DNA of 64,000 nt from the human T2T-CHM13v2.0 reference genome, Homo sapiens. Under the pieces are notes generated by a model. That model was not told where the DNA came from, ran no database searches, and worked only from the letters and a program-made list of their open reading frames with translations. The stretch spans positions 44,576,001 to 44,640,000 of the forward strand of contig CP068257.2 in assembly GCA_009914755.4 (NCBI GenBank), read 5' to 3'. Position 1 is the stretch's first letter, and each line of letters starts with the position of its first letter. Below, piece after piece: positions 1 through 64,000 of this stretch. The position numbers and the translations under genes were made by a program.

Positions 1-355
1 TGTGTGTGCACAGACCTGTGTGTGCATCTGTCTCCATGTACCTACGTCTGTGTGTGGCACAGATGGGATCCTGTGGGTGCATCTGTACGTGTGTGTACAC
101 AGGTGCCTGTGCATGCATACGTGTGTGCACAGACCTGTGTGTGCATCTGTCTCCATGTACCTATGTCAGTGTGTGGCACAGATGGGATGCTGTGGGTGCA
201 TCTGTATGTGTGTGGACACAGGTGCCTGTGTGGGCATGCGTACGTGTGTGCATAGGCCTGTGTGTGCATCTGTCTCCATGTACATCTGTGTGTGCACATC
301 AGTGTGTACACTGATGCCTGCCTGCATGCGTCTGCGTGTGTGTGCACCTGGCACA
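1..355. repeat. TG-rich tandem repeat, about 118-bp unit x3 (tgtgtgcacagacctgtgtgtgcatctgtctccatgtacct...), in LSS intron 20
   Basis: three diverged copies; (TG)n/(CA)n-rich. Confidence 0.85.
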
Positions 356-736
356 TATGTGGCTCAGCACCAGCTGTGAACACAGTAGGGCCACAGAGAG
401 CAGCTGCTGTGACCGTCATCACTACCACACCAGGAAGCAGCATCCTCATCGCAGCCCACCTCGCTGTTTCCATGGGTCCCTGATGTGCTTGCTCTTCCAC
501 TGACATGGCTAATGGTGGGTGGTTCACTTCTAAGAGGCGAGCCTCTCTGCAGGGCCCCACTTGGTCAGAGCAGCCCACGTTCTTGCCCCAGGAACCAGGC
601 ATGTGGCTCTTGTAGGTGTCTGTTCCCAGAGTGGCAGCTGACCTGGCCCACAGGCCTCCCCTCCTCTCTACATTCACTCAGCCCAGGCCACCGGCTCACA
701 GCTGAGTGTCCCTCCTCTACCCAAACCCAAGGCTCA

Positions 737-1045
<309 letters not shown>

Positions 1046-1566
1046 CTACCTAAGGGCCATGGGCCACTACTGAAACCCGAGCTTGACTTTTGCAGATGTG
1101 AACTGGGAACAGATACTCCTGCCTCCCAGAGTCGCTGGGAAGACAAAGGGACATGCGAGTACCGAGGATGGCCTCACGGACGCGTCAGGCTGAGTGAGGT
1201 CTGCAGTGCTTGGGAGCAGCGTCTCACAAGCTGCACTCAGCCAAGCACGGTGCTCCCCACCTCTAAACATCCACACGGCAGACTCTGGGAGACAGTGGGG
1301 CAGCTGGAGACAGGGCTGGGAGAGAGTCCGGCGGCTGGAGACACGGCTGGGACCGGAGATCTCCTGCCTTCTAACCCGCTCCAGCGAGGCCGTGGACCCT
1401 AATCTTCCTACTCAGGGTTGGGAGGCATCTGTATGCCTGGAGGGGCCGGAGACCAGAAGCGTCCCTCCAGCATACATGTCAGGAAGCTCCAGAGAGCTGT
1501 GGGACCAGGGAAACATCTTCATTTCAACCGGGGATCTTATCTCACTGTTTAAAAATATTAAAAACA

Positions 1567-1856
1567 GGCCAGGCACATTGGCTCATGCCTGTAACCCCAG
1601 CACTTTGGAAGGCCGAGGTAGGAAGACTGCTTGAGCCCAAACCAGTGTGAGCAACACAGCAAGACTCCATCTCTACATAAAAGTTTTAAAAGATTAGCCC
1701 GGGGTGGTGGCGTGCACCTGTGATCCCAGCTACTCGGGAGGATCGCTTGAGCCCACGAGTTTGAGACTGCAGTGAGCTAGGATCATGCCACTGCATGTCA
1801 GCCCGGTTGACAGAGCGAGACTCCGTCTCAAAAACAAACAAACAAACAAACAAACC
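1567..1856 (+). mobile_element. Alu (AluJ/S-like) with a (CAAA)n tail
   Basis: ggccaggcacattggctcatgcctgtaaccccagcactttgg...; dimeric structure. Confidence 0.9.
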
Positions 1857-1942
1857 CTAAAACCAAATGTCAAAGCAAAAAACACTCATGACAGAGCATT
1901 GGGTTGAGAACCCCCACCCACCAGAGGACAGGCACTCACTCA

Positions 1943-2140
<198 letters not shown>

Positions 2141-2468
2141 TCAGGCATTAAGGCCGTGGAAGACAGCAGCTCTGTCTGCTGGACCCTAAGAGCAAGCAGA
2201 AAGGGTGGAGGGAATAGCCACGCTCAGGCTACAGCGCGCTCCCAGCAGCCCGGCTGCGCCCAGCAACGTACTGAGCAATTTCCACCGGGGCAAAGGCCAC
2301 GCATGCCACAAAGGAACGAGGTCCCCCAGAAGTCACGGGCTGGCAGCTCACTTCCAGAAACTTCTGGTGTAGCAACAACATACAAGCCAACATTTATGAA
2401 CGCAGTGTGTGAGAGCAGAAACCTCTGGATCCCATGCATCTCTGCACTCACGAGTGGAGGCTCACTCA

Positions 2469-2585
<117 letters not shown>

Positions 2586-3875
2586 CTATCCCAATTCCAT
2601 CCTTTCCAGGGTCTCAAAAGAATGAGAATGGTCTCCCTTAAAAACCACATAAAAATAAACAGTTTACACAGACCGATGAGGGTTTTAAAAAGAAGCAACC
2701 ACAGGACACCAGAGCGGGAAGCGGATTGGCAGAGTCTGAGAAAGGGACGTGAGGGGAAAGCAAGGCCTTGGGAAGCCCCTGCAGACACAGCTGCAAACAG
2801 GAGCAGCATCCCTGAGATCCAGTGACCCAGGCTTGAGCAAACCCAACAAAGTGAACTAAATAAAAACAGGAAAAAATCAATTAGAGAGAAAACAATAGAT
2901 TTAGAAGACAAGACCCATCCTACATCTAACTGATATTTCCAAAAAATAACCAGTTCTCTGAAAAGGCCAGAGCGAAGTGTCTACTCCAGTGTCACCCTGT
3001 GGGACGTGGGACTTGTCTTTAACCAGCAGATCACGGCAGGGTTGATGGGTGCGGGTCCTGGGACCGAGGTCTGTGTGACCGCGACTCCCATGGTGCTAGC
3101 AGACTCCCTCTACCAACTCTCCCTTCTCGCTTTTGTGAAGATGCCATCTAGAGAGGCCCCGCAGCAGACGGCAGTCGGCAGCTTCCAGCTGAGGAATGGG
3201 ATCGTGCCGAGGACCCTGTGTGCTCAGAGGCAGATCCTTCCTCACTGGAAGCTCAGGCGAGACCCCAGTCCTGGCTAACACCCTGACTGAAGCCCGGAGA
3301 GACCCTGAGGCAGAGGACGACCTGCGAGGCCGCGCCTGGACTTCTGACACACAGAAACGGTGAAGTAATCAATGTGTGTTGTTCTAAGCCACTAGGTTTG
3401 TACTAATATTGTTACTCGGCAACAGGTAACAAATACAAATAGTCAAAGTACAAATTAGTAATATTAGCAATAAAAAGATAGAACTACAGATATGGTGAGA
3501 AATGACAAGAAAGTTTTATGTATTACATTTGCAAACTTAGAGAAAATATCTACAAATTAGAAAGATTAACTTATCAAAACTGGCTCAATCAAGAAATAGA
3601 GAACCTAAACAGTCCTAAAACTACTAAAAAAATGAGTCAAAATGTAAACTTTTCCCAGAAAAAAAACTCTAGGCCTAGGAATTTTATAAATGAATGCAAC
3701 TAAATTATCAGACACACTCATTCTAATCTCACACAAACTCTTCCAGAGAACAGAAAGGAGGAACACTCTCTAGCTCATTCTAGGAACCCAGAGAAATAAG
3801 ATATGGAAAAGTGAAAATTTCAGGCTCACTCATGAACACAGATGCAAAACTCCAAATTAAAACTGAGAAACTGCT

Positions 3876-4283
<408 letters not shown>

Positions 4284-4320
4284 TTAACAAAGGACACAAA
4301 TATATAATCATCTCAAAGCA

Positions 4321-4548
4321 GACGGGAGTTTGAGACCAGCCTGGGCAACAGAGCAAGATCCCATCTCTACAAAAAAATTGAAAAATTAGCTGAACGTAGT
4401 GGCACATGCCTGTGGTCCTAGCTGCTCAGGAGGCTGAGACAGGAGGATTCCTTAAGCCCAGGAGTTTGAGGCTGCAGTGAGCTATGATGGCACCACTGCA
4501 CTCTGCCTGGGCAACAGAGTAAGACTGCGTCCCTTAAAAAAAAAAAAA
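4321..4548 (+). mobile_element. 5'-truncated Alu
   Basis: gagtttgagaccagcctgggcaacagagcaagat...; polyA. Confidence 0.8.
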
Positions 4549-4599
4549 AGGGTCAGTTGTTTTCCTACCAGCAATGAACAATTAGATTTTGACATTTAA

Positions 4600-6395
4600 A
4601 ACACAACGCCATTTACATTAGCACCAAAAAAATGAAATCCTTAGGTATAAACAACAAAATATGTACAAGATCTATATATGATGAAAACTACAAAATTCTG
4701 ATGAAAGAAATAAAAGATCTTTCCAACTTGAGCTACAGATTCAATGTAATCCCAATCAAAGTCTCAGCAAGTTATTTTGTAAACTATTGACAAACTGACT
4801 CTAAAATGTATATGGAGAGGGAAAAAACCTAGAATAGTCAAAACACTATTGAAGAGAACACTGAAGTGAGAACAGGGGCGGTAACTGACTGCAAGGCCTA
4901 CTACAGAGCTACAGGAACCAAGACAGTGTGGGATTGCTGAGAAGAACAAACAGATCAATGCAATGGAACAGAGAGCTCAGAAATAGACCCATGCAAATGC
5001 AGTCAACTGATTTTTTACAAAGAAACAAAGGCAACAAAATGACCCAAAAAGAGTCTTCTTGACAGATGGTACCAAAACAACTGGACATCCACATGCAAAA
5101 AAAAAAAAAAAAAAAAAAAAAATCTAGACACAAACCATAAACCCTTCACAAAAGTTAACTCAAAATGAATCATGGACCTAGATGTAAAATGCAAAACTTT
5201 AAAAATCCTAGAATATAACACAGGAAAAAATCTAGGTACCCTTGGGCTTGGCAGTAACTTTTTAGATACAACACCAAAAACATGATACATGAAAGAGAAC
5301 ATTGATAAGCTGGACTTCCTTGAAATGAAAACTGGCTCTGCAAAAGATACTGTTAATAGAATGAAAAGACAAGACACAGGCAGAAAATATTTGCAAAAGA
5401 CATATCTGATAAAGGACTGGCAGCCAAAATATATGAAGAACTAAAACTCAACAATAAGAAAATTTAATTTAAAAATGAGCCAAAGACTTTAAAGGACACA
5501 TCACTGAAAAAGATACACAGATGGCAAATAACTATATGACAAGATTTTAACATAATGTCATTAGGGAATTGCAAATTGAAACAAGGAGATACCACTACAC
5601 ACCTCTTAGAAAGGCTAAAACCCAAAACACAACAGCAAATGCTGGTGAGGATGTGAAGCAACAAAACGCTCATCATTGCTGGTGGAAACGCAAATGGTGC
5701 AGCCACTTAAGATACAGTTTGGCAGCTTCTTACAGAACTAAACACACTCTTACCATAGGATCCCGCAATCATGCTTCTTGGCATTTACCCAAATGAGCTG
5801 AAAACTTATGTGCACGCTAACATTGATAGCAACTTTATTCATAGTTGCCAAAACTTGGAAGCAAGCAAGACATTCACCTTAGTAGGTGAATGAATAAACT
5901 GTGGTACATCCAGACAATGGAATATTATTCAGCACTAAAAAGAAATGTGCTATTGAGCCATAGAAAGAGACTCAGGAATCTTAAATGCTTCTTACTAAGT
6001 GAAATAGGTCAGTCTGAAAAGGCAAAACTATGGAGACAGTAAAAATATCAGTGTTTGCTACTAAGGGGTTCTGGAGGCGGGGACAGCGCAGAGGACTCCG
6101 GGGCAGTGAGATCCTGTGTGACACTGCAGTGGTGGGCACATGCATCACACATCTGTGAAACCACAGAATGAACAACATGAAGAGGAAGCTGAATGTAAAC
6201 AATGGACTCTGGACGATAATAATTTATGAATGTTGCAAACGCACCACTTGAATGCAAGATGTTAGTACTGGGGAAACTTGAGGGAAGGTGCGAGGAGTTA
6301 GCGGCTTTATGGGAACACTGCATCTTCCACTCAAATTTTCTGTAAATTTAAAGCTGCTATAAAAGATAAAGTACATAAATTTTTTTAAAAGTTTA
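4600..6395 (+). mobile_element. L1 (old L1M/L1MB-type) 3' fragment: ORF2 C-terminal region plus 3'UTR, with an internal A-run at 5098-5130
   Basis: matches L1 ORF2/3'UTR sequence (gccatttaca.tagcaccaaaaa..., ...ataccactacacacctattagaatggctaaaa..., ...gaatgtacaacaccaagagtgaaccctaatgtaaactatggactttgg...). Confidence 0.8.
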
Positions 6396-7244
6396 GCAAA
6401 ATTGTCTAGCTATGAGATCAGTATCAAAATCAATTGCATAAGAATCTATGCGTCCACAGTGATAAATAAGTAAATAAACAGAGGCAAAGGAAAAGCTTTT
6501 GGAAGAACACCAACTAATACATATGGAAGGAATGATAATTTTGTAAGCATTATGCAAATAATTGATTCAGGCAAGAATCATCATCAAATGCTAACACTAA
6601 CAGGTATAAGTATGATGAGAAATAGGACGTTTACATAGTCTAAAACTGTCTCCCCACAAAGAAAAAAAAAGCAACTTCATAGCGGAGAAACTAAGTACAG
6701 CGGTCATCACCTTAATCAAGGGATCAAAGTTGGTGTGTGCTTCCTGGTAAGGTGCAGGAGAAGGCCCCATTTCTTCTGCAATCTTCCTGACAAAAATGTA
6801 GTTTCATAACCTGAATCTAATCACGAGACACCAGAAAAAAAAAAACACTGAGGATATTCTACAAAATAACTTGTGGAACAATTCAAAAATGACAAAGTCA
6901 TCAAACACAAGGAAAGATTAAGGAATTATTCCAGGTTAAAAGGGTGTCAATGTGATAACTAAATGCAACCCATGTGCACAGTGAGAAGGGTAAGGAAAAC
7001 AGAAAAAGAAAAGAAAAATAATTAAAAATAAACAAATGCAACCCATGATATTGGATTAAAGCTTGAGGGAAGATTTTGCCATAAAGGACATTATTGGAAC
7101 AATTAGGCCTGCAGATTAGTATTTCATCAACATTAACATTCTGACTTACACTTGCACAAAAGAATACACCTGCTAAGAAATACTCAGGCAGTTAGGGGTA
7201 CACATCCTATCTGCAAATTCCTTTCCAATGGTTCAAGAAAGAAT

Positions 7245-8146
7245 GGGCCTGGATCATGTGGGAAGACAGGTAATGAAGCCCTGAGGGTAGAGCCTGGATC
7301 ATGTGGGAGGACAGGTCATGAAGCCCTGAGGGTAGAGCCTGGATCACGTGGGAGGACAGGTCATGAAGTCCTCAGGGTAGAGCCTGGATCATGTGGGAGG
7401 AAGGGTCATGAAGCCCTGAGGGTAGAGCCTGGATCACGTGGGAGGACAGGTCATGAAGCCCTGAGGGTAGAGCCTGGATCACGTGGGAGGACAGGTCATG
7501 AAGCCCTGAGGGTAGAGCCTGGATCACGTGGGAGGACAGGTCATGAAGCCCTGAGGGTAGAGCCTGGATCACGTGGGAGGACAGGTCATGAAGCCCTGAG
7601 GGTAGAGCCTGGATCACGTGGGAGGACAGGTCATGAAGCCCTGAGGGTAGAGCCTGGATCACGTGGGAGGACAGGTCATGAAGCCCTCAGGGTAGAGCCT
7701 GGATCACGTGGGAGGACAGGTCATGAAGCCCTGAGGGTAGAGCCTGGATCACGTGGGAGGACAGGTCATGAAGCCCTGAGGGTAGAGCCTGGATCACGTG
7801 GGAGGACAGGTCATGAAGCCCTGAGGGTAGAGCCTGGATCACGTGGGAGGACAGGTCATGAAGCCCTGAGGGTAGAGCCTGGATCACGTGGGAGGACAGG
7901 TCATGAAGCCCTCAGGGTAGAGCCTGGATCACGTGGGAGGACAGGTCATGAAGCCCTGAGGGTAGAGCCTGGATCACGTGGGAGGACAGGTCATGAAGCC
8001 CTGAGGGTAGAGCCTGGATCACGTGGGAGGACAGGTCATGAAGCCCTGAGGGTAGAGCCTGGATCATGTGGGAGGACAGGTCATGAAGCCCTGAGGGTAG
8101 AGCCTGGATCATGTGGGAGGACAGGTCATGAAGCCCTCAGGGTAGG
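7245..8146. repeat. 45-bp minisatellite/VNTR, about 20 copies (gagcctggatcacgtgggaggacaggtcatgaagccctgagggta), in LSS intron 17
   Basis: perfect or near-perfect head-to-tail units; the variant positions (acgtg/atgtg, ctgagg/ctcagg) recur every 5 units (225 bp) in the 3' half, a higher-order structure. Confidence 0.95.
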
Positions 8147-8291
8147 GTGCCACCCACTAAAGAATTCTAGTCAGAGTAAACAGGAGCACTTTTCAGTATT
8201 TTTGTAACTTTTCTATAAATTTGTGAATTTAAGGGAGAATTTAAGTCTGTCTAGTAAAATAGAATATTCCATATAAATAGTGTTAAAGTAA

Positions 8292-8636
<345 letters not shown>

Positions 8637-8654
8637 TTTAAAATCTTAATATAG

Positions 8655-8981
<327 letters not shown>

Positions 8982-9142
8982 CTAATATATTTAACCATTT
9001 AAAAGTTAAAAACTTATGTTCATACTCCCTAAAGAGATAAAAAGAACAAAGAAATTGAGGGGAAAATATCTGTAACATAATACACAAATACTTACTGTGC
9101 TTAAAAATGAAAGAAAAAACTTCCTGGTGAAAATTTTAAAAA

Positions 9143-9425
9143 TGGCTGGGTGTGGTGGCTCACTCTGTAATCCCAGCATTTGGGGAGGCCGAGGTGGGAG
9201 GATTGCTTGAGCCCAGCAGTTCAAGACCAGCCTGAGCAACATTTAAAAAATACAAAACATTTAAAAAATTAGCCACAGGTGATGGTATGCACCTGTAGTC
9301 CCAGCTACTCAGGAGGCTGAGGTGGGAGGATTGCTTGAGCCCGGAAGTTTGAGACTGTGGTGAGCCATGATTTTGCTACTGCACTCCAGCCTAGGTAACA
9401 GAGTGAGACCCTGCTTCAAACAAAT
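9143..9425 (+). mobile_element. Alu
   Basis: ggctgggtgtggtggctcactctgtaatcccagcatttgggg... Confidence 0.9.
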
Positions 9426-10523
9426 AAACAAAAAAAGAATGTTCTAGCTTGGAAGTCACCAAAGAAATGCAGAGGAAGCCCGCGATTAAGTCACCACTGC
9501 TCCCCTGCGGGCCACATCCGGGACTCATTGTTCTACACAGTGACAACAACTGACATGTGCTTCCCTGTGGCATCTCACACAATCCCACCACTCTGTGAGG
9601 CTGTACTCTTGCCCACTCAGGCAGGGAGAGAGATGAGCAGAGAAGAGAAGTCACCAGGCCAGGTCAGACAGCCAGAAGGGGCAGGGATGGGGGCTGACCC
9701 AGGCAGGTGGACCCCAAGCCATGTGGCTCTAGGGAATAATAATGGTCATGAATAAATATTTAACAAGAAAATACCAGTTAAGGTTAAAATGGGGAAAAGC
9801 TAAAAAACAACAAGGAAAACTGAAAAATAACCCAGAGGCTACTGAGTAAAATGACACAACACCTGTGCCATTACTGCTCGTGCTGGAGGAGCGCGCTCAA
9901 TGGTGGGGCTTTTAGAAACCTCACCAGGCACAAAGTGGGCCAGGCGTGAAAGGGGCAGCAAGCCGCCATGGAAATGTGGAGACCAAACAGCAACAGCAGA
10001 TTCTCCTTCAGGGGCGAGGAGGGGCGACTTAGCTTCTTCTTTGCGCTTCTCTGTATTTTGCAAGTCTTGTTTGCAAAGAACCTGCTTTACTTTTATTACA
10101 GTGATTTTTAAAAGATGATCTATTTTTTAAAAGGCCAATTCTCTAAATGTGGCTGAGGACAACTCACGCCCACCTCATGCCGCAGAGCAGCACATGGCCG
10201 AGGGCCACGCCAGGCCGACAGAAGACCCTGGACACAGTGCCCTCCTAGCTGCACCTGTGAAGCACAAGAAAACCCCTGCTCCATCCACGGCTTCCAAAAA
10301 AACCACACCAGAACATTCTCAGATTGTAAATGAAGCAGCATACTCCCACATAACTCATGGGCCAGAGAAGAACAGTAGAAACAGAAAACACTTTTAGTAT
10401 CTGTGCTACCACAGCAAGCACCAGAACACACATTTAACTGAATGATATCTCAAAACTCATTTATAGCCTCAAATGCATATTTCAATAAAAGCCTGAAAAT
10501 CAAATATCTAAGTATTCAAGTTA

Positions 10524-10945
<422 letters not shown>

Positions 10946-11162
10946 TCAGTATAAGATTCTCAGAAGGAAGAGGAGGATGTCAGCGTTGGGCTCAGAGCCA
11001 TCTAAGAGGACACTGAACAACTTTGCATGAATCAGTGTAAAGCTGAGTGGAAATGGGAAGACTCCCCAGACTGATACAAAAATGGAAAATCTGCTCAGTC
11101 CTATAAACTATTAAAGAAATTACACCGCACTCCAGCCTGAGTGAGAGAGCTAGAACCCATCT

Positions 11163-11198
11163 CAAAAAAAAAAGAAAGAAAGAAAGAAAGAAAGAAAT
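11163..11198. repeat. (GAAA)n microsatellite at the tail of an Alu fragment
   Basis: gaaagaaagaaagaaagaaagaaa. Confidence 0.9.
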
Positions 11199-12375
11199 TG
11201 AACTTCTAATTTAAAAACTTTCCTCAAAGAAATCTCCAGGCCCAACTGGCATTTCCGGTAATTTTTCCCAAACATTTAAGGCAGAAATATTATGAATATT
11301 ACATAAATTCTTCCAAAGAGTATTTTAAAAGCATTTTCCAACTGCTTTTCTAAGTCCAGCATCATCTTAACAGGAAAACCTGACAAAAACATTATAAAGA
11401 AAAAAAAATTATAGACCAGCGTCTCTTGTAACCAGAGTTGCTAAAATCCTAACAAAATATTCTTCAAATTGAATCTAGCAATATATAAAAAGGACAGTGC
11501 ATTGTGACCAAGGTGAGTCTACACCAGGTTGAACAAAAGTAAAAAAATGTAATCGTGATAGGATAAAGAAGAACCTACAAAAATCACATACCCTATAACG
11601 TACCCTCTAACACAGCAATGCCACTCCTAGGTACGTGACCATGAGAAATGGGTACCCAGGTGCCCCCAAAAGATAAGTACAAGAGTGTTCACAGTAGATG
11701 CTTCATAATAACCCAGACTGAAATCCTCCCAGGTGCTGAGAACAGGCAGCTGGATAGCGCGGCATCTGTGTTCAACCGAAGGCCCGAGGGAGAGAACGCT
11801 GCTGTTACCCGAGCCACCTGACTAACCGCGAGCAGGAGAGCAGGAGAGCAGGAGAAGGCAACACGAATTCCACACCTCAGGAGTCCACCTAGACAAGATC
11901 CAAAGCGAGCAACAGACACCCACGACCTGGCAGGCATGTGGGCGGCCCCGTCATGGGGCGGGCCGAGGGCTCTGGTGGTGTCACCATGTCTAATGCTGGC
12001 ACTGTTCGCTTCCTGTTTGCTTCAAGAAGACCAACCTGTACACTTTTCTGAATACTTGCTACCCTTCAACAGGAAAGGTTACTTAAAAACCGTTTCTGGG
12101 ACACCGGTGGAGTCAGGTATGTGATGTCTTCTTAACATTATTAAAAGAGAGAGAAAATCCATTTTTGTATTATAACTGTGCTATTCTGAGCCCCTAACAG
12201 ATATTTTGTATGCTTTAGGGCATATGACTGGATTCCACAACATCCGAAGCCTCTTGCATGTTTCCATGAGTTTCGCTTCTGAGATGGGCCACCAGGGCCG
12301 TGTCACAGAATGATGCGTCTGGGTCTTGGCCCCCGACTTGGCAGCGCCCACACTGAATGGCTGAGACCCTCCTTA

Positions 12376-12516
<141 letters not shown>

Positions 12517-13168
12517 TCACCCTGGCTGCCCAGGCTCTGCAGCTCAGGCAAAGCCACAACAAGCAAGAGTGTTGCAGTGAGCCCGGGCCCGGACGCTGCC
12601 TCCCTGACCAACCTCCAGAGCAAACGCCGGCTGGTCCAGGACACACACCTGTGCTACCTGAGAGCGAAGATGAGGGGAACACAGCAGAAAGCTGCGACCC
12701 CACCCCAAAAAGCCATGTGTGATGTGGAGGGGACCAGGAAGGCGGGTATGTGAGGTGCCCAGAGGTGGACCAGGGCTGAGATCCTCCCCCAAGACCAGTA
12801 CGGTGGCAACCATGCACACACAGCAGCCTACTGCCCATGGCATGGGTCCCCACAGTCCCCACAGTCCCCAAAGACACCTCCCTGCAGGCGCTCTGGATAC
12901 ACAGCAGCCTCCACAGAACACAAGCCCTGTGGACTGAGCAGGAACCAGCCCAGGCTGTGGATCTCACTGGAACCCTCCACTGTCCCCTAGGTCTGACCTG
13001 ATGCCCTCCTATCCACAACACAAGGATCCTGCCACCCCGGGGGATGGAGGAGCGCAGAACAGCCTGGGCTGAGGGAGGGCTCCAGACAGATCTGCCGGTG
13101 AACCTGGGCCCTTGCAGCCTCGGGCAAGGGGGAAAAGCTGGCCCCCAGGTTTGTGTACCACAGTGCTA

Positions 13169-13315
<147 letters not shown>

Positions 13316-13920
13316 TCACAGAGAGCACCCTAGAACTCGCCCATGTGCTGAGCACACACAGGCGCCCAGGGCACAGCGGAACTCTCTAGAGGCAACACTA
13401 GGGCTGACAACCGATGGGGCAGGAACAGGGGGCGGAGAGCTGATTTCCACGTTAACCAAGCCCTCGGGTGCCCCAAGCAGCAGCTGCAACCTCATCTGTC
13501 AGGGCCTCCATGCACAGCCACCAGGGAACATGCCCCCACACGTGCCCATGACTTAGAAACCAAGTCTGTGCTGCCAGAAAAGGGCAGGGTCTCCACTGGG
13601 AAACACACACAAAAGCCAGATGTGCTGAAAGGATGTGGCACCAAAACCAACACCAACAAATTCCCTCTTCAGACACCCAGTGGAAACCACCAGAGAGAAA
13701 CCTTGGGGGCCACGCCGGCTCCCCCAAGTATCGGTGGCTGGGCTGGACACCAGCTCCGCAGTGCAGGGCCCTGTGCACACAGCCCAGCAAGGCCCCTAGG
13801 GGTCCAGCCAGAGCTCACAGTTCTCCACATATAGACACCATCCAAGGACAAGCTCCTACGGCCTGGCCGGACTGTGTGCTGGGCTGGAGCCCACAGGAGT
13901 GGAAGTGAGCACGCAGCTCA

Positions 13921-14169
<249 letters not shown>

Positions 14170-14791
14170 TCAGAACCTCCCCACAGCCGCACGCATCCCT
14201 CCCCACCACAGAGCACCCGGTCAGGGCAGGGGCCCAGCCACCAAAGGTGTGGGTGCAGCCAGGGCCCCAAGCTGGGTACATCCAGACAGACCTCCAGCTT
14301 CCAGCACAGGGACCCTCAGGGGTGCAGCTCACACCCTCAACACCTGCAGATCTCACGACGGACAGGATGGGGCCCAGGTGCCCCCCACCCCCATTGTAAA
14401 CAGGCAGCAGCAGCTGGGTCCATGCCTAATTTCACAGTCTGCACCTGTGGTCACAGCCCACACCGGCTCTGAGGTCTACTTCTTTCCTCTGCCTTCCCCG
14501 GACACACTGGCTACACTTCGGCTGTCCTTCTGAAGCCTGTGTGTGCCGTGACCACTGGAACTGCTCTGAGGCACGGCTGTGTGTGCAAGCCAACTGTGCC
14601 TCCATGTGCCAGGCAGCTCAGCAACATGAAGCATGAGCCCCTAGGCCAGGCATCCACCACAGCAGGACACCCAAAAACGCCAAGGGAGGAGTCCCCCAGG
14701 GAGGAGCCCCCCCTTCAGAGGGAAGGACCCACCCTGCTGAGGGCGGCCTCCCCTGGGGGACGGGACAGGGATGGGGCTGGCTCCCGCATAC

Positions 14792-14842
14792 CTTGCGCAT
14801 CTGGCGGTAGTACTTCTGGTAGTCGGGAGGGTTATCTGGGAC
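14792..14842 (-). CDS. LSS: LSS exon 14: VPDNPPDYQKYYRQMRK
   Basis: ORF 14618..14911(-); acceptor ctgcccag|GTC CCA; donor CGC AAG|gtatgc. Confidence 0.85.
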
Positions 14843-16094
14843 CTGGGCAGCATCGAGGGCAAATGTGGAAGCAGAGAACACGTCACCACGGGACGTCCCC
14901 ATCTGGGACATCGCTGAGACAGACTGGGCAGGACTGGAGAGGCAGAACGTGCCTGGGAGCTTACTCTGCCGGCCACAGCCACCACTGGTGCTGCGAGGCG
15001 CTCGAGGGCCTGCACCTGTTTAGCTCACCACCCACAGCTGCTGGGAAACGTGACTGGCCAGCGAGGGCTCAAACCAGCCCAGACGGGACTGGGAGTCAGC
15101 ACCTGACTCCCCTGTGATCTCCCCACCGGCCAGAAGGCAGGGAGGGGGCCCAGGTCTCTGCGGGTGTGCTCTGTGCCAGGCGCCCCCAATGCCTCCTGAA
15201 CAACCTCAGCTTCTGGCTGCCTCTCTCACCTCAGTGAGAAGGGAAGAGGCCTGGAGTGCCGTAGGGTTCAGTCAGCCTCCCCAAGTCCCCATCACCCAGA
15301 GCAAGTCCTGGGCAGGAGGCAGGAGCAGGAGCAGGCCGCCATTGGGCCAGGCACAGCAGGACAATGCCCCTCCTCTGCTTGAGCCCAAGATGGGTGCCAG
15401 CCTTGGCCACACAGAGGCCAGGAAGACCCAGAAGCCCTGCAGAACAATGTCCTAGTGAGAGCTGAAGGGAGGGAGACGGGGCTGGGGGGCAGCGGTTCCA
15501 GGCAGAGGGACACTGGCTGAGGCCGTGGCCGGGACAGGGTGTGGGAGACACGGGAGGTTGGGGCGCATGTATGGGATGACTGTGGCTGCAGACTGGGGTG
15601 CAGGCACGTGTGAGAGACACTGAGGTCAAACTATGGGCTCGGGCAGGGTCTGTGGGCAGCTGATCTGGCAGGAGGGACCGGGGCTTTTGCTGCAAACAGT
15701 CTCAGGAGGGCAAGTCCACAGGCTGGCGTCACCTCCATGGGCAGAAGGTGCTTCAGAGACATGGAGGTGCCGTGTAGGCTGTGCAGCTCAGGGTACACAG
15801 CCCCTGCCCGTGCCTGGCCCTTGCACACAGTGGCTCCAACATGAGCAGGACGCAGAAACTGCCAGCACCCCCAGCACCCTGCAGGCCTCAGAGAACTGCC
15901 CCAGGTGAGGCCAGCCCGAGGAGGACCGGTGGATGGAGCAGGGGCTAGGGAGGGGATGGGAGGGTGGGGGTGACCTGAAACACCAGTGCAGGAAATAGGG
16001 CAGGGTGGAGGTGAGGTGGGCACTTCTGCCTGCAGGAGCTCCCAGCCCTGATCCCCCTCTTCAGCCCCCTCAGAGCCCCAGGCACCGGCCTCAC

Positions 16095-16166
16095 CTGTGA
16101 GAGCCTCAGGAACTCATGAGCCTTCTGCAGGCAGGACGAAAACTCGGGCCTGTGGTGCCCGCCCGC
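16095..16166 (-). CDS. LSS: LSS exon 13: [24 protein letters not shown]
   Basis: acceptor ctgtctcttccag|GCG GGC GGG CAC; donor TCA CAG|gtgagg. Confidence 0.85.
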
Positions 16167-16604
16167 CTGGAAGAGACAGCAGGACAGAGAGGCTCAGCTG
16201 CCCTTGCACGGCCAGCATGGCTGCGCTGGTTTCCCGATGGTCCTGGCCACATCCTGCCCCAACCGGGGACCAGAATCAAACCAGCAGACATCTCCAGAGA
16301 GTGCCAGGGTCTCCTGCTGCACTTACCTTTAAAGACAAAACAGCAAAAGTCCATGAGATATGACTGAAGATGGAAGGGCGCAGGAGACCATTTATGGATG
16401 CCAGCACCCCCCTGCCTGGCCAGCATCCATGCCCAGAGGGTCTCCAGCACCCTGTGTAGGCAGGCCCTTTGCGTGGCCCAGCCCTCAGGGCTCTCCAGAA
16501 ACACCTTCAGAATCCCACCTACCTCATTCCCACCGGCATAAAAATCCACTCTCGTTTTTCTCCAGTACTGGCTCGAGAATGCCCATAACAAACAGTTCCA
16601 GTTC

Positions 16605-16906
16605 TTTTTTTTTTTTTTTTTTTTTGAGACGGAGCCTCTCTCTGTCACCCAGGCTGGAGTGCAGTGGCACAATCTCGGCTCGCTGCACCCTCCACTTCCC
16701 GGGTTCAAGCAATTCTCTGCCTCAGCCTCCCAAGTAGCTGGGATTACAGGTGCCCGCCACCACGCTTGGCTAATTTTTGTGTACTTTTAGTAGAGACGGG
16801 GTTTCACCATCTTGGCCAGGCTGGTCTTGAACTCCTGACCTCGTGATCCACCCTCCTCGGCCTCCCAAAGTGCTGGGATTACAGGTGTGAGCCACCGTGC
16901 CTGGCC
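16605..16906 (-). mobile_element. Alu with TSD agcagttccagttc
   Basis: poly-T then gagacggagcctctctctgtcacccaggctggagtgcagtgg...; TSD either side. Confidence 0.95.
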
Positions 16907-17195
16907 CAAGCAGTTCCAGTTCTAAGAAGAGCCTGGAGTCCCACTCCTGCCTGCACTCTCAGAAACAGCCTTCACCAGACTCCCCTTCTCACACAGCCTC
17001 CAGCCCCTGCCCTCCCAAGGCCCCCGACCCAGCCCAACACCCAAGGCTGCTGGCCAAGGCCGCCCCCTCCACAGCACGACCCTCTGAAGCCAGAGGCCAG
17101 AGCCCAGGTCACTGGAAGTATCGAGGAGTGGCAAGTGTGTGGCCAGCAGTGCTGCCCTCAGGTGGATGCGTGGGCTCACGTGCACAGGAAGGTCA

Positions 17196-17285
<90 letters not shown>

Positions 17286-17628
17286 CTACACACAAAGGAT
17301 GGTGTTACAGCAGCAGATGCAGCCCCTCCCACTCCCAGCCACTGCCTCCAGGATCCAATGGGCGCCTGAGGGCCAGGTGTGGGGGCTCCCACCCAGCCAA
17401 CGCTCAGCCTCAGGCTCTGAGCCCTGGGCACCCCTCATGGCTGACAAGGGCCTCAGAGAAGGCTGAGCCCTGCAGGCAGACACACGTCGGGGAGACTCAG
17501 GGAGCCCTCCCTTTCTTCATGGGCCACCAGGCAGGACAGTGTCCCTCTGAGGACACTTCTAGGACTGGACGATCCCTCAGAGGCTCCAGCACCTACACAT
17601 AGAGCATCCAGCTGCTCTCACCCAATGA

Positions 17629-17969
<341 letters not shown>

Positions 17970-19565
17970 AATGATCCCCATTTCTGAGTACACCTGGAGG
18001 TGATGGGAATTCTGCACAGGGCTGGGAAGGCTCCACCTCAAATCTCACCCCGAGCTGGGCTCACAGGTACACAGCCTGGTCTCAGTTCAAAGGGCCGGTG
18101 ACCAAACCCTAGTGAGACAGAGCTGGGCACTGACCAGACAGACATGGGGACTGGGCAGGGGGTGGTGTGTGGCAGAGGCATCCAGACATCGTGCACTGGA
18201 GGGACAAGGCAGGGACCACCAGAAAAGCATTCTCGCCAAAGAAACACAATGGGATCGAGCCTCAGGGCCTGGCCAGTTTACAAAAACTCAGGGAACATAA
18301 GAAGCAACCAGTCAGATCTGCAATGTGAAGCCCTTCAGGAACAAACCTTCCAGGAGGAGAAAAGAGACCACGAGAGACGGCTGGACTAACAGGAGCTCAA
18401 AGACCAACAACTGAAGGCCTGTGCAGGCCTGGCCTGAATCCTGATTCACAAACACCAGCCACAACGTGAGGACTACACTCAGGAACCGTCATAAGTTTGT
18501 TGGGTGTGACAACCTCAGAGCAATTTTGTCAAAACACAGACGCCCTCATCAGCTTGAGGTGCACTGATGAGTCGGTGCTGAGGGAGCGCTGGGCAGGGAG
18601 GGGCAGGGAGGGGACAGGGAGGGGCAGGGAGGCCAGGGCCTGCTCTAGGGCTTGCTACTCACCTCCACTTTACATGTGTTTTGAAAACCTTTTCACAAAA
18701 CACGGACAGTGTCCGGGGAGCCTCTGGGGAGCTCAAGGCCAGCTGGGTAAAAGCTCGTGGCTGGGGGCACCTGGCACCAAGGGTAGCCCTGGGGCGGGCA
18801 GTGCTGGGCCCACGTGTATCCATCCCAAATGTGACACCCAGGACACCTCTGGAGACTCCACATTTCCACACTGAATCAGGTGGGGGACAGAAGACAGGCA
18901 CCGCAGGGCGTAACCCTCCTTAGACCACAAGACACAGGGCAACACTGTCTGGGCTTCTGACACGCACAGAGGGGCGCAGGCTCAGCCCAGTCGGACAGGA
19001 CTGCGGTCTACAGGGCCCCCAGAGCCAGGACAGGACCAGGGTCAGCCAGGATCCACCGGCCTCCCCTCTCCTTGTGCTTGGTGCCCCTCATGACTGGGTT
19101 CCAGCCCACTCAGGCCAAGTCCACGGGGAGCTCCCAGGCCCGGCCACACGCCACCACGGTCCTCCAGGCTCCTGTCCTGTCCACCCAGGACCTTTAAGAA
19201 GAAGCCCCTTAAATTAAGAGTGCATGGAGGAGAAGCCCCCACTAACCAGAGCCACCTCCTGCCACAGTAACAAGATGAGAGCTTCTGCAGCTCTGGGTCT
19301 GTCGTTACACAGCTGAGCCCACTCAGATCATCAGGGCAAAAAGCAAACAGGACAGCTGCAGACAGACATCGAGAACGGTGGGCACCCACACAGAGACCAA
19401 CAGCACCCACAGGGACACGGCCAGAGGCCTCAACTGACTCAGCCTCTAGTCGCACGCTGCCGGGACCTGGTCCAGGAGGAGTTATTTCTGAACCCCAAAG
19501 GAAAAATAATAAAGGGGAGACATGATTGCAAAGGAAGCATGCAGCCGCAGTCCCGCAGCCCTTAC

Positions 19566-19593
19566 CTGCATTTTCATGCCGTCAAGGCCCATC
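19566..19593 (-). CDS. LSS: LSS exon 11, a 28-nt micro-exon: (W)MGLDGMKMQ
   Basis: cctcacag|G ATG GGC CTT GAC GGC ATG AAA ATG CAG|gtaagg; restores the frame between exons 10 and 12; invisible to an ORF finder. Confidence 0.8.
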
Positions 19594-20278
19594 CTGTGAG
19601 GAGAAAAAAGCCCAAGTCAGGTGCAAGGAGAAAGCTGGAAGCCCAGCTGCTACCCAGACCCTGCACTCAGGAGGGTCCCAGAGAGGCCGTCTGTCCCCTC
19701 CCGAGGCCTGGCACTGGCCTGGATGCCACCCCAGCTGGGCTGCTGGGCTCCTGGGGGTGAGGGCCACACTCTATGGAAAACAGGACACACTCACCCAGAA
19801 GGGCCACACCCAAGGCAAGGGGCAGCGGGAGGCTCCCCGACCCCAGGCTGTGCCAGCCCTGCCGCCCTCGTGCAGTGCTGAGGCACCAGAGGAAGAGGCC
19901 TGTACAGCGGAAGCTTCCCACCATGGGACGGCTCTCTGCCCTCCATGACAGGGGCCCCACCTCCAGGGCACAGTCCATGGCTGACAAGCTCCCCTTGTCC
20001 ACAGGCCTCCTGATGCCAACCTGAACCTGCCCTGCTACCTACCACCCCCTTCCTCACTCTACCTTCTGGGAACACCCCACACTTCCACTGGGTGGCAAAT
20101 CTTCCAATTCAAAGACAACCCTCAGTGGCTTCCACAAGCCCTGACACTGCTGGTTCCTGGAGGTATTCCCTGGCAGTATTCCCAGATGGCACCGTGGGGG
20201 CCCCCTCACTGGGATGCAGCTGGGGCTCAGATCCAGTCTTCGTGAGAGGCCCCGCCAGCATATCCCAGCCACACTCAC

Positions 20279-20376
20279 CAGAGATAGTCCGGGATTCTGG
20301 AGACATGCTCCTGGAAGGCAGTGGAGGCGGGCCCGTCCACATACCAGCGCACAAGCATGTTGATGGTTTTCGAGAT
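20279..20376 (-). CDS. LSS: LSS exon 10: [32 protein letters not shown](W)
   Basis: ORF 20275..20490(-); acceptor ctctcctgcag|ATC TCG; donor CTC TG|gtgagt. Confidence 0.9.
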
Positions 20377-21678
20377 CTGCAGGAGAGACAGCCCTGTCAA
20401 GGCTCCGCTCCAGACGCACAGCAGCCTCCAGGGACAAGGTCTCGTCCAGATCCACAGCAGCCCCCAGGCATAAAGTGCCGTGCAGATCACTCAGGGCCAG
20501 GACAGGGGCCTTCTGCTCTAACAGGCATTTCCTGAGCGAGGATGGGCAACAACTGTGTCCCCAGGACCCAACTCAGACAGAGGCAGTGTCGGCCAAGGCC
20601 ACAGCCTGCCTTAGGCTGTGAGAAGGAGCAGCACTCCACCAGGGAGAAGCGAGGGGTTCCAGGAGAAACCAGAGGGGCATGGGCTACCAGGTGCCTTAGA
20701 GACAACACAGGGGACAGAGGACAGGGCCTGAGGGGCCCAGGAAGAGATGCGAAGACAGGACTGTAGCAGTAGGGACCACTTGCCCCCCTTCTTCCTCAGA
20801 ACAGAATGTTCCAGAGGCCCCCAACTTTTTACTTATGCATCTCACAAGTCAAGATCCAATTGCAAGCATGTTTCTAATGCGTTTAGTACAGATGTGCTCT
20901 ATATGGGATTAAACCAAAACCCACAAAGAACCACATCACTGCTGAGCAAAAAACAAGGGACCCGCTGCAGGGTCAGTCAGGATTTGTGATCCACTGAGGT
21001 GGCATGAGGCCCAGAAAATCCGAGATGCAGTGTCAGGGTGGGACTCAGTGGCCCAGTGCCACCTGGGTATGTCCAGAGAATGCCTAAGCCAACCCACTAC
21101 ACCACAGCAGCTACGCGCACAGCTACGGCAGCAGCTGCAGCACAGCCCAGGGCCTGCTGACTCTGTCAGGAGGCGGCCACGCACCAGCACAGCCCGGGGA
21201 TTGCACCCTCTAAGGTCACTGAACTGGCCACACCTGGACCCCTGCAGGCCCCACAGAGGTGAGAGCTCCAAGTCCCTAGCTAGGCAGGAGGAATCAGGAG
21301 TGGCACCTGCTACTCCCACCCACCCTGGGCATGTCTAAACCCCACGGGAGAATGGCGAATGATGAACTGTTTGGGGAGAGGGAACCAAGTGAGGAAAAAG
21401 CACCCCTCCCAGCTAGCCAGCTAGCCAGCAAGATCTCAGGGAGGGGCCTCTAGGAGAGTGTCCAGGCACACTGAGGACAAGAGCCGGTGGGGGACGGAAG
21501 CGGGGGGTCGAGTGTGGTGGGGCAACTTCACTGAGCTGGGCATGCAGGGGTCCAGGACAGAAGCCCTCAGACACTTGTGCGATCAGAGGGCCACCTCCCA
21601 AATGGAGGTACACCAGGCTCCAGGAAACCCCACTCCCAGCTCACAGCCCGGCCTCTAGGACTTCACTTTCGGACCTCA

Positions 21679-21855
<177 letters not shown>

Positions 21856-22017
21856 TCAGTGGATGCCAGACACCATGACACTGGCCTCAGCCTGGAGCTC
21901 CATGCACTGCAACGCCTGGACTTGCCCTTCCCCAGGGTTTCCCCCTCCCACCCACCCCCAGGCCTGGTCTCTGAGCTCCTCCTTCCCTGCCCAGGAGGGG
22001 CTGCCCCACACCTCCTA

Positions 22018-22389
<372 letters not shown>

Positions 22390-22906
22390 TCAAACCAGGA
22401 GGGGTGGCCTCCCACCATCCGCCCTCAGGGCCCTGGGCCAGTCCCTTCCTGGGTGGGGGTCCCTCCAGCAACTGACCCCGAGGGCACATGAAGGCCCCCT
22501 ATGGGAGGACCGCTCTGAGGAGCTCCCCAGCTCCATGAGTCCCAGGTCTGCCCAGAAGCTCATTTCCTCCCTCTGCCCCTCCTTCTTCCCCATGGCAGGC
22601 CTGATAAACATCCTGCACCTCAAACCTCGCCTCAGGCCTGCTTCCAGAGGACACAGTGCACATCTGCCTCCTGCATCCCTTGAGTCCTGGAAGTCCCCCC
22701 CAGGAACCCTGGGCTACAGCTACTGACTGTCCCATAGCACAAGTCCCCTCTGGGCAGAGCTTGCTCACTGTTTATTATAGGATGGAGGAAGGTGGAGGCT
22801 CTGCTCCACAGGGCTCTCCGCTCCACAGGGCCACCAGGTGAGTGGACAGGTGTGGTTAGATTCCAGAAGCCCCAGGCCCTGTGGGTCCCAGCCCCAGAGG
22901 CCTTCA

Positions 22907-23104
<198 letters not shown>

Positions 23105-23508
23105 TCAAGCCTGCCCCCTCCGCCAGCATCCATACCTTGGGCCCTTTCAAGCACGAACACTGGTGGATGGCTATTCCCCACCACGTCAGTGCATCTGCGG
23201 GCATTTCCCAACCGTGCTCCTGAGGGGCACAGTTGAACCATAGGTGCACCCTCTGAGGAGCTGCACCTCCTAGTTCGGTCAGCATTTTGCATCCTAAAAC
23301 CAGGTGATGGAGCTCCTAAATGCTTAGGATTGTCCGTGGGTTTCTTAGCTACAACAAACGTACCTTGGTAACATAAAACATCAACAATGGGGATATGGTG
23401 TGAGGGCCCCAGGGAACACTCTTGGCTATCTTTGCAACTTTTCCAGAAATTGGAAACTACTCCAAAATTTAAAGTTTACTTTTAAAAGTGTATTTAAGAA
23501 ACTTTAGG

Positions 23509-23826
23509 AGGGGCACGGTGGCTCACGCCTGTAACCCTAGCACTTTGGGAGGCCGAGGCTGGTGGATCACTTGAGGTCAGGAGTTTGAGACCAGCCTGAC
23601 CAACATGGCGAAACCCCATCTCTACTAAAAATACAAAAATAAGCCAGGCATGGTGGTGTGTGCCTCTAGTCCCAGCTACTCGGGAGGCTGAGGCAGGAGA
23701 ATCGCTTGAACCTGGGAGGAGGTTGCAGTGAGCCGAGATTGTGCCACTGCACACAGCCTGGTGACAGAGCGAGAGACTCTGTCTCAAAAAAAAAAAAAAA
23801 AAAAGAAAAAGAAAGAAAAAAGAAAC
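23509..23826 (+). mobile_element. Alu with a long A/GA-rich tail
   Basis: gggcacggtggctcacgcctgtaaccctagcactttgggaggccgaggc... Confidence 0.9.
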
Positions 23827-24709
23827 TGTAGGTCTGTGGAATCTCCCCAAGGCCTGGGTCTTTGATCACTGGTCTGCTGACGTTAGCACAGCTCCACCAG
23901 CTTCCCAGGGTCTGTGTGTGCCTCATGTGTTTTCTCTCCCTTTCCCTGCTAGCCCCCATCCTTATGTGATGCCTTATGTGATGCTAGCCCCATCCTTAAG
24001 TGAGGGTGAGCAATGCTGAGCCTTCCCTGCTCCCTGACTGTGGCATCAGGCCTTGGCCCACTTTCACACCCACTTACTTAAAAGGGTGTTTTTTTTTCTC
24101 ACATTTTGGGTTACACTTCCAGCATTTCGCAGCTGGAGTGGTTCAGGTCTGTGGTCCTCCTTTCACCTCCCAACCCACCCTCCAAGCAACTCCAGCAAAG
24201 ACAAGCAGCACCCTGGCGTGCCCATGCGGCAGCACTGACCGACGGCCCCCCCAAGTGGGGCAGATGAGACGCCCTCACCAGCACCAGCGTGTGGAACCCA
24301 CACCCCTCCTGCCCTGGCAGCTGTGCTGACTGCCGTCTCAGTCCTTCCTCTGCCGCTCATTACACACGGGCGAGGCGCAGAGTCCAGTGGGCATTTGAAT
24401 GGCCCCAGGACACCTCCCAACCTATGTGCTCTACGGCCCGCCTCAGGTAGCGGCACCCTAACCCTGCCCCCTACTCTGGTATCTCTGTCTACCCTCCCGG
24501 GGTGATCTCACCATCCCTGTGCCTCCCCGTCACCACCCAAACTGGCTTCCGGGGTTAAGCCCCCGGCCTTTGCATCAGGACACTGCTGCTGTCCTTTCTT
24601 GAGCGGCCCCTTCACTTCCTGCCTCCCCTAACTTGACCCCCCACCCCCCACCCCCGCACCAAAGTCATCTAACACAAGGGACCCCCCCAGCCCTGCTGAT
24701 AGCTCTCTA

Positions 24710-25579
<870 letters not shown>

Positions 25580-26017
25580 ACAGACACTGATCTTTTAAAG
25601 GCACACACGCTGAGTCCACAGGTGAGGTGTCACGTCGGGACACACTTCACATTCACCAGCAAAGGAGACAAACGCAGCAGCAGCAACACAGGACGCCCCT
25701 GTGCAGGCTGGGGGAGGGGCACCCCCCCACTTCTACAGATGCTGAGTCTTCCACAGCAAGAGGGAAGCCACCCAGCCCTGCCTGCAGCCTGACTCGGGGT
25801 ACCTCCATCCATGGCACAGCCTTCTTCCTGCTCAATTGGGAACCTCCCCCTTTCTGTACCCCTACAGGACTCAAGCTTGATCAGGGCCTCTGCCAGGAGC
25901 CTAACTCCACCCACCCACAGAATGCCCACCCCTCTCTGCTGTCACAGCCTGCACCTGACCCACGGTCCCTGTCACTCTACTCCCCGGGACAGCAGCAGCG
26001 ACCCAACAACCCAATCA

Positions 26018-26167
<150 letters not shown>

Positions 26168-27284
26168 TCAGCAAAGTCTGCACTGCCTCTAGCTGGGAAG
26201 CTTCACCCTCTGGGAGTCACGTGTGCCCCTCTCCATGAGGCAAGGGCAGCCTCATGTGGATCTTGCGACCCCCATGTGCGAAGCAGGTTCCAGAGTGCTG
26301 AGAACTTGCCTGGATACACGGCCCCCTAGGTGGAACCAGTGGCTTTCCTGGGAGTGTGTGTGTCCAGCCCCAGGAGAGGTGTTTGCAACCCCTGGCCCCA
26401 GGAAGGAGCACATGAAGACAGCTACCTGGGAAGGTCCAGGGACACCTCAGTGCTCAGGTGAGCGAGGGGCCCAGGTGCACATGCGCCTGGAGAAGGCAAG
26501 GTGGGGAAGTGACAGCACACACTCAGCCTCGCCCTCTGAGCCAAGCCTGAGCTGCCCCAGTCTGTGTCATCTCCACTTGGCAGACTGGTCCTGTATGGGA
26601 ACAAAGACGACCCTAGACTCCAGAGTAGCTCCAGCACGCTGGCCCCATGCCAGAGCCACTTCAGCAGCAGCAGTCCTGGCACAGCCACACCATCTAAACA
26701 TGCTTCTGAGGAGTCCCTGCTCCAAACCCCAAAAGGTATGCAAAAGTCAATAAAGACCCACAAAGCTACTAGGCAAAGTGCAGCCTAAACACGTTCCTTC
26801 ACCAGGCAGGCGCCAGGAGTGTGGTGGGAACCGGACAGCAGCCTTGGGGACGCAGCATCAACGACACCAAAGGCTGACAGTGAACTGAGGACAATAGTGA
26901 CAAGCTCACCAAGAAAGAAGGCAGGATCTCATGAGAATGCGTAACAGGACACTCCACCTGGCACGGTAGGTCAGGAAGAGGTCCTCAAAGAAGGAACACG
27001 TAAAGTGTGAGCCAGCGGGGCAGGAGTGGAAGGTAAGAGGCTCCAGGCGAAGGAGGCAGTGCATGGCGAGCCCTGGGATAATAAGGGTCTCTGAGGAGCT
27101 GACAGGAGGCCCCTGCGCATGCAGCAGAGAGCAGGGCAGGTGGGACTGGCTACGGAAGGTCTGTGAAACACAGAGGACAAGACCAGGCCAGGCTCTGCAG
27201 AGCCACAACATGAACTAGGTTTTCTTGGAGCAGCAGGAGCCATGGATTCCCTTGGGCTGGAATTGCCCCTCAGGGCCTATAGGC

Positions 27285-27790
27285 AAGAGGAGAGGTAGCC
27301 AGGCCGGGCATGGAGAGGTAGCCAGGGGCTTGGAGAGGTAGCCAGGCCGGGGCTTGGAGAGGTAGACAGTTGGGGCTTGGAGAGGTGGACAGCCTGGGGC
27401 TTGGAGAGGTAGCCAGGCCAGGGCTTGGAGAGAAAGATAGTTGGCGCTTGGAGAGGTGGACAGCCCAGGGCTTGGGGAGGTAGCCAGGCCAGGGCTTGGA
27501 GAGGTAGACAGTTGGGGCTTGGAGAGGTGGACAGCCTGGGGCTTGGAGAGGTAGCCAGGCCGGGGCTTGGATAGGTGGACAGCCAGGGCTTGGAGAGGTA
27601 GCCAGACCAGGGCTTGGAGAGGTAGACAGTTGGGGCTTGGAGAGGTAAGACAACCCGGGGCTTGGAGAGGTGGACAGCCCGGGGCTTGGAGAGGTGGACA
27701 GCCCCGGGCTTGGAGAGGTGGACAGCCCCGGGCTTGGAGAGGTGGACAGCCCCGGGCTTGGAGAGGTAGACGATCAGCTTGGAAGGTGCA
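27285..27790. repeat. GC-rich minisatellite, 21-24-bp units (ggcttggagaggtagccaggcc / ggcttggagaggtggacagcccc), about 22 copies, in LSS intron 5
   Basis: visible tandem units; the last five copies are identical 24-mers. Confidence 0.9.
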
Positions 27791-27917
27791 AGCTCCAGGG
27801 CTGCTCTTGCCTGCAGCCAGGCTGCCCCCAGAAGGTGGACATATTAACACGGTTCGTTTAAGTTTTTGCCAATTCAGGAAACAAACAGAATTACCTGGTT
27901 GTCTTAGTTTGCTTGGC

Positions 27918-28216
27918 TTTTTTATTTTATTAGAGACAGGGTCGCACTCTGTCACCCAGGCTAGAGTGCAGTAGTACAACCAGCTCATTGCAACCCAGAA
28001 CTCCTGGGCTCAAGTGATCCTCCTGCCTTACTAGCCTCCAAGTAGCTGAGACTACAGGTGCATATCATCACACCTGGCTAATATTTTATTGTTTTTGTAG
28101 AGACCAGGTCTCACTATGTTGCCCAGGCTGGCCTCGAACTCTTAGGTTGAAGTGGTCCTTCTACCTCAGTCTCCCAAAGTGCTGGAATTGCAGGCGTGAG
28201 CCACTCACTGTGCCTG
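27918..28216 (-). mobile_element. Alu (J-like, diverged)
   Basis: gagacagggtcgcactctgtcacccaggctagagtgcagtag... Confidence 0.85.
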
Positions 28217-28319
28217 GCTCTTAATTTGCTTTTTTAAAAAATGATGCCTAGGTTAAACAGTGTCTGCCTACTTCTGCTTTGACAAATTCCCTGCTCATGT
28301 GCTTTTGCCCACTGTTTCA

Positions 28320-28622
<303 letters not shown>

Positions 28623-29186
28623 CTAAGAATGCTAAAATGCCTTAACCTGACATAACATGCCAACACAGGAGACCCCTGAGCAGCCACTCTGCAGTACGAA
28701 TTCATGCACCTCCCATGACAACTGAGCCCCCCACTCCTTCCTCACCGTGACCCGCCTGCTCTACACCTTCCCACGCCTGAGTCAACACTTCTAGCTCAAG
28801 GGCGGTCCACTTTGGGCTATGGCTCTGCTCCCAAAGTGTGTGCCACATGGCAGGAAAGCTGTCAGGCCTTGTCTCCACCTGCTGCCAGCCCAGAGTCAAG
28901 GGCAATTTTCTTCTGCCTTAAGTGATAACAGACTGACAGTTTTCACATGTGGGTCTCAAGAGTGTCCTAACAGCCACAAAATCCATTTAACAAAAGATGT
29001 GAAGCCGAGGCCCCACCTGCATGGCCTTCAGCCCACTCCCCGCCTGCTAGTCTCTCCCTCACCCACCCCACACCCACAGCTGCAATCACTCCTAACCCCT
29101 GGCAGCTGCCTGGAAACCCAAGCATCTCCTACATCATGAGAACACACACATGCACATGTGCAGTGACACAGGGGCAGGCACACTCA

Positions 29187-29336
<150 letters not shown>

Positions 29337-30022
29337 TCATGACTGCTAAGACCAGGCCCCTTTCCTCCTGAGCACCTCACTCCAACAGGGAGCTACCTCC
29401 TTCTCATAAAAACACCCCCTGGAAAGGCCATTCCTCCCAGGCCCCCATGGGGAACTTTGGGAACAGGGCCAGAAGGAACGTCAGCCACAGCACAGGCGAT
29501 GCTCCCTGCCTAGGGCCTGTAGAGCCCACTCAGCCACGCCTGGCTCCCATGACCACCTGGGTCTGAGAAACACCAGACACTGCACAGCACCTCAGGAAGG
29601 TCTCCCCCAAGTGCCCTGAAGGTCCAAAAGGAACCAGCATTTTAGATCAGTGGGCCTTCCATGAGGGGAGACTGTTGGTCTTGCTTTAACATCTGCTGGG
29701 AAGAAAAATACAAAATTGGTCACCCTTGCATGTGGTAATACCTACTTATTTATTTATATTTTTCTGTTTCAAAATTTTTTTACAAGCATATGCCGCTTTG
29801 CAAATGTCAGGGGGGAGGCAGAGACAATAAATATTATCCACTAAGAACCTTCCGTCCCCAGCCTGGTCCTCTCAGGCATGGTGCTCACAGGCCACCCTCC
29901 ACCTTCACTCCCCATGCTTGGTTCCATCAGCCATGTGCCCCCAGAGCCTGGCACGGGACAGGTCTCAGGGCAGACCCCAGCCACATGTGCCATGGAATGA
30001 ATACCTGACTCTGGCTTAGAGC

Positions 30023-31049
30023 ATCAGAAGCCCTAGTGTTCAAACCATCCAGACATGCCCTGTGTGGGCGGCAAGCCACCCAGGCACCAAGGCAAGAGAC
30101 CGAGGACACGAGCTGTTCCAGTATAATAAAATATAAAACAAGAATAGTTATACCAGATATAGATCTTAGAGATATATGAATATCATTAATCATTAGTTTG
30201 TAGTAATTACTCTTTATCCCAATATTATAATAATCCTCGCTCTACAATCATAACCTAGGAAAAACCAGGCCATACAGAGATAGGAGCTGAGGGGACATAG
30301 TGAGGTGTGACCAGAAGACAGGAGTGCGAGCCTTCTGTTATGCCCGGACGGGGCCAGCAAAAGGGCTCCTTGGTCTAGTGGTAACGCCAGCGTCTGGGAA
30401 GACGCCCGTTGCCGAGCGGACGGTGGTCTAGCGGTAGCGAAAAGTGTCAAGGAACAACACCCGCTACTTAGCAGACCGGGAAAGGGAGGCTCCCTTTCCC
30501 CGGGGGAATTTAGAGAAGACTCTGCTCCTCCACCTCTTGTGGAGGGCCTCACATTAGTCAGACCTGCCCGCAGTTATCCGGAGGCCTGTCTCCCTGTGAT
30601 GCTGTGCTTCAGTGGTCACGCTCCTAGTCCGCCTTCATGTTCCATCCTGTACACCTGGCTCTGCCTTCTAGATAGCAGTAGTCAATTAGTGAAAGTACTA
30701 AAAGTCTCTGATATGCAGAAATAATGGCATAAGTTGTCTTTCTCTGTGTCTCCTCTCTCTGCCTCGGCTGCCAGGCAGGGAAGGGCCCCCTGTCCAGTGG
30801 ACACGTGACCCACGTGACCTTACCTATCACTGGAGATGACTCACACTCTTTACCCTGCCCCTTTTGCTTTGTATCCAATAAATAACAGCACAGCCAGACA
30901 TTCGGGGCCACTACTGGTCTCCGTGCATTGGTGGCAGTGGTCCCCCGGGCCCAGCTGTCTTTTATCTCTTTGTCTTGTGTCTTTATTTCTACACTCTCTC
31001 ATCGCCGCACACAGGGAGAGACCCACCGACCCTGTGGGGCTGGTCCCTA
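30023..31049 (+). mobile_element. solo LTR copy 1 (about 1.03 kb, TG...CA termini, internal AATAAA, two tandem tRNA-like 45-bp motifs); ERV family not assigned
   Basis: starts tgtgggcggcaagccacc, ends ...ctggtccctaca; flanked by the 5-bp direct repeat ccctg; about 90% identical to copy 2. Confidence 0.6.
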
Positions 31050-31380
31050 CACCCTGGAAGAAGGGCAGATGGACTCAGAGACAGCGCACAGGGTCACATA
31101 AAATGAGCCATCCCAAAACAAGCCCGTCTCTTTCCTAACAGTTATAATGTTGTTAGGACGGGGAAATGTGCAGAGAGGAGCAGAGCCAGCATCTTCCTGA
31201 TTTTACAGGCAAGGAAACTGAGGCTCAGCCAGTAAATGGTGGGGCTAGGAGGTCAGACCCGATTCAGTGTTCACCAGAGTGCTGCCCAATGCCGCACAGG
31301 CCACAGTCAATGGGAGCTGTCTACATAGCATCATGGACCAAGAGCATTTTCCAAAGTCCAAAAAGAGGGAAGAAAAGCTC

Positions 31381-31573
31381 CAACTCAGCCAGGTGCAGTG
31401 GCTCACGCCTGTAATCCCAGCACTTTGGGAGGCTGGGGGTGGGGGGTGGGGGATCACGAGGTCAGGAGTTCGAGACCAGCCTGACCAACAAGGTGAAAAC
31501 CTGTCTCTACCAAAAATACAAAAATTAGCCAGGCATGGTGGCACATGGCTGTAATCCCAGCTACTCGAGAGGC
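31381..31573 (+). mobile_element. AluS left part, split by LTR copy 2 (right part at 32586-32705)
   Basis: gccaggtgcagtggctcacgcctgtaatcccagcactttgggaggc...gctactcgagaggc | LTR | gaggctgaggcaggagaatcacttgg... Confidence 0.85.
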
Positions 31574-31574
31574 T

Positions 31575-32585
31575 GTGGGTGGCAAGCCACCTTGGTGCCA
31601 AGGCAAGAGACCGAGGGCACGAGCTGTTCCAGTATAATAAAATATATAAAACAACAAGAGTTATACTAGATCTAGATCATACATATGATTATATATGAAT
31701 ATCATTAATCATTAGTTTGTAGCAATTACTCTTTATTCCAATATTATAATAATCCTCGCTCTACAATCATAACCTAGGAAAAACCAGGCCATACAGAGAT
31801 AGGAGCTGAAGAGACATAGTGAGAAGTGACCAGAAGACAAGAGTGAGAGCCTTCTGTTAAGCCCGGACAAGGCCACTAGAGGGCTCCTTGGTCTAGCGGT
31901 AACGCCAGCATCTGGGAAGAGGCCCGTTGCCAAGCGGACCCAACCGTGGTCTAGCGGTAGCGTCAGTGTCAAGGAAAAACACCCGCTACTTAGCATACCG
32001 GGAAAGGGAATCTCCCTTTCCCCGGGGGAGTTTAGAGAAGACTCTACTCCTCCACCTCTTGTGGACGGCCTGACATCAGTCAGGCCCACCCGCAGTTATC
32101 CGGAGGCCTAACCATCTCCCTGTGATGCTGTGCTTCAGTGGTCACGCTCCTAGTCCACTTTCATGTTCCACCCTGTACACCTGGCTCTGCCTTTTAGATA
32201 ACAGTAGCAAAATTAGTGAAAGTACTAAAAGTCTCTGATATGCAGAAATAATGGCATAAGCTGTCTCTCTCTCTCTCTCTCCCACTCTCTGCCTCGGCTG
32301 CCAGGCAGGGAAGAGCCCACTGTCCAGTGGACACGTGACCCATGTGACCTTACCTATCATTGGAGATGGCTCACACTCCTTACCCTGCCCCTTTGTCTTG
32401 TATCCAATAAATATCAGCGCAGCCTGGCATTCAGGGCCACTACCGGTTTCCACGTCTTGGTGGTAGTGGTCCCCCGGGCCCAGCTGTCTTTTCTTTCATC
32501 TCTCTGTCTTGTGTCTTTATTTCTACAATCTCTCATCTCCGCACACAGGGAGAAAAACCTACCGACCCTGTGGGGCTGGACCCTA
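31575..32585 (+). mobile_element. solo LTR copy 2 of the same family, inserted inside an AluS element
   Basis: starts tgtgggtggcaagccacc, ends ...ctggaccctaca; splits an Alu at gctactcgagaggc| ... |gaggctgaggcagg with a 5-bp TSD gaggc. Confidence 0.6.
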
Positions 32586-32705
32586 CAGGAGGCTGAGGCA
32601 GGAGAATCACTTGGACCCAGGAGGCAGAGGCTGCAACGAGCCAAAATTGTGCCATTGCACTCCAGCCTGGGGAACAAGAGCGAACGCTGTCTCAAAAAAA
32701 AAAAA
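32586..32705 (+). mobile_element. AluS right part (continuation of 31381-31573)
   Basis: gaggctgaggcaggagaatcacttggacccaggaggcagaggctgcaacgagccaaaattgtgccattgcactccagcctgg...polyA. Confidence 0.85.
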
Positions 32706-33918
32706 AAAATACAAAAAAACTCCAACTCACAGCCAGCCCACAGGAAGGGTCCCAGCCAGCTAAGCCCAGAGCCAAAGCAGCAAGAACAAACAACACAGTA
32801 ATCCCCACTGACCAAGCACCACTGCATGCCTGACACTGTGCACATGACCAAACCTGATTCCAATCCTGTCACAGGTCAGGCTACAGAGGCAAAGTGGGGC
32901 TGACCCATCTCCTGACCAACTCTATGTCATTGCCTTACCACGAGCCCTGAGAACAGTCTAAACAGGCCCTGATGGGGCCAAGGGAAGAAGAGCACCTTGA
33001 CTTCCCCTAAGGACAGGCCCTCAAATCCCAGGACAGAAAAACTCAATGCTGTACAGTCCAGGTGGCAGCAGGGCTAGAAGTCAAAGCAGAGATGGGGATC
33101 CCAGTGCTCCTCCTGCTAGTCTGGTTACCTGGAATAAATGTGCCTCAGCTTTCTAATGTATCTCATTAGGCTTATTCTAAGGACTAAAAGAAGAACAGGC
33201 CTTGAGCAGGGCTTGGCCTACAGTAAACACCATGGAACTGTTTTTAACGTTAAAGGCCAACTCTTCCCAAACTAACATATAAGCCTATTGCAACTTCATT
33301 TCAAGTCTGGGACAAAATCAGGATAAAGGCAATTTGGATGAGTAAATGAATAGACACAGGTAAGAGATGTTTTAAAAAGAAAGGCAACAAAGGTATATAA
33401 GGACTTTCTATCTATTACAAAGTCAGCGTAGTAAAAGAAAATGATGTATCAGTAAGAGTTATCACAGAAACAAAACCTATTTATGTAGGAATTCACGTCA
33501 TTGAAACAATGTGATTACAAGTCACTAGGGAAAAAAGTCCTATTGCATAAATTCATAGGAGGGAATTTCCCATTTTACAAGGCTGAGGATTTCTGTAGAG
33601 AAACACTCCCAGGATGCAAAATAGTCTTGTGTAGCCAAATCAGTTCAATACCCAGGCAGTCCAACTGCTATGCTCCTCCTACTCACCAGCCTGAACCTGA
33701 AGCTCTCCTGCAATAGCCCCGAGGAAGTTCACAGCAGATATCAGCTCCCCACCCACCACTCTGCCCACCTACAGCCCCTTGGCATAGGCTGGGCCTTCCA
33801 CCTGGAATGTCCATCCCATCCTGTACTGAGACTTCAAAGCCCACCTTCCTCCTCCCTCAAGGCAACACAGAGCCCTAGAGAACCACTTGCTTCTCTTATC
33901 AGAGAGCCTGTCACCCTA

Positions 33919-34317
<399 letters not shown>

Positions 34318-34952
34318 TCACATACAGCCCAAGTCAAAACAGTGAATGTAAATTACTTTAAAAGTTTCAGCTGTTTCCATCAAAAGTCTGAAACTCTTTG
34401 ATGAGAGCATCACACCTCAGCAAAGTAAAAGAACAGCTGCACATTTTCGTTGCTTTATTTGCCAGTCATGTATTCTTCACAACTTCTCCAAGATGTCTGG
34501 AATAAACCAGGCACCCAGACTGTAGGGTGGGGCACGGGTGCCGACCTGGGCCTGGGACTCGGGCCTCTCAAAGAGGGCCCAAGGGGCGGCACAGCCTTTC
34601 CCTCGGTGGCCGGGGCTCGGCAGGAGACCCTGTTTACACTGCAGACTCTGACGACCAAAATCTCTTACAATGCACACAACTAAGACAGTGGATCCAAACA
34701 CTTTTTGTGAATAAAAACAAAGTTACAACTATCTTTGCAACTCTCCTATAAGTCAAAAATTATCTCAAAATAAGGTGCTAAAAAATAAAACATTAGGAGT
34801 CTCCTATGCGTGGTTTAGAGATGAAGGGGCTGAAGCGGAGGGGCCCGCGAACGCAGTTCCCGTGGGCGCTCGCCTTGGGGATGGGCGTCGCTGGCCGGGT
34901 CCTCCCACCCGCCTTTCTGAGAGAAAACGTGCTCCTCACGGCTCACCCCTCA

Positions 34953-35174
<222 letters not shown>

Positions 35175-35289
35175 TCAGCGACCCAGGCCCCGCCCCAACG
35201 CCGGCCGCCGGCCCACTGCCCCAGTCGCGCTCTCCTCAGCACCTAGGACCACCCCGCATTCGTCAGGAGCCCGGGGCGAGGGGACTCAC

Positions 35290-35303
35290 GTGCCCTCCGT
35301 CAT
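35290..35303 (-). CDS. LSS: LSS exon 1, coding part (Met-Thr-Glu-Gly-Thr, donor AC|gtgagt); the 5'UTR and TSS lie just upstream (higher coordinates) in the CpG island and are not delimited
   Basis: minus-strand ATG ACG GAG GGC AC followed by gtgagt; joins in frame to exon 2 ([10 protein letters not shown]...), giving the lanosterol synthase N-terminus MTEGTCLRRRGG. Confidence 0.8.
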
Positions 35304-35371
35304 TGCTGCTGCAGTGCTCTACGCCGCCCACTGCCAGCTGCCAGATGTCCGCACCCGGGACCTGCCGCCCA

Positions 35372-35408
35372 GCCCCGCCCCTCCCGCCCCTCCCGCCCCT
35401 CCCGCGCG
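35372..35408 (-). promoter_or_regulatory. three stacked Sp1-type GC boxes (ccgcccctc x3, GGGGCGG on the minus strand), 70-105 bp upstream of the LSS ATG
   Basis: ccccgcccctcccgcccctcccgcccctcccgcgcgc. Confidence 0.6.
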
Positions 35409-35466
35409 CACTACGCAGGCGCAGGCCTCGGCAGGCGCTCAGGCTTAGGTGGGCCGACGCCCACGC

Positions 35467-35477
35467 AACCAATCAGA
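35467..35477 (+). promoter_or_regulatory. CCAAT box (NF-Y type, caaCCAATCAg) about 165 bp upstream of the LSS ATG
   Basis: exact CCAATCAG motif inside a TATA-less CpG-island promoter. Confidence 0.5.
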
Positions 35478-35629
35478 GCGCCGCGAGCGTGACCCCGGGG
35501 TGTGCCAGGCGACCACAGTGGTGGAGCGCTTGGTGCCCCATGCGGCGTGGGGCGGGGCCTGAGGGAGCGGGGATGGTGGGTGAAGGCGACGGGACGGGGG
35601 AGGCGGGTGGGGCCTTATTGGCGGGGCAT

Positions 35630-35760
35630 GAGGGGCGGGGCTGGTGGGTGGGGAGGTGGGGGCGGGGCTGGTGGGTGGGGAGGTGGGGGCGGGGGCTGGT
35701 GGGTGCGGGTGGGTGCGGGGCTGGTGGGTGGGGCCGAAGGGCGGGGGCGGGGGCGGGGCC
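35630..35760. repeat. G-rich minisatellite, about 28-bp unit x about 4.5 (gggcggggctggtgggtggggaggtgg), G-rich on the plus strand, 330-450 bp upstream of the LSS ATG
   Basis: direct tandem copies with point variants; runs of 3-5 G separated by 1-4 nt (G-quadruplex potential). Confidence 0.8.
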
Positions 35761-37472
35761 TCTCGCGCGCCCTCTAGAGGCTTGCGTCCCGGGAGCCCGG
35801 CCTCGTGCGCCGCGCTTTGAGGTGAGCCTCTCTGAGAAATTTGTGAGGAGGGTCCAGCCGCGGGTCGGAAGGAAGGACGTGGGGAGCGAGGCTCGAGCGA
35901 GCGACAGCGAGTGCGAAGGTCGGGTGGCAGGGAATTGCTCTCGCGCTGCAGGATTTGCCCGGACGCCGGGGCCGGGGGTGGGGGCGGGAGGCCGCCCTGA
36001 GGTGAGGTGGGCGCGGGCCGTCGGCTCCAGTGCGAGACCAGGGGGAGGGCGGGGCGGAGCGGAGGAGCCGAGGGCGCCGCCGGCGTCCCTGGGAAGCTGA
36101 GCGCCGCGTAGCTTCGCCGGGGGGAGTGGGGTAGGCGCGGTGAGGCCGTGGGCCCCCACACCTGGCGGACCACAGGGGCCAGAAGCCCTGGAGCCCCGCC
36201 AGGGAAGGGCTGCGTCGCTGGCCAGGACCGAGCGCGGTAGAGCCTCAGCTGCTCACGGGGTCGCTGGAGTTGGGGGTGGCCCCAGGAGAAATTAAAGGTG
36301 AAAAGCCTTAGCAGCAGAGGGAAGAGGAAGATGGAGGCAGAGCGAGTGACCGAACTTGGAAGGGACAGCCGGGCGCAACAGGGCAGGGGGGCGTCTGACT
36401 GTTGGAAACATGGCTGACGTCTGGAGGCTGCAGCCAGTGGTCCGTAAGTCAGGTCAAGGACCCACAGAAGACCCCAGCATGTCTTCACCTGGCCCACAGA
36501 AGCCCTGACATCCAGTTACAACTGCCCCAGCCTAGTGAGCATTTCGGCACCCACTCCTTAATTCCTACCCCCAGCCTAACTTCGAAGGGGCGGTGAGCCA
36601 CAGCAAGCCGGAGGAGAAAGTTGGAAGAGAGAGTGGACAAAAGAATACCCACAGGCACCTTCCCCACAGTGGAATAGCGGGGTTTTAGACAATCAAGGAT
36701 AATCACCTCTTCCTATCCCAGTTCAGAAACGGATGAAAAAGACACAGCAATAAGATGGGTGGGTATCAAAATATCAGCTTTGCCACAAATTAAAAACCTA
36801 GCTTGAAGGACAAGGCTTAAATCTGCAAGCAAGAGGGCAAGCTACTAAATCACCCGTAAGTCAGACAAACATATCCCCCAGCCTCTAGGCCATGAAACTG
36901 CCTCACCAAGCACTATGCAATTGAGTGCCCACCAGAAGACACCCCTCCAGTCAACCCACAGACCCCAGAAAGAGTACCCAGAGGAGCCTGAGCACACTCC
37001 ACCCTATCTGTTCTCTGAAATTCAATCAAATGAGTCACTCTACTTCTCTGGAAGCAGAAAGAGGCTGGAAGTTTTTCTCCAGGTAAGTTCCTCCATGTAG
37101 AAACATGAAGAATAGGGATAAGGGGCTTCAGCCTGGATGGAATCTCACACTGAACCTGGCAAAGCTAGGTGAGGGAAGAGGTTTCAACTGGATAAGAGTT
37201 TGAGTTTTGATATCTTAATGGACTGGACTTTTTATGAGTAAAATAATCCGCTCTTTTTAATGTCTGAAAGAAAAGAAAAAGCTGTAAACTACGTCTGAGA
37301 ATTGACACAGTTAAGCTTCTAGGGGCAGTCATGAGAAAAAACACTGTTCCTATCTGCTTACATACTACTGCATCCAGCTTATTCATTAAGCCAGATACAG
37401 AAGGCTCTGAGGATTTTGGCCTCAACAACTGGGTATATGGTGGTGGTCATTTACTAAAATAGAGGTGTCTTT

Positions 37473-37783
<311 letters not shown>

Positions 37784-40700
37784 TGATTGGAAAATTCAGA
37801 TTAAAGTGGGGACAAGTTATACTAGAGATGCTTATTAGACATTCAAGTGAAATATTGAGTAGGCTGGCATTCAGGAGAGAACATAATGCTAGAGATAGGA
37901 ATTTGGGAGTCATTTGCTTTCAGGTAGTATTTGAAATCATGAGATTGGACAAGATGAATTAGGAAATGCACATAAAAAAGAGAAGTTCTAGAATGAGCCC
38001 TGGGGCACCGACCTTTTCCAGTATAGAGGAATGGCCAGAGAGAGGAGGAAAACCAGAGGAATATGAAGTCATAATATAAGTGAAGACATGGTGATCTTTG
38101 CTGAGGCTTTGAAGGGATTGCAAAATGAAGACAGAATTTATTATTGGATGCAACAAAACAATGTATTGGTGACTGACAAGAGCTATCTAAAGAGACATGG
38201 GGGGAAAAGCCTAATGGCAGAATTTTGAAAGAAATTTTCAGTTAAACATGGCAGACTGAGCATAAACATTAACCTCCATTTCCTGCCCAAACCCTACTCA
38301 CATAAAGTAATAAAAGACCAAAAAAACCCCACAAAGAATGGGAGAGGAGACACTAGTAAGCAAGAGAAGTCAACAAAATTATAGAGACTGGGAATGGATG
38401 GAGAAGTGATAACTGAGTTAGCTAGAGAAAGTTGAGACTTACGTTTGTGGGTGAAGCCAACAAGAGACCATTCCTGCCAGCAAATACCAGGAAGGTGCAG
38501 AAATTGGAATAACTGGTGGAAAATTTTTGTGAGGAACAGTATGACCATAGATCCCCTCTCCTACTTGGGTGGAGGAAGTCTCCCGTAGTTGAATCAGAGT
38601 AGGTGTTACCTCAGGCATGAGGCATAGCTGAGGACCACTGAAAGCAGACAGATTGAGTTAAAGTCTACACATGTGGGTCCAGGCTCACTTCTCCCACTTA
38701 GCCAGATAGCATGAGATAGTGGGAGGATCCCTCTGGAGCAGCTGGCCCACAAGAGTCCTGCAAACACTGGCAACTATGACCTAGTAGAAAAACAAACCTA
38801 TTAGCTGGCAGACTGTACCCATTGACAGTTTCCAACAAGCACCATCATCAGCATGAGCCAGACATTTGGGGAAAACAGTGCAACATTACCTCCAGCCATG
38901 CAAGTGATCCATCTTGGACCACTGACCCAGTCAAGCCTTCAGATGACTATAACCTCAGCCAATACCTGACTGCAGCTGCATGAGAGATCCCAACAGAAAG
39001 CTGCCCAGCTGAATCCTCCTCAAATTTAAGCTACTATATTTGGGGTAATTTGTTCAATAGCAACAAAAAAACTAGAAAAAAGGACTACAAAGTGCCCAGC
39101 ACAATAAATTGGGCAGGGGTTGGGGAGGGAATGGGGAGGCAACATATGAAGTAATGTCATTGAGAAATTTGAGAACACCAGGAATAGAGGTGATCTCAAA
39201 AATTTCCAGCAACAAAAAAAGCAAAAACACAAAGGAACGATTTCCAATCTAAAATTCTATTCTCATTCAAATGATGAATCAAACGTAAGGATAGATAAGT
39301 CCAAAAAACAAAAAAAAACCATTTCTTTACTCTCACAACATCCTTTTGGCACCAGATGTAGAGAATTTCTCCCCACCGACAAGCAAGCATTCAGCTGTAC
39401 AGCAGACACCAGCTGGGTATCCGCTTCAATCCTGCACCGTCTACCTGGAGATAGCAGCAGATCACACAAGTTGAGGACTCTGTGCCGCAAGACTGAGCCC
39501 CATGTCCAGTGTCAATCACAAGCCCCAGGTTGTTTTACCTGTCCTTCTGGGTTCCCAAGACCCCTTCCTTGGCTTTAATTTACAAGAGCAGTTCACAGAA
39601 CTCAGGGAAACACATGTTTATTACAAGGCTATTTTAAAGGCTACAAATAGCCAGATGAAAAGATACACAGGATGAAGCCTAGAAGAGTCCCAAGAGCAGG
39701 AGCTTCTGTCTGCAAGGAGTTGCGAAGTGCCATTCTCTCAGCATGTGGACGTGTTCTTGTCCACCTTCCTGGAAGCCCCCACACATTTGGCTATCCACAA
39801 GCTCTCTGAACCCTGTCCTTTTGGGTTTTTAGGAGCCCTCATTACATAGGCATGATTGATTAAATCATTGGCCACTGGCGATCAACGTCACTTTCAGTCC
39901 CTCTCCCCCAACCTCTGGGAGTTTGGGGGGTGGGCTGAAAGTTTCAACCCCTCTAATCATGCCCTGGTCTTTCAGATGTCCAGTCCCTATCCTGAAGCTA
40001 CATAGGAGCTGTCCGCCATCAGTCATCTTACTAGCATACAAAAAGACATCACTTTAGAGATCCCAAGGATTTTAGGAGTTGTATATCAGAAGGCAGAGAC
40101 AAAGACCAGATATATATTTGATAATATTACAGTAGAAATAAAGACATTTTAGATATTCAAGCTCAGGAGGCTACTAAAGGACAGGCTCCATCAAGAAGAG
40201 AAAACCAAGCAAGAGGAAAATATGATTCAGAATCCAGGAAATGTCCAAGTTATGGCAAGAAGACAGGGGGTTCTCAGGAACATCTCGAAGAGAAAGTGGA
40301 GCATATTACCTGATGCACATGACTTTGTTGGGAAGAGCTTTACATTTAGGGCAGCGACTTTTGGGTAAAGTAGTGACAAGAGCATAGAAAACCAAGCAAA
40401 TGAGAAAAACAATGTAATTAACTCCAGGAAAAATCAAAAGTTGTACCTAAAGGAAATGTAATCATAAACCAATAAAGGGCTCAACAGGAAATGGTAAACA
40501 TACAGTTATACTAAACTGTGAATGCAGGTTTCAGCCAATATCAAACTGCTTAGGGAGACTAATAGGAGAGGAAATGTGGGTGTCGAGGGTGGGGGTGATA
40601 ATATGTTGTGGGAAAGACAGTGTAAGAGAAGCTAACTCCTCTTCCATTGTAGGAAGTCAACAATGTCAAGTCAAGATTAAGAAATAGCATTATTTAAGTC

Positions 40701-41822
40701 TTTACATGAAGCTAATCACTAAAGATCCCTGAGTTGAGTAGTGTGTGTTTGGAGAAGCAGGGATTGATTTGGTGGAGGAAGAGGTTCTCTTCTTAGTGCT
40801 GTTGTTTTCTCAGTGAAATAAGGAGGACATGATCTAAGAATGTTGGAGGTTTGAAGAGAATGAGAAGACATGAAATAGAGTCTGGGGATGTAGGATTACA
40901 GTCAGGAGATGCTGAGTGCCAGTTTAAGATTGGTGGTCATACGCAACATCACCAAGTCTATTAATACCTCTTTCTGTATATGGCTCAAATTTTATCCCCT
41001 CTCTTCACACCAATTGCTAACAAACTCAGGCTTATTCCCTTTGAATTTCACCTGGATGGCTGCAGCACCCACCTCTCAAGATTCCTGCCCTACATGCCAT
41101 TCTTAAAAGAAAATGTGACCAGATCACTTCTCTGCCTAATCTTCAACAACGGGTTCTCACAGCTCTCAGAAGAAGGTGACAAGAATCTCTGACCTCACCC
41201 TGCTGGCCTGTTCCCCTCACCTGGCCACACAACCAAGCTGGTACCTCCACGCTTTCATCATGTCCTCTCAAGTACACTGTCTCCAGCTACACCCCTGCAC
41301 TCCTCTCCGGGAATTCTGTTTCTCCTCTACCCAACCAGACCCTGTTCCATCCTCTGTTTTTTCCTTGCTACCAATTCAGGCCCACGCCTCATGCACATTC
41401 TCTGAGAATTATGTACATAAGTACCTGACTCTCCTGGATGTAAGCTGGGTGGGCTTAGCAGGCAGAGGCCCTGTGTCTTACTTTATCTCTGCATCACTGA
41501 TGTCTGGCACATCAAGGACTGCAAGTTTGCTGAGAGAATGAATCGCCTTTTATACATGGAAATGTAAGCTCTAAACTGCCTCAGAGCATATGCTGGTGGG
41601 TGACAATCTGAGGAGGTCATGAATATAGGAGAATATTGAAGAGGTCACACAGGGGAAACAACTTTTCCTTATGAAAAACTGGGAGACTGACATTTAAATG
41701 GTTTATCTGCATGATTAAATTAATCACATTTCCAACAGTGCATCAAGCATCTGAGAATAACATTATTTTGAGTAAAAACAGAAACTCTTCGGGAGAGACC
41801 CCCTCCCCACAGGTCAGGCTGC

Positions 41823-41981
41823 TCAAATGTCCACCATGTCTAGCAGCGCAGAGAGATGGAGCTCAGAGGCAACTTCCTCTTCCCTTGAACTCCGGATCAG
41901 CCTTTCCAGGTGCTTTAGTCGTTCGCCTAGACACGTTCCTGTCGCCTCTGACAGCTGCAGTTGCTCCCTCATCATGTCACT
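41823..41981 (-). CDS. MCM3AP: Terminal coding exon of the gene upstream of LSS (MCM3AP/GANP by position): [52 protein letters not shown]; stop TGA at 41823-41825. The 3'UTR runs to lower coordinates; the polyA site is not delimited (about 41.5-41.7 kb)
   Basis: acceptor ttttttattcaaatag|AGT GAC ATG; open frame of 52 codons to TGA; phase 0 joins the preceding 53-nt exon; the distance to the LSS TSS matches the known gap between the MCM3AP 3' end and LSS. Gene identity is inferred from synteny, not from recognising the protein. Confidence 0.55.
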
Positions 41982-42229
41982 CTATTTGAATAAAAAAGAA
42001 ACTGAACAGTTTTGGGATGTCAATAAACCACGACCTATCTCTGGGAAGGTACTAGATCTGGATCATGTTAGAAACCTCATCTGAGTAGTCATTTATTTTT
42101 ACAGAGGGAAAAAAATTATCCTTTGTATATCCTTCCAGCCTCATTTAGCTCGTACATTCAGCTGGTATCTGTATATAGACTGTTTGCCTTTGTATTCTAT
42201 CATGAACAATTTCCAGTGTCAGTCATTTT

Positions 42230-42521
<292 letters not shown>

Positions 42522-42814
42522 TGAATTATTCTATCACATGAATGTGTTATAATTGTTTAATCAGACTCCCATCTTCGGATATTTATTCTGTTTCGACTTT
42601 CATACAATAATGCTACAGTAAACATTTTTATACATTAATTTTTGGGGAATATCTGGTAGGTCAGAATTCTTTAGGTTAGAATTGGTAATTCAAAGGGTAT
42701 GAATATTTTTAAAGTATTTGCCAAACTGATGAATGGAAACAGTACATCATTTTAATTTGCTTTTCTCCTCTATTGAAGGACTTCCTAAAGCCAGTCCAGG
42801 AGCACAGTTTTTAC

Positions 42815-42867
42815 CTGTTCAGTGGCACATATCTGTGATTGAAACTCTGTTTTTGCATCTTTAACCA
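42815..42867 (-). CDS. MCM3AP: 53-nt coding exon (V)VKDAKTEFQSQICATEQ
   Basis: acceptor ccattcttccttcag|TG GTT AAA; donor AAC CAG|gtaaaa; 2+51 nt closes the phase between the 50.0-50.3 kb exon (ends +1) and the terminal exon (phase 0). Confidence 0.55.
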
Positions 42868-43656
42868 CTGAAGGAAGAATGGTAAGGTAAAAAGACCTTA
42901 GGCTTTGGAGCCAGTTGGATCTGGCTTTGAAAAGCAACCCTGACCACTCACTACTTGAACACTCTTGGGTGAGGCTCTTGACTTCTGGGAGCTTACCTTC
43001 CTCATTCATTAGTTTTCCTCAGGAAAAATTAATCCCAGAAGAGAGGTCTGGGTAATGCCAAAGCTCAGACAATATGTGCTCCAACAGAAGCTGCTGTCAT
43101 CACCTTAATGCCCTTAATTACACATCAGCACACAGTTACAGGTCTTATTCAGTTCTTAAGAATATTTCAATTCTATTCTTCATTTATTTCGTAGGCAGAA
43201 ACTCAAAATCAGTTGGGTCTCTTTAACAATGATATGGATAAAGTTTAAGAAAAGGTCTAATTTGAGCTAATAATTTGTCGGTCATCAAAACATCATAGGA
43301 TAAATCGTGATATTACTTTTTTCCCCAGCCATTCTCTCAATCTTTAATTCTTACGTAAATGCCAAATGTATACGTTCTTCTCACCTGTGGGCTAGTAGTT
43401 ACAGATGTTTTCATCACAGGTTCAATAGTGTGAGAAAGAGACACTAGAGTCTGAGGAAGATAGAGGGGAAGGGAAGTTAAATCCGTAAATGCTCCTGAGT
43501 CTTCAGACAACCATTGCTGAAGCTGATCTTCAAACCTGAAACAATATGTAATAAATTCAAAAATATTTGAGCATTAGGAAGTTAACTATTGTTCATTAAT
43601 CTTCTATATATACTTAAAAACTTTTTAAGCCTTTGCTTTTTTAAAATTTTATATAA

Positions 43657-44262
<606 letters not shown>

Positions 44263-44374
44263 TGCTTTTTACTAAGAATATAACTAAGTTATGACATCAA
44301 CTGAGAAGCAGAAATGTACTTATTAAAAATTTAACAACTTCCTATGATAAAGCTTAATTTAAAAAAAAAAACTA

Positions 44375-44670
44375 GGCTGGGCTCGGTGGCTCATGCCTGT
44401 AATCCCAACACTTTGGGAGGCCGAGGCGGGCAGATCACCTGAGGTCAGGAGTTCAAGATCAGCCTGATCAACATGGTGAAACCCCGTCTCTACTAAAAAT
44501 ACAAAAATTAGCCAGGCATGGTGACACGTGCCTGTAATCCCAGCTACTTGGGAGGCTGAGGCAGGAGAACTGCCTGAACCCGGGAGGCGGAGGTTGCAGT
44601 GAGCCAGATCACGCCATTGCACTCCACCCAGGGCAACAAGAGCAAAACTCCATCTCAAAAAAAAAAAAAA
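44375..44670 (+). mobile_element. Alu
   Basis: ggctgggctcggtggctcatgcctgtaatcccaacactttgggaggccgaggcgggcagatcacctgaggtcaggag... Confidence 0.9.
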
Positions 44671-44936
44671 AAAAATTAGAGAAACCACTTCCCTTTAATT
44701 TATAAATCCAATTCCAATTTATATTTAATGAAAAAGGTGGTATTAATCCAAAAACAACTGCTTCGATGTGTTACTTAACATTACTTGTAATTGTCTTGTT
44801 TGGCTTATCTTATTTAATTTACTTTGGTTTTATGCATCTATAATTAATTCTTCTGACATTTTCCAAATGAGTGGATTGCTGCTTATAGCTTAAAATTAAC
44901 TCAAAATAATATCCCACTGCCACCTAACATACTCTA

Positions 44937-45272
<336 letters not shown>

Positions 45273-48200
45273 GAAAAAAAAATCTCATCCCAAACCACTT
45301 AAATTATAGAGACTGATTTTAGTAATCGGACACATTCATTCACCCTTCCAAAACATATTCATTAAGCCTCCTCCAGATGCTAGGCATCATTCTAGGTACA
45401 AGGAATATTGCACTGAAACAAAACAGAGGCCCTGCCCTAAGCAATTTATACTTTAGTGAGGAGAGACAGACAAGGAACACATAACAAGAGAAACATGGTT
45501 TGAAGATGAGAAAGACAAAGCAGAGCCATGGAAACAAGAAGGTCGGAGATGGGCAAGCAGGGCCTAACAGAAGCAGACATTTGAGTAGAGATCTGAAGTG
45601 AGTACAAGATCAGCCATGGGGATGCTGGGGAGAATGGAGGGGCTGGACAGTCCTAGGCAAAAGGAACAGCAAACTCAGAGGCCCAACTGTGAACTGCCTA
45701 CCATGCTCAAGGAAGGAGCGGAGGTCAGAGAGGAAATGGGGGGCAGATCACTCAGGGCCCTGGCCACCCCTGCAAAGTTTGCCTTTGATTGCAGGTGAAA
45801 GAGGGAAACCACTGAGAGGCTGTAAGCAAGCAAGTGACACGACCTCCATCTTAACTCACTTGAAAGGCACCCACCAGGTCTACCAAGACTAAACTGCAGC
45901 CTACTGTAATAATCCAGAAGGAAGATGATAGTGGCTTGAGCCACGTGGTGGCCATGGAAGTCATAACAAGTGGTCCAATTCTGAATGTATTTTCAATAGA
46001 GCCAATAGGATATGTGAATGGGCTGATGTGAGGGGATGATTCCAAGGCACCTGATCTAGGCAGCTGGAAGGATGGAGCCGCCATCAACAGAGATGACCAC
46101 CAAAGGAAGGGGTTGGTTGGAAGAAAGCCGGGAACTGGATTTGGGATATGTTAACTTTGCAGTGGCTACCAGACATCCAATAGGTGTCTAATGAAGATTT
46201 CAAGGAAGCAGTAGCATGTTCAAGTGTGGAGTTCAGAGGTTTGAGATACAAATTTGGAGCTGTCAGAATAGTGATGTTACTTAAAAATCCATGAAACTGG
46301 ATGAAATTTCTGAGGAGTAGGTACAGACGATGCAGAGGAGAGGTTGAGAGAATGAATCCAGGGGGCAGCTGGGGGATGAGGAGGAACCAGCAGGGCAGGA
46401 GGGGGACCACGGACATCCTAGGAGCAAGGAGGGGAGGATCAAGTATGGGATGCTACCAAGGACTGGGATTCACGGTCATGTTCAACCCTGGGCCTTCATC
46501 CCCATGGGAAAGAAGGCTGAAGAAGTGAGTATCACAAGCGTTTTTGAGGAGTTTTACCATTAAGAGGGCAGAAACATGAAGTGGTGGCTAAAGAGGGAAG
46601 TGGGACCAAGACAGGGAGGCATGTTTCATGTCTGTGTGCTGCTGATGGGCACCACCTAATATGGGGAGGGGTGGTAGCACGAGAGAGATACTCATTGAAT
46701 GAATGTCCTTGGGTAGGTGGGAGATGAGATCCCAGCCCAGGGAAGGGCTGACTGACTACGAGCTGCATGGTTCGTTTCCAGCAACAAGAGGCGTCAGGAA
46801 GGGGATATAGGGAGGATGCTGGATGTGGCTGGGAGGGCAGGGAAGGCAGAGGACAACCTGTGGAAGGTCCCTTATTCCTGATTCTACTCAGTAAAATGGT
46901 AAACATGGCCATCAAATGAAAGCAAAGGAAAGGTATGCATGGGAGGGAGGGAAGTGGGCAATGTAGAGGAGGGGCAGCCCCAGCTCCTGTCCATTCACAG
47001 CATGGGATGATCCACCAATGCCTCAGGCTCCCAAGGGCAGGGTGCCTGTGGCCAGCCATAGTGTTCAGCACTCACCATCTTCTGAGCAGACTTAACCACA
47101 TGAATTTCCCAGAAAAACTTAACACTGACTTTCAATAATAAATAATAAATGAAATTCACTTCAATATAAACAGTTAGAAACATACTATCTAGGGCACTGC
47201 TTCTGTCTTCAAAGAGCTTTTAAATAGTTACATCACTAAAACTGTTGCTAATAATCCACCTGCCCTTCTCCATCCTGGCTGTCTTATATTAATCAAGCAA
47301 TAACCAGTCTCCCCTCACAGCATAAAGCAGACTAAACACACATGAATTAGAAGGAAGTGGGCTTCACCTCTTGTTCTCTTCTTTCTCCAGCAGCAGACTG
47401 CTCGACAAACACTGCGCCAAGAGCTCCTCAGCAGAAGCTCCTCGCATCAGATCCTCTGTGCTGGGAATCCTCCCCTCTTGAGCACACTCTGTGCTCCTCT
47501 TCCAGTTACGGTGCATGTGAAGCAATGGTATGGGAAAATTGTTTGCAGAAGGATGAAAAGGCTTTATTGCCAAACTGTAAGTACATGATTTGAAATGTTT
47601 ATGGTCAAGAGAAAATATTTCTACAGCATCATGTAAAGCATGTAGATACATTTGCACATGTGCATTAACATGTAAGAACATGTGCCTCAGACACATGTGC
47701 CCTCCTGGAACAGCTCATGCTGGCCCCATGCCTGCTTCCAAGCTTCCATCAAGTCAGGGAGTGGAGCAAAGAGGGAAGGCAGCCCCTGCACTGTAGGGAC
47801 CCTTACGCACAGAGGCATTGAGACTGCCTGTTCCTCTTGGAAGCTTCTGCTCTCAAGAGGCAGCTAGGTTTTTGGAGCTTCTCTGCTTCATGTCTTGCTT
47901 CCCACCCTAGGGTTCCAGATTCTGTTCTTCCCTAGTATTGGCAAGGTTTTTTATAGATAGCTCTTGGATACATTTGGAAGTAATGTTTACAAATGGTGAG
48001 AGAGAAGGCATCTGACATTTTTTTCTAAACACATGCCAATGTTTGTCTTTTCCCCACTAATTTCAATAATTTGGCCTAACACTTTTGTCACATATTCTGA
48101 CTCTTTATTCTGATCCATTTATCTACTCTGGCATCCCCACATGGTTTTAAGTACTGGAGCTTTACTGTATGTCTTGGTATCAGGCCAAGCAAACCATGTT

Positions 48201-50021
48201 AGTCTTATTTAAAACTTTCTCAGCAATTGATGCATATTTGTTTATCCTGATGAATTTCAGAACTTACCAGTACTGACATCTTCACAGCATTGTATCCTGT
48301 CAACAACCTAGTCTGAACCTCAATGGTTCAGGTTTCCTTTGCACATACAGGCCCTGAGAACTCATATGTTAATGAGAAAGACATTCCGGGAAACCAGGAG
48401 GTGAGGAGACCAAGGATTAGGCTCCACTCCTATTATGAAGATGAACAGTTTTTAGAGTATCATGGAGTTGGAGAAGGTACTTCAAGGATCTCTATGGGGA
48501 ACAAGAAGGAACAGCAAAGTTCCACCATCCTGTGCCCTTTCTGTTCAGGTTTATTGTTGTGAATGAGAATTTTTTTTTTTTTAACATGTTGTGGATCTAT
48601 CTATCTGATCACCTTATTGAACTGAGAATGGTTCTATGGACTTGACTTTTCTTGGACTGACAACTGTACTGTCTGGAAATGACAGTTTCTCCTTCCTTTC
48701 AGTATTTGTGCCTGTCTATCCCACATCCCTGTACTGGTCAGGATTTCCAGGACAATAGTGAATAATAGTCGGGACAACAGGCTGGTTCTGATTCCACTGT
48801 TCCTAACATTCTACCAAGAAGCATGTTTTTTTTCTATTTTGGTAGTTTTATGTTAGGTAGCCTTATCAAGTTAGGACTTTTTTTTTTTTTAACCCAAGCT
48901 AAAGAAAGTACCCAAAATAAAGAAATTTTATCAGGAACAGGTATAAATTTTAAGAAACGTATTTCAACGCCTGCTAAAATTACCACTTATTTTTCTATTA
49001 TGGCAACAAATTACATTAATAGATTTTCACTGTTATTGTTTATCCTGGGAGAAAGCATACTTGTGAACTTTTTTAGGTACTGTGCTTTCGAACCAAATTT
49101 GGAAGTGAGATGAAATGTCAGCTGTACTCTCCTGGTTAGGTATGATTTCAGGGTCAGGTATGCCTGATAAATGAAGTGAGATGCTTTAACTTTGTTCTAG
49201 AATAGTTTCTACTGCATGGGAATGATCTGTTCCTTGAGGATTTGTCACAGTCTGCCCACAGTGGACTGGATTTGGCATGTAGGATGTTAATTTCTATTTA
49301 CTTTGCAAGAAAAATACAGTTTAGCAAGCAACAGAAACATACTGAACATGAACCTCACCGTCCCTCTCTCAGCTGTAGCTCCTTCTGCGTCTGCAACCTG
49401 GCTTGTTCCCACGACAAAGGAACATCATATTTTTTCAAATCGTTTTTAAAAAAATACACACATATCTGACCATCTTCACTCAGCGCCTCTGAGAAAACAA
49501 TACAAAAACAGATAAAGAGGCCAGCCTGGCCAACCCTGTCTCAAAAAAAAAAAAAACACACAAAAAAAAACAAAAACAGGTACAAATAATATTTAAACAG
49601 CGACAGGTGGCATGTGCTTAAATTCACTGATTTAAGTGCAAGACCTTTGATTAAAGTCACACAATTATGTGACTTCCACACTTGGGTTAAATAGGCTCCC
49701 AGGGTCCATGCATCACTCAAAGTCCAGACAAGCTTACATCGAGACTGGCAGGGCCAGTAATGACTACTCAAAAGCCACAAAATCCTCTCTAAGAGCCATC
49801 CTAGGGGGCCTGTTTCAGGGAGGTGAGTTCAGGCTCTACCAGAAACTTCCTAGCCTGTCTCAATGTTTTTAAGTCACTCACTTGAAGAGGGAAGTCCTAA
49901 GGAAAGGAAGGATAGAGACCCAAAAGAAAAGCAGCAACATCAACTAAACATCTTCCTTTGCAGAAACTGGACCAGGAAAGTCTCGTGAGGAGCTGATCCC
50001 ATTGCATCAAGCTCTAATTAC

Positions 50022-50279
50022 CTGATGTAACAGGAAGCCGGGGGGGCGTCCAGTCTCTCAGCTTGTGGTTGATACACAAGGCGATAAGATCATCCCATGG
50101 GATCTCCATGACCGAGGGGCCTGCCCCATGGACTGGGGAGGGACTCTTGCTCTTCCACCTACAGTAGGTTCTGTGGAGCAGGTTCTCCACCTGGGACTGG
50201 AGGACAGGCTGTGTCTGGCGTGAGCTGGGGATCTGGGAGGCGTACTGGACAACCATGGAGCACACGGGGAGCCAGGGGG
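50022..50279 (-). CDS. MCM3AP: coding exon (A)[85 protein letters not shown]
   Basis: ORF 50014..50265(-); acceptor ttctccccag|CC CCC TGG; donor ACA TCA G|gtaatt; phase continuous with neighbours. Confidence 0.6.
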
Positions 50280-51363
50280 CTGGGGAGAAAGTGCCTCATT
50301 AGTTACAGGTTTGGCCAAAATACAGGTGAAAATGTACATGAAAACATTTTCTCAGGAGAAGGCAACTGTGAAGTTGAGAAGTCTGCTTTCTAAACACAGC
50401 AGAACCACAGTTGTTGAGGGGGAAGAGCAGCTTGCTCCCAGGGTCTAGGTGAGGGATGCAGACAGTCCCCCTTAACAGTGTTGCTAGCCAAGTTCTACCC
50501 AGAAGTTCTGACTGTACAGGCCTGTGGTTGTGCCTAGGAAATCTGTATTTTAACAAGCACCCAGATGAGTCTGGTATAAGCAGTCTTAGCTTATTTTGGG
50601 GAACCCCAACCTAACCAGAGCACCGAGGGCTTGTGCTGAGTGGTTTGCTTCCCTTTGGGTTCCTTCAATAATGAGCATGAGTTAGACCTACTACAGACCA
50701 CACACCACAATTTAGAAGGGCGCCTGAGGCCCAAAGGGGAGTGTCTGTGCTAATGCCACAACTTCTGCCAGATAAGCAGCTCATTCCCTTCTGAGTGCAT
50801 AGGAAGGAGCAGCCCCATGCCATACTGGGCTTGAGCCAGCCAGATGGCCTGTCGGATCTGTGTCAAAACAGCCCAAAGACCTCAGCCAGGAACAGGGGCA
50901 CAGCCAGAGCCATAGAAGAAGGCCTCTTTGACAAAGAAAGAATGTTAAATCAGCACTGAGTGCCATGGCTGCGGCTTGGGGACAGGGCTACATGGTCCCC
51001 ATGCTCTTTGCCCCTTGTCTGTTCTGAAAACAGGGACCCTGTGGGCAGGCAGGACAGGATCAGGGTTGGTGTTCCTCCCAGTACCACTTGTCACTTTTCT
51101 CCTGAAGCTGAGTGAACTCCCATGGACTGCCTTGCTGGTCAGGAAAGGCTAACAGCCCCCACTCCACAAAACCCAGCTTGTTCTGGCTCATGAACCCAAA
51201 GGACCAAAGGAAGGTGCAGGCGAGCACAGCATGGAGACACACGGAGGTGGACGTGCAGCCCTCACACTGGTGCCCAACACCTGCCAGACGGTTACTACAG
51301 TGAGAAGGAAGCCTGAGACTTGGCTGCAGCCACCCACCAGACCTCCCCAGGTCAAGCACGTAC

Positions 51364-51754
51364 CCCCCAGGGGTGGAAGGTCCATCTGCGGAAGCTGGAA
51401 CCCGAGCACAGCCTGCTTCAGCCAGGCCAGGTGCTCTGGGGCATTCCAGTGCAGGTGAGGAAGCAGCCGGCTGCCCCCTGCCTCAGCAAACTCAGTGACA
51501 GGCCAGGACAGGTCACACAGCTGTTCAGAGGACACCACAGAAGCCAGGAACTGCAGCACACTGTTAAACAGCTCAATGATGGCGCCAGGCTCCTGAGAAG
51601 CAAGACCGCCCAGACGCCTCTCTCTTCTGTCATGGAAAAAGCGGCCACTAAACTCATGGCCAATCCCGTCTTCGACGTACTGAATGAGAGTCTGGCAGCA
51701 GAGGTCAAGGGAATGGGGGCAGTGGGAAACCAGCCACTGCACTGCTTGCAAAAC
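51364..51754 (-). CDS. MCM3AP: 391-nt coding exon [130 protein letters not shown]
   Basis: within ORF 51188..51844(-); acceptor tctcttctttcttctcag|GTT TTG CAA; donor CTG GGG G|gtacgt; repeat-free, protein-like composition. Confidence 0.7.
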
Positions 51755-52139
51755 CTGAGAAGAAAGAAGAGACTTGGTTGAACAATTCACACTGTTTTTC
51801 AAAAACAGCTTTCTGAAAGGGCTTGATCCCCCAAGGTTGCCCACAGCAGGTAATACCAGAGTACTGGGCTCTCAACTGTGGTAGGAAGGGGAACAGAAGT
51901 GTCCTATGCAGTTGAGTTTAGCCTTCTAGGGCTCTGGAGACATGTCCAGTAGGGGCACTAAAGAGAGCCCCCAGATCCCACCTGGCCTGAGGAGGAGTGT
52001 GACCTGCATGGTTGCCCCATGGAAAGGCCCAGGCCCTCAGGAAACCAGCCCTGAACATCCCCTTCACCATGCACAGAAATGGAGTCTTCTCCTTTTTGGA
52101 AGGACTAACAGCTTCACTATGTGCCAAGGTGCCTTCACA

Positions 52140-52500
52140 CCCTATGGTTATCTTACTTCCTATAGTTATTTTAATTCCTGGCACCTCTTTCTCTAAATTG
52201 TTAGCAAAGACTCCCCCTGCCCTATTTTTTTTGTTTTTGAGAAGGGGGTCTTGCTATGTTGGCCAGGCTGGTCTCAAACTCCTGAGCTCAAGCAGTCCTC
52301 CTGCTTCAGCCTCCGAGTAGCAGAGACTACAGGTGCGAGGAGCCACCACGCCCAGCTTCAGACTTCCTTTTTAAAGGAAACATCAAATAACATTATTTCT
52401 TCATATATTCAGAGGACAATTACCCTAGAAAAATAACTTCTGTATCTGACCTTCAGATATAAGACATGTTCATATTTTAAATTCATAGAAACAAAAACAC
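52140..52500. repeat. copy 1 of a ~360-bp local segmental duplication (intronic, contains an Alu-derived fragment)
   Basis: about 90% identical to 53590-54280, apart from a full Alu present only in copy 2. Confidence 0.8.
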
Positions 52501-52589
52501 TAAAAAATTTTACATGAACAATTTAATTTGCAGATAGCAGGACTGTGGGCAAATTTTATCTTTTATTTTGATTTCTGCTTATGTTTTTA

Positions 52590-52727
<138 letters not shown>

Positions 52728-52863
52728 CTATACTGGGTGACAATAAAACCCTGTCTCTTAAGAAAAAGACAATGCAAACGCTAATATACACTCAATTCAA
52801 GATACAGCAAAAGGGGAAAAAACAAAATATCTTGACAGACCATTAAAAATGATGAAACCTTAC

Positions 52864-52961
52864 CTTAGTTGAACCTTGTAGATCATTAATGGTATCAGGG
52901 ATCTCGGTAACAGTGTAATCTGAAATCAGCTTAGCTGAAACCAAGTCCTGTAGCATCAGAC
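52864..52961 (-). CDS. MCM3AP: 98-nt coding exon (G)[32 protein letters not shown]
   Basis: ORF 52843..53028(-); acceptor tgtcttaaag|GT CTG ATG (weak pyrimidine tract); donor ACT AAG|gtaagg; the 2-nt start completes the Gly codon left open by the upstream exon. Confidence 0.55.
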
Positions 52962-53184
52962 CTTTAAGACAGACATAGATGAAGGTCACTTGCATTCTGC
53001 TGTCAGCACACCTGCTAACATATCTCACTGTGCTGACCCCACCCAGTCCTGCAGTGGACAGTCACCACAGGGGTTGCTGTCTCAGTGATTCCTGACCCCA
53101 ACACTACTGGACCATCCTCAGACCCAGGGCCTCCACCCATTTATTAAACAATGCTGCTTCATAAACGAGACTTCCTTCACAAAC

Positions 53185-53443
53185 CATCTTCTACTTCCTT
53201 CTCAACGGCGTCCCCTCCTGGGCTAGGCACAAGAACCACCAGAGGAAGCGCAGGCTGGAAGGGCTTAGCCTGCAGGAGCTGCTTGAGCTGCAGCAAGGCC
53301 GACAGCCAGTACACGTCCTCCTCTGCCATGTCCTCACTCTTCATTTTGGGGGGAAGCAGCAGCATGAGCCCACTGGCTCCCAGGAGGTCCTTCTGTGTCT
53401 CCACAGCATCAATGGCACCATCACTGAGGGCGCCATGGGCCAC
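53185..53443 (-). CDS. MCM3AP: 259-nt coding exon [86 protein letters not shown](G)
   Basis: ORF 53177..53581(-); acceptor ttgatgctgttgcag|GTG GCC CAT; donor GAT G|gtttgt. Confidence 0.7.
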
Positions 53444-53589
53444 CTGCAACAGCATCAAGATCATCAGGAGAGATGCACCATGGGACGCATCAGCAGTGAC
53501 TGATCTGCCCCAGAGCAAGTGCAGCCAAAGCTCTCCGTGCACTAAATACTGACTGTACTCCAGACAGGCCTCCAAGGGCACAGCTGGGC

Positions 53590-54280
<691 letters not shown>

Positions 54281-55753
54281 TAAATGCAACAGAATTAGTG
54301 CAAGAAACAGCCAGGTCAACAGGTAATTTAGCCTCCAGCTAGAATTGTGTTTGACCATATTACTATAACTTTAATTAACCTTAAACAGGTATAAAAAAGT
54401 TAAAGCTAGGCACAGTGGCTCATGACTGTAATCCCAGCACTTGGGGAGGCCAAGGCAGGAGAACTGTTTGAGGCCAGGAGCCAGGAATTCAAGACCAGCC
54501 TGGGCAACATAGCAAGACCCCATCTCTACAAAAATAAACAAAAATATAAGCCCATAATAATAGAAAGAGGGAAGGCAAGCCAGCAGCAGATGAGGGATTC
54601 TGATACATTTCTAGAAAGCAGCAAATAGGTGTGACCAATCCCTGGGTTAGGGAAGCAGAGGATGCCATACCTAAAGGCTGCAGATGTGGGTGTGTAAGGA
54701 GTCAGGTTGACTGAGCCTGCAAAAGCCCTGTATACCCAGGCGCTGCAGACACCAGGAGCCAAAGGTGAAGTTCAGAGCCTGACCCTATTGGCGGCACCCA
54801 CCACTGCAGGCAACCTCTATGCAAAACCAGTCCCCCTGGGCCCCTGAACAGGAGTCCTGAGAGGATCCAGATGCAGGGCCATGGTCAGGCACAGTGGAAG
54901 GGACTCAGCGCCAAACCACTCCCAACCCTACCCTGAGAATACCAGCAGCTCCCCAGAAAGCAGATGGCACAAGTCCTTTCCAGAAAAACTGAACAGTCTA
55001 GGGAACAGCCATCCAGATCCAGACATTTGGGAGTCCCTCCAAAAAGCCTGGCTTGCCATTTAGCTACCATCCACCCCACCCCAAACACAGAACTTCTTGG
55101 CTAGCCTTTTAGGGCCTCACTCAGATATAGACAGATAGCCTTGGGTAAGGCATCTGAGGAGGGCCTCCAACATAAAAGAGATAAACTGGAGTAACAGAGA
55201 GGAAAAAAAAAAAAAAGAGGAACCAGATAATACGTGAACCAAAGAAAACTTAGACCCCAAAAACCCTAATTTCCTTGGAAAGATAAGATGATGCATCCAA
55301 AAAATAAGATGCTATGAAAAAGTCATGATAAAAAGAAAGAGGAAATAAGTAATATATATGGAATAAAAAATTCAGTAGGACAATTGGAAAATAAAGTCAA
55401 GGAACTCTTTCAGAACACAGTAGGAAGAGATGAGATTGAAAATAGGATAGAAAATAGGATAAGAAACTCAGAGGATCAATTGATGAGGCCTAACATCTAT
55501 CTAATAGAAGTTCAAGAGAGAACAGAAAAAAGACAGAGTGTCATAAAGACATGAAAATGTCCCAGAAGTGAAATAGGAGTCTCTAGCCTGAAAGGACCTG
55601 CTAAGCCCTGCACAGTGAGTGAAGCTAGTCCAGTGCCAGTGTAACAAAGTGAATTTTTAGGACGCCATGAACAGAGAGAAAAGGCTTCCACAGAGAAAAC
55701 CAGGCCACACAGAAAGGAACAGGAATGGTACAGCAACAATGGATGCTAGGTGA

Positions 55754-56095
<342 letters not shown>

Positions 56096-58027
56096 TAATT
56101 TTACAAACGTAGCTAAACTATGAAGCAAATGTCAGAATGAAATAAATGCATTTTCTTTTTCTTTCCCCCAGCTTAAGGTATTTTGTTAATAAAATCATTT
56201 TCATAATGGAAAAGACTCAGAAAATTCCCCTCGCATGACATATAACATCCAACAAGGGGCTGAACCAAGAAAAAATACTGCAGCTGCTGCTAATGGCAAC
56301 ACTGAGCAAGCACCTGGCCTGTGCCAGGCACTGTCCTGTGCAGTCTGTGTTTGCACTCATTTTATCCTCAAGAGCCAGATGAGCATCTCCACCAGACAGC
56401 ACCTGCAGAGGCTTGGGCAGTTTATTTTACCGTCTCTGAGTAAAATAGGGATAATAAGTAACAGTACCCATACACAGGTGGCAGAGACGCTAGGGAACTT
56501 GCCCAAGGTCACAGAGCTTCCAAGTGGAGGAGCAGGGACACATATGCTCACAATGATGGCACTAAGGCACATGTTGCCTGGATGGAGACCAGCCCACAGA
56601 TGAGAGTTCCAGGACAGAGGGAACATGGATGGATCAAGTGAAGTGACAGAACATTTGGAAAACTCTACCGAGATATATACGGCCCCCCAGTAAAATTAAA
56701 GAGATAAAGAGAACTACATTAAGTGAGACAATAAGGCAACTCTATTTCTTGCAGGAAAAAAATAATTGTGGTTATAGAACACTACTGGTTCTGAGGTGAA
56801 TAGCAGTCACAGAGCCATCAAAATATGACCCCACTCACTGAAGTAATACAAAGTGCTAGTGTAGCTATCCCGGGAAGACGTGGAAGGCCGAGCAAGGACC
56901 ATGGCACAAGAGGCCACGCTGTACCTAGTATGGTATGCAGTGGCCAAGAGGACCCCCCTGATTCCACCTAGTGTTCATGCCCACGTGTGATCTCCTGCCC
57001 CGTGAGCTGGGCCTAGCCACTCACTTCTGACAGACAGAAGCCAACAAAAGCAACAGGATGTCACTTCTAAGTTTAGGTTATAAACACACTCAGACTTCCA
57101 TCTAGGCTCACCTCTTGCTCACTCTGATGAAAGCCAGCTGCCATGCTGTCAGCTGGGGAGAGGCCCATGTGGCAGGAACTGAGGAAGTCTTTGGCCACAG
57201 CCTGCAAGGAAGTGAATCCTGACACAAGCTCACTAGAGTGAGCTGGGAAGTAGATACCCTTCAGTCAAGCTTTCAGATGAGGCCACAATCCTAGCCAACA
57301 TTTTCATTTCCACCCATGAGAAACCTTGAGCCAGAAGACCCAAGCTAAGCTACACCTGGATTCCTGACCCACAGATACCATGATAACAGACATTATTTTA
57401 AGCTGCTATGTTAGGAGTAATTAGTTATTTAGGAATAAGGTAACTAATACATTTATATTAATGGGAAGTCAGCAGAGAACATTTAAATGGATAAACTGAG
57501 AAATGGCTGTGTAAGTGTGTGATCTGGAAACAGGAGAAAAATGCAGCCCTGAAGAAAGGAGTTAAGAGAGGAAGGAGGAGCTACTATGTCTCATTTTAAA
57601 TCACGTGGGTGGCATTATTTGACTTCTTTTTAAGTACACGGAAGTGTTACTTTCTTAAATGAAAATGAAGGTAACAGCAGCAGTAAACTAATTTCCAGTA
57701 GATGAAATGTGACTTTGTAATCCCAGGAAAAGGGAAGAATTTGCACCAAGAAGTTACTGTTACCTCAGAATGGCAAGAGCATGGATGGCTCTTATCATCA
57801 TCTTTATACTTCTTTTACATTTCCTCATTTTTTAAAAGTTTTGTGTACATATTACATTTAGGAAATCCAATATATAGTATTAAAACAGAAAAAGTAAAGA
57901 AGCAGGCTGGGCTTGGTGCCCACTACTCAATTTGACTGGCTTAAAAAAATAATTTTTTAAACGACATGTACGGACAGACATAATACTTGCTTCTGAGCCT
58001 CCCAGTCTTTCAAAACCACATTAGGGA

Positions 58028-58271
58028 ATAAGCAGTATTTGCATGGTTCCAGTGATATCTGGGAGTAAGTGAAAGTAATGAAAACACAGAAGTAAACACA
58101 AAGTAATTATAGTTCACCTTTATACACACGTTAACAGAAATCATCTGATCCCCTTTGCTGCTAAGTGAGTTGAAAAGCGAAAGCGTCTGAATCCCACCAG
58201 CATCGCTGGATGTGTCATCCACTGAGCCTTCATCTCCCATGAACTTGACTTTTAACCAATTTGCTAGAATT
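58028..58271 (-). CDS. candidate coding exon (R)[51 protein letters not shown]; alternative donor 12 nt earlier (AAC|gtgtgt at 58040)
   Basis: acceptor ttttttttaaatctgtag|A ATT CTA; donor ATA AAG|gtgaac; the 1-nt start matches the 2-nt overhang of the 61.4 kb exon; CpG-containing, repeat-free. Confidence 0.35.
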
Positions 58272-58474
58272 CTACAGATTTAAAAAAAACAAAAAACAAA
58301 AAAAACACTTGAAGAATCTAATTCTATATTTGAATTATAAAGACTTTCAGGAAAAGAAGAAAGAAAAATATCACACAGACCTAGGTCCACAAATACCACA
58401 TCTTACTATGAAGCTGATCTGCACAAAACAGGCTGTTGTTTTAAAATGGAGCAACGATCTGTACTCGTTCTTTT

Positions 58475-58755
58475 TTTTTTTTTTTTTTTTTGAGCCAGGG
58501 TCTCGCTCTGTCGCCCAAGCTAGAGTGCAATGGCACAAACTTGGCTCACCGCAGCAAGCAAACCTGCCTCAGTAGCTGAGACTACAGGCATGGGCCACCA
58601 TGCCCAGCTAATCTTTCCATTTTTTTTGTAGAGTGTCACTCAAAGGGTCTCACTATGTTGCTCATGCTGGCCTCAAACTCCTGGGCTCAAGCAATCCTCC
58701 CTCCACAGCCTCCCCAGTTGCTGGGATTACAGGCATGAGCCACTGCTCCCGGCTT
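58475..58755 (-). mobile_element. Alu (diverged)
   Basis: poly-T then gagccagggtctcgctctgtcgcccaagctagagtgcaatggcacaaacttggctcaccgcagc... Confidence 0.85.
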
Positions 58756-58994
58756 CTACTTGTTCTTAATTGGGCAGGAGGAGGGGGCACTCCATTCCAT
58801 TAGAATGGAACTGGCTCATTCTAATGTGACTTAAAATTCTGAAGCATTAAGATTTTCAGCAATAGAAAACATCCCTAGAGTTTGAAATACATGTTTTTTA
58901 CAGATCAAATTTCTCATACCTGAGACCTTAAGAATTCTTAAGTGACATACGAACTTAGCAAATGAGAAGACAGCTATTTTAAGAAATGACTCAC

Positions 58995-59297
<303 letters not shown>

Positions 59298-59448
59298 CTA
59301 AGTGAAAAGGTGTTCTGGAATTATTAACAGTGATGGTTGCAAAACCCTGTGAATATATCTAAAAATCACTGAAATGTACACTTTAAATGGGTGAAGTTTA
59401 TGGTATGTGAATAACATTTCAATAAAGCTATTTTAAAAATAAACTGTA

Positions 59449-59745
59449 AGCCGGGTGTGGTGGCTCACGCCTGTAATCCCAAAACTTTGGTAGACTGAAG
59501 CATGCAGATTGCTTGAGCCCAGGAGTTCAAGACCAGCTTGGGCAACATAGTGAAACCCCATCTTTAAAAAAAAAACATTAACCAGGCATGGTGGCACACG
59601 CCTGTAGTTCCAGCTACTCAGGAGGCTGAGGTGAGAAGATCAGTTGAGCCCAGGAGGTCAAGGCTGCGGTGAGCTGTTATCACACCACTGCCCTCTAGCC
59701 TGGGTGACAACAAAGCAAGACCCTGTCTCAAAAAAACACAAAGAG
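59449..59745 (+). mobile_element. Alu
   Basis: gccgggtgtggtggctcacgcctgtaatcccaaaactttggtagactgaagcatgcagattgcttgagcccaggagttcaagacc... Confidence 0.9.
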
Positions 59746-59986
59746 ACTGTAGTTGCTTTAAAAATATGACTTCTGTATGCTATGTGGTTACAGAAAATAA
59801 GATCATGTCAATTTTTTCTTTTTTAAAATGCCAAAAGTTTCTTTAAGGGGAAAAAAATGGAACTATAGTAAACAGACTATAAACTATCTTACTGAAGAGT
59901 CTAAAATGAAGCAGGTCTATCAATGTACCTTAACACAGCTTGAAATAACAATCAACTCTTAAATGCTTTTGGTCTAAGACTGTTGC

Positions 59987-60780
59987 CAAGTAATATGGTT
60001 TGGATTTGTGTCCCTACCCAAATCTCATGTTGAACTGTAATCCCCAATGTTGGAGGAGGGGCCTGGTGGGAAGTGATTGTATCATGGGGGTGGAATCCCC
60101 CTGGCTGTTCTCATGATAGTGAGCTCTCACGAGATCTGGTTAAGTGTGTGACAACTCCCCCTCACTGTTCTCATGATAGTGAGCTCTCACGAGATCTGGT
60201 TAAGTGTGTGACAACTCCCCTTCGCTGTTGTCATGATAGTGAGCTCTCACGAGATGTGGTTGTGTGACAACTCCCCCTCACTGTTCTCATGATAGTGAGC
60301 TCTCAACAAGATCTGGTTAAGTGTGTGGCAACTCACCCTCGCTGTTCTCATGATAGTGAGCTCTCAGGAGATCTGGTTAAGTGTGTGGAAACTCCCCCTT
60401 GCTGTTCTCATGAAAGTGAGCCTCGCGAGACCTGGTTAAGTGTGCAGCACCTCCCCCTTGCTGTTCTCATTACAGTGAGCTGTCACGAGATCTGGTTGTT
60501 TAGAAGTGTGTGGCACCTCCCACTTTGCTGTTCTCATGATAGTGAGCTCTCACGAGATCTGGTTAAGCATGTGGCATCTCCCCCTTCTCTCTCTCTTCCT
60601 CCTGCTTTGGCCATGTAAGACATGCCTCCCTCCCCTTAGCCTTCCACCATGATTGTGGGTTTCCTGAGGCCTCCCCAGCCATGCTTCCTGTACAGCCGAG
60701 CCAATTAAACCTCTTTATAAAGTACCCAGTCTCAGATATTTCTTTAAAGCAGTGTGAGAACGGACTAATACACCAAGTTT
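59987..60780 (+). mobile_element. MaLR (THE1/MST-like) LTR carrying an internal 57-bp tandem amplification
   Basis: THE1-type signature tatggtttgg.t.tgtccc.acccaaatctcatgttgaactgtaatccccaatgttggagg.ggggcctggtgggaagtgattg.atcatggggg ... ccatgattgtg.gtttcctgaggcctccccagccatgcttcctgtacagcc.agccaattaaacctctttataaa.tacccagtctcag. Confidence 0.7.
60095..60585. repeat. 57-bp tandem array x about 8 (tgttctcatgatagtgagctctcacgagatctggttaagtgtgtgacaactccccctcgc) inside the MaLR LTR
   Basis: the LTR-internal segment is single-copy in the THE1 consensus but repeated head-to-tail here; ORFs 60073..60267 and 60289..60618 are artefacts of it. Confidence 0.85.
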
Positions 60781-61174
60781 ATGGAATAAAAATTGAAATA
60801 ATCAAATCTAAAGTTTCAACTTAAAATCATGAGCAAAACAGACTGTAAATCCAAGCATTAAAACATAAACCTACACTTCCGAGTTCCCATCACACATAAG
60901 AGGAATACCCGGCCCTGGCCCACAACCCTGCCCTGCCCACTCCACCTCTTGGAAACCCCACAGGGGAAAACCCTTCCTGACCTGCCACAACTCTCTGGGG
61001 ACTGCTCCTCTACATCCGGCAACACCAGCACCAGCTTCCAAAACACATGCTCCTGCCTCCCAGGGAGGTGCTCAGCCACGAGGGATGGCAGGTCCAGAGA
61101 CGCCCATGCCACATCACTGGGAGGAACAGACCACCGTGGATTAGCCAGTGTGTGAGACCCTTGCAGGAGCAGCA

Positions 61175-61360
61175 CACACATCCTATGAGCAGGAAGGGGC
61201 AGGTTGGAGGAAAATCAGGTTCAGAGATTGAACTGCAAACTAGAAACCAAGTCTGGAGCTCATCGAAGAGACCTCAGTTGGAGATGCATGAAGGGGGCTG
61301 CCAGTGTGACAGATTGGGGAACGGGGATCACCAGGGGGTGCGCAGAAGGGTGCAGCATGA
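61175..61360. repeat. copy 1 of a ~185-bp direct duplication (copy 2 at 62185-62355, about 85% identity)
   Basis: ...atcctatgagcaggaaggggcaggttggaggaaaatcaggttcagagattgaactgcaaactagaaaccaagtctggagctca... versus ...atcctatgagcaggaaggggcagggtggggaaaaatcaggtttagaggttgaactgccaactggaaaccaagtctggaactca... Confidence 0.75.
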
Positions 61361-61365
61361 CAGAC

Positions 61366-61434
61366 CTCAGCAGCTGCTGGTAGAAGTGCTGAACCTTCAT
61401 CTGGTGAGCTGTCTTGTTTCTGAGCCGCCTTAAC
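61366..61434 (-). CDS. candidate 69-nt coding exon (R)[22 protein letters not shown](R)
   Basis: acceptor cctttgcag|G TTA AGG; donor CTG CTG AG|gtctgt; phase fits between the 63.4-63.6 kb exon and the 58.0-58.3 kb exon. Confidence 0.35.
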
Positions 61435-63378
61435 CTGCAAAGGAAAGCAGAATGACAGTGTCCCCGCAGGAGCTTAGTGAGAAGTACTGGCTAGTGTCCC
61501 CTGGGGAATACTCAGGAGACTGAAAAACACATTTTCTGCCAATGAAACGGGTTAGAGGATTCCTTCATTCCACAAATATCATGTTAAGTATCCACTGTGT
61601 GCTGGCTATGGGAGATTCAGCAATAAACAGACAAAATCCTGCCCTTTGAGAACATAGGCTCTAATGGGGAGAGAACAGCATCTCTAAGTGGCTGGCCTGG
61701 CATGTGTGAGGTGTCGGCACTGTGGGCAAATGCTGCCAGGTGGGGCTGGAGCCAGGCAGGGTGCGTGTTGCAGTCTCACTCAGGGTGGTCAGGTGATATG
61801 TGAGCAAAGACCTGAAGGAAACAGGGGGAGCCAGCGTGACAACTTCTGGAAACAGCAGAGGGCATGGCTATGCCAGGCCATAGCTGGACCTGGTGTGTTT
61901 GGGGAGAGCAGTGAGGGCAGCGAGGGAGGGGTTGGGTCCACAATGCAGAGACTCGGGGAGCGCTAGGGACGCCGCCGAGAGGCAACGCCACCTGGCTGAG
62001 CTGTTGGAGGATCCCTCTGTTGTGGTGCTGAGGACACGATTGGGGCCCAGGGTGGAAGCTGGCAGACAGGTGCTGCAGCAACATTCCAGTGAGGTGGAGA
62101 GAACTGCCATGCCCTCGGTGCTGGGTCTGAGAGAGATGCAAGCCCAGGTTTGTGCCCTAAGCGCAGGAGGACAGGACGGCATCCTATGAGCAGGAAGGGG
62201 CAGGGTGGGGAAAAATCAGGTTTAGAGGTTGAACTGCCAACTGGAAACCAAGTCTGGAACTCAGGGAAGAGGCCTCAGTTGGAGATGCATGATGGGGGCT
62301 GTCAGTGACAGACAGGGGTGACAGGGCTATCACCAGGGGGTGCGCAGAAGGGCAGAGGGCAGAGGTCTGGGCTGAGGGGGCAGGGTGGAGGGCTCAGACA
62401 AGGAGACTGAGGCTGACAAGGGCAGCTACGGAGGGGGGACACAAGAAGCCATGACTCCAGGAGAAGGCCAGGTCACTATGTGAAGGCAGCCATGGGTCAG
62501 AGGAGCCAGGCCCAGCCCTGGCCTCACAGCATGCCTCCAACAGGCTGGGACTGCCACCCCACTGCCGGCGCAGAACCTGATGGGGCTAAATGAAACCCAC
62601 AAGACAGTTTTCAGAGGGAACATCCAGTGATGACCAGGAGGAGGACAAGACATGACATGAGGCCCCAGCGGTGTGCCTGCTAGGCCCTCCAGGCTGCCTC
62701 CCCAGTCCCCACCCACTGGGAGGCCAGGGAGCCCTGAGGCCAGGCAAGAGGTGGCACCTACATGGGTTCTAAATAAAGGCCAAGCCCAGCATGGCCAGGA
62801 ATGCAGGCTGAGGGGGGTCCTGGCATGGCCCTGAGGAGCCGGTTCTGCTCGGGGTGACCAGGAGGAGTGGCAGGGAGGACCAGGGCCACACCAAGGGGCC
62901 TCAAGAGGGAAATAATGGAGGGTGGAGGTGGAGCCTGGAAGATGCTGCCACAGAAAGGGGGCAGTGTGTGAAGGAGACGGCGGGAGGAACAGAGGGATGG
63001 GGCGGGGATGGGATCGGAAGACACAGGCCAGCGTGGACCTCCAGCTCCTCCAACAAGGATGGAAGTGGCAGGTACTTAAACTGGGACGAGCAGGAAAAGA
63101 ACACGTGATGCAGAGTCAGACTCAGGCACCAGGACGCTGAGTCTTTCAAGGTGAACTCAGAGCTCTGCTTTGCCAGTGGAACAAGTCACATGTCCACAAC
63201 TGTGGGAGACAACCTTCAAAATGCAACCCTGTGCCTGTCCTCGCCTCCAGGCTTCACCTATCTTCGCCTCCAGGCTTCACCTATCTTCACCCTCCAAACA
63301 CACACATTAATTCCGCTCCTGGTAAAACCAAGTGGGGGCAGGGGAGCCCTGACGAGGCAGGCGACAGCTGATGCTGAC

Positions 63379-63576
63379 CTGGTGCAGGAGATGCCCAATC
63401 TCCCTGCATGGCCCAGGTCCAGGAGGCCCCTGGCCAGGTTCTCTTCAGCAATGGGGCACTCTGCGCTGGGCGCCAGCGCCCTCAGCCGGTCGCTCACGTC
63501 CACGCAGCAGGGCGCAGCAGGGAAAGCCCGCATTTGGCGCCTCAGTTTCTTGCGGGCTGTGACAGCTTCCCTCCAC
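63379..63576 (-). CDS. candidate 198-nt coding exon (x)[65 protein letters not shown](R)
   Basis: ORF 63258..63602(-); acceptor ttttcatgtccccag|G TGG AGG; donor ACC AG|gtcagc; CpG-rich, repeat-free. Confidence 0.45.
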
Positions 63577-63782
63577 CTGGGGACATGAAAATGTATCATC
63601 ACAGAGTGTTTTCAGGGTCTTCAAACTGAGAAACACATTGCAGTCAGAACTCAGGCATGGGGAAGGAAGGACATCAAATGAGTGTGGTGAGCAATGAAAC
63701 TACCGAACGTTAACAGTTAATACTGAATGAGCTTTGGAGGCTGACTTGGCAATATGGATACAGATTTAAGATACATATACCC

Positions 63783-64000
63783 AGCTGGGTGCAGTGGCTC
63801 ACGCCTGTAATCCCAGCACTTTGGGAGGCCAAGGCGGGCGGACTGCCTGAGCTCAAGAGTTCAAGACCAGCCTGCGCAACACAGTGAAACCCAATCTCTA
63901 CTAAAATACAAAAAATTAGCCGGGCATGGTGGTGGGCGACTGTGGTCCCAGCTACTTGGGAGGCTGAGGCAGGAGAATCCCTTGAACCCAGGAGGTGGAG
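63783..64000 (+). mobile_element. Alu, truncated by the end of the window
   Basis: cccagctgggtgcagtggctcacgcctgtaatcccagcactttgggaggccaaggcgggcggactgcctgagctcaagagttcaagaccagcc... Confidence 0.9.

What the first reader, a model, noticed from the sequence alone, without database searches (positions are those of the whole stretch)
7245..8146. 45-bp x ~20 intronic VNTR in which every unit carries an E-box (CACGTG) and an AGGTCA half-site, with 5-unit higher-order periodicity
The unit gagcctggatCACGTGggaggacAGGTCAtgaagccctgagggta repeats about 20 times in LSS intron 17. About 15 units keep a perfect CACGTG; the rest have CATGTG. All units carry AGGTCA 13 bp downstream. The variant positions (ctcagg versus ctgagg) recur at exactly 225-bp intervals (7686, 7911, 8136), so recent expansion happened in 5-unit blocks, probably by unequal crossover. 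An array of ~15 E-boxes spaced 45 bp apart is a potential high-avidity platform for bHLH-ZIP factors (USF, MYC/MAX, TFE/MITF; SREBPs also bind E-boxes). The gene is itself sterol-regulated. The regulatory idea is pure hypothesis. What is certain is a large, probably length-polymorphic minisatellite, which also creates the 351 aa pseudo-ORF.
Basis: partly seen in the sequence, partly recalled or inferred. Interest (0 to 1): 0.55.

Follow-up and report, generated by a model that had tools for sequence, protein, structure and literature searches.

The report
Ordinary intronic minisatellite in human LSS
This is a real 20-copy, 45-bp tandem repeat deep inside intron 17 of the human lanosterol synthase gene, and its many E-box motifs look like a by-product of copying one unit, so it appears to be an ordinary subtelomeric minisatellite rather than a demonstrated regulatory element.

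Summary
The array is real. It has 20.0 head-to-tail copies of a 45-bp unit at 7245-8144, with 97% identity and no indels. It lies in the 9.8-kb intron 17 of human LSS, which is on the minus strand, more than 4 kb from either exon.

Three details need correcting:
- CACGTG is in 15 units and CATGTG in the 5 edge units.
- AGGTCA is in 18 of 20 units, not all.
- The ctCagg variant is in four units (3, 10, 15, 20), so the "5-unit periodicity" rests on two equal intervals. TRF reports no 225-bp period.

The 351-aa ORF exists. It has no relatives and is a repeat artefact.

Nothing in the sequence suggests selection on the motifs. Twelve units are identical over all 45 positions. The E-box CpG is the most variable site in the array, and the two motifs together hold 7 of the 15 variant cells. 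CpG obs/exp is 0.21. No extended bHLH-ZIP or nuclear-receptor consensus is met.

The flanks align collinearly with an old L1 3' end, although I recalled that consensus from memory. The locus is about 0.5 Mb from the 21q telomere, where GC-rich VNTRs are strongly enriched.

The best reading is a neutral, recently expanded minisatellite. TF occupancy, methylation and length polymorphism could not be tested with these tools. Precedents exist: the hTERT intron-2 E-box VNTR and MORC3-restricted motif-cluster repeats. Low interest.

The parts
7245..8144 (.). Minisatellite array: 20 units of 45 bp, consensus GAGCCTGGATCACGTGGGAGGACAGGTCATGAAGCCCTGAGGGTA. Twelve units are identical to the consensus. 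The + strand is G-rich (G 357, C 176).
   Evidence: TRF; unit table; 19 matches versus 0 expected; composition
7245..7424 (.). Diverged left-edge units 1-4. They hold 10 of the 15 variant cells. Units 1, 2 and 4 have CATGTG. AGGTCA is lost in units 1 and 4. Unit 3 carries ctCagg plus a private C>T.
7470..7919 (.). Units 6-10 and 11-15 form the only exact 225-bp (5-unit) duplicate. Each block is four consensus units followed by one ctCagg unit.
8055..8144 (.). Right-edge units 19-20, both CATGTG. Unit 20 also carries ctCagg.
7152..8207 (+). 351-aa pseudo-ORF (TTG start), antisense to LSS. It stays open only because 45 bp equals 15 codons with no stop in that frame.
   Evidence: No relatives among 5.8 billion proteins. 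The Pfam Collagen hit is a repeat artefact: the unit reads GSR GRT GHE ALR VEP, so Gly-X-Y is broken in every unit.
6920..7244 (+). Left flank. It aligns collinearly with a recalled L1M-type LINE-1 3' end, up to ...CAATGGTTCAAGAAAGAA at 7243. The array begins at the next base but one.
   Evidence: Local alignment score 47 versus shuffles 20.5 +/- 2.3; a 290-bp collinear alignment. The consensus and its name come from memory, not a repeat library.
8145..8330 (+). Right flank. It matches the terminal part of the same recalled L1 3' end (…TTGTAACTTTTCTATAAATTTGTGAATTTA…).
   Evidence: Score 35 versus 18.1 +/- 2.9. Same caveat as the left flank.
12376..12483 (-). LSS exon 17 (aa 522-557). Its donor is 4.2 kb from the array.
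   Evidence: The protein is identical to PDB 1W6J lanosterol synthase.
2469..2537 (-). LSS exon 18 (aa 557-579). Its acceptor is 4.7 kb from the array.
8355..8936 (.). Two Alu elements just downstream of the L1 remnant (minus at about 8355-8633, plus at about 8655-8936). They are context only.
   Evidence: Sub-threshold Metazoa_SRP and mir-1268 matches typical of Alu

Best explanation
The array is a selectively neutral minisatellite. It arose inside the remnant of an old LINE-1 3' UTR, deep in intron 17 of human LSS, about 0.5 Mb from the 21q telomere.

One 45-bp unit was amplified by the usual minisatellite processes: replication slippage, unequal sister-chromatid exchange, or conversion-type repair. 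At least one of these events copied a 5-unit (225-bp) block.

The interior (units 5-18) was expanded or homogenised recently, on a scale of up to about 2 Myr. The edge units are older and more diverged.

The 15 CACGTG and 18 AGGTCA motifs exist because the amplified unit happened to contain them, not because they were selected. In most tissues the array is expected to be methylated gene-body DNA with little or no effect on LSS.

Shown here: the anatomy, the position, the variant pattern and the lack of motif-specific conservation. Inferred: the mechanism of expansion, the methylation state, neutrality and the L1 origin.
For: - 20.0 copies, 97% identity, no indels.
- 12 of 20 units are identical over all 45 positions, so motif identity is simply unit identity.
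- Variant cells concentrate at the edges: 10 of 15 in units 1-4 and 3 in units 19-20. This is the classic minisatellite pattern.
- The E-box CpG is the most variable site. The C/T difference at position 13 affects 5 units, all at the edges. The two motifs occupy 12 of 45 positions but hold 7 of 15 variant cells.
- CpG obs/exp is 0.21 at 59% GC, so this is not a CpG island.
- The unit occurs nowhere else in the 64-kb window.
- Both flanks align collinearly with a recalled L1 3' end, and the array starts exactly where the left alignment ends.
- The position is deep intronic, more than 4 kb from either splice site.
- Anchoring on the published LSS 5'UTR repeat at chr21:46228815-46228863 puts the array near chr21:46.2007 Mb.
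- GC-rich VNTRs with units longer than 15 bp are about 21-fold enriched within 5 Mb of chromosome ends (PMC7608644).
- About 1% of arbitrary 45-bp windows here contain CACGTG, and 0.18% contain both motifs. With 35,638-70,000 human VNTR loci (abstracts), on the order of a hundred arrays are expected to carry both motifs by chance.
- No RNA family, no single-strand structure (z 0.88 and 0.14) and no protein relatives.
Against: - No functional data could be examined: no ChIP-seq, ATAC, methylation or eQTL. Neutrality is therefore a default, not a demonstration.
- 15 canonical palindromic E-boxes at 45-bp spacing would be a strong in-vitro target for bHLH-ZIP dimers if unmethylated.
- Tandem repeats with homotypic motif clusters can be potent enhancers (IFNB1-MRE, PMC13373173).
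- VNTRs as a class are enriched for eQTLs (PMC8096271).
- Homogeneous units give almost no power to detect constraint, because only 15 variant cells exist.
- The direction of the C/T change at the E-box (CpG decay versus recent gain) cannot be decided without an ape outgroup.
- The L1 assignment rests on a consensus recalled from memory.
Confidence: 0.75

Rival explanations
1. The array is a homotypic E-box cluster. It binds bHLH-ZIP factors (USF, MAX partners, TFE/MITF, possibly SREBP) and acts as a copy-number-dependent intronic enhancer or silencer of LSS or a neighbouring gene.
For: - 15 perfect CACGTG at 45-bp spacing and 5 CATGTG.
- One flank of each site is TCACGTG (TFE/MITF/USF-compatible) and the other is CCACGTG (MYC/MAX-compatible). 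The MYC/MAX 8-mer is met with 1 mismatch.
- Precedent: many units of hTERT VNTR2-1st (42 bp, intron 2) carry the MYC-family site CACGTG (PMC2915984).
- Precedent: tandem repeats with up to 61 homotypic motifs can be enhancers (PMC13373173).
Against: - No occupancy or accessibility data are available here.
- The E-box is the least conserved site in the unit.
- Extended consensus is poorly met: the USF 12-mer has 4 mismatches, CLEAR has 3 of 10, and the SREBP E-box has 2 of 10.
- The array is a CpG-poor gene-body context (obs/exp 0.21), so the central CpG is probably methylated. USF binding is attenuated by methylation of a single CpG (bioRxiv 10.1101/768697, title). Methyl-sensitivity of MYC/MAX is established knowledge.
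- In the MORC3 study, large motif clusters were less accessible in wild-type cells, and only 2 of 53 restricted repeats regulated genes.
- Neither LSS nor chr21 appears in that study's held supplements.
- 45 bp is 4.3 helical turns, so neighbouring sites are not on the same face of the helix (inference).
Confidence: 0.13
2. The array acts at the RNA or transcription level on LSS. In the pre-mRNA (minus-strand sense) each unit reads ...CCTGTCCTCCCACGTGATCCAG|GCTC, a polypyrimidine-plus-AG motif that resembles an acceptor. Twenty decoy acceptors, or a long repeat that slows elongation, could modulate intron 17 removal in a length-dependent way.
For: - Reading the reverse complement of the unit directly shows the acceptor-like motif (sequence).
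- Intronic VNTRs that alter splicing are documented as a class (PMC8096271 introduction).
- Long VNTRs have been linked to impaired transcription (PMC7608644 abstract).
Against: - The array is more than 4 kb from both splice sites.
- No GT donor of any quality follows within the unit in the sense orientation, so no pseudo-exon is defined (sequence reading).
- No RNA structure is predicted and no Rfam match is found.
- No transcript data are available.
Confidence: 0.05
3. The AGGTCA motifs make the array a nuclear-receptor response platform.
For: AGGTCA is in 18 of 20 units, always on the same strand.
Against: - No second half-site sits in any DR, IR or ER arrangement. The best ERE has 2 mismatches, and DR1 and DR4 each have 4.
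- The 5' flank GGAC is not the A/T-rich extension needed by monomeric receptors. ERRE and SF-1 have 3 mismatches, and NBRE has 1 but at the critical -1/-2 A.
- About 3% of arbitrary 45-bp windows here contain the hexamer.
Confidence: 0.02
4. The 351-aa ORF encodes a real, collagen-like repeat protein.
For: The ORF is open for 351 codons. Pfam Collagen scores E 7e-22, above its cut-off.
Against: - No relatives among 5.8 billion predicted proteins.
- The ORF has a TTG start and lies antisense inside an intron.
- Each 15-aa unit is GSR GRT GHE ALR VEP, so Gly-X-Y is broken twice per unit.
- The open frame is the trivial result of a 45-bp unit with no stop codon in that frame.
Confidence: 0.01

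Closest known systems
hTERT-VNTR2-1st (42-bp minisatellite in TERT intron 2)
   Same: It is an intronic minisatellite with a similar unit size (42 versus 45 bp) in a subtelomeric gene. Many of its units contain the canonical CACGTG MYC-family site (PMC2915984). Its function is likewise proposed from motif content.
   Different: TERT is an established MYC target through promoter E-boxes, and its VNTRs are shown to be polymorphic and Mendelian. For the LSS array, neither polymorphism nor any link to a bHLH-ZIP factor has been shown.
MORC3-restricted tandem repeats with homotypic TF-motif clusters (IFNB1-MRE, TWIST2-MRE)
   Same: They are tandem repeats that multiply one TF motif tens of times, up to 61.
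   Different: Those clusters are SPI/ETS, AP-1 or SP/KLF motifs, not E-boxes. Occupancy, repression by MORC3/DAXX and enhancer activity were shown experimentally. Only 2 of 53 such repeats regulated genes. LSS and chr21 are not in the held supplements.
Subtelomeric GC-rich VNTRs with long units (for example the ABCA7 intronic VNTR class)
   Same: The array has a unit longer than 15 bp, 59% GC, an intronic position, and lies within 5 Mb (here about 0.5 Mb) of a chromosome end. This class is about 21-fold enriched there and accounts for most long-read structural variants (PMC7608644).
   Different: GC is just under that paper's 60% cut-off. Length variation at this locus was not observed here.
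Published LSS eVNTR (9-bp unit, 5'UTR, chr21:46228815-46228863)
   Same: It is a tandem repeat in the same gene that is associated with LSS expression (PMC8024321; PMC8096271).
   Different: It is a different repeat. It lies at window 35365-35405, 27 kb from the intron-17 array. The short-read methods used in those studies cannot genotype a 900-bp array, so their LSS result says nothing about this one.

Membership tests
Minisatellite / VNTR | Head-to-tail copies of a unit of roughly 7-100 bp | tested here: met
   TRF: period 45, 20.0 copies, 97% matches, 0 indels, score 1700
Minisatellite / VNTR | Interspersed variant units, with the more diverged units at the array edges | tested here: met
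   13 of 15 variant cells are in units 1-4 and 19-20. The interior varies only at G39C in units 10 and 15.
Minisatellite / VNTR | Copy number varies among individuals (the 'V' in VNTR) | not testable with these tools
   No human population assemblies are available. The unit is absent from metagenome contigs and genome contigs. No paper or held supplement lists this array.
Higher-order repeat (multi-unit period) | Identity at the multi-unit lag clearly exceeds identity at the base period over at least 3 blocks | tested here: inconclusive
   Lag-5 mismatches are 3, versus 5-7 at other lags in units 5-20. This rests on one variant site in three units. The fourth carrier (unit 3) is off-period. 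P is 0.034 post hoc for d=5 and 0.23 for any spacing.
Higher-order repeat (multi-unit period) | A tandem-repeat finder reports the longer period | tested here: not met
   TRF (maximum period 500) reports only period 45 here. By contrast it reports 71-bp and 177-bp super-periods for two other arrays in the window.
Functional homotypic TF-motif cluster (tandem-repeat enhancer or silencer) | The motif is present in most units | tested here: met
   CACGTG is in 15 of 20 units and CATGTG in 5 of 20
Functional homotypic TF-motif cluster (tandem-repeat enhancer or silencer) | The motif is preserved better than the rest of the unit | tested here: not met
   Position 13 (the E-box CpG) is the most variable site, with 5 of 15 variant cells. 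The E-box and AGGTCA together hold 7 of 15 variant cells in 12 of 45 positions. Power is low.
Functional homotypic TF-motif cluster (tandem-repeat enhancer or silencer) | Match to the extended consensus of a specific factor | tested here: inconclusive
   MYC/MAX CCACGTGG has 1 mismatch, SREBP ATCACGTGAT has 2, CLEAR has 3, and the USF 12-mer has 4. Only the core hexamer is perfect.
Functional homotypic TF-motif cluster (tandem-repeat enhancer or silencer) | TF occupancy, open chromatin or hypomethylation, and an effect on transcription | not testable with these tools
   No ChIP, ATAC, methylation or expression data are accessible. The literature search found nothing for this array.
Nuclear-receptor response element | Two half-sites in a DR, IR or ER arrangement, or an A/T-rich 5' extension for monomeric receptors | tested here: not met
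   The best ERE has 2 mismatches, DR1 and DR4 have 4, and ERRE, SF-1 and RORE have 3
CpG island | CpG observed/expected of at least 0.6 with GC of at least 50% | tested here: not met
   GC is 59% but CpG obs/exp is 0.21, with 15 CpGs in 900 bp
Collagen-like protein (Pfam PF01391) | Uninterrupted Gly-X-Y triplets, and homologues | tested here: not met
   The Pfam score passes, but the unit is GSR GRT GHE ALR VEP, and there are no relatives among 5.8 billion proteins
LINE-1 3' UTR remnant (host of the array) | Collinear similarity of both flanks to an L1 3' end consensus | tested here: inconclusive
   Significant collinear alignments to a consensus recalled from memory. No repeat library (Dfam/RepeatMasker) was available to confirm the name or subfamily.

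The most novel reading that the evidence does not exclude
The intron-17 array is a length-polymorphic, hypomethylated E-box cluster. In some cell type (for example hepatocytes, or sterol-depleted or lysosome-stressed cells) it is bound by USF, TFE/MITF or SREBP dimers. It would then tune LSS transcription in proportion to copy number, making it a sterol-pathway gene with a VNTR 'rheostat'.
Probability: 0.06. Interest if true: 0.5.

Novelty: already known. Interest (0 to 1): 0.12.

Why it matters
As it stands, this matters little. It is one of tens of thousands of human minisatellites, in the chromosomal zone where they are most common. Any TRF-based annotation of the reference genome finds it.

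It would matter modestly if array length turned out to influence LSS expression. LSS is a cholesterol-pathway enzyme with Mendelian phenotypes (cataract, hypotrichosis), and large VNTRs are invisible to SNP-based eQTL and GWAS studies. The published LSS VNTR eQTL concerns a different, 5'UTR repeat, so the intron-17 array remains unassessed.

A practical lesson is that motif multiplicity in a homogeneous tandem array is not evidence of function. Each motif is copied with the unit.

Tried and rejected
1. Other alleles or copies. I searched the exact 45-mer in metagenome contigs and genome contigs, hoping for human contamination. Both returned 0 hits.
2. Pseudo-ORF relatives. The search against 5.8 billion proteins returned none, so it yielded no alternative alleles or primate orthologues either.
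3. Literature. Searches for LSS + VNTR, LSS + tandem repeat + eQTL, and E-box + VNTR or minisatellite found only the 5'UTR LSS eVNTR. Held supplements of Garg et al. (bioRxiv), Lu et al. 2023, the MORC3 paper and the subtelomere paper contain no LSS entry or are not held. The AJHG version was not available.
4. Structured RNA or known RNA family. Rfam finds nothing in the array, only Alu-derived hits downstream. Single-strand folding is not better than shuffles.
5. Recombination signals. The PRDM9 13-mer (3 mismatches), the Jeffreys core (2 of 10 and 7 of 16) and chi (3 of 8) are not present.
6. CTCF, ChoRE, CRE and AP-1. No good matches.
7. Collagen-like protein. Rejected as a repeat artefact.
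8. Flank paralogues in the window. None were found, so the L1 origin could only be tested against a recalled consensus.

Full report
**Observation**

Tandem Repeats Finder reports a single array at 7247-8145 with period 45, 20.0 copies, 97% matches, no indels and score 1700. Twenty units run from 7245 to 8144, and twelve are identical to the consensus GAGCCTGGATCACGTGGGAGGACAGGTCATGAAGCCCTGAGGGTA. The consensus matches 19 times at up to 3 mismatches, against none in 100 dinucleotide shuffles, and occurs nowhere else in the 64-kb window.

- CACGTG is present in exactly 15 units (3 and 5-18).
- The other five units (1, 2, 4, 19, 20) have CATGTG.
- AGGTCA begins 13 bp after the start of the E-box, but it is present in 18 units, not all. 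Unit 1 has AGGTAA and unit 4 has GGGTCA.
- The 351-aa ORF exists (7152..8207, + strand, TTG start).

**Higher-order periodicity**

The G-to-C variant (ctCagg) occurs in four units: 3, 10, 15 and 20. The step from unit 3 to unit 10 is 7 units, not 5.

Units 6-10 and 11-15 are an exact 225-bp duplicate. Units 16-20 differ from them at two cells. In the interior, the lag-5 comparison has the fewest mismatches (3, versus 5-7 at other lags). This rests on one variant site.

If four units among twenty are marked at random, a three-term progression with spacing 5 appears with probability 0.034. With any spacing of 2 or more the probability is 0.23. TRF reports no 225-bp period here, although it does report super-periods for two other arrays in the window.

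One 5-unit duplication is therefore a reasonable inference. A general '5-unit higher-order structure' is not established. Unequal crossover is only one of several mechanisms that could produce it.

**Locus**

A lanosterol synthase sequence that I recalled from memory proved identical to PDB 1W6J chain A, 'LANOSTEROL SYNTHASE'. It maps to the window's minus strand as exons 1-20 with plausible splice sites.

The array lies between exon 17 (12483-12376, aa 522-557) and exon 18 (2537-2469, aa 557-579). The intron is 9.8 kb, and the array is 4.2 kb from the donor and 4.7 kb from the acceptor. The pseudo-ORF and the G-rich strand are antisense to LSS.

The 9-bp repeat at 35374-35405 corresponds to the published LSS 5'UTR eVNTR at chr21:46228815-46228863 (PMC8024321). 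That places the array at about chr21:46,200,695-46,201,595 in hg38. From my memory of the length of chr21, this is roughly 0.5 Mb from the 21q telomere.

**Surroundings and origin**

- Rfam finds nothing in the array, and only Alu-type matches at 8355-8936.
The alignment ends at 7243, two bases before the array.
- The right flank matches the terminal part of the same consensus.
- Local alignment scores are 47 versus 20.5±2.3, and 35 versus 18.1±2.9, in shuffles.

The similarity is a computed result. The name 'L1 3' end' comes from memory and needs RepeatMasker to confirm. If it is correct, the array grew inside old retrotransposon debris and not inside a conserved element.

**Signs that the motifs matter**

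There are only 15 variant cells in 900 bp.

- Five of them are the C/T difference at the E-box CpG (position 13), the single most variable site.
- Two hit AGGTCA.
- The two motifs cover 27% of positions and carry 47% of variant cells.

The twelve consensus units are identical at every position, so the perfect E-boxes reflect recent amplification and not motif-specific conservation.

The five CATGTG units sit at both edges. Two histories fit this: CpG decay in older edge units, or an ancestral CATGTG with a recent gain of CACGTG that then expanded. Neither implies selection, and only an ape outgroup can decide between them.

The array is not a CpG island (GC 59%, CpG obs/exp 0.21).

Beyond the core hexamer, the extended consensuses are poorly met:

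| Consensus | Mismatches |
|---|---|
| USF 12-mer | 4 |
| CLEAR | 3 of 10 |
| SREBP E-box decamer | 2 |
| MYC/MAX octamer | 1 |

AGGTCA has no partner half-site in any direct, inverted or everted arrangement, and it lacks the A/T-rich 5' extension used by monomeric receptors.

As background, 1.0% of arbitrary 45-bp windows outside the array contain CACGTG, 3.1% contain AGGTCA or TGACCT, and 0.18% contain both. With 35,638 to about 70,000 human VNTR loci (abstracts), on the order of a hundred arrays should carry both motifs by chance.

**Inference on binding**

The array sits in the body of a broadly expressed gene and is CpG-poor, so its CpGs are probably methylated. This is established knowledge about gene bodies and was not tested here. 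Methylation of the central CpG impairs E-box binding by MYC/MAX and USF. For USF, see bioRxiv 10.1101/768697, listed.

Forty-five base pairs is 4.3 helical turns, so adjacent sites do not face the same side of the helix.

**Other readings examined**

- The ORF has no relatives among 5.8 billion predicted proteins.
- Its Pfam Collagen hit (E 7e-22) is an artefact. Each 15-residue unit reads GSR GRT GHE ALR VEP, which breaks Gly-X-Y twice.
- Three units folded as single-stranded DNA are no more stable than shuffles (z 0.88 and 0.14).
- PRDM9, Jeffreys-core, chi and CTCF motifs are absent.
- In the LSS sense orientation each unit contains an acceptor-like CCTGTCCTCCCACGTGATCCAG|G. No usable donor follows, and the array is far from the real splice sites.

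**What is known**

No paper in the library treats this array. The two studies that list LSS as a VNTR eGene used short-read methods and concern the 5'UTR repeat. They are silent on a 900-bp intronic array.

The idea itself has precedents:

- Many units of the 42-bp hTERT intron-2 minisatellite carry CACGTG (PMC2915984).
- Minisatellites carrying NF-kB or myc/HLH sites, and intronic VNTR enhancers, are textbook cases (PMC8096271 introduction).
- A 2026 study shows tandem repeats with up to 61 homotypic motifs. These are accessibility-restricted by MORC3, and only 2 of 53 regulate genes (PMC13373173). Its held supplements mention neither chr21 nor LSS.
- GC-rich VNTRs with units longer than 15 bp are about 21-fold enriched within 5 Mb of chromosome ends (PMC7608644). 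This fits the locus.

**Verdict**

The best explanation (confidence 0.75) is a neutral, recently expanded subtelomeric minisatellite inside an L1 remnant in LSS intron 17, whose motif multiplicity is a by-product of unit amplification. The regulatory-platform hypothesis is not excluded (about 0.13). It has no support beyond a core hexamer, and the little internal evidence leans against it.

Length polymorphism, methylation and occupancy could not be tested with these tools. The decisive analyses are listed in the next-steps field. As a kind of feature this is already known, and interest is low.

Noticed in passing
window 823-821 (minus strand), LSS exon 20: Codon 642 encodes Val here, whereas the PDB 1W6J sequence has Leu. 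This corresponds to the known LSS V642L polymorphism rs2254524 (the paper title appears). All other mapped residues are identical to 1W6J.
   Followed up: partly
window 27289-27771 (LSS intron 5): A second minisatellite of about 20 copies, with a 24-bp G-rich unit GGAGAGGTAGACAGGCCGGGGCTT. TRF also reports a better-scoring 71-bp (3-unit) period for it, so this array has clearer higher-order structure than the intron-17 one.
   Followed up: no
window 60096-60585: A 60-bp x 8.1 tandem array with a 177-bp (3-unit) super-period at 84-85% identity, upstream of LSS in the neighbouring gene region.
   Followed up: no
window 35365-35405 and 35549-35758: The LSS 5'UTR and promoter are packed with GC-rich repeats. 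CCCGCCCCT x3.6 matches the published LSS 5'UTR eVNTR at chr21:46228815-46228863. There are also 27-bp and 68-bp GGGGCGGGG-containing (GC-box-like) repeats just upstream. The published LSS VNTR eQTL concerns this region, not intron 17.
   Followed up: partly
whole window outside 7245-8144: CACGTG occurs 16 times outside the array, against about 5.3±2.4 expected for the whole window from dinucleotide shuffles. One copy (35287-35292) overlaps the exon-1 splice donor (GGCACG|TGAGT). The excess is probably due to compositional heterogeneity and was not analysed further.
   Followed up: no
window 35303-35289 and 35156: LSS exon 1 carries only the first five codons (MTEGT) and is followed by a very short intron of about 130 bp. 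Without it the exon count would be one short, and the array's intron would be numbered 16.
   Followed up: yes
window 7152-8207 (+): Pfam's Collagen model scores the repeat-generated pseudo-ORF at E 7e-22, well above its curated cut-off. The Gly-X-Y pattern is nevertheless broken in every unit, and the ORF has no homologues. This is a reminder that this model fires on translated tandem repeats.
   Followed up: yes
window 2-283: A 119-bp x 2.3 tandem repeat (92% identity), rich in GTGTGTGCAC-type sequence, lies at the very start of the window, downstream of LSS exon 20.
   Followed up: no
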